Shown here: positions 1 to 41,956 of the stretch, in pieces
How positions within the stretch are numbered: the first letter of the stretch is position 1
Layout: each line of letters starts with the position of its first letter
From: Dirinaria sp. TL-2023a
Lineage: Eukaryota
Assembly (NCBI GenBank): GCA_051941275.1
Contig: JAVEBF010000036.1
Coordinates: 1 to 41,956, forward strand
Length of the DNA: 41,956 bases
Reading direction: 5' to 3'
The notes under the pieces: generated by a model
Told to the model about the DNA's origin: nothing
Database searches by the model: none
What the model saw: only the letters and a program-made list of their open reading frames with translations
Program-made: the position numbers and the translations under genes

Positions 1-302
1 TATTATAAGATCGATATTTTTATTCTTTTTTGATATTTGAGAAAATCTATTTACTGAGAATTTAGCGCGAGACTGAGATTAGTCACAAGAACAATTTTCG
101 AGATCAGAAGTTCTTCGAATTTCGATCGACTTTATTTTTCAGAGCTAGCTTTTTAAATCTCGATCGCACATTCGATGTAGTCTTTTCTACATCACGATTA
201 TAGAATCGAAATATTGTCATCGATGCTCTTATCGTGTGTTTTCGTAGAATAAACAAATTTATCGTCGCTCTTGACTGTGATCAGTGAGTTGACAGTTCTT
301 AT
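1..302. repeat. AT-rich, hypermutated (RIP-like) relic, probably the edge of a degraded repeat or transposon
   Basis: No CC or GG dinucleotide from 1 to 302 (first CC at 303), while CG, CA and TG are common; AT-rich; no ORF. Element identity cannot be read. Confidence 0.5.
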
Positions 303-1120
303 CCCTATTCGAGTTATCTATCTGATGATGTGTTTCTGTTTCACGTGCTTCGCCGCACCGTTATGCGCCTAGAACTCTTTCTCGATGCAGGACGGCTCAT
401 TCTGTAAAGTGGGTCGAAAGTCAGCAGCACGTCGTCTTAATATGTAGGACTCGTGAAGATGAGAGCCTATTAGAGTATCAAATCGGCTAAGGAGCTCCGA
501 AGCTAACAAAAGACAGATTGTTGCTGAACGGAGCTGAAAACGAGGCAGACAGATTGCTGATCAATGGTTCATTGCGATTCTGGTGTCATCTGCAGATAAG
601 TATCACTACCTGTACGAGACGGTATCGACATCAGCTAACTTCTGTAAAGTTATTACTGGTGCTCGGAACGATATGATGCATGTTCAATCCGTTTCCGCCT
701 TGTGCAATTCGAATTGCAGGCTTTATCGCAGCGACAGACCAATTCCCGAGTAGGTTTTCAGCTACAGCGGTATCACAAGACAAGAAAAGGAGGTCGATCT
801 GTCGCTTTCGCAGCGGCGCCCGACACGTCTCACGAAACAGTCTCCTTCACATCATTGGGCTATGCAGCTTTTTTTTTCTACTTATGGCTCGATCTTGCAC
901 TGGTTCGCCAAAGTCATGTCGCCGCTGATTTTTTTTCATCGGAATTCAAATTCACTAGTCTTGATACTCGATGCAGGCTTCGATTACGAAAGGTGCTGTG
1001 CCGCTCTATCATCCAAGGGAGTCTTGTACTGATTGAAATGCAGCACTCTTCTCCGTAGCTCAGACATATCTCAAGATTAGTAGTTCTATTAAATGTGTTG
1101 GTATTGAATGACTTGCCGCG

Positions 1121-2591
1121 ATGAGGCGCGACTAAGATCCGAGCTATGTGCTGGCTGCTGGTGTCGTCTTTCCCACTATTTGCATCATCTTTGTTAGTCT
1201 ACGATTCTACACGCGGAGTAGGCAGAAGTTAAAGTATGCTCTGGATGACTGACTTGCTTTTTGCGCAATGGTGAGTAAGCATTCATGAATTTGCTTCGTA
1301 ATGGTATCCCCTAAATGGTGAGAGTCACAGTGGATGGTTCTCGGATGTGGAGTATGTCTTATTGTCGGTAAATCTTCAATCAATCACCGGAGCGCCGACT
1401 GTCTTCTCACTTATGCTAGGCGTTAAGCTCAAAGGTCTTGGGTATCCAACGCCCTGGGCTGGTTTAGAGGGGAATCCAACTTACAGAACGTCCACGACTG
1501 CAGAGGTCTGTTTCATGCTTTTAGCTACCTTCGGTTAAAACCTTGAGGCTTAAGACTTCCTAGATTGAGTATGCCTCCTACATGATGCAGTCATTAGCCT
1601 TAGGCTTTACGAAGCTCAGCTTCATATTTTTTTACCGTCGCATTTTCGTTGCTGGAACGCTCGGTTCCATGTTTAGCGTTGCCACAATCATTGCTATAGG
1701 TATCGCTGCATCCTGGATGGTATCTTGGTTCTTTACCTACATGTTCATCTTCGGATCTCATCCTTCGGTTTACTGGGAATCGTTGCAAGCCTCAACGGCA
1801 CATTGCTTTAACACACCCAAAGCCTTAAATGCTTTTTCGATCTCCGACTTTCTGACGGATATCATGGTCTTGGTGTTGCCCATTCCCATGATAAGTTTTT
1901 GGAACTCCAAAATTGGGAGTAGATTCGGGACCAGCTGACAATTTGCCCCAGACCATTCAGCTTCACATGTCGACAGGCCAAAAAGCTGCTGTACTTTTGG
2001 TATTTGGCTTGGGCGCCGTGTAGGCACAGCTGTGTTCTGTTATCTCAGACCTCTCTGATGGTAGGATAGGGCAACGGTAGCGTCTGCTGTGAGGCTATCT
2101 ATCTTTGTGACTGCTTCTAGAAGTAAGTAGATTGTGATGGATTTCGAGTTAATACTAATGCTACTCTAGGGGTAAGAAAAGCTGGCTCAGACTACGATGG
2201 TAAATGACGCAAAGGACGGAGAGTCAGCATATACTTACTATGCGCGACAGTCATGGCTACCATCGGTCTTTACTGGAACGTTATCGAAGTTGGGCTGGCC
2301 CTCGTAGCTTGCTGCCTACCAAGCATCCATGATCTACTGGCTTCTTCTATCCGAAGTGTCTTTCAAAGTCTCCGGAGCGCAACGTATTTCAGATGTTTCG
2401 GCTTCAGCAGATCGAGCAACGCCAGAGGATGTCATATGCTTCATGGCCATGGATCTAAGCACAGTGGTTCTACGGCATCGAATATTGCAATAGTAAGAGG
2501 ACAGAACACCAATGTCGTCGAAGTGTATGCTTTGGAGGAGGGAACGAAGACATCGCAGGAAGCTCATTTCGATGCTCAAGACGGCGTTTGA
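1121..2591 (+). pseudogene. PTH11-like / fungal rhodopsin-domain integral membrane protein, disrupted
   Basis: Spliced reading gives MRRD*DPSYVLAAGVVFPTICIIFVSLRFYTR...ALDD*LAFCAM | ... | IEYASYMMQSLALGFTKLSFIFFYRRIF...DFLTDIMVLVLPIPM | ...QLHMSTGQKAAVLLVFGLG | ...YWNVIEVGLALVACCLP. These are the classic motifs (LRFYTR, DDW, KxS..FYRRIF, TD..L.LPIP, W..IE.....CLP). Lesions: TAA at 1133-1135, TGA replacing the DDW Trp at 1250-1252, and a donor site reading ATAAGT instead of GTAAGT at 1891. Confidence 0.85.
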
Positions 2592-4113
2592 TTTGACAAG
2601 ACGATCATTTTGAACAACAGTGCAGTCTGAGACCATCTCTCAGATTATGATTGGGCGTCAGAGGCTGGTGATGGACAAACTGTTCAGTCGTAGACTTTCG
2701 TCATTGTATCAGTGAATCAGAGCATGAAGGGATGGTGCTCTAAATACAACTAGGAAGCCCAGAATGTAATCGTGAATCGTCATCTCACGTGATCGCCACC
2801 AACTCCGCGTCAAGTCGAGTACCATACCTGGCACGCCATCAATTTCAACCTCAAGGCTGCCCTCTGGAGCACCTCTGACACCCTGCAATGTCTACCCTCT
2901 CACACTGCCTTTACGACTGAAGTATTGTCTCCAAACAGGCAATCGGATTCTTCTTCTTATTCTTAGGCAAATCATTAGTGATAATGCTAACATTGCCCTG
3001 ACTAGAATCAGCTAAATATGACTATCGTGGGTGCTCAGAATTCCCTTGAGAATAACTAGTTTCGTGTTATCGCCTCGTATATTGCCTCTGTGCGTTCGTG
3101 AACTCGTGATCTACATGAGGCTCTAACAAGCTCTTCGAATCCTCAAAGTGCAGTCGACAACACAGTTGAAATTCTGAGGCTCAAGATCTTATCACGAATC
3201 CCGTTTCCTACAGACGTGATCCTGTCAAAAAGGCTACAGCAAATTCGTATACTTATTCCTGTCGCGAGCTAAACTTTAAGCTCAAAAATTTGCATTTTCA
3301 AGAGGATCGAGAGAAAAGCAAATTATGATCAATTCAAAGCTGAAAAGAGTGTGGTTGACTGCTTACAGCGGGACGTATGGACATGCTCTCGAAAGTAGAA
3401 TGAAATTTGTTGGTGGATCTTCTTCACAACTCTACCTGTCTCGATCTTATTCGAGATCCCCAGGAGTGGAAATTTTAATCTACACAAGCTCAGACTGAGT
3501 TCAGATAGCGATAGTCTCTCATTCAATGCTGCAAACTCTGACAGTGGAAGTGAGCTAGATCTGGGGTAACTATTTCATATTCAATGATCGTCACGAATAT
3601 GCTTCGTAGCGATCAATTGCCCAGTATCCTGCAGGTCCTAAGCACAGACTCATCATATCAGAGGAGGAAGCAATAGCAAACCCGCTTTGAAGAAGTCGAA
3701 ATCAAAGGTCTGAGCAGCATAAGTGGCGACTGTAGCCTTAAATGCAAAGAGAACAATCCCTTGGCTGAAGGAAATCAGCTCGGTGAACGCCAGCGAAGTC
3801 GATTGACCAAGCAGAGAAATAGCGGAATTTGCTTGCAGATTGTAGTCGCGCCTTCAGAAATAATGTGTGTGTCACAATTTGTGTCTTTTCTTCATTCTGT
3901 CAATGGATATGTCTCATGAGCTGCGTGGTTATCGATGGTATTCGATGTGATGTCTTCAGCTTTCGAACTTCGAAAGTGAATTAGAAGAGGGGGCTCAATA
4001 TCCTTACGACGAAGAAATCCTGCAGAGTATCGTAGTCACACTGCATATGTGCTCCAATTCCCTTAATCATAAGCTAATCCAGCTTCTCAATATACCAAAA
4101 CCCAAACTTCACA

Positions 4114-5520
4114 ATGTCCTCAATAATGTGTGGCAAGCCGTCGAACGATGAGGAGAGGGATTCTGGTATTTCACTACTCTTATTCTCATCGTGCAAAAAC
4201 ACGTTTGAACCAAACACAGACTGGCTGGACGGTCTTTCTCCTGCTCACCCACTTTTTGATGATGCCGCCCGAATTGAGGAGATTGTGCAATCCCTTAAAG
4301 AAGAGTTGCTCGATGCTATACTCTCGGGCTGCACCATCCTACTCCAACGGACTCCCGGCCACATCTCGTTTCCCATACTCGAGGAGAGTCTCAAGACCTA
4401 CCGATCCCTATGGAAGGCCATCATCTCCGTTCAGAAGTATGGGGTCATCTATTTCTCGAGTAGGGCGGACGCTAGAATTTTTCGCCCACTGTATCTGGCA
4501 GAGACGAGCCTAAGCTCCCACATTGACCGCTTCCTTCGAGAAAATCATAACTTCCACAGGACAGTCAACTACGCCGTCCACTACTTCATCAATAAAGTCA
4601 CGAACAAAGTCATCTATCCACCCAAGGTTGTGCCACCAAATGCAATCTCTTCTGTTGGCTTCAGGCACTTTGCTGTGCGTAAGAAGGATTTTACCTTGAC
4701 GTGCAGCGAAGCTCTGCTAGATGACACCTCAGTCATGTGGGATTTGCATGACTTCGCACACCAAACAGCCGCCAGCCTCTCACCTGAGTTATATGGTTCG
4801 AAATACTTCTCGCACTTGCAATTCCTACCTCCTCGTGCAACGGCCGTCATCCGGTCTCCAGGGTTGCATTCCGCCGATAACGGCCTCAAGATCTCTGATG
4901 GGCTGGTATTTAGCGAGTTATTGACTGGTTTATACACTATCGAGGTCGAGAAGGTATTGGAGGGTTCAACGCAGCATACATATGCTTCGCTCGAACTCAC
5001 ACTTGCAACAGCAGTCGCCGAATACCTCCTGGGGGAGCGGAGCTTACTCCACCCGTCGACAGGCAAGATGCTCCAGCTTGAGTCCAAGATCAGTTTACCC
5101 CAATTGGCAGTGCTGGTGCAGAACAAGGCATACGAGCTCACCGCATCCGAGATCGAGCAGCGCGTCTTTACTCGTGGAGGTCCAGAGGGCGATGCAAGGG
5201 ACCTCCTCGACAAGATGGACACGGCTCAGAGATTAGAAACACTGGCTTCTAGTCGAGAGTGGATGTATTTTGAGGTCCGTAATACCGTCAAGCACCGGGC
5301 TCATAAGACTGCATACCGACAAGTCGCTGAGACGTATCGGAGGCAGCCCAGGTGGCAGTCGCATGACGATGCACAGCTGCTTAGTGCGATACTATCTGCG
5401 CTTGACTATGAGGACTGGAAAGGTGATGGGCCACCCAATCTGTGGGCTTTGGTTGCTGAGCTTCGGTGTTTTGAGCCGCCGGAGACAACATTATCGAGCG
5501 TGGCGAGCATTAGCAGTTAG
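4114..5520 (+). CDS. Intronless 468-aa protein of unknown function with a putative metal-binding WDLHDFAH motif
   Basis: Long uninterrupted ORF with fungal start context (cacaATG) and globular composition; WDLHDFAH, SDGLVFSELL, YELTASEIE and KHRAH segments. Family not recognised. Confidence 0.85.
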   Translation: MSSIMCGKPSNDEERDSGISLLLFSSCKNTFEPNTDWLDGLSPAHPLFDDAARIEEIVQSLKEELLDAILSGCTILLQRTPGHISFPILEESLKTYRSLWKAIISVQKYGVIYFSSRADARIFRPLYLAETSLSSHIDRFLRENHNFHRTVNYAVHYFINKVTNKVIYPPKVVPPNAISSVGFRHFAVRKKDFTLTCSEALLDDTSVMWDLHDFAHQTAASLSPELYGSKYFSHLQFLPPRATAVIRSPGLHSADNGLKISDGLVFSELLTGLYTIEVEKVLEGSTQHTYASLELTLATAVAEYLLGERSLLHPSTGKMLQLESKISLPQLAVLVQNKAYELTASEIEQRVFTRGGPEGDARDLLDKMDTAQRLETLASSREWMYFEVRNTVKHRAHKTAYRQVAETYRRQPRWQSHDDAQLLSAILSALDYEDWKGDGPPNLWALVAELRCFEPPETTLSSVASISS

Positions 5521-5979
5521 ATCAATACAGCATTCTAGTCTATAGAATCCACATGATCCATATCATCGACTTCGACACGTTTAATCGTGAATTCGTGACT
5601 TGTACAGAATGATACATCGACATATGCCCAAGATCCATTAGTCGCTGATCGCTCTTTATTGATGGATCCTGTGACTATGCTTAGCATGTGGATGAAACAC
5701 ATACAGAATCGATTACGATTTACCAGTATTTGCCATCAGCTAGTCCGAGACAATTCGAAGACTCTGCGATGCATCCTGATTTTAAGTCAGTTGGTATTCC
5801 CGATGATGCAGACTGGTCGAGAGTATCCTGAGTAGCTTTTCTATTTTCGGGTAAAGCAGCAAAAGCCCAAACTCAATCTACGTCGTAGGACGATAGTGTT
5901 GAGAGCTTGATTGCGGCTCTGCAGCTTCTCTTTACAGTATGAATCCAAATGATCTGACTGAATTTTAATATCAAGGCTA

Positions 5980-6705
5980 CTATAGCAAACCCGACACCTC
6001 GCCAAGATTCCCAACTATGAAATCCGGCTTCAGTTGTCTACACTTTTCCTGCTCACCATACCCATAACTACACCACACGCTCCTCCCCCCAATATTTTGC
6101 GCATACTTGATATCAGCCTCTGTGTCGCCCACAACAAGAACATTCGCCGCTTGCAAATTCACGATTCCTGCCCGCGCTGGCGTCGACTGCTCAAATGTCG
6201 GCTTTATCGCCATGTTCCAGCTCTCTGGGTCTGGCTTCCGCGGACAATTGGCCGGTTCGCCGTCTCCAACAACAAGCTCAACGAGCGAGGAGATTCGGTT
6301 GACGATGAGGATATCACGCACTGCGGCGATGCCTTTGTTCGAGAGGATCGCGCAAGGAACTGACTGTGCCTGCAAGTCACTAAGCAGCTCATGTACATGT
6401 GCGAAAGGCTTGATAAGGGGGCTGCCGTGCGTCATGTACAGCAAGCGGTATTCGGTGAGGAATTTGTCCAAGAGTGCGGGATCCAGATCTGGCACGCTGG
6501 ACGACGAAGGATAGAGCTGTTTGATGGTCTGGGGAAGAGAAAGTCCCGCAGAAATTGATGCGGCGATAGCTGCCTCTGACGGAGGGGGGACATCAGGTGG
6601 AAGAAGCTGCGAGAATGTGATGGACAGCGTGTGAGCGATTGATTCGTGGGTGTCAAAGAGGGTTCCGTCAAAATCGAAGATGACCAGACCCGTTGAAGAA
6701 GGCAT
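5980..6705 (-). CDS. HAD-superfamily phosphatase (phosphoglycolate phosphatase/Gph-like, cap subclass I), intronless
   Basis: Motif I VIFDFDGTLFDT, motif II LSNK, motif III RKPDP, motif IV VVGDTEAD, and a CSYGYG tail typical of Gph-like HADs. Confidence 0.92.
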   Translation of the reverse strand: MPSSTGLVIFDFDGTLFDTHESIAHTLSITFSQLLPPDVPPPSEAAIAASISAGLSLPQTIKQLYPSSSSVPDLDPALLDKFLTEYRLLYMTHGSPLIKPFAHVHELLSDLQAQSVPCAILSNKGIAAVRDILIVNRISSLVELVVGDGEPANCPRKPDPESWNMAIKPTFEQSTPARAGIVNLQAANVLVVGDTEADIKYAQNIGGRSVWCSYGYGEQEKCRQLKPDFIVGNLGEVSGLL

Positions 6706-7401
6706 GGTCGTGAGGAGGAAGGAATCAGTTCCTGAGTGACCAGGTACTGATGCTGAGATCGTATTAGCTTATTTGGGTATCTACCACAACAATGCCAAAT
6801 CTGTGAAGCTTTGAGTGCAGTACATTATGGCTGCAGCGGATCGGCCTGCGCCTTGGAAATCCTCCTCCTCGATCCTGACCGCTCATGCGGAGTTAGAGTT
6901 TGTGTGTGTAATCAAGCCTCTAAGATTCGACAACTTACAGAAGCTTTTAAATCGTATGCAGTTGAGAATCCGATTTCTATCTTTGACGTCAGAATTAACA
7001 TGATTTGCCACGCATGTATGAGTTGCCTAGAAACATACTTTACTACATGAAAACCGAGAAAGATGCTAGAAGAAAAAAAAGAATAATTTCGGGACGCCTG
7101 AAGGCTTGGGACCGGGAATCGCGATCCGCTCCGATCGAAACTTTGATTCGGTCCGACCCGATCTTAGTCGGTTCTGCAACGAAGCGCGTCTGTGAAGTGA
7201 ATTCGTACTTTCGTAGCTGATCGAGAGGCTTTGACTAGTGAGTAATTGAATATGGTAGTATTCCAAACCCGTAGATCAACATCTTCCTGCAGACATTTCC
7301 CATCAAGCTTTCCCATTCCACCTCGCAGTGAGCGCTCAGCGTAAACTGTAGGTACGAGCAGCTTCCTTCCCAAATTTCCTTCTTTACCCAAATCGCCCGC
7401 C

Positions 7402-8124
7402 ATGTCATCAAGAGCACCCATTTACCTTCTTTCCAGCAGAGATCCCTCTATTCTCACCTTGTTCACTACTTTCTTATCCGCCAACGCAACTCCTCCCATG
7501 ACCATACAAGTCGTGACGGAAATTTCTAAACGTGTCGTCCACGCCTTTTTAGACTCACAAAACCTACCTGCTTCGACCCAAGTAACGCTGATTCCTGTCC
7601 TCCGAGCTGGCTTGCCGATGTATGTTGCAGCGAGTCCAATCTTCCCCAACAGCGACACAGCGTTGGTACAATGCTCCAAAGACAAATCCACGCATGGCCA
7701 TGATAGCGTGCGAGTGGAATGGATGGGCACAAATCCCACCGAAGCTGCGTTGCGCCCCGCTTTCTCGAAGGAGCGGCGCATGGTCATCCTCGACACGATT
7801 CTAGCAACTGGTGACACTCTTCTCAAGTTCTGCGATGAACTATTGGACATAGACGGCCCAGAAAGACATATCACAGTCCTCTGCTGTTACGCGTCTCCTC
7901 AGGCTCTAGCCGCTGTGGCACACCACCGAGCCGTGCACTCAGTTTTTGTAGCACATGAGGCAGAGACTGTGGACGATGACGGTTATCTCGTTCCGTACAC
8001 AAATGGAGACGTAGGCGATAAATTGTTCGGGAAGAAACAGAAAATCTGTCTTGAAGATGATCCGTTCATGCAAAATAGTGAGATTAACGAAACATGTCAA
8101 GTTGGTCTGAAGTTTGAAGGCTAG
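7402..8124 (+). CDS. Uracil phosphoribosyltransferase-like type I PRTase (divergent), intronless
   Basis: IPVLRAGLPM matches the UPRT motif ILRAG; PRPP loop VILDTILATGDT (canonical DPMLATGGS); C-terminal DGYLVPYTNGDVGDKLFG (canonical GYIVPGLGDAGDRLFG). Confidence 0.85.
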   Translation: MSSRAPIYLLSSRDPSILTLFTTFLSANATPPMTIQVVTEISKRVVHAFLDSQNLPASTQVTLIPVLRAGLPMYVAASPIFPNSDTALVQCSKDKSTHGHDSVRVEWMGTNPTEAALRPAFSKERRMVILDTILATGDTLLKFCDELLDIDGPERHITVLCCYASPQALAAVAHHRAVHSVFVAHEAETVDDDGYLVPYTNGDVGDKLFGKKQKICLEDDPFMQNSEINETCQVGLKFEG

Positions 8125-8437
8125 GAAGGCTGCTCAGTGAAGAGAGTGTGTTGCAATCTAGGAATGTCTTAGCGGTTCAGCCACCTTCTCAACACCTTCT
8201 CAACATTCTTGTTAGTCACTCATATAAGCGAGCTCAGACAGCCTTCCAAACCTTCACGATACCTCGAATTCTTTGGGCGCCTCTACAACTCGCGCCATCT
8301 AGTACGAATAATCTCATGATTGGCTTGAGGGATTAGGAAACCAGAATCTACGTCTTTAACATTTACCTTCACTCAAGTCACGTCGAAGCAGATACCAGAT
8401 ATTTGCCGTCGCCCTTACTGGATCTGTCCCGTCCACC

Positions 8438-8775
8438 ATGCCTGCTCAACAAGTCAAACGCTACGTCGATAAAGAAACCAACAAAGTCGGTGTGTTGGTC
8501 TCCCGTTGGTATGGTGCTGGATAGTCCAGCTGGGCACCACAGGGCAAAGCCCAGGAGATTGCGGCCTTAGACCACGAGATTGTCAAAGCCATGCTTAACA
8601 GAGACCTGCCAGAAGCGGTGCGGATTGCCGAAGCCAAGATCCCAGGTTTCTATGGTGGTGGAGCGAAAAGATTGCACGTTGTATGGATGGATCCAGGAGA
8701 AGAATTCCAAATTTTGGAATACGACGATTCGAGTCGTTGATTCTGAAGCGGGATTGCGAATGGCTCAGGGCTTGA
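8438..8775 (+). pseudogene. Disrupted small intronless gene (about 112 codons) resembling a hypothetical protein family common in phages
   Basis: MPAQQVKRYVDKETNKVGVLVSRWYGAG*SSWAP...LDHEIVKAML...FYGGGAKRLHVVWMDPGEEFQILEYD, then a 1-nt frameshift near 8726-8728, then FESLILKRDCEWLRA*. The TAG at 8522-8524 sits where GAGW is expected. Not in the ORF track; family resemblance is from recall. Confidence 0.7.
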
Positions 8776-10488
8776 AGACGAGGGGCATCTAATCAGCGGA
8801 GGTGGACCTCATGTTGAAAATCAATATTTCTCGAGAAAGACGTATCACTGTCTGCTGTTTGTCGACGATCGTAGGTCCATTACCAAGTCACAAAGCAGTC
8901 TATGAACTAAGCGCAGGACCCCAAGAGATAGTTTCACTTATGTTGGTCACCCTTTTCCTACATAATCGAGAAGACCTATGCTAAGTCGCTTTCAGAGCAG
9001 TCAAAGCAAAGACGTGATGCGACCAAGCGCCTTAGACAATGCGAGACAAGCCTACCTCACCTTGACAAAGACAATCAGACAGACATTTGAAAGGGGGTCA
9101 AGTCATCGTAATAAGTGCAGAGTGAGGTCAACCTTTCTTTGATAGACTTTAGGATAGGCAGAGTGATGGAAATTAGACTTCGGATCTCAGCTTATCTCAA
9201 GGACGAATCAAATATGTTGTGTGACTGAATGATAGCTGGAAAATGTTCAAGTCATGTTGTGTTGCTTCTGATATTTTGCTCTCGACAGTGCTTCCCGATT
9301 AGACTTCCTCTATTGCTCTTGATTAAGTTCATGGTTTCCTTCCTTCTAATACGCTGAAGTCACATGCAAATAGATATTATACTACTCAACGCACTCACAA
9401 CAGATGAGGACGGAAAAGGACAGATCTGGATTCTTAGAGCGATCTGGTCACTCTGTCCACAAACTCAATGTATCGAAGATATATGCCAACGCCCACGCCG
9501 AACAAAGTACTCGGTTGTATCAAGAGAAGAATAAGTTTGACACACGTAACTAATCGGACGACGATGCCAGTATTATTTGGCAGATCTTGAGAGCAAGTCT
9601 CCAAAACAAAGGCAGGAGCATAAGTGTATATCAGACATCGTTCATCGCAAAGTACGTAAATTATATCAGTCACACTTACTCATATCTAGACTCCGTACTG
9701 ATAAGAACAAAAACAAATTTAGAGACCGTGATCATTTGCGAGACAATTTGCGTCGCACTGTCTCTGGCTGCGTCTCTGAAAACGCTCAGCTGGTGTTACT
9801 TTAAGACGGCAGAGTGTTTTCGAAGGCTTTGTATGCGAGCAAGCAGCGATAAATCAATACATGTGTACACTGTCAGCTACGACGAGTTAGATGTCTTAGT
9901 CAAGTTAGTAACCCGGACTTCGGTGGCAGGAAGGGCCATCGCAAGTATTCGTGATGGACGCCAAAGGCTAACGTTTTGATGCGTGCTCGATCCACTCCTT
10001 GTGAGCTAGTATTTCTTAATCCTGGGTGTTTGAAATCATGCGCTCATCTTCTACTCAAATTGCCAATACTAGCTTTCTAGTAGGCTCGCTTTGCTCTCCG
10101 CGGATTCAGAAGTCAGTTCGTATTGACTCCAAGTAATAGTCAGCACGAGTGTGGAGGTATGTCATTCATGTATCCCTCATGACAACTGTATACGACAGTT
10201 TTCATAGATGAATAAATAGAGCACCTGCAGCCTCACCTCTGGCTTTTACGTTAATATTCTCTGCTTCAGTATCGAATTCCATATGTCATTGCTGAAGCTC
10301 TTTTGCTCATCAATTCACATCAAGTATCAGCCGCATATTCAAAGGAAGTCATTGGCGCTAGGCGCAGCATGTTTGGAGGAAAATTTTGCTTGCTATCTAG
10401 ACGCTTCTGGCGCCAGCGAGGCCCAAAATCAATGTACAAGACCTTGACCAATGCCAGTCCCATAGGACATCCAAAGCACGGCTGAAGA

Positions 10489-11394
10489 CTATGAAAAGTA
10501 ATTCGCTTCCATGTCCGCGAGCAGCCCAAGCTGAGTGGGATGCCATCCAAGCTCCCTCTGAGTCTTTTCACTCGAAGTAGGGTTGTCGAGACCGATCAGA
10601 TAAGCAAAGAATCCAATTTTCTCCGTCGCTTCTTCTGGCGATTTTCCTTCCACAGGGAGGTTGAGATGCTTCCCGATCACAGTCATAATGTCTTTTATAG
10701 CGACCCCTTGTTCAGCCACGGCATTATAAGTCGCACCGGCTGTGCCTTTGTCCAGCGCGAGGCGAATCAAGACCGCAGCGTCCTCTCGATGGACAGCCGG
10801 CCATCGAGCCGATCCATCGTTTACGTAAACAACAGAATCCTTCCCGCGGTACATGTCGATCAACATTGGTATCAAGCCACCGTCTCCTGCGCCATGTGTC
10901 GTGGGTGAGAATTGGACTAGCATGCCACGAAATTGTTTCTCCTTGGCAAGTGCGAAAAGAAGGTCCGCAGACTTCATGCGCTCGGCAAGCGGAGTGTTTC
11001 TGTCATCTTCGCTATCTTCAGTGGCAAGTGATCCCTTGCGCTTCGACAATGTGCCGGTAGCTGTGATCAGTGGTTTTCCGGTACCGGCCAATACTTCCGC
11101 CATGGCCTCGATGGCTGCTCGGTCGGCAGCGGCAGCGCGGGGAAAATCCTGAAAATCTCTTGTGAAGGCGAGATGAACAACTCCGTCGACCGCTTTCGCG
11201 CCGCTTCTCAGACTCTCAATGTCTTCTATGCTCCCGGTGTGTGGTTCGGCGCCAGCATTGATGACTTTTTCAGCAGATGCTTCACTGCGGACAAGCCCAA
11301 GCACCTGATGACCATTTTTGACGAGTTCTCGGATGGTGGCACGTCCAATGAAGCCGGCAGCTCCCGTGACAAAGATACGCATGGTTGCCTTCAA
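10489..11394 (-). CDS. Atypical SDR / NAD-dependent epimerase-dehydratase family oxidoreductase (YLL056C-like), intronless
   Basis: Rossmann motif RIFVTGAAGFIG, VVHLAF, RWPAVHREDAA, and C-terminal SSEKTQRELGWHP. The start may be the second Met at 11382. Confidence 0.92.
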   Translation of the reverse strand: MKATMRIFVTGAAGFIGRATIRELVKNGHQVLGLVRSEASAEKVINAGAEPHTGSIEDIESLRSGAKAVDGVVHLAFTRDFQDFPRAAAADRAAIEAMAEVLAGTGKPLITATGTLSKRKGSLATEDSEDDRNTPLAERMKSADLLFALAKEKQFRGMLVQFSPTTHGAGDGGLIPMLIDMYRGKDSVVYVNDGSARWPAVHREDAAVLIRLALDKGTAGATYNAVAEQGVAIKDIMTVIGKHLNLPVEGKSPEEATEKIGFFAYLIGLDNPTSSEKTQRELGWHPTQLGLLADMEANYFS

Positions 11395-12381
11395 CTTCGA
11401 ACGATTATTCGCGCTAGTATGTCGATGAACGAGGGTTGGATGGTAAGCAGAGCGTTGATAATTGACTGTTGATCAGCAGAACGACGGAGACGTGACACTG
11501 ATCTTTATAAAATTCGCTATCTTTGCAGCTCTTTCAGCTCATCCTTCATGCATGGCTGCAGCCCGCATACGTCAGCCCAGCAATTGTTATATCCGAGCCT
11601 GAAATGCTAAGTCCGAGTATGTTTAAGTCCGGGGAACGAGTACGAAGGTCAGGACAAGCATCCTTTGCACTGGTGCGATGATTGAGCATTGCGATCCGCC
11701 GGGCTATTTCTAAGCAGAAAAAGCAATTTTGAAAGTGTCAATCTAAAGTGCTACATAGCCCTAAAACGACCGTAGAGCTCAGAGATCATTAGTCCTAATC
11801 TCCGCGCATCGAGCATTTCGTTCCCCTTGTCTTTCAGCAATATCGCGACTAAAGTCAGATGCGGGCTTCTCTTGATGAATGCAGACAGTGTAACAACCAT
11901 TTTCAAGCGCCTTCGTTAAAGTAGAAGTCAATTAAGCGAATAAATCCTATAGAGCCGATCTCATATCACTAGGCAAGGAGGTGGACAGGCATTTGGATCC
12001 ATCGGACACGGCTAAAGACTTGGCACACTAGGTGATTGTCATCCTCTAGAAAGTATAATTAGTATTCACGCTGAGACTTCTCATAGTAACAGCAATAACA
12101 TTGGGTGACTCCTGAGTCAATTCTCGAGCACGAGCATGAGAGATGACTACCAAAAAGTTCCGTGATCTATACAGTATCAGGCAGGAGATTTAGAGCCTAA
12201 AACTGCTAGCCTCCTGACACAGACGATTGCTCGTGAGAGCGATTCTAGTAGAGTTGATGGAAGAGCTCACAGTCTCCTAAGTACCATCTCTTTCACGGCG
12301 AAGATCGCCCTCTCCGACCTTTTGATGATGTACAAATTCGAAGAGTTCCCGTTGAAATCCTCCTCTATTTTTTTGACAATT

Positions 12382-13380
12382 TTAAGAACTGTTGACGTTG
12401 CTGGCTCGATCTAAAACCTTGAACTCTCCAAACCCAACCGGCTGGCCTCGGAATTTGAGTACAAATTGTCCAGCCCGATAAATATTACGCTTGATCATGT
12501 ACTTGGCAATTTTGTGCACTAAATATATGATCTGGTCGTAGAAAAAGTAGGGTGGTCCAATTGTTTCGGGCATTTGCGCTGGCTTGATCATGAGCGTTAC
12601 CTCATGGTCGGTGATGTCGGCTTCCCCATGAAGGTATTCGGGACGAAGCTCTGCCATTTTGATGATCATCTCGCACGCCAACCATATGGCCTGGTCTTGG
12701 GTCAAAGATGGCCCGTCGAAGTTCTCTGCAATCTCCCAATGCGGTGGAGGGCGGTCGAGAGAGACCTTTGGAACGGGCGCCAAGGGTATGGCATTCTTGG
12801 CCGAAGTTACACTGTTAGTAGAAAGCTCAGTGGAATTGACCGGTACAGTCAAGTTCCTGGTAGAATCGGTGGAGAAAGCTGTAGGCCGAACTCTGGTCTC
12901 ACCGATTTTGATCGGGCTGATGCCAGGGCCATAATCGAAAAACAAATGGGTTTCGCAGCTTTTGAAATTGCCGTGCAGAAACATATGGCTTAAGCTATCC
13001 TCTAGACCCCACATGGCCGTCGCGAACGTTAATGGTGGGAGACTTTCGATCGCGATTTGCACATCGTTATATCGTCTATCCGAGAATGTTCTGCCGGGCA
13101 TAAAGTCTTGAATTCTTTGGAAAGCAAGCTCCTTCAATAGTCCGAGGAAGTTGATATAAACCGAATCATGGGAGAGTTCCGGTTGGTGGTTTCTGAAGAG
13201 AGCGAAGAAGTTCGGATCCCTGTCAGCCTTAAGACTCAGATTTGCAGTCGAGTCAGATAGAATGAGTGGTTGATAAGAGAATAGTAAGTCATGATCGTCG
13301 TCAAGTGCAGGTCGTTTTATGGTTACTGCAGCACATGCCAGGATCGAGCAAGAAATCACCAGGACAAATCTGAATCGCAT
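12382..13380 (-). CDS. Secreted hypothetical protein (332 aa) with two tandem related domains
   Basis: The internal Met at 13380 begins a signal peptide (MRFRFVLVISCSILACAA). The upstream 82 codons of the track ORF look non-coding. Two similar halves are joined by an S/T/N-rich linker with N-glycosylation sequons. Confidence 0.8.
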   Translation of the reverse strand: MRFRFVLVISCSILACAAVTIKRPALDDDHDLLFSYQPLILSDSTANLSLKADRDPNFFALFRNHQPELSHDSVYINFLGLLKELAFQRIQDFMPGRTFSDRRYNDVQIAIESLPPLTFATAMWGLEDSLSHMFLHGNFKSCETHLFFDYGPGISPIKIGETRVRPTAFSTDSTRNLTVPVNSTELSTNSVTSAKNAIPLAPVPKVSLDRPPPHWEIAENFDGPSLTQDQAIWLACEMIIKMAELRPEYLHGEADITDHEVTLMIKPAQMPETIGPPYFFYDQIIYLVHKIAKYMIKRNIYRAGQFVLKFRGQPVGFGEFKVLDRASNVNSS

Positions 13381-15208
13381 TGTATGACCTGTCAAAAATT
13401 CTGAATGATTCAGACACCTACCGGGCCATACTTTTATGCACTTTTGGTGCTCTGCGGCTGTGTGTGTGACCAGTGTAGAGTAAGCACCAGTTGCCCGCCT
13501 TCGTAGCCAGTAATCGCATGATTGTTCCGGTTCGGTGAAGCTTTGACCAGCACTAGCAGTAGGATTTGATCTGCTAGCATTAATCTCGGAATCCAAAGGC
13601 TCACCATTGGACGTAACATTGTACATGCCAGCTCAATTCCGTGCTTCTAAAGGCGAGAATTGACTTAACATACACTGTTCCTACTCAGTGGGAAGCGCAG
13701 AATCGAAGCTCCTTACTTCTAACGCGTCAAACATTCCGTAGCTGCTTTGGTACATATTCGAATTTGTAAAAGAACGAAGATTCAAATAGAGGCTCGACTT
13801 TGCAGTTTCGGCTTTGTTGGAAATGTCGAAGCAAATTTTTTGGAGCTTCAATTATTCTGCGTCACAGCAGACTTTGAATCGCATGGTCTACAGCAAAAAG
13901 TTCAAGAACTTCATATCAGAAATCTGTGTTTGATGAGGGGTTGTTTGTGGCCTGTCATCTCCTATGCAGGTGCCTTTCGAATTTTCTTAAGAACGAAGGC
14001 ATCGCTTGCTACGCGGCATTACACATACATGCCCACATCAGACAGATACGCAAGAGCGGAGTCAGCCGTCGTGTTGGACATGCGAAGAATGAAATACATG
14101 AGGATAAGCTGAGTACGTACGGAGCAGCACCGACAGATGTCGAAAATCTTCTATCATCTTCAATATCAGGGATGAATTATTGTATCAATAATGTTTCGAA
14201 GTAGCTACCGAGGCTAAATGAGAGGGGGAACTTTCCTCATCTATACGATATACTGTTGAGAGTCTGAAATCATACTTCAAATGCATCGCCCGAACGCAGC
14301 AATTGGTCTGTAGTATCAGTATTTCAGAGCTGTCCTCGGAGCACTGCGCCACATAGGCGTTTAGGAGCTTCGGGTATTTCCAGTTTCAAAACCTGCAATG
14401 CGGTTTGTCATGGTTGTACGGCCTTTTTCCATTAGTAATGTTAGGCCGTTGACGCTGGTCACAGAGACCGCTCTAGTTGTCGCAGCATTTGTTGACTTTG
14501 AGTTGTGCGCCAGGGTGTGATCCCGGAGACAAATGAACGCCTTGAACAGAAAGGTGGACGAGCATGCGAAACAGTTTGCTGGCGTATATTCTGTGGCGAA
14601 GTCTCTCTCTTGCGTGAGGCTGTCTATCTCAGAAGATCTTCGTGGAAGAAGAGGTGGTTAACGAAAAAGAGGTTGGAAATTATTGCTTCATGCACCTTAC
14701 CTATTTGGTATTAGTCAGGTAAGTGATCAGCTACAATTTATACGCGGCGCGTTTGAAGGGGTCAAAGTTCTCATATTTTGTAGGTAAAAATGTAGGATTT
14801 CTGACGGTTGAGATGGTCTGGCGTTTGAGATGGCGCCTACTAAATGGCATGCGGTTCATCTAGTAGGGGACTTACGGTTATGTGTGTGTACGTGCTTGTC
14901 TGAAAACCCGTTAATTTTAAGCGATCGGCCGCTTATCGCCAAATCATGTTTCGTCAATTTGACAGGCGCATCTCATAGTCGCATTTGCTACACAGCCCTG
15001 CCTCGAAGCCTTATAAGCGATCCGTCTTCCATTATTGTATGTGGCTGAGTGAGCCGTCAATGATACATAAGTCCTAGACTCTTCGGTGCCTGATCCAAAG
15101 ACAGATTTGCTAAAGCCTCTACAACCACAGCAGCATCATCGACACTTTTCATAAAGTCATAGCGACGAGCTCCATTCATTATTACACATTTTCAGCCATT
15201 GAACATCC

Positions 15209-15430
15209 ATGCCTTCCGAACTCAGAATAGCGGGTAATCCAAACAGCCACCTCCACGACAAATCGTCGATTACGAGTCATTCTTCTCAAAAAGAACAGAT
15301 CGACGTGACTCATCTCCAAGGACAAGGGATGTATAATGGGTGGGAGATGAGTCCCGAGCAACGTGACAAGGCAGAAAGAAAGCAACGATTTTGGGATAGA
15401 GTATTGGATATTCTCGGGTGGTTCGGGTAA
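15209..15430 (+). CDS. Possible 73-aa small protein with an amphipathic C-terminus
   Basis: ATG in catccATG context and a protein-like C-terminus (AERKQRFWDRVLDILGWFG); no family recognised. Confidence 0.35.
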   Translation: MPSELRIAGNPNSHLHDKSSITSHSSQKEQIDVTHLQGQGMYNGWEMSPEQRDKAERKQRFWDRVLDILGWFG

Positions 15431-16686
15431 ACGGGGAGTGTTTTGGAGAGTAAAGATCGTGAGAGGAGGAATTCGATATCGTACTGCAAGCTGTGGCTTC
15501 GGCTGGCTGCAATATTCAAGTCCGCATAGTCGCAAAACGAGAGCCAAGTATGTTGCGCTGCCCTGGCTTATCCAAAAAGCTCCTTTACATCAGTAGATGA
15601 ATGGAAAAGACGGGTGGTCTCGAAAGACAGCCTGTACTCTCTGTTCCTCGGTCGCGCTTTCTTTTCTCAACTCACGATCCCGAAAAGAAGCCCATCATGA
15701 GTACAGCAGCCATGATTAACAAACTCAAACAAATTTTGAATCCCGTCCGACAAAGCGGAGCGAGCATCTGTGGAGGGAAGAAGGAGACTTGTAATTATCC
15801 CTCTTGACTGCTTAACAACGATCTGTATTCTAGTTGTAATAGCTCTAATATCTGAGTCCGATAAGTTTTTTGCTACCGTAGACCAAAGCAGTGAAAGCGA
15901 AATATAACTAAGCACTTCAGTTCAAAGACAGCGCCGCAAATCAGAATGATTTGGACAAATCCTCCTGCTCTTTCAATAGAACCAAGCCAATGAAGCTAAG
16001 CAGACAGCCGACTTGGGGAAACTGACACACGGTGGCGCAGCCGACCGGAAAGATACGCTGTTGTTAGAGAAGCGAGGCTGAAGCAGAGAAGGATGAGTAC
16101 CGCGAGAATCTGAATGTGACGCAGAATGTAGTGAGGGTATAGGGTTTGCACGCAAGAAGGATCAAACAGGTTGATACTGTAGGTAGTGGCACATTCCCAA
16201 TGTAGATAGGAATGCTGACCCAGGTAAGTTGTTGGATGTAACATAAAAGTCATGTTGCTGACGGTGGGAGTTGAAGTTCCTATCTCAACCAGATCATGCA
16301 GTCAGATAGACAGCGTGTGATGGCATTCTTGTCTAATCTATCCACCTTCGCCAAAAGTGATTGAACACACTCGAGTATTATCGAAGGTCGTTTCGTTAAA
16401 CTATCATCTTGCAATGAGTGTACGTCATGAAGTTCTAATGCAGTGATCAGAGTTCTGGGATTACTTCTCCTTGAATAGGCAGATTGGATAATTGCTGTAC
16501 AAGTATGCTCGATGGCGACGTGTCAAAACTCATGTCCGTTTGAAAGAACCAGTTTTTCTATGGAATTGAATGAGAGACCAGAGAAATATTCTCAGCCACA
16601 TAATGAGATGTCCGTCCAAAGATAGTGAAAGACTCTCAGAGTCGCCAGCTTCCTTCTTTTCACTCTATCGATATCCGCGCTGAAGC

Positions 16687-17691
16687 TCACTCAATCCGTT
16701 CGACTTCAAATCTTAGCCTTCTTAGACCCGGCTCACTCCAATGACCCACACCCATGCCTTCTCCCGTATCTAGCTCGGCCCAAAGTTTCCATTGCGTACC
16801 CGTCTCTTGCGCAGCAGCATGCCATAGCTTCTTGAAACTCTCGGCATCATGCCTCCACACCATTGATGCATCTTTCTCTCCACTTGCAGCATTCTCCACT
16901 TCCTGCGCTTTCAGATTACCTGTCTGCCTGCCGAACACGATACTCCCCTTTTGAGGCTTCAAAATTTCGATTGCCCGCTTGCAAATCTTAAGCTGATTAT
17001 CCCACGAGAACAGATGTAGGAAGTTGCCGAGATGTATGAAATCCATTTTCCCACGAACCCGGTCCCACATCTCTCCGTCCTGGAAAACATTTGCCGCAAA
17101 GAAGTGTGCCGCACAGGTCTCTTTGTCCGCGAAAAGCTCATAGCCTAGCTCCAGAAAATCCGAGTTGAAGTCGGTTCCATACAGTCTGTCGGAAGGGACG
17201 CCATCGTAGATCAGCTTCCTTATGTCTTGCGCGAAACAACACCCAATATCGAGGAGGTTCCGCTCATGGTCCAAGTCTCGAAGAAGGGCGAGAACACGCG
17301 GGTAGGCTGGATGGGTTGATATCGAGAGATTCAGGAAACGGAACATGCCGATACAAGGGTACTCTAGTACATTTTGTAATCTCAGCGTTGTGCACGGGAT
17401 ATGTGTCTAACTTCCAATTCCGAGAGAGATACAGACCGTATACGGCCCATGCCTTTTCTCGCTACACAATGAGGTCGTCAGAGGCTAATGATCATGATTG
17501 ACTTGATGAAGTGGGGATGCAAATACCACGCTCATGACATGACCATCAACGTCAGCCGCTGGGACATGACTGTAATTCTCAAAGAGCTCTCGTGTACCGG
17601 GCTCAAACTCTTCAGGCTTAGCGTGGTACCAAGGCACATCTTTATTCTTGCCGCTGGCGACCTCTCTTGCTTCACCGATAGCTTGCGCCAT
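16687..17691 (-). CDS. Class I SAM-dependent methyltransferase (AusD/Trt5-like fungal family), 3 exons
   Basis: Exon 1 17691-17527 (...RELFENYSHVP...); short exon 2 REKAWAVY; exon 3 EYPCIGMFRFL...LLDIGCCFAQDIRKLIYDG...FLELGYELF.D...FLHLFSWDNQ...IVFGRQTG...WRHDAESFKKLW. GT..AG introns. Confidence 0.9.
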
Positions 17692-18774
17692 TGTTGCATC
17701 GAAATATCAATGAATAAGAGCACGGAAGAATCGATAGTTTGGGGAAAAGTATTGCTATGCGGAATATAACTTGAGAAGAAAAGAAGAAAGGAGCCGAGTA
17801 TGCAGTCGAAAAGCTGACGCCAAGGTATGACTGCAGAATATACTCATTGCTTCGGGTGACACAATAATTAGGACAGTCAGATTCACGGGGGGTGGCCGAT
17901 GAGACGTTTTCACAGCTGTTTTACTTGATGTTGTCATCTAGATGCTTTGTTCTTTCTACTGCTATTAGTACTACACATCGTCTCTTAGCTAGCCGATGAT
18001 CAAATCTGCTGTCAAATTCAGTGACTTGAACAGAGGTAGAGACTTGAAGAAGAATGTGAAGAAGTGCGAATACCTATTGGGCTTCAAACAGACACCCGAG
18101 GTAGCACCAAAGACCTCCATGAGGTGACACTGGCCTACACGTGGTCGCATTAGATAAGGTAGTCATCTAGTCCCTTCCCCCTAGCTCTGCTAGCAGTAGA
18201 TCGCGTAATTAGGGGCTCTGCATTGGCAGGCCTGCGGACCAAGCTATTTTGTCAGTGGTACGACTCGAGAGTGCTTGGCAGGCGGAATTTGCCATGATCA
18301 GCTGACCTTGCTCAGTAAGACTGTAAGATATCTGAATGGTCATGGGACTCGAAAATAGTAAGCAGCCGGCTTCTGCAGCCCATTTCCAGAAACTGGCCCA
18401 AGAGCAGTCACGGCTTTGGAATACATAATAAGTCCAGAGAAAATCTTGCTCGTGCAGAGGTAGAGTCGCCTCCGTATTGCTTAGTTCGATTATGTTGCTC
18501 AAGTTTAATCTGCCCCTCAATCGTGTGTTCGCTCTGAGGCCTCACAGTGTCGACTAGAGAAACAGACGAATCGAAAAAATGCCTATCTGTGGTAAGTCGT
18601 GTGCATTTCCACGCAGTCAAGAGCTTTCATAACTGAAGTCACATATTTCTTTTCTCGCACCTCGTTCGTTAGACTTCATTTCCTCCCCTTCCCCAACTTA
18701 TTTTCTGTACCATGTCCAATCCGCGGGAGGCTCTTCTTATGGCCGAAACAGACCGACTGTCCAAAGCTTCCATT

Positions 18775-19149
18775 TTACCATGTATCTGGCCCCATCCTGT
18801 CTAACAAGTACAGATTTCCGCTAGACAAGCAGAGGAAAGGTCCACCGGGCCGAATGTCGCGGCCTTTCATTCTCAGAAGTCTGTATCTTGCGTATCTGTC
18901 CTGATGTATTATTCTGGCAATGTTCGCGAATGGTAGCCTCAGAAAGAGGCTTTTTGAAGTCAAGTTCAGCGCCGTGGCAGACTCAGGTGGTAGCTCCCGC
19001 GCTATTTTCTGTAGAATCTCTGTTGGTAGGGAGAGGAGATTCGTCTTGTTCTCGGGTTGAATTGCTGTGGGTTTTGCGAGCATCCTTCTGAGGTAGGACA
19101 TGAAGGATAGGACGGTGCACTCGAGGATTTTCCGTAGAAGCGAAATCAT
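18775..19149 (-). pseudogene. F-box-like gene fragment or relic
   Basis: LLSLPTEILQKIARELPPESATALNLTSKSLF resembles a fungal F-box N-terminus; the frame ends early and downstream sequence has stops. Confidence 0.45.
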
Positions 19150-20068
19150 GTTGATGCGAATGATAGCTGTAATTTTTGATCGATATGAAGGAAATAATAA
19201 GGGTTGGTCGTCCCATCACGCTTAAATATCGCTCGCTGAACATCACATTGTCCCGCATTCGAAGAAAAGTTTCAACGATCGTGAGAATTCTCCAAATTCC
19301 CGGCACTAGGTCCTCAACAGAAGACCGTTGAGAAGCGGATCAGACGGCAATTCAACATCAACGCCTTTTGAAGCACTAGCGATAAAATGACTCACGGAGG
19401 GTTCGAGTCTCCATCGCGACGCCAGAGGCTATGATTACAGCCAGATACACGGTGCAACAGCACTTGCATCACTATCCGTAATTGACCCACTGAAGGTCAC
19501 AGGCAGCCTCGGATCCAGCCAATCATCATCTTCGGACAGTCCCTTTTACAACAATAGGACATGCATATAGATGACGTTCCATCGTAAAAACCACTTCAAT
19601 CGAAGTTTCATCTCAATACACGTTTTGATCCCTCAGTCGCAAGAACAAGTAAAGCAAGAACAACAGATTTAAGAAGCCAACAGGCACCATTAGCCCCAGA
19701 CTCTATGGCTGCATACGAGCTCTTTGATAAAAAGCGATTGAAACAGAGGAGATGGCGTGTAGATCCCCACCCACCTCTAATAATAGCGGCACCGCGCCTG
19801 CTACTTGATTGCCTTTCTAGGATTCTATGTTGAAGATGGAGTTACCGAGTCTTGGGCAGTGATAGTATATCAGTTAAAAATTAGGAGCGAAGTTTTCAGT
19901 CTAAGATAAAATGGACGTTTAGGAAAAAATATTATGTTGGACTGTAGACCTGTTGCGTTGACTATGATATTCCATAGGCATACGATCTGCACGTGTAAGA
20001 TGCGTGCAATTGCTAGCATAGCAGTAGCTGTGACCCAAAATATTTTGGGAAAGAGGGTGGCTCAGCGT

Positions 20069-23000
20069 TTAAGGCAACGCAGTCGATTGAACCTGCGCAT
20101 CCATTGCATGATCTGTCACAGGTACTCGAATCTGCCCATCGCTGATCTGCGTCACCGGTGCATTAAGAGTCGAAGAAATTTCCTTGGATACACCCTGGAA
20201 TATGCCACCCCTCGTCAAGGACTCAAGGCCAGTAATTCTCAACACATTGTTAGCGAAAGCTGTCAAGCCGCCTTGTAGCGATAATCCATTCAATGTGATA
20301 TTCCTAGTTGAAGCTTTAGCCCCAGTAATTGTCACGTTACCGAGTGGATTCGTGTCGACGAAAGACCCAGTGATGTTGAGCGTGATGGATTCGCTGGCGT
20401 ATGATATCTATGGATCACTCAGCCATTATACAAGCGAAACATGAATGCGGCATGTAGGACTCACTTCGATATACTTCGTCGCATTTTGGATGAGGCTCTC
20501 TCCGTCATCCAAGTAGAGCGAGCCACTTGCCATTCCTCGACTATCAAGTGCAATGATCAGGTTATAAGGGTTCTGCCTCGAGGTTGCTGTTGTATTACCG
20601 GGTTGCTGCAAGACAAGAATTGACCCTCCTCGAATGAAGACAGGTATATGGCCCAGAGGTGCGTCGATCGTGGTGTTTACGCCTGCCTGCGCCTCGACTC
20701 TCTCAAGGGTGTACCAGTCATACCAGATCGTCCCCTGAGAAACACCCGGAAAGATGCCCTTCACGGAGCTTACCTGCGGCTCCAAGACGGGGGTGATGAG
20801 GAGAGAAGGTCCAAGCATGAATTGGTTATCGACTGCAGCTAGTTGAGGGTCGTTAGGAAATTCCCATGCTAAAGCTCGCATCACGGTCTCGGCTTGTGTA
20901 TGTGCCGCGTGAAACAACGTATAAATATATGGCAATAAGGAGTACCGAATAGACATCACTGTCCTCGTCGCTTCGGCTACGCTCTCCCAAACATAGGCCT
21001 CCTGAGAGATTGCTGTGATAGTATTATGATTGCGGTAGAATGGGAAAAAAGCGCTAAGTTGCATCCACCGACTGCAAAGTTCGTAGTCTGTGTTCCCTGC
21101 AAAACCGCATGTATCGACTCCGAACATTGGAATGCCTGCAATAGCAAATTGCAAAGCTTGAGAGATTGAGAAGTACATTGAGGGCCATTTGGAGTAATTG
21201 TCGCCACCCCAGTGAGACGTGACGGTACCAGAGCCAGCAAAGGTGGAGCGACCGACAGTGAAGGGGCGGCGATTGGGAAATATATTGAGAAGAGCATGAT
21301 AGGTTGCATTGGAAATTTGAAGACCAAAAAGATTATGCTGTTCGTATTCCGTGGTATTGAAGGCGTCATTGTGAGTCGCATTGGGAGCGATACCACCTTT
21401 CACTAGAGAATGTCCGGCAAGGAAACTGTTGATGACATAGGGAGGAAAGTTCAAGTTACGGATGCCTGGCGTAGGGACCGTAGTTGGGTAGGCAGACGAC
21501 GATGAGGTTGATGCGGCCGTGGCTGAACTCATGGAGGCTTGGGACGTGGATGCAGAAGAAGCAGAGGCTGCTGCTGTCGAGTTGGTAGCATTAAAATCCT
21601 CGGGGTAGTCGAGGACCAAATTCCCAGGGTCTCCTGGCAATGCAAACGGGGGATGCGCTGGATTGATATTCAGCTGGCCGGTCCCGCAGCTGCCGACACA
21701 GTAGGAGGAGGCTTCGCTCAAGTCTATCCAAATTCCATCGAAAGGAATGTCATGGTGCCAGTTCGCGAGCTCGAATGTCCAAAAATCTTGCGCCGTGGGA
21801 CCTAGGAAATCTGGCCAGACAGAAAAGCCTGGCCACTGATCGCCGTAATAGAACGTTCCGTCTGAATTACGGATGAAGGCACCTAACTCGGCGCCTCTAG
21901 TATAGACGTCGTAAGAGTCGCTCGAATTAGTAGGGTCAGGAGCATAGATGTTAGAATCAACGATCGGAACGTAGTGTTGGCCTGCTGCATGGAGCTTGTT
22001 CAAGAAGTCTCGGCCAGCAGGCACCGGGAAGTTCAGAGGTCCATTTGTAAAGTCCCTATATTCATCCATATCTGGAAATAACGTCAGACAAGGGAGAACC
22101 TAGAGGCATGAATGAACATAGCGTACAGTCAATATCATTCCATATCGTCTCTAATTGAATCCCCGCGTTTGCGTACGAGTCAACTACGTCCTGCATAACG
22201 GACCAGTTCTGGTAGCCCCAGCGGCATTGATGGTATCCGAAAGTCCAGTACATCTGCATAGCTGGGTATCCAATAATACCACCTTGGTATTGGGCAATAA
22301 CTTCCTTGGCGGTGGGACCGCTGAGGAAATAAAAGTCGAAGCTTCCACCAATGGTCCTGTATGTAATGTTACCATCTCGTAAAAGCCACTCTTGCCCATG
22401 AGCATTACGCGCGTAGACACCATGGGATAATGAAGCTGAGTTGTTTTGGTAGCGGTTCTCAAGGTAGACAGGATGGGTCCCATAGAGATTGCTACTCGCC
22501 AAATTAGCTCTAGCATCCATCAGGAGGTGAAGATCCCTATATAAACACGAAATCAAACATTTTTCAGACATTTCTGTACGTGCAAACAGTGGGAAAATCG
22601 CCAGCGAGCTCAACAAAGGTTTACAATTCGCTGAGAAACATAAATCTATGCCTGAAGAAGTTTGAACGATTACCTGTTAATCGGATTGCCGTTGTCAATA
22701 GCGTAGAAAGTCCGGGTAAAGTTGTTACCAAGTCTGAAATTGTTGATGCCATCTGACAAGCCGTATACATTATAGTCGGGCACCATGGATGTAACAAGTT
22801 CTAGGAATTGGTCCTCGAAGACAAGGACAGTGCCCATTGTGCTAAAGATAACTTCATTGCCACGTGATATCTCGAACTGAAAACTCGGTGTGTTCGAATA
22901 CGTGAAATTTAGGTCGTTACCGGTTAGGGATGCACCTTCATCTACCCCCGGAAGCCCAGTAAGAGATTCTGGAAGAATGTATTGGGATGTGTTAGCTGAA

Positions 23001-23411
23001 TTCAAGTACCGAGGCACAATCTTAACATTCAGGCGCTGCTGGTTCTGGTACTCAACCACCAACGACAGGTCAACAATATCATTTCCGTAGGCGTGACATG
23101 GCTCTCCTGCAAGCGTGAGATCCGCTGTGTAGCCATGTGCAGTGGCTTCAACATTCAAAGCTTTATAGCCAGGACATAAGTCCTGAGCGATAGGCGCTGT
23201 AGGATCAGAAATGGTGGGTACTAGACTAGGGGCGGCATTAATAGAAGTATTGAGTGTTGGAATTGGCGTAAAAAGAGGTGATGTTGGTGCTAAGATACAT
23301 CACAGTCAGAAAATCATTGCTTGGGAACTGGAGCCACTGACTCTGTGCCAAAGAAGGACGTGCTAGCCACAGAGAAGCGGCTACTATGGTAGCGGTTCCG
23401 AGGATTGCCAT
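20069..23411 (-). CDS. Secreted glycoside hydrolase family 31 alpha-glucosidase (AgdA-like), multi-exon
   Basis: Signal peptide MAILGTATIVAASLWLARPSLAQ at 23411; CPGYKA, NLYGTHP, GYHQCRWGY, IWNDID; nucleophile region GIWIDLSEASSYCVGSCG; acid/base HWGGDN; RWMQLSAFFPFYRNHN; LYLDDGES. The exact 3' end is less certain. Confidence 0.95.
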
Positions 23412-25434
23412 GGTGGATTATATAGTAGTCTACGACGCTGGATGGCGACAACAGCTTCCTAATTAAAGGTCGTGGAACTTTTTTCATGGAACTCCAGGGC
23501 AATTTGCGGGGTAAAGTACATCAGCAGAACGACGTAAGAGAATCATTAGACTAGATACCTTACTTGATCAGAGTATTGAAAGCGGGGATTAGTGACAAGC
23601 TTATGCGGCCGGAGAGACTGAAAACAACTTCTTGAACGAGTTCAGCCTATCTTAGAATCAGTGGGGCATGTCGAGCGGGGTAACTTGACCTGCCGACCCC
23701 AAAGTATTTTTGAAGTACCGATGGCACATAGCTATTAAGAATAGCGCCACGCGAACAGAACATTTATCAAAACAAATAAAATTAAAACCCATGCTCAAGG
23801 TTAAATCAGGAAAGCTGTTGAGATCATAAAAGATGAGGGTGCCAGAGGTATTTTAAAAAAAAAAAAAAAAAAGGACGATGATGCCGTCGCGTCGCAGCCA
23901 ACAGAGAAACTAAAGAATCATAGCCACATTCCCACATCAGCTGGAACAGCCATCATATATCAGCAAATCTTTCAGAAGAGCACGTCGCACTGACAATGCC
24001 CTACGAAACAAGCGTGACGAAAGAGCAGCAGCAAATAGCGCAAGAAGATCCTTATGCCTAGAGAATACATCCTTCGACATACTCGATAACCAAAAGCTAG
24101 GTATGTATTCCTTCTTCAGAGAGAACTTCGCTCTGCAGCGCAGATCAATCGTGCCCATGGACCGGTGTTTTCTCAGCATGACGAAGACTTAGAGAGCGTC
24201 TCTAGGAGCTCAGCAAAGCCGACATTTCGAAATCGTGGGGGCGGGGGCTCATTCATTAAAAGTCGTCTTTATGGAAAAATGGGCTGTTGGCCGTTTCAAG
24301 CTGCAGAAAGGGGTAGGATCCGCTTCGGCTTCGATCAAAAGCGTGCCGATATCGGGAGAGCCAAGCTAGCACACTTCAGCTCCCAATCAGGGACGACCCA
24401 AACACCACGCGTAGCCAGGGCTTTGCCATATGCCCTCGAAAGAGTGTGTCTCTAGTATTCCGTACAGAAACGAGAACTGCAGACATATTCTCCACCATTC
24501 CCGACTTGCGTACTGTCCAGCTTGACTGATTTGCCATTTATACTGCTCTTCTTGGCGAATTGACTCGCACTTCGCAATGACCCGTGGGCTGCGAAGAGAT
24601 TCTAGTGTATATTCATCCACCTCTTTCTTGATCCTGCCACCTCTTCACGCTTCGACGTATGGCGTGAACGTTAATCCCAGGTTATACGCAAGCAGTGCGC
24701 AGGCAATCTGTTGGCAGGGGTGATAACGCCTTGTCCTTGTGGAAGACGTGCGTTACTCTAGGTGATCTGAGACCTTTATCCCTCGCCCAACATGGCTCCA
24801 GTAAAAGGTTTGAATTTTGTCGAGGTACGCGACATTCATGGCGCTAAACGACTGTATCACTAGCATTAGACACTGACTGTGGAGCGCATCGAAGACCAGT
24901 CGCTGGACTTGGATCTTGGGAAACCCTTGAGTAGTGTGATGAGGAGAAGAGTCAAGATTTTGGTTGGAAGCGTGAACGGACAAGAAAAGATCGGCGATTT
25001 TGCTCCGATCCGGGCTCACGGGCCGTGAAAAAGGCGCTAACCAACTTGAGCTAGAGACACATTGGCAGGATTTAGGCAAGCACGTCTCTCGGCCAGACAT
25101 CAATAATGATTGACCTCAGCGTACTCCGTAAACATGTGACAAATTAATCAGATCAAATCTGTCACTCATCACGTATCGCACATAGTCTTCAAAACTCCTT
25201 ACAATGAAGGCACGCGCCGCGCCTTGGCGATAGAAAAGACCAGTACAAAGCCTCTCTCGCTCGCACGAGAAACAAACAATATGCTCATCTCACAACCTTA
25301 TCGCGCATGACTTAGAGCGCGCGTATCAATGGCGACTCACGATACTCGACAGCCGTCGAGCAAATATGACTATCTATGGTTATTTTATAAGATGGGCCAA
25401 TTTGGAAATACGCTGCAACAAAGAACTGGATAGT

Positions 25435-25918
25435 ATGAATATTCTTTCGTTTTTTTCGTTCTGATCTTCGTCACGCTAAATACTTATTTTATTGCTACAT
25501 CTCTAAATCATACCCTCGCTTCCTTCGCCCGATTCGAATGTATGGAACCCGTCTCGTTTCGCTTATCTCGTAACGGCTCTCTCAAAAAGTGCGCTCGCGC
25601 TGTCATCACTGGATTTTCATTGAGATGCTCATCGGCCTGTTTCATCATGGTGGGCCCTATGACTTCTTCCGCCTCCCAAGATCTCACATCGAGGGAGACT
25701 GCCAGGTCACTGTTGACCTAAATGCTGGAGAGCCTGTGAGGGGCTCGTGGAACGAAGTCTGGACGATGGCAAACATGTTGAGTACGGCTCGTACGTACTA
25801 CAGAGTTCATCAGGAACCTACCTCTGCTGTCACTGGAGGGTGGATCAGTACGAATGGGGTGGTTCTAATCCTACAGAAACCAATGCTGGGGAATGAGACT
25901 GCGGTAGCAGTTGAATGA
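25435..25918 (+). pseudogene. Small secreted Cys-containing protein, apparently with two frameshifts
   Basis: ATG at 25435; hydrophobic signal FVLIFVTLNTYFIATS restored by a shift in the T7 run at 25450-25456; then FECMEP...KKCARAVITGF; a second shift near 25615-25622 leads into FHHGGPYDFFRLPRSHIEGDCQVTVDL...SWNEVWTMANML...TGGWI. Confidence 0.6.
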
Positions 25919-28188
25919 GTAAGGATCGTTAAGAAAGATCATGATCCTGTTTCGCGATTGCATTCATTCGGTTTAGGCTCAATTTGTCTAAACCAAGTCG
26001 TACGATATAGTGAGTAGAGAAGGAAATATTTTGCGCGTAGAGTGGTGTCTGGAGGTGCTCTTTTATGTTGGGATATTGATTCTTGAAAAAGGGCTTGAAA
26101 TTTGAATTCGAGTCCTGTCGATTGAACTCAAGTTTCGCCGAAAAAACAACAATTCAATCTATGAGCATCAGTAGTGCTGTGGCTTCCGGACTGTCTTGAT
26201 CCGTCCGGCGTCCACTAAATGAGTTGTTTGATACTTAAAAATTCAATTGTCAAGTCAGGGCAGAGTCTGCCGAGAGTTTTCATGCGCACGTCGCACAGAT
26301 GAGACAGAGAACAAAACAAGAACTCGAAAAGAAAGAAAATGCTAAGAGTCTAAGAGGTACGTCAGTGCGCGACGTAAATCAGTCCTGTAAGATGTATTGA
26401 ATATTGCTCCACTGCTTAATGCCAGTTCTAGCTGCGCTCAATCTTGCATCGTCAGCACTACTATCAAGTGAAAAGTTGCTCAAAACTATGAGTGCTAAGC
26501 CAAGGTTACGATGGTCGATGAAGAGGAAACAATTCATGGCCCCAACAACAAGTTGGCGAAGTTTCAAACTTCTTGAGACTCAGCTCAGTATGATAGAGAG
26601 TAAATTATCACCTAATCGATGCTTCCTTAAATACATACTAGTGAAGCTGCTTAGCCAATTTCCAGATCAAGCTGCCTTATAAGATCCGGCTCCGTTTCCT
26701 CGATACTCCATGACTTCGCGTTTTTGTCTTCGCCTCTCTGAAGAGAGAATAATTTTCCTACGACGAGGGACTGAATAATTCTGGAATAGCACGATCGAGG
26801 TGTTTCAAAAAGAGCCAGGGCCAAAAGAACGAAAATCGCCTGTACGGAGAGTTTGGAAGAAGTAAATCTTAAGGTAAGATACATGAACGGGCTTCAAGCA
26901 CCTGAAACCCTTCCACAACCCTAGACTAGTTGCAAGGTTAAATTCTATCGCAAACGTCTTCCAACCAGCTCCGTCGACCTTACTTCGTACCCTCCAGACG
27001 AAAATGCCTCCACAGCCGCACACAGAAGAGTTCTCTGGCTCAGGCACCGAATCAGATACCCTCAACCAAGATCATTTCGGCTTCGATCCACAATTAGCCA
27101 GAGCCTGACCAACCCTTCCCCTAATGTAAATCTCGACCAAATCCGCAGTCTTATCAACCCCCCGGTCGCGAACATCGAGCGTCATGGATATCACGTCTGC
27201 ATCGACTGACATCGCCTATAATCCTCGCACGCGCCGAAATCGTTGAGACATGTTAAGTCTTATGTCTCGATATTGTGTTCGAGGTTGAGAAGATGCATGC
27301 TCAAGGCGGGCGATCCCAGATAGGGTACAAGTGGATCTTCTAAAACGGAAGAGAAGAGATGGCAGGGAAAAAAAAAGATGGTTTCTACAATCGGATCCCT
27401 GCGTGGATGCCGCTTGAGCATTTTATGAAGAGGAGTGAGTGGTTCTGGTTAAGGATCCGGGGCTCATCGATGCTGAATACAGAGGGTTTCGATGGATGCG
27501 ATGTCGAGGAGCTGAGATATTGAGAATGTACCTCTGTTGCAGAGTTTAGTGTTGGGCAGAGCGAGGCTCGTAAACATGTACTAGTACTATTCACGGCTAT
27601 GGTCTTGGGTATGCAGGGTCAGGGAACGAGCTGGGACGGGCTTTCGGAGCAAGAAGCAGGAGAAAGTAGAAGGGGAAGAAATAGTTGGACGCGGACTTTG
27701 GCCGACATCTATATGCAAGGGTATCGATCCTCTAAGTACAGAATAAACATGAGCGGTCTTTTATCTATGAGTCATCTTTTTTCGGTTCCGATCGCTTGCC
27801 AATGCACCAACACCGTTCCATTTTCGCTAAATGCAGGACGGTGACGATTCATTTGATACAACTCCAAAGCTTTTAATAGACCGCGAAGCAGAGAGCATAG
27901 ACTAGCCCCACATGTCATATCCCAAAAATATGATACCTTGAATGTCAATATTTTTTTTTGCAGATTACCTCCAGCATGAGAAGACGAGCGGTACTTTGGG
28001 CGAAGAGCTGAACCAGTGCACGAGAGGCAGCGAAGTCTGCCTTAAGCGTGCCCAATTTGTGACCCCTTATGTTTTTTTTTTTGGAAGGCAAGAGACTGTT
28101 ACGTACTCAACGAATTAAAGATCGAGGAAGGAGGAGAACTGTCATCATCTAAGTAGACCTGGAGACGGCGATCGCCAAGCGTCCGTTC

Positions 28189-31100
28189 TCAATCCGGGTC
28201 GTCATCATACCACGGGTTGAGGGCTCCGAGCATGTGCTTCCAGATATTACCATCCCACGGGGTTGTATCTACAATGTCCCTATCAAAGATTAGTCAAGGT
28301 TGCTATGCATTGGCACAATCAGACTGGGCTGCTCACATATCATCGGCTTGTAAGCCTAGCCCATGATCCAAGTGTTCAAGACGGGCCTTCGCTTGAGGAT
28401 CATCCCCAAATCGAATAAACTGTATGCCGACGTGTTCCTTTAGCAGTCTATGCTCTTTCATGCTTTCAACCAAGGATTTAATCACTGGTCCCACATCGCT
28501 CTGCGGCTGCCATCTTCCATCTGTGAGGACGTAGAAGCTTAAAGGTCGATGAGATTCGGCACGACGAGGTTTCCACTTGTACCACGACTTTGAAGGAGTT
28601 GTGGTGGTGCCGAATTTGGCAATATGCTCTTGTAAAATCTGACCCAGTCGGGCTCGCATGTTGGAGATTCCCTGGAATGGTGCCCGGGACACAGCCATTG
28701 AAAGATCTGTGGATTTCGAAGAATGAGCCGAATGTGTTGACTGAGTGAAATAAACGTCCAGGCCATTGGGATCCGAGTCTTTCACTATATACCCTAGCAG
28801 TGATACAACGCTGATAGCATTATTGCGATGCGGTAACATGGATTTGGTATTGTCGATGACGAAGATCTAGATGTTACATTAGCAAGGTCCAGACCGAGTC
28901 TGGTTGATGGGCTGAAGCACTCACGTGATCTCGTATGTTCAGGCTCGACAAATTTTCTTCGCCATGCAGCGGATCGTGAAGGCCTTGCTTTTTATTCCTC
29001 TTCCATCGCAGACCTTCGCTCAAAGATACATGGGGTGGCTTTTCTTCGTGCTCTTGAGCTTGAGATTTTGATGAGGTCGGGTTATCTGCGGTTCGGGACG
29101 ACGTTGCGCCATCGCTGTTTAGTGAATCTGCTGCTGAGATATAATTGGAATGATCTCGAGTAGGCCTATTTGAAAAGTGACTGGACGTCCTCGTGGTGTC
29201 TTCCGCGAGTCGGTGTCCTCGCAGCGGCGCATGCTTCGCTGCGCTACTAGGTCCACGGTCCAATTGTTGGCTACCTATTCCTTGATGAGTACCTCCTGCG
29301 TGGAACGGAGATAGACTGCTGGCGTCGGTATCTGATGAATGGTAAGAGAAAGCAGGACTAGGTGGGTCAGGCAGATCATGCAGAGTATTCGAGCCAGAAT
29401 GAAACGGTCCGAATGATTCGTCGGCTACCTGGGCTTGGTGATATCCATTGACTGTTTTCATTTGATGCTGGCGGTGTGCTAATCGAGTCTGTAATTTCGG
29501 AGTGTCCCTTTTCGTCCGGTTCCAAGACAATGGCCGTGGGAATAGAGGAGCCTCAATATCTCGGCCTGTGGTCTTGTGCGAAGGCTCCCCAGATTTGCTC
29601 ATGTACCCAGGTGGAACATTTGGAGGTGTTATTGGTCGCTCTTCAAAGTCACTACCGTGCTCTGCCTCTTGACCATGCCTCGAAGAGTCTCTTGTTATGC
29701 TGATCCCAATTGTTTTACGCGTCGTGTCGATGATGCGTGTAGACTCCGTCAAAATATCTATTGCGGAAGCACGCTGCTCATGTTCATTCAGTAGCATCTT
29801 TTTATTTACGAGCTGCAAGATTTTAACAATGACCCGATGGATCAATCGAGACGTGTTGGCAATGTGTTCGTGTGTCTCTCGCACCGTTCGCAGCACGTTG
29901 TGCTCATCATGGAACCATTCCTCTCCAGAGAGATCGAGATGCTCGTGAATCTCATTTGTTCGGCGACATCGATACTCAAGCAGGCGATTCCAACCAAAGC
30001 GCGACCAGACAGCTGCCTCGCTGAACACGCAGCCCATGGACCAAATGTCGACATTCTGTTTCACGGATACAGGAACGGGATCAATCCTACGGTCGGACCT
30101 GAACGTCTCTGGAGCACCTACAGGAATTTTAAGCCGTCGTTCTGCAAAGGATAGGGATAATTACCGTAAGCTCTGGTACCAACGACGTCTCGATCAAAAT
30201 CTTGATTGTGAGTGAAATGACACGAAGTTAAATCCGCAAGCTTGAAGTAGACGTCATAGCTCGAGGTTCCACTCCCACTCATGATGAGTATGTTGCCAGG
30301 TTTGATATCTTGATGCCATCTAAATCCTTTGTGAGCTATAGTTATGTGCGAAAAGGGGTCGAAGCAAGGCATACCCAAGCAGGCGGTCTCGGTATCCATG
30401 GATAACTGCGAGGCCGTGTGTGATCTTGCAGAGCCGTTCCCAAAGGGCTATCATATCTTCTGGGGTAGACGGAGGAGGCGTGACCCTCATGAAATTTTCA
30501 AGATTCCCTTTATCTGCATATTCCAAAATGATATTGTAGGTGTCGTCGTCAATGAAACTTCCGTAGTAGGCGACGATGAAGGGAGAGGGCTTGCCATCGT
30601 GTCTAAGGATTTTGAATGCATTTTGCTCGTTTTTGTGCTGTTCTTTAGCATCGAGGCCACGGTACGTCTTGAGGACGAAAGTATTTTGTAGGTCTGGGGG
30701 ACGTTCCTGTGGCAGCATTAATTATCTGAAGCGTTGGTTGGGGATCTTCGTTCATACCGGCATCTGCCAATGGTGCGGCACTAGCTTGTTGTATTCCTTA
30801 TCGACAACAATCTTGAACACCTTTGCATTTCCTCCCCACCCAATCTCCTCCTTGTGTGTTATTGGTAGTATCTCCTCTTTATGAAGATTAAGATCCATGT
30901 TGTACTCGAGATCTGCAGCGCAAAATTGCCATTGTTCGCTATGAAAACGGTCAAAAAGGTTAGAATCCGATGAGCGGGGAAAATCTTCAGGCCGGGTCCG
31001 AAATGGCAGGCGGTGATCCATTAGACTAAGGTATCGAACGAAGACCTGGATCATGGGACCTTGTCCAATCAATAACAGAATTGCTAGCGGTCGAAGGTAG

Positions 31101-31333
31101 TGTTCTCGAACGTATTGTGCGTCTACATTTTTCACGAATAGAGCTGCGAGAAGGCGCTCTACACGCTGGTTGGCTCCGAGATACTCCTTGACAGCTGAGA
31201 AAGGGATGAAGTGGTAAGGCGTAGCATGGTTTGAGCCTCCAATGCCGGGGCGCCGCGTTGTCGAGTGCCACCTCAGGAAAGCCTGAATTTCGCTATCGTG
31301 CTCTGCTTGGATCTCCGCGTAGATCTCCGCCAT
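28189..31333 (-). CDS. Protein kinase-like domain + disordered linker + C-terminal vWA domain, multi-exon
   Basis: Kinase motifs across exons: G-loop IGWGGNAKVFKI, FVLKTY, alphaC EQNAF, ILEYADKGNL, HQDIKPGNIL, KLADLT, GTRAYGAPE, DIWSMGCVFSE. vWA: IFVIDNTKSM (MIDAS-like), YVLTDGRW, IQFIRFGDD, final exon DIVDTTPWDGNIWKHMLGALNPWYDDDPD* (stop 28189-28191). Confidence 0.9.
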
Positions 31334-31977
31334 AATCAGGTGCAAGGGATGCGGCTAGGGGCATAGAGTCAGGGCTGGCCAGCGACAGGTGTATAGAACG
31401 GGTTATTGAACTTCTACATCGTGGATATAGGGCAGGGCCAAAGAAGCGATGGATGGCGAAGCACGTCGGGTTCTGCCTGGTGCCTCTGCCCCTCACTTCA
31501 GCTTGGCGCATACACGCACCACCTCTGCACAAGGCTGATTGGAAGCTTGCTGAAGACGCTAACATGAAAGAGGAAATCGCTTTTCGAGAATCGCGAAAAG
31601 ATAGCGGTGTATCGATCAGAAAAGCTTGTTACATAGTCGGATGCAACTAACTATTCATGTAACGTGCGACCTCTTCTTCAAATCCGAGCATTTTGGCGGA
31701 CTCGACTGCCGAACGTAAGACTCACACAAGATTCACCCAGTCTGGCGCTGCCGGGTTCAGCATGGTGCATTAGTGCGGCTCAACCATGGGTTGGTGTGAG
31801 GAAATCCTTATATCATAGGCAGTGCAGCTGTCTTGGTCCGCAAACCGCAAATTTGCTGCCCATCTAAGTAACCTCGACGCCTTAGTCTTGCTCGATCACG
31901 ACTCGTGTTCTCATTCCTCGTTGTAGGTTCCGAGCCTGTACAAGCGTGACGGGAGACTGCCCGGTGCTCACGCAGCA

Positions 31978-32352
31978 ATGCCTGAGAGAGTCGACCCAAA
32001 TGCCTACTGGCGATACGATTATATCCCAGGGTACGATTTGAACGAAACGATCATCGCCAGGTTTTTGAAGGAAATTTGGGGCAATTACAAGTATTTTGTC
32101 GAGGTCAGTCATAGTAGTGTCGCACGCTATGCGCGGCAGGCTTTCCCCGCCGGAGCCGTACCCAGTGGCACAGTCATCTGACTTTCCTTTATCTAGCGCT
32201 CCGGCGATGATTTCCGATTCTGGGTGCCTCGCAGACTCCATGAGGTGTGTGTGTCGCACGACTGTGGCTAGAGACACTATCCCCTGATTCTCCTCGCGCA
32301 GCATGAACAAACCGAGCTGTTGGACCGCCGCGAGCCAATGTATCATTCGTAA
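31978..32352 (+). CDS. Spliced 74-aa microprotein between the kinase-vWA and CorA-like genes
   Basis: Exons 31978-32103, 32197-32244 and 32302-32352, joined by two phase-0 GT..AG introns with CTGAC/CTGAT branch points. Product: MPERVDPNAYWRYDYIPGYDLNETIIARFLKEIWGNYKYFVERSGDDFRFWVPRRLHEHEQTELLDRREPMYHS. Confidence 0.75.
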
Positions 32353-32737
32353 ATGAGAAATGGCCTTACGAAGCATCCAACTTGGGCGACTGTGTGGGTG
32401 GCACTCGTATGTCGGGAATGGCAAAGGCGTGGAAGGATAGGCTGTGCTTTCATTTTCGCGTTCCTTGCAGAGCATTAATATTGTTATTATGTTCGTTTCT
32501 CGTTTGCTGGCTTTAATTTGGTGGAGTGGGCCAGCTGAGCTGCGTTGGGGCGCAGCAGGCTCTGCATTGAGCCATTCCTGGGATATGGCGGGGCACATTC
32601 GGGGCTTTATTGCTCCAAGGTGAGCTTCAACGATTGATGATCATTCTGATGAATATAAGTACGGTCGCACGCTAAAATCTTGATGAATACATCAACCCGT
32701 CTCATCAGGCAATGATATTGTTGCTACATTGACGGCG

Positions 32738-34809
32738 ATGGACGAAGTGACGGCCTTGTGCCAAGGTGCCAAGACCTTCCCTCTCAACTTCAACCAGCCT
32801 AGCGCTTTCCCTTACCATCAACGTCTCTATCAAACTTTGAATGAACACGCACCGAGACTCTTTCGATCGGGAGAAACCTCTGCCCTAGATTTTCTCGAGC
32901 TCAGTACAAGGGGAAAAGGTTGGCATATCTCGACGTCCCACCATCTTGGCTTGAACGCTCTGACACAGACCGCAGATTTTTGGCCCAAACGTGTGACAAC
33001 TGAAGGCCAGCTAAGGACGCACTTGGCCCTTGATGCCCCTTCGAGGAGTCCCGACCCACGATGCAGGTTTCTGTAAGTTTACCGAATGAGTAATCAGACG
33101 GCCGTCCGCTTATATTGTCCTAGATTCGTTCAAGCGATCAATGGCATCTCCCGCCAGAAGCTGCAGACAACCCGAGAGATGCTTATGCTGTGCTTCACCT
33201 ATTTTCGGGTCATGCCCGAGTTCCTTGACTTCTTGTTCTCCTTTGGATATCAAGCTCGTGCCCAAGATCCTCATTTTGGCAGCTTCCGTCAGCGAACATG
33301 TCTATCCTCTCCAAGCCAGTACTCTAATGTCCAGGAACTTGCTTGGTCAGGTGTCGAGATATCGACATGCTACAATTTAAGATCGCCCGAGCGCTCTGGC
33401 CCAGGTCCGAATGACTGGTCAATTCGACTTTGCGCCGTCCATCACACATTGGATTTGAATAAAGTACGGTCCAACTGGATTGTCATCAAGGGCAACGACG
33501 TCTTAAAAGATCGTATCGAGCAGGCGACCTGTGACAACAGCGGTACAGGAGTTTCATTATTCGACACCCTCGACAGAGCATTTGCTGGGTCGCTTACCAC
33601 GCACCTGATCTTCTGCGATTGGGCTGTCGAGCAATGGCGCTGGTATATCAACAGTCTTGACGAACAATTTCAAAATTCGTCTAGAAAAACCCTCACAGCA
33701 CCGGTGATATTTCTGTCACGTCGGCCAGGAGCAAACGATGACTTCGCGATGCCTCCTCGCACGGAGACCGCGTTCAGCAATAGGTCAATCTTGGGCAACT
33801 TATCTCGCGCTCAAACAATGTTGGCGGAAAAGCTCTCGGTCAGAAGCACAAAGCCCAGAACACGCACCGAGCGGATATCCAGCGATCTCGAGAGCGGTCT
33901 AAGTCAGCCACTGCCGCCTCACATCACTGCTATCAATAGTCCTGATTCAGCTCCACAATCACCGCAACAGAGTTCCGAGCGTGCAGAGGAGCAGGATTTC
34001 TCTTTTTCCAAGCTGCAGAAAGTTCAGCACATCGAAGAGAAGGCGCATGAGGCTCTGTTAGCGATGAGATTGAATACGGGCGTCATCCGCCAACTGAAGG
34101 AGCATTATAATACCATTGTAAAGCTGAGACGGTTTCCTCAAGATATCCATCAACTATGCCAAGACGATCTGGAGCAGTTCGAGCTCCGGATCAACGATAT
34201 ACTCGGTGGTCTGGAAATGCAGATTATAAGACTGGAAAGCTTGATACGACTGCTCCAAGATCGCAAAACTCTAGTAACTTCCATTGTCCAGTCGATGCAG
34301 AACGCCCGGCTAAGACATGATCAGCTTCAAAGCATTCTTGAGTACTATAATACCGAGTACAACAAGCAATCGACCAAAAACATGATGTCGATGACTGACG
34401 ATATGAACGACATAGCGCGGAAAACGAAGATTGAAACGGTCTCAATGAAGGTTATCACAGTCGTCACTCTCTTCTTCTTACCCGGAACCTTTATTTCCGT
34501 AAGTGGCCCTTCTCTTTATCAGAATTTCATCCCCTTGAGCGAAGACCGCGAGCCTCTGAATGCTGTGTGCTGACGATTCCGAACTCCATTTAGACGCTCA
34601 TGAGCACCGATATATTCCAGTCAGGAGACCAGAAACTCGGAGGACCAGACCCTTATGCTCATTATTCTCCCCTTCAGATCTATCTAATTGCGAGCCTCCC
34701 ATTGACCCTCGTGACGATACTAATCTGGGCGGCTCTTCACTGGCTGGAAAAACACGAAGAAAATTTCAAAGCACAAGCCCGTCGGCGTATATCTTCTCTA
34801 ATGGTCTGA
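32738..34809 (+). CDS. Fungal CorA-like protein (soluble alpha/beta domain, long helices, two C-terminal TM helices), multi-exon
   Basis: VMPEFLDFLFSFG, CYNLRSPE, WSIR..AVHH, WIVIKGN, THLIFCDW...WRWYI, long helical stalk, then ETVSMKVITVVTLFFLPGTFIS|TLMSTDIF and a second TM IYLIASLPLTLVTILIW. Introns at about 32919-32975, 33073-33123, 34274-34324 and 34499-34593. Confidence 0.88.

Positions 34810-41956: not shown

Follow-up and report, generated by a model that had tools for sequence, protein, structure and literature searches.

The window analysed here, a 41,956-nucleotide stretch of DNA from Dirinaria sp. TL-2023a, raises the question of whether three neighbouring genes form a functional unit in nucleotide chemistry or are unrelated genes that happen to lie side by side. 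An earlier note had read them as a candidate mini-cluster for a nucleoside or nucleobase analogue, and our ORF listing of the window confirms three intact ATG-to-stop reading frames, the first two convergent and the last two divergent, as that note described:

4114..5520, + strand: U, ORF of 468 aa; a family without a name and the conserved core of the module
5521..5979, no strand: U-HAD spacer of 459 bp between convergent 3′ ends
5980..6705, − strand: HAD-IA phosphatase (HAD), ORF of 241 aa, Pfam HAD_2
6706..7401, no strand: HAD-PRT intergenic region of 696 bp between divergent genes, presumed to be a shared promoter
7402..8124, + strand: PRT, a UPRT-like type-I phosphoribosyltransferase of a distinct subfamily, ORF of 240 aa, Pfam UPRTase

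At E ≤ 0.001 there are 121 homologues of U, 323 of HAD and 27 of PRT, and these counts indicate that all three are real genes. Full-length homologue alignments cover 91–98% of U (in most full-length matches), 96–100% of HAD and ∼88% of PRT, the last figure being lower because the final ∼26 residues are missing from all 20 aligned relatives. The description of the genes as intronless therefore stands for U and HAD, which are collinear with their homologues over the full length, but less securely for PRT, where these residues may be a tail peculiar to the lineage or the result of an overlooked 3′ intron. A repeat check of the 696-bp region gave nothing notable. The Pfam scan of the window, which covered 28 stop-to-stop ORFs of at least 120 aa over 42 kb and which short exons could escape, returned only epimerase, methyltransferase, GH31, amidase, kinase and rhodopsin-domain genes; no PKS, NRPS, terpene synthase or DMATS was matched among these ORFs, nor was a transporter, regulator or core synthase gene identified beside the trio. 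The base composition of the trio is the same as that of its neighbours, which would suit three unrelated genes brought together by chance, with the PRTase being simply the housekeeping FUR1.

Judged by its sequence, PRT does not look like the housekeeping enzyme. It shares with Upp/FUR1 the PF14681 fold (Pfam UPRTase, E 1.7e-22, 80.3 bits against a gathering threshold of 27, profile positions 55–205 of 206), the LRAG motif (LR68AG) and the PRPP-binding loop, in which LD131TILATGDT aligns with LDPMLATG of 1o5o and 1i5e, and it matches the Upp structures from bacteria (1.3e-10) better than the UPRT of Toxoplasma (7e-3). In contrast, it falls under both Upp equivalog cut-offs (86.3 bits against 114 for NF001097 and 78.6 against 208.35 for TIGR01091), and its subfamily is narrow, comprising only the 27 relatives counted above. 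Its third motif, GYLVPYTNGDVGDKLFG (residues 194–210), also departs from the GYI(I/V)PGLGDAGDRLF of the Upp structures by one extra residue and several substitutions. This altered C-terminal form, GY.VP.T.GD.GDKLFG, is invariant in the subfamily alignment and aligns to what we take to be the uracil-binding part of Upp. The label UPRT-like is borne out for the window PRT by PF14681, but the uracil type is not fixed across the module, as an adenine-PRTase paralogue occupies the PRT slot in two bacteria (see below).

The 241-aa protein matches Pfam HAD_2 (PF13419, E 2.1e-23). Members of the HAD-IA superfamily carry the catalytic motifs DxDxT, S/T, K and GDxxxD, all four of which are kept here (D11FD13GT, S122, K157 and G193DTEAD198), and by these motifs the protein is a HAD-IA enzyme. 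Two specific assignments were rejected, namely phosphoglycolate phosphatase (NF009695, the best NCBIfam match, 89.5 bits against a cut-off of 225) and PpaX (66.6 bits against 218).

U has no Pfam match at E ≤ 0.1 and no NCBIfam family match, and when 42 members of its family were compared with profile families at E ≤ 1, none of these was matched by more than one member. The family is small, with 121 clusters at 90% identity from 5.8 billion and 163 representatives in 1.84 billion proteins. Its alignments indicate strong constraint: 37 fungal-type sequences share 31 invariant columns, and H212, H216, E341 and R389 never vary across 42 sequences whose mean column identity is 26%. The family-wide invariant residues fall in three motifs:

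4741..4761, + strand: D210-L-H212-D213-F-A-H216 (HDxxH), both His invariant in the alignments
5119..5139, + strand: Q336-N-K-A-Y-E341-L, E341 invariant in the alignments
5272..5304, + strand: E387-V-R389-N-T-V-K-H394-R-A-H, R389 invariant in the alignments

The invariant His, Asp, Glu, Arg and Lys residues hint at an active site that would bind metal and phosphate, with the HDxxH histidines as putative metal ligands. The term metalloprotein in the earlier note goes beyond these motifs and is that note's own interpretation. Foldseek comparison of two models of U, one from AF2 (pLDDT 90.4, pTM 0.89) and a second with a pLDDT of 94.4, found no relative in the PDB for either (best E 0.66, TM ≤ 0.15 and best E 0.055, TM ≤ 0.17, respectively). 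BFVD yielded no structural neighbour, a sequence-profile search of PDB sequences gave a best E of 1, and no structural neighbour of either model backs a metal site. The M3, M32 and M2 helical HExxH zinc peptidases recur among the sub-significant matches of both models and, like U, are mostly helical, 450–560 aa long, and bear a His-x-x-x-His on a helix. However, these matches have E ≥ 0.09 and TM ≤ 0.13, no sequence-profile match accompanies them, and the acidic residue of the motif is Asp in U and Glu in the peptidases; the likeness is only a lead to the metal site and does not amount to a relationship.

If the trio is a functional unit, its homologues are expected to be linked elsewhere. Fungal synteny was followed by proxy, through equal sizes of the longest contigs across the match lists instead of read DNA. 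By this proxy five contigs of 12.9–45.7 kb, their sizes common to all three lists (12890, 34440, 37653, 39393 and 45704 bp), appear to bear U, HAD and PRT homologues, and identity ranks run parallel across the lists on shared contigs (e.g. 79/77/82% and 53/47/55%). The U and HAD lists have 18 contig sizes in common, 12 of them ≤ 100 kb, and these include contigs of 7046 and 7728 bp as well as Trichophaea hybrida, Aspergillus bertholletiae and A. coremiiformis; since one size (9108) is duplicated by coincidence inside the U list alone, we estimate that ∼2 of the 18 could be chance. Ten of the 26 PRT matches share a contig size with U or HAD (10 of 17 among contigs ≥ 5 kb). In the named fungi (Aspergillus, Penicillium, dermatophytes, Xylariales and Pezizales) only U and HAD co-occur, and a word-indexed search, in which only 358 candidates were scored, found no member of the PRT subfamily there.

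The same gene set is found in bacterial operons, so that the mini-cluster is not specific to fungi and is better called an inter-kingdom module. Two strict peptide patterns run against 185,579 species genomes picked out five bacterial U loci, patchily distributed across phyla:

L001: HAD_2, then U, then a UPRT-like gene
L002: U, an ankyrin-repeat (Ank) gene, an unknown gene, then HAD_2; the PRTase is not beside U
L003: U, then a UPRT-like gene, with HAD_2 convergent; flanked by ArdC-N/DUF6782-type genes
L004 and L005: Ank, Cof-HAD, HAD_2, U and adenine PRTase, with overlapping stop and start codons

HAD_2 lies ≤ 2.3 kb from U at all five loci and a PRTase follows U directly at four. The earlier note would have given up the cluster if homologues were unlinked elsewhere and the PRTase were simply FUR1; homologues are in fact linked, both in the window's relatives by the contig-size proxy and in bacteria, and PRT lies below the Upp cut-offs. 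With linkage recurring in relatives and in four bacterial lineages, and with the gene fusions described below, a chance gathering of unrelated genes around FUR1 is hardly credible.

The bacterial loci also bear on whether the module acts in conflict or immunity, with bacteria using it to alter or deplete nucleotides when phages attack or in conflict with other microbes, and with the fungal copy as a domesticated remnant. Its patchiness across phyla is compatible with this, as are the ankyrin-repeat genes at three of the five loci (the one at L004 matching a PADLOC candidate ankyrin model) and the flanks of L003, since ArdC-N/DUF6782-type genes are typical of mobile elements. PRTase and HAD domains are also found in published defence systems. 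Against this, U and HAD match no family in PADLOC 2.0, the PRTases match only PRTase_III-A or ShosT and only marginally (E 1.8e-3 to 5e-3), and a search of 72,556 plasmids and 50,697 phage records turned up no relative of U. The fungal clade of U is, on its sequences, old and conserved, which would be unusual for a defence remnant, and we regard a role in immunity as very unlikely.

Further evidence comes from gene fusions. Of the 13 family members examined for fusions, all of them long or distant, three have a UPRTase domain fused to U, in both orders (PRT-U in P0268 and P0288, U-PRT in P0303), and one (P0368) joins U to a uridine-kinase-like domain, a likeness to Udk/URK1 salvage. The fusions sit in three separate clades of the U tree; as their sources are unannotated predicted proteins, a merged gene model is possible for any eukaryotic one. 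Natural Udk-UPRT fusions exist in eukaryotes. Linkage in relatives, bacterial operons and the fusions of U with PRTase and uridine-kinase-like domains uphold the trio as a functional unit, and this joint occurrence makes it probable that the three proteins carry out a single, so far undescribed step in nucleotide chemistry. A nucleoside 5′-monophosphate (NMP) is the product of UPRT-like, APRT and Udk-like enzymes alike, and that these are the partners of U points to an NMP as its substrate.

Our best explanation is that HAD_2, U and type-I PRTase form a conserved module that handles a nucleoside 5′-monophosphate in the order PRTase, U, HAD, and we consider it an even call whether this is correct. 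In this scheme PRTase would join a base and PRPP into the nucleoside 5′-monophosphate, U, whose fold is unrecognised, would transform it, and HAD would strip the 5′-phosphate to release a modified nucleoside. The step order, the metal dependence, the substrate and a possible export of the end product are points that we infer.

The same enzymes could instead serve salvage, repair or catabolism within the cell, where they would recycle or detoxify an aberrant or exogenous base or nucleotide, with PRTase capturing the base, U correcting or opening it and HAD taking off the phosphate, and no product being secreted. The U and HAD pair across many Pezizomycotina classes fits such a role, as do the lack of PKS/NRPS or transporter genes beside the trio in the window, the ordinary salvage character of the U partners APRT and Udk-like kinase, and the likeness of the HADs to house-cleaning enzymes, namely phosphoglycolate phosphatase/PpaX and, more faintly, nucleotidases of the YjjG type. 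However, the rarity and patchiness of the U family in both protein collections and in the strict-pattern genome scan are unlike a general repair function, and the L005 operon is preceded by an EamA transporter and directly followed by HlyD and MFS export genes. We think salvage unlikely, though it deserves to be kept in mind.

The PRTase-plus-HAD logic of the preferred module has, by analogy, published precedent in minimycin MinC(N)/MinD and angustmycin AgmE/AgmB. The minimycin comparison proved closer than first noted. In the report on the Streptomyces minimycin/indigoidine cluster (PMC6908994), MinC consists of a HAD and DUF4243, an uncharacterised oxidase-like domain, and adjoins the UPRTase MinD, which was shown to make UMP. 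As described there, this tiny cluster likewise brings together a HAD, an enzyme domain that is uncharacterised and a UPRTase-type gene of ∼240 aa. A nucleotide intermediate loses its 5′-phosphate to the HAD, which may or may not be fused to the uncharacterised domain. In the U family, by contrast, the unknown enzyme is fused to PRTase and not to HAD, and the window PRT is sub-threshold for Upp whereas MinD makes UMP. DUF4243 was rejected for U, which has no match to it at the Pfam threshold used.

A minimycin-type safeguard would have the PRTase raise the normal NMP pool and HAD dephosphorylate a toxic nucleotide, the analogue itself being made by U together with genes elsewhere. Both MinD (240 aa) and the N-terminal HAD of MinC were shown to serve as safeguards (PMC6908994), and the architecture of HAD, oxidase-like domain and UPRTase parallels HAD, U and the UPRT-like enzyme. 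The U-PRTase fusions in both orders and three clades instead suggest consecutive catalysis rather than pool adjustment, and the altered, putatively base-binding C-terminus and sub-cut-off scores of the window PRT, the lack of any Pfam match for U, and the absence by Pfam of a MinA-type NRPS or MinB-type C-glycosynthase from the 28 window and 39 bacterial-locus ORFs scanned also argue against a safeguard, which we consider improbable.

The angustmycin agm genes, as reviewed in PMC12648386, pair an APRT-like AgmE with the phosphatase AgmB: a phosphosugar diphosphate receives the base through a salvage-type PRTase before a phosphatase frees the nucleoside. This resembles L004 and L005, where an APRT paralogue fills the PRT slot. 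However, U is without counterpart in the pathway as presented there, and no angustmycin-type epimerase, pyrophosphokinase or AgmF-type dehydratase gene is present in the window or bacterial-locus ORFs scanned. The toyocamycin analogy holds in that a nucleoside antibiotic cluster contains PRTase-type and HAD-type genes, but is weaker than had been claimed, as the same review states that the functions of ToyH and ToyI "have yet to be verified" (PMC12648386). No deazapurine (preQ0) genes of the toyocamycin kind were found among the window ORFs scanned.

The fungal clade of U is nested among bacterial sequences, a candidate case of an entire metabolic cassette moving between kingdoms, and an old bacterium-to-fungus transfer is the most likely origin of the fungal module. 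Only tentatively, and leaning towards doubt, do we extend this to a fuller picture in which U is a new, metal-dependent fold that, with HAD, turns the partner's NMP into an undescribed modified nucleoside in bacteria and filamentous fungi, the cassette having passed whole from bacteria into an early Pezizomycotina lineage.

A few nucleoside antibiotics of bacteria are already known to rely on PRTase-plus-phosphatase logic. Here that logic is found around a family without a name, Pfam model or structural relative, yet strongly conserved and tied to NMP-forming enzymes by gene fusion. The U family offers a concrete, testable entry point to new nucleotide chemistry, and the module may mark fungal and bacterial nucleoside products invisible to core-enzyme-based genome mining. 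Bacterial operons such as the three-gene Actinomycetota version provide a minimal reconstitution system. Finally, the Brenneria operon ends in a pterin-4a-carbinolamine-dehydratase-like gene, a hint from which one might speculate that U is a hydroxylase.

The three intact open reading frames claimed in the earlier note are present in the window, arranged as follows together with the recognisable genes around them.

Genes of the trio and its surroundings in the window
1564-2588, forward strand: gene for a fungal-rhodopsin-domain (PF20684) membrane protein, at least two exons, ~1.5 kb upstream of U
4114..5520, forward strand: U, ATG-to-stop ORF of 468 aa, no Pfam match at E ≤ 0.1
5980..6705, reverse strand: HAD, ATG-to-stop ORF of 241 aa, Pfam HAD_2, E 2.1e-23
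7402..8124, forward strand: PRT, ATG-to-stop ORF of 240 aa, Pfam UPRTase PF14681, E 1.7e-22
18778-19215, reverse strand: weak F-box-like Pfam match, probably an exon of a larger gene
20429-23299, reverse strand: GH31 alpha-glucosidase-type gene, spread over three reading frames or ORFs
30323-30721, reverse strand: protein-kinase fragment below the Pfam gathering score, probably an exon of a larger gene
37194-39037, forward strand: amidase gene (PF01425), at least three exons

The convergent U and HAD genes are separated by 459 bp and the divergent HAD and PRT genes by 696 bp, and repeats in these intergenic regions are limited to short two-copy matches at chance level. The families recognised by Pfam in the window are fungal-rhodopsin-domain, NAD-epimerase, methyltransferase, GH31, kinase fragment and amidase, with no PKS, NRPS or terpene synthase among the 28 larger ORFs scanned. 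This gene content resembles that of a Pezizomycotina chromosome, and together with the named homologues of U and HAD it points to a fungal origin. Since the GH31 gene is split over three frames or ORFs it must contain introns, in contrast to the single-exon genes of the trio. Recent horizontal transfer judged by composition was considered and set aside, as GC3 of the trio (0.51-0.59) is not distinctive against that of six neighbouring ORFs (0.47-0.55).

Neither of the two recognisable enzymes scores as a housekeeping copy. PRT falls below both NCBIfam models of Upp, the housekeeping uracil phosphoribosyltransferase (86.3 bits against a cut-off of 114, and 78.6 against 208.35), and HAD falls far below those of phosphoglycolate phosphatase (89.5 against 225) and PpaX (66.6 against 218), so that by profile score both would be something other than ordinary housekeeping proteins. 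The PF14681 match of PRT spans profile positions 55-205 of 206, and among solved structures bacterial Upp (1o5o, E 1.3e-10) is nearer than the Toxoplasma UPRT (E 7e-3). Aligned to these structures, PRT retains both LRAG and the PRPP loop (LD131TILATGDT), and its C-terminal base-binding segment reads GYLVPYTNGDVGDKLFG where the Upp structures have GYI(I/V)PGLGDAGDRLF. The altered segment is invariant in 21 members of a narrow subfamily (27 proteins at E ≤ 0.001), for which the sole names are two JGI labels, both implausible: the fungal-type homologues P0134 and P0138 are called '4a-hydroxytetrahydrobiopterin dehydratase', with UPRTase as the only Pfam domain listed. The last ~26 residues of PRT (window 8044-8121, after ...GDKLFGKKQK) are absent from 20 of 20 aligned relatives, which stop within a few residues of the GDKLFG motif; this tail could be a lineage-specific extension or reflect a missed 3′ intron. 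HAD keeps all four catalytic motifs.

The third protein, U, has 121 homologues at E ≤ 0.001, and every named one is a 'hypothetical protein'. They occur in Aspergillus, Penicillium, dermatophytes and other Onygenales, Leotiomycetes, Dothideomycetes, Xylariales and other Sordariomycetes, and Pezizales. When 1.84 billion representatives were searched exhaustively with a HMMER profile, only 163 members passed the same threshold. An alignment of 37 fungal-type sequences has 31 invariant columns, including D210-L-H212-D213-x-x-H216, Q336/K338/Y340/E341, E348, R354, E387/R389 and H394/R395, and H212, H216, E341 and R389 are still invariant in 42 sequences whose mean column identity is 26%. U matches no family in NCBIfam, PADLOC or Pfam, its best hit in a profile search of PDB sequences has an E of 1, and a Pfam scan of 42 members at E ≤ 1 returned 18 families, each matched by one member. 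U is a real, constrained and unnamed family. No published description of the family or of the module was found, including via homologue locus tags, in a literature search covering papers open without subscription. Two homologues carry the JGI label 'sarcosine oxidase delta subunit', which finds no support here, and there are two paralogues of U in Xylaria bambusicola (P0082 and P0094). Homologues of HAD occur in Fusarium and Trichoderma, and neither genus is among the 120 U homologues listed.

U is mostly helical in an AlphaFold2 model built from a 37-sequence alignment (mean pLDDT 90.4, pTM 0.89), and a second model, built independently for a non-fungal member from 42 sequences, reached pLDDT 94.4 and pTM 0.92. 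Foldseek against the PDB gave no match at E ≤ 0.001 for the window model (best E 0.66, TM ≤ 0.15) or the non-fungal one (best E 0.055, TM ≤ 0.17), and no structural neighbour was found in BFVD (best E 0.095); the fold is thus confidently predicted and unrecognised among PDB and BFVD structures. In the ESM Atlas the best match of the U homologue P0033 was DUF6604 at 0.87, under the 0.9 threshold for a lead, and P0269 matched unnamed bacterial clusters only. Sub-significant PDB matches of both models include several helical HExxH zinc peptidases (M3, M32, M2), which together with the invariant HDxxH are a lead for a putative metal site in U and nothing more. Different predicted helices carry the invariant His, Asp and Glu residues, along with Arg and Lys residues, an arrangement that would be compatible with a putative site binding both metal and phosphate. 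HD-domain, zincin, heme-oxygenase-like di-iron and terpene-synthase assignments drawn from motif spacing were speculative and found no support in Pfam or Foldseek. A predicted complex of U with PRT scored 0.00 with its alignments unused by the predictor, and weighs neither for nor against binding.

The earlier note had proposed looking for linkage of the three homologues elsewhere, and such linkage is found both on shared fungal contigs, by proxy, and in bacterial loci carrying U, HAD_2 and a PRTase. For fungi the proxy was equality of 'longest_contig' values across the homologue lists, with 119 of 323 HAD matches compared. Five contig sizes (12890, 34440, 37653, 39393 and 45704) are common to all three lists, and identities run in parallel on shared contigs, as in 79/77/82% and 53/47/55% for U/PRT/HAD. 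The U and HAD lists have at least 18 sizes in common, 12 of them ≤ 100 kb and including contigs of 7046 and 7728 bp as well as those of Trichophaea hybrida (58,697), Aspergillus bertholletiae (79,694) and A. coremiiformis (94,966); as one coincidental duplicate size occurs within the U list itself, we estimate that about 2 of the 18 could be chance. U and PRT share 8 sizes and HAD and PRT at least 7, and at least 10 of 26 PRT matches share a size with U or HAD. This proxy supports a widely conserved U and HAD pair, with the PRTase as a third member in the window's own clade.

A pattern scan built on a 12-sequence U alignment, in which a single genome stood for each bacterial or archaeal species, recovered five bacterial loci, a lower bound because two strict peptide patterns were used. 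The loci were annotated by ORF calling, Pfam, NCBIfam, hmmsearch and phmmer.

Bacterial loci carrying relatives of U, with genes in order
L001, Actinomycetes MAG: HAD_2, U, UPRT-like; all in one direction, overlapping or 18 bp apart
L002, Gammaproteobacteria MAG: U, ankyrin-repeat, 553-aa gene without a Pfam family, HAD_2
L003, Solirubrobacteraceae MAG: U, UPRT-like, HAD_2; the last convergent
L004, Brenneria sp.: ankyrin-repeat, Cof-type HAD, HAD_2, U, adenine PRTase, PCD-like
L005, Pseudoalteromonas ardens: EamA, IMPase-like, ankyrin-repeat, Cof-type HAD, HAD_2, U, adenine PRTase, CCA/PcnB-like nucleotidyltransferase, HlyD, MFS

HAD_2 lies within 2.3 kb of U in all five loci, and a PRTase follows U immediately in four of the five, drawn from two different families: the UPRT-like genes of L001 and L003 score 102 and 101 bits against the profile of the window PRT subfamily, and L004 and L005 carry adenine PRTases, at 186-187 bits where the cut-off is 125. 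Among these loci the window U and HAD are nearest those of L002 (36.6%, E 7e-88, and 32.5%, E 1.5e-37) and PRT is nearest that of L003 (35%, E 7e-21). The observation is real, the three genes belong together, and the module extends beyond fungi. Only in L005 (one of five) is the operon flanked by export genes, and none comparable was recognised by Pfam among the window ORFs adjoining the trio. No tblastn match placed U relatives on plasmids or phages.

Several neighbours of these loci are recorded as observations. Ankyrin-repeat genes are unusual in bacteria; one lies with U in each of the gammaproteobacterial loci, or three of five overall (L002 9272-9757, L004 5975-6424, L005 5882-6373). L002 also has two large ORFs adjoining U, of 553 aa (9769-11430, between the ankyrin-repeat gene and HAD_2) and 446 aa (5573-6913), neither with a Pfam family; no PRTase adjoins U in this locus. 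In L005 an IMPase/HisN-like phosphatase gene (4978-5796) and a CCA/PcnB-like nucleotidyltransferase head-domain gene (9542-10393) belong to the co-directional run with U, the HlyD and MFS export genes coming after the latter. The L003 module is flanked by an ArdC-N/DUF6782 gene (4001-5059), of a kind characteristic of mobile elements, and by a gene for a GGDEF diguanylate cyclase (10934-12169). The last gene of the Brenneria operon (9547-9882) resembles pterin-4a-carbinolamine dehydratase (70 bits, cut-off 133); a recurring link to this enzyme was rejected, the gene being present in one of five bacterial loci and absent from the window.

Fusions place U on the same polypeptide as nucleotide-forming domains. 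Thirteen of 150 listed family representatives, picked as overlong or distant, were scanned with Pfam, revealing two UPRTase-U fusions (P0268, P0288), one U-UPRTase fusion (P0303) and one protein joining U to a PRK/uridine-kinase-family domain (P0368), all of them predicted proteins of which eukaryotic ones could be gene-model merges, the genes then still being adjacent and co-directional. Eight of the remaining proteins had no family and one a spurious match. Short linkers join the domains within continuous polypeptides; by NCBIfam the fused PRTases are nearest Upp, under its cut-off, and the kinase of P0368 is nearest uridine kinase, at 77 bits (phosphoribulokinase reaches 34). The fused PRT domains bear the subfamily signature GD.GDKL(F/Y)G, in P0288 as GDMGNKLFG. 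As each of the three PRT fusions belongs to a separate clade of the U tree, fusion arose more than once.

A nucleoside 5′-monophosphate is the product of UPRT-like enzymes, of APRT and of uridine kinase alike, and HAD-IA enzymes of the window HAD's type are phosphatases. From this we infer, as the simplest scheme covering all gene contexts, that a PRTase or kinase partner would form an NMP, that U would transform it, and that HAD would dephosphorylate the product of U. As U and HAD_2 are constant and the PRTase is not always of one kind, we speculate that the conserved chemistry may involve the ribose-phosphate moiety or something that several bases have in common. The PRTase-plus-phosphatase logic for nucleosides is known; what is new is an unnamed enzyme, U, without recognisable fold at its centre.

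The nearest published parallel is the minimycin cluster (PMC6908994), in which MinC joins a HAD phosphatase to DUF4243, a putative oxidase (the domains being separate proteins in some cases), MinD is a 240-aa UPRTase, and MinC(N), MinD and MinT act as safeguards. The trio differs in lacking the NRPS and C-glycosynthase, in having a U unrelated to DUF4243 by Pfam, and in its PRTase being a sub-threshold Upp relative; moreover, U fuses to the PRTase, whereas in MinC DUF4243 fuses to the HAD. In the angustmycin pathway the APRT-like transferase AgmE is paired with the phosphatase AgmB, and the functions of ToyH and ToyI, the toyocamycin proteins to which the trio had been likened, are described as not yet verified (both PMC12648386). 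The DefensePredictor system DS-9 (PMC13092281) has a HAD that accompanies a metallophosphatase and is unrelated to the trio.

Finally, a quick LG+G4 tree search on 61 U rows, many of deviant composition, placed 16 of 16 fungal rows (named or close to the window) in one clade (SH-aLRT 93; 99 with P0101). This clade is nested in the tree, and the other taxonomically anchored members are bacterial only, L002 in a clade adjacent to the fungi and L001/L003 and L004/L005 farther out. Most unlabelled rows cover an extreme range of amino-acid compositions, and some begin with Val like prokaryotic gene calls. Together, the nested fungal clade, these traits and the absence of introns suggest that the fungal genes may stem from an old transfer out of bacteria. 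Branching within the fungal clade disagrees with class boundaries.

Follow-up and report, generated by a model that had tools for sequence, protein, structure and literature searches.

A 74-aa microprotein encoded in the genome of the lichen fungus Dirinaria sp. TL-2023a belongs with the CorA-like membrane protein encoded downstream of it, and the gene for a kinase-vWA protein next to this pair neighbors the CorA-like gene in other genomes as well. That this microprotein and the CorA-fold membrane protein, which lacks the GMN motif, work as a single functional unit is fairly well supported, by gene fusions among other evidence, and the kinase-vWA/CorA-like neighborhood is conserved within Lecanoromycetidae.

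Layout of the locus and its three proteins

The window, i.e., the whole stretch of DNA that was analyzed (41,956 nucleotides), contains three packed genes, kinase-vWA on the minus strand and the microprotein and CorA-like genes on the plus strand. The preliminary description of this DNA had claimed three intact, tightly packed genes, a 644-bp divergent spacer (31334-31977) and a 385-bp gap in front of the CorA-like gene (32353-32737). All three genes were found where it had placed them, with exactly this spacing. Both outer flanks of the trio, 4.9 kb and 2.1 kb long, are without any Pfam-recognizable ORF.

28189..31333, minus strand: kinase-vWA gene, spliced model with 6 exons, 958 aa
28189..28866, minus strand: vWA-like (MIDAS-type) domain, aa 753-958, exons 5-6
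29990..30853, minus strand: protein kinase domain, aa 161-397 per Pfam match, across introns 1-3
31334..31977, no strand: divergent kinase-vWA/microprotein spacer, 644 bp, putative shared promoter region
31978..32352, plus strand: microprotein gene, 3 exons, 74 aa, no recognized family
32353..32737, no strand: spacer from microprotein stop codon to CorA-like start codon, 385 bp
32738..34809, plus strand: CorA-like gene, 641 or 624 aa
34439..34749, plus strand: membrane part of the CorA-like protein (TM1, loop, TM2)

The exons of the kinase-vWA gene (31333-30758, 30706-30375, 30319-30165, 30117-28925, 28866-28337 and 28279-28189) are separated by introns of 47-58 nt, every one of them GT-AG, and the spliced model agrees residue for residue, from end to end, with the database protein P0121 (NCBI 'MAG: hypothetical protein Q9191_000621 [Dirinaria sp. 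TL-2023a]'). A conserved N-terminal region (aa 1-160) precedes the kinase domain, which is followed by a Ser/Pro/Thr-rich linker of about 270 aa and the C-terminal vWA-like domain; no hydrophobic segment was found in the protein. The protein can be aligned along its whole length with eight orthologues, to which it is 46-60% identical. Judged by sequence, the kinase assignment is firm. Pfam PF00069 matches with an E of 4.5e-22 (79.1 bits, where the cut-off is 31.7) and PF07714 with an E of 2.4e-8, and a profile search against the PDB matched the kinases NEK7 and RIPK1 (E 2e-14 to 7e-10). The orthologues have in common the beta-3 Lys in FVLKTY, the motifs HQDIKPxN and GTRAYGAPE, and ADL at the DFG position.

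The kinase-vWA label of the preliminary description thus stands for the kinase, with PF00069 above its cut-off, whereas the vWA part is probable rather than proven. Several individually weak lines of evidence from sequence and modeling converge on it. The D-x-[ST]-x-[ST] motif (IDNTKS) and LTD are kept across the orthologues. PF00092 reaches an E of only 0.028, below the Pfam threshold, in one of nine proteins. The AF2 model of the domain is poor (pLDDT 55.7) and gave zero Foldseek matches at E<=1e-3; the best match of this low-confidence model was the MDN1 MIDAS domain (prob 0.90), with integrin I, TEM8 and Rpn10 domains ranking next. In the ESM Atlas, the domain scored 0.94/0.93 to VWFA clusters with PF00092, PF13519 and PF10138, the latter (vWA-TerF-like) being assigned to 48% of the proteins in one nearby cluster and to 13% in another.

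The CorA-like gene is intact (exons 32738-33072, 33124-34498 and 34594-34809), as previously described; the length of 641 aa, however, probably does not hold. A 51-nt segment (34274-34324) with in-frame GT..AG borders is missing in nine spliced homologue models and corresponds to 18-23 codons in 55 raw ORFs. By this comparison it is likely an additional intron, which would yield a protein of 624 aa. The protein comprises a cytosolic alpha/beta N-domain, a disordered Ser/Thr/Pro-rich insert with the invariant motif islands SQPLPP and DFSF, long stalk helices and two C-terminal TM helices (hydropathy windows at aa 551-556 and 595-603 of the 641-aa model). TM1 (FFLPGTFIS) is interrupted by the last intron and its residues are almost invariant among 26 homologues; TM2 spans about 34666-34749. 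We take the TM1 motif F-L-P-x-T-F-I to resemble that of CorA. The GMN motif is missing, and MST[D/E] is found in the TM1-TM2 loop at what is presumably the position of GMN in canonical CorA.

The fold was assessed on the Letharia orthologue P0086, which is 47% identical. Its AF2 model (pLDDT 67.9 overall, 84-93 in the N-domain) returned 59 Foldseek matches against the PDB at E<=1e-3, and all those listed are CorA; the best had an E of 4.1e-8 and prob 1.00, and TM-target ranged from 0.47 to 0.56 among the matches listed. The CorA-like label is therefore firm at the level of the modeled fold. At E<=1e-3 the protein has 279 homologues. All of the 120 among the matches listed carry the precomputed label PF26616, as does the window's own ORF P0001; the label is absent from the Pfam version searched here. 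PF26616 corresponds to the UniRef name 'CorA-like transporter domain-containing protein', comprises uncharacterized fungal proteins, P0001 among them, and is a database label without known function. A literature search found no publication mentioning PF26616 and no published description connecting it with a microprotein or a kinase-vWA neighbor.

Conserved adjacency of kinase-vWA and CorA-like genes

In all four other named genomes with both proteins listed, the two genes lie on the same contig, one or two locus tags apart (Q9217_005105/005107, Q9190_006661/006659, Q9220_002075/002076 and Q9219_000722/000721, from the kinase and CorA-like searches). The species are Psora testacea, Brigantiaea leucoxantha and two cf. 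Caloplaca species; counted with the window, they represent the orders Caliciales, Lecanorales and Teloschistales, all within Lecanoromycetidae. The preliminary description had regarded homologues that are unlinked elsewhere as evidence against its reading; we observed instead that linkage is conserved in these four lichen fungi, even though the linked orthologues are only 46-64% identical across the three orders.

As all five linked genomes come from one subclass, the adjacency may be plain inheritance: the microprotein and CorA-like protein would form a pair, and the kinase-vWA gene would be an unrelated neighbor whose position has stayed unbroken within Lecanoromycetidae. We consider this quite possible, if somewhat doubtful. 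The distribution of the two families agrees with it, since 12 of the 16 named species with a listed CorA-like protein gave no kinase-vWA match, among them Heterodermia, which yet has the closest named CorA-like protein listed (68% identity). In the opposite direction, a kinase-vWA match was obtained in seven other species, four of which have a CorA-like protein among the 120 listed matches; for Kuettlingeria, Pyrenodesmia and Variospora, none appears among these 120 of 279. Likewise, among 159 stored proteins none joins a kinase or vWA domain to the microprotein or the CorA-like protein. Adjacency in four of four genomes at this divergence, however, speaks against mere inheritance, as does the tight, divergent spacing within the trio, whereas both outer flanks are long and empty. 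Moreover, on the fungal-looking contig L001 a protein kinase gene comes next after a distant CorA-like gene (27% identical product), both reading in the same direction. This kinase is 23% identical to P0121, lacks the vWA domain and is arranged in tandem rather than divergently; the contig is a single case, noticed post hoc, and the only further fungal-looking one with context.

The microprotein is tied to the CorA-like protein

The spliced 74-aa gene proposed earlier (exons 31978-32103, 32197-32244 and 32302-32352) proved to encode a member of a conserved small-protein family, for which Pfam and PDB searches gave no match. Exon 1 retrieved 30 representative clusters at E<=1e-3, five of them at <=1e-10, and in 18 of the 30 the first query residue pairs with the first residue of the protein. 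The exon-2 motif GD[DEQK][FY][RK]FWVP recurs in P0136, P0137, P0146, P0150 and P0154, and the junction between exons 1 and 2 is backed by the spliced models P0146 and P0027.

In two database ORFs, P0147 and P0155, the microprotein domain is fused in frame to the CorA-like N-terminus. The CorA-like continuation covers residues 52-99 and 58-93, respectively, and matches P0086 in BLASTP with E values of 2e-11 and 2e-5, and CorA-like exon 1 of the window with an E of 4e-6. The NCBI model of Heterodermia, P0027, begins with microprotein exons 1-3 (HMM match at E 1.2e-25) and continues with CorA-like exon 2. In Psora and Brigantiaea, the locus tags leave exactly one gene slot between kinase and CorA-like genes. 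Complex prediction weakly backs the pairing. For P0086 with P0146, a cross-species pair run without alignments, the score was 0.37 in three of three runs compared to 0.02 for the best of three controls. Of 78 solved complexes, 51 attain this mark, as do 2 of 108 mismatched pairs; only 5 of the 78, but all 4 passing mismatches (of 180), attain it with a score of 0.60 or under. The runs share at least 76% of contacts, and the partner has a pLDDT of 81.

Fusions of this kind, and the location of both genes on one strand only 385 bp apart, would also fit a single transcription unit, in which the microprotein exons are alternative 5' exons or a conserved uORF of the CorA-like gene, leaving two genes instead of three. 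The splice seen in P0027 even has an in-frame equivalent in the window, from a GTATCA donor four codons before the microprotein stop to the acceptor at 33123/33124. Such a splice, however, requires an intron of about 780 nt, compared to 47-95 nt for all others here, and would remove CorA-like exon 1, an exon conserved in P0039, P0045, P0086 and P0104. The closest acceptor ahead of the CorA-like start codon, which would begin an exon at 32709, does not keep the frame, and the microprotein ORF has its own conserved stop codon, with exon 3 conserved in Heterodermia too. P0027 is also truncated at its C-terminus and so looks like a poor gene model. A single unit is therefore unlikely.

A proposed two-layer model

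We tentatively favor a two-layer reading, a microprotein/CorA-like unit that is regulated by the divergent kinase-vWA gene product within a conserved lichen-fungal neighborhood. The trio would then comprise a CorA-type channel without GMN and a small protein dedicated to it, possibly under control of the adjoining kinase-vWA protein. The gene models, the kinase domain, the CorA fold, the microprotein fusions and the conserved adjacency are shown, and binding, phosphorylation, channel activity and any physiological role are inferred. In the first layer, the 74-aa protein would most likely be a cytosolic subunit or regulator docking on the cytosolic N-domain of its CorA-like partner; in some fungi the two are covalently joined at exactly this position. 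In the second layer, the cytosolic kinase-vWA protein would regulate this unit: its MIDAS-type vWA domain may dock or sense a divalent metal, and the kinase may then phosphorylate the disordered Ser/Thr/Pro-rich insert. The output could be a regulated ion flux or membrane permeability which, with GMN replaced, would differ from canonical Mg2+ uptake.

Comparison with known systems

The preliminary description had envisaged an immune, allorecognition or cell-death module, in which the vWA domain would be the sensor and the kinase the switch, while the CorA-like protein would serve as both pore and executioner, and the microprotein would be an adaptor or an inhibitor. Fungal allorecognition and regulated cell death do involve gene pairs such as the het-Q gasdermin/protease pair, and the locus resembles them as a small, tightly linked set including a membrane-targeting protein. 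It differs from them in that no HET, NLR, HeLo, gasdermin or protease domain was found in the trio or the window; searches of the trio and of 82 ORF pieces from the window found no NACHT/NB-ARC or PP2C either. By all appearances the orthologues are 1:1, single-copy genes, with 46-79% identity; they are conserved in three orders and retain the catalytic and MIDAS residues, which by sequence is the pattern of ordinary purifying selection, unlike the presence/absence or hyper-polymorphism of allorecognition genes.

The remaining arguments are analogies. PMC11090510 describes bacterial TerY-P triads (TerY-like vWA, PP2C phosphatase and Ser/Thr kinase) as a hypothesized metal-sensing phosphorylation switch able to act in phage defense. 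A vWA/MIDAS domain and a Ser/Thr kinase are combined here too, and the two nearby Atlas clusters with vWA-TerF-like PF10138 add to the resemblance, but here both are fused in one eukaryotic protein, without PP2C in the window and with a kinase lacking Zn-ribbon and OB fold. Type III CRISPR systems use a CorA-family membrane effector (PMC10600005, PMC12255297), likewise a CorA-fold membrane protein as the output device of a signaling system. That system is prokaryotic, is activated by the nucleotide SAM-AMP and comes with Cas10 and with NrN or SAM-AMP lyase, all of which are absent at this locus. PADLOC gave generic kinase matches only and zero matches to TerY or CorA models. In Morchella importuna, mimpvic32 (CorA-like, of the other family PF01544) is a bulk-segregant candidate for vegetative incompatibility (PMC8940278); it was not validated, and barrages formed between strains with the same alleles too. 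Among the 12 classes of N-terminal domains that fungal NLRs carry, one is Pkinase (PMC4986451). With no defining domain and conserved 1:1 orthologues, an immune role is unsupported and, in our view, improbable.

The closest structural relative is the CorA/MIT superfamily (Thermotoga maritima CorA, PF01544), which shares the alpha/beta N-domain, the long stalk helix leading into TM1 and the second C-terminal TM helix, with about 545 aligned columns in the best Foldseek match of the P0086 model. The window's protein and its orthologue differ in the low identity to CorA structures (9-11% in the Foldseek matches of the P0086 model), in giving no PF01544 match even at E<=1, in MST[D/E] in place of the GMN selectivity motif, in the disordered insert of about 100 aa within its cytosolic helices, and in having a dedicated small partner protein at the same locus.

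Gene models of the three linked genes and their surroundings

With its short GT-AG introns, the window is ordinary DNA of the Pezizomycotina. The preliminary description had placed three intact genes close together in it, a kinase-vWA gene, a divergent microprotein gene and a CorA-like gene, and this arrangement was confirmed: the coordinates agree and the spacers measure exactly 644 and 385 bp. The features considered here are the following.

28189-34809: kinase-vWA gene (-), gene of the 74-aa microprotein (+) and CorA-like gene (+)
34274-34324: probable additional intron of the CorA-like gene
23300-28188: left flank of the three genes (4.9 kb)
34810-36955: right flank of the three genes (2.1 kb)
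31882-32640 (-): ORF of 252 aa, considered spurious
648-2591 (+): fungal rhodopsin domain gene (PF20684, E 1.7e-15) at the left end of the window

The kinase-vWA gene was modelled with six exons encoding 958 aa, and the product is residue for residue identical to P0121, the NCBI protein from the metagenome-assembled genome of Dirinaria sp. TL-2023a. In the CorA-like gene, a 51-nt in-frame GT..AG segment (GTAACT...CAG) in the stalk-helix region is kept only in raw ORF predictions, as 18-23 codons, and is missing from 9 spliced homologue models. Judged from these sequences it is a probable extra intron, and because of its absence from the spliced models the CorA-like protein probably comprises 624 rather than 641 aa. 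As the segment is in frame and free of stop codons, its retention would add 17 residues to the CorA-like stalk.

Scanning 40 ORFs of at least 60 aa in the two flanks gave 0 Pfam matches, and such flanks, which may hold unannotated genes, decayed repeats or regulatory DNA, weakly favour a compact unit. The 252-aa ORF was rejected as a gene because it likewise lacks a Pfam match and overlaps the conserved microprotein exons. The remaining genes of the window encode a HAD hydrolase, a UPRTase, an epimerase, a methyltransferase, an F-box protein, a GH31 glycosidase and an amidase; like the rhodopsin domain gene, they have no obvious tie to the three genes.

Kinase-vWA and CorA-like genes are adjacent in four further lichen fungi

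A search with the vWA exon retrieved the window's own kinase-vWA protein and seven others, together with one vWA-only ORF. For four of the seven other kinase-vWA species, a CorA-like protein was also found among the 120 homologues listed. In all four, the two genes lie 1-2 locus tags apart on the same contig, a count made for this pair of genes. Together with Dirinaria, these species span Caliciales, Lecanorales and Teloschistales. The preliminary description had named homologues that are unlinked elsewhere as an argument against a module; since the pair is adjacent in four species, covering three orders with Dirinaria, that argument fails.

Locus tags of kinase-vWA and CorA-like genes in the four species with both listed.
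Species; kinase-vWA gene; CorA-like gene
Psora testacea; Q9217_005105; Q9217_005107
Brigantiaea leucoxantha; Q9190_006661; Q9190_006659
cf. Caloplaca sp. 1; Q9220_002075; Q9220_002076
cf. Caloplaca sp. 3; Q9219_000722; Q9219_000721

Two observations speak against a tight dependence of the genes on each other. A CorA-like protein is listed for 16 named species, of which 12 gave no kinase-vWA match, and three kinase-vWA species had no CorA-like protein among the 120 listed of 279 homologues.

A scan of prokaryotic genome contigs returned a single locus, NYXK01000079.1 (1-17584), labelled as a Deltaproteobacteria metagenome-assembled genome. It contains fragmented ORFs, a family-2 heme-thiolate peroxidase of fungal type, a DDE_3 transposase, a methyltransferase, a eukaryote-type kinase and a CorA-like gene. 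The fragmented ORFs, the fungal-type peroxidase and the DDE transposase make it a probable case of a mis-binned fungal contig. Its CorA-like gene (27% identical) is followed by the protein kinase gene on the same strand, with no microprotein domain nearby. The kinase was rejected as a kinase-vWA orthologue, as it shares 23% identity with P0121 and has no vWA domain. We therefore regard this gene pair as an anecdote and not as a test of linkage.

The microprotein is conserved and a probable partner of the CorA-like protein

Searched against 1.84 billion proteins, exon 1 of the microprotein gene (42 aa) matched 30 representative clusters at E<=1e-3. For 18 of the 30, its residue 1 is aligned with residue 1 of a protein of 47-103 aa. 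The motif of exon 2 (GDDFRFWVPR-like) follows a read-through intron in the homologues P0136, P0137, P0150 and P0154, is spliced in P0146, and lies in another frame in at least 4 further representatives. A search restricted to microprotein homologues of at least 75 aa, a length window that leaves out 74-aa proteins, gave no candidates, and the microprotein profile had no matches in the PDB.

In P0147 and P0155, one ORF runs from the microprotein domain into the CorA-like N-terminus; by BLASTP these fusion ORFs match P0086, the CorA-like orthologue of Letharia lupina, with E 2e-11 and 2e-5, and the comparison with exon 1 of the window gave E 4e-6. P0027, an NCBI protein of Heterodermia with a CorA-like match, starts with microprotein exons 1-3 (E 1.2e-25 in a profile search of 159 stored proteins). 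It is probably a merger of two genes and, read at the sequence level, shows for a second genus that the microprotein gene immediately precedes the CorA-like gene. By their locus tags, the kinase and CorA-like genes of Psora and Brigantiaea are separated by exactly one gene. Both the in-frame fusions and the Heterodermia model indicate that the microprotein is real and goes with the CorA-like gene.

Complex prediction pointed in the same direction as the fusions. P0086 and P0146, which come from different species and were modelled without alignments, scored 0.37 in three runs, with 0.02 as the best of three controls; contact agreement was at least 76% and the partner pLDDT 81. Of 78 solved complexes, 51 reach the mark applied to such scores, as do 2 of 108 mismatched pairs; at 0.60 or under, where this pair falls, only 5 of the 78 complexes reach it, along with all 4 passing mismatches (of 180). 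The predicted complex is weak support, thin when taken alone. Taken together, the microprotein and the CorA-like protein form the best-supported unit of the locus, and we consider it probable that they act as a pair.

A CorA fold with a replaced GMN motif

The large CorA-like exon has 279 homologues, and the precomputed label PF26616 is carried by 120 of the 120 listed, including the window's own ORF P0001. One UniRef name among the homologues reads 'CorA-like transporter domain-containing protein'. Our own Pfam scans did not return any family for the CorA-like protein, and PF01544 was not found at E<=1 in P0001, P0086, P0045, P0104, P0111, P0041 or P0119. P0086 gave no matches in a sequence search of the PDB, and NCBIfam returned nothing useful.

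The fold was tested on full-length P0086 (47% identical) in place of the window protein. Its model has a confident N-domain (pLDDT 84-93) and long stalk helices; an insert of ~100 aa is disordered, and the C-terminus forms two helices. Foldseek against the PDB gave 59 matches at E<=1e-3, and as those listed are all CorA (best E 4.1e-8, prob 1.00), the assignment of the predicted model to the CorA fold is sound.

The window protein itself has two hydrophobic segments. The TM1 motif FFLPGTFIS is nearly invariant among homologues, and the consensus after TM1 in 26 of them is FISxLMSTxIF, matched in the window by FIS-TLMSTDIF. MST[D/E] stands in place of the GMN motif, and canonical Mg2+ selectivity is thus not expected. 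Within the disordered and otherwise poorly conserved insert, the motifs SQPLPP and DFSF (P0086 ~350-354 and 385-387) are invariant or nearly so in the 26 homologues (alignment A3); they are candidate docking or phosphorylation sites.

The kinase-vWA protein combines a putatively active kinase with a probable MIDAS domain

In P0121, the kinase family PF00069 was matched with E 4.5e-22 and 79.1 bits against a cut-off of 31.7. Seven of eight orthologues pass this cut-off; the exception, P0123 (28.7 bits), has a gapped gene model in this region. Among PDB structures, a profile of these eight proteins matches kinases such as NEK7 and RIPK1. The alignment of the orthologues (A1) conserves FVLKTY with the beta-3 Lys, HQDIKPxN with HQD for HRD, ADL for DFG, and GTRAYGAPE with the APE motif. 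Since the catalytic Lys, the HQD-x-K-x-x-N loop, the metal-binding Asp and APE are all conserved, the kinase looks active. It is followed by a Ser/Pro/Thr-rich linker of about 270 aa. The N-terminal 160 aa are conserved among orthologues; they matched nothing, and their ESM Atlas scores of 0.78 or less were uninformative. A comparison of this region with the pre-kinase region of the NYXK01000079.1 kinase (hhalign prob 10.5%, E 0.003) was too weak for use.

A vWA/MIDAS domain probably makes up the C-terminal 200 aa, a call for which no single test is conclusive. Of 9 proteins, P0123 alone hit PF00092, and it did so below threshold, with 15.1 bits (E 0.028) where the cut-off is 23.8; P0121 was unmatched. 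A phmmer search of the PDB with the vWA exon found nothing relevant. The AF2 model of the exon, computed from a 9-sequence alignment, is poor (pLDDT 55.7), and Foldseek with this low-confidence model gave 0 matches at E<=1e-3; its best hit was the MIDAS domain of MDN1 (E 0.12, prob 0.90), followed by TEM8, integrin I-domains, factor B and Rpn10, and the model counts as one weak pointer among several. In the ESM Atlas, the domain scored 0.94 and 0.93 to VWFA clusters, some with the vWA-TerF-like family PF10138. MIDAS-like residues, assigned by reading the sequence alignment and not from a structural one, comprise the invariant D757, Ser/Thr at positions 759 and 761 throughout, the invariant T793 and T867, and D868, which is Asp in 7 of 8 sequences and Asn in the orthologue P0124.

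The vWA-like domain is not confined to the kinase fusion, since an ENA protein of 413 aa, P0129, carries it (44% identical) without a kinase and continues into helical sequence that is unrelated.

Comparison with known systems

The preliminary description had read the three genes as a candidate signalling or defence module. Its linkage holds and the microprotein is a genuine partner; the immune role is unsupported. When the three proteins and their homologues were scanned with Pfam, no HET, NACHT/NB-ARC, HeLo/HELL or gasdermin domain and no partner protease turned up, so that the domains which define fungal cell-death and allorecognition loci are absent from the trio.

The bacterial TerY-P triad, as far as passages of PMC11090510 describe it, resembles the locus in combining vWA and kinase. 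Here, however, the two are fused in one protein, and where the TerY-P kinase has a C-terminal Zn-ribbon or OB fold, this kinase carries the vWA domain instead. No PP2C was found in 82 ORF pieces of the window, and PADLOC gave no TerY match for P0121 or the vWA exon; its kinase matches were the generic models mad6 and PD-T4-6 only. With the CorA effector of type III CRISPR systems (PMC10600005), the CorA-like protein shares the fold alone. Compared with the CorA family at large, it shares the fold and the two C-terminal TM segments but fails on GMN and PF01544. In Morchella, a CorA-like gene is an unvalidated bulk-segregant candidate for vegetative incompatibility, according to part of PMC8940278; it belongs to PF01544, a family other than that of the protein studied here. 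Literature searches, supplements aside, found no paper on PF26616, on CorA-like proteins in lichens, on a fungal kinase-vWA protein (Pezizomycotina) or on the trio; in PMC4986451, the string 'CorA' belongs to the word 'coral'.

A possible mechanism and its meaning

The microprotein may sit on the cytosolic N-domain of the CorA-like protein, a placement chosen because the fused forms tether it there. Regulation of this unit by the kinase-vWA protein is plausible, though tentative and made up of steps that are so far only proposed. It would build on the divergent arrangement and the short spacer; the long, Ser/Thr/Pro-rich CorA-like insert with its islands of invariant motifs would offer targets, and the MIDAS domain would be a natural docking or metal-sensing device. 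The fullest reading, in which a GMN-less CorA pentamer is kept closed or opened by the microprotein docked on, or in some species fused to, its N-terminal domain, is switched by the head-to-head MIDAS-kinase and serves lichen fungi as a membrane-permeabilising executioner or stress valve, is a speculative one that we hold to be improbable. If true, it would describe a hitherto undescribed regulated-pore system of filamentous fungi, and the vWA-kinase switches and CorA effectors of bacteria would have a counterpart in eukaryotes.

The trio is built from known kinds of parts, and the main weight lies on the microprotein-CorA fusions and on the testable kinase-vWA link. The GMN-less CorA-like fungal family was met here only as the database label PF26616. 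The locus provides it with two handles, a partner of 74 aa, conserved and in some fungi fused to it, and a conserved kinase-vWA neighbour, which make binding, phosphoregulation and ion flux of an 'unknown membrane protein' testable. A real kinase link would amount to a eukaryotic vWA/MIDAS-kinase switch over a CorA-fold output; otherwise the microprotein-CorA pair remains as a small new two-part system. Even without that link, the microprotein represents a new conserved small-protein family.

Splicing between the microprotein and CorA-like genes

Splicing of microprotein exon 1 or 2 to an acceptor shortly upstream of the CorA-like ATG (exon start 32709) was considered and rejected, as the reading frame would be lost. 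Four codons ahead of the microprotein stop there is a GTATCA donor, and joining it to the acceptor of CorA-like exon 2 would keep the frame (window 32339-33124). The Heterodermia protein P0027 uses the equivalent of this junction, which could reflect an alternative isoform, fused and lacking CorA-like exon 1, or else an artefact of annotation.
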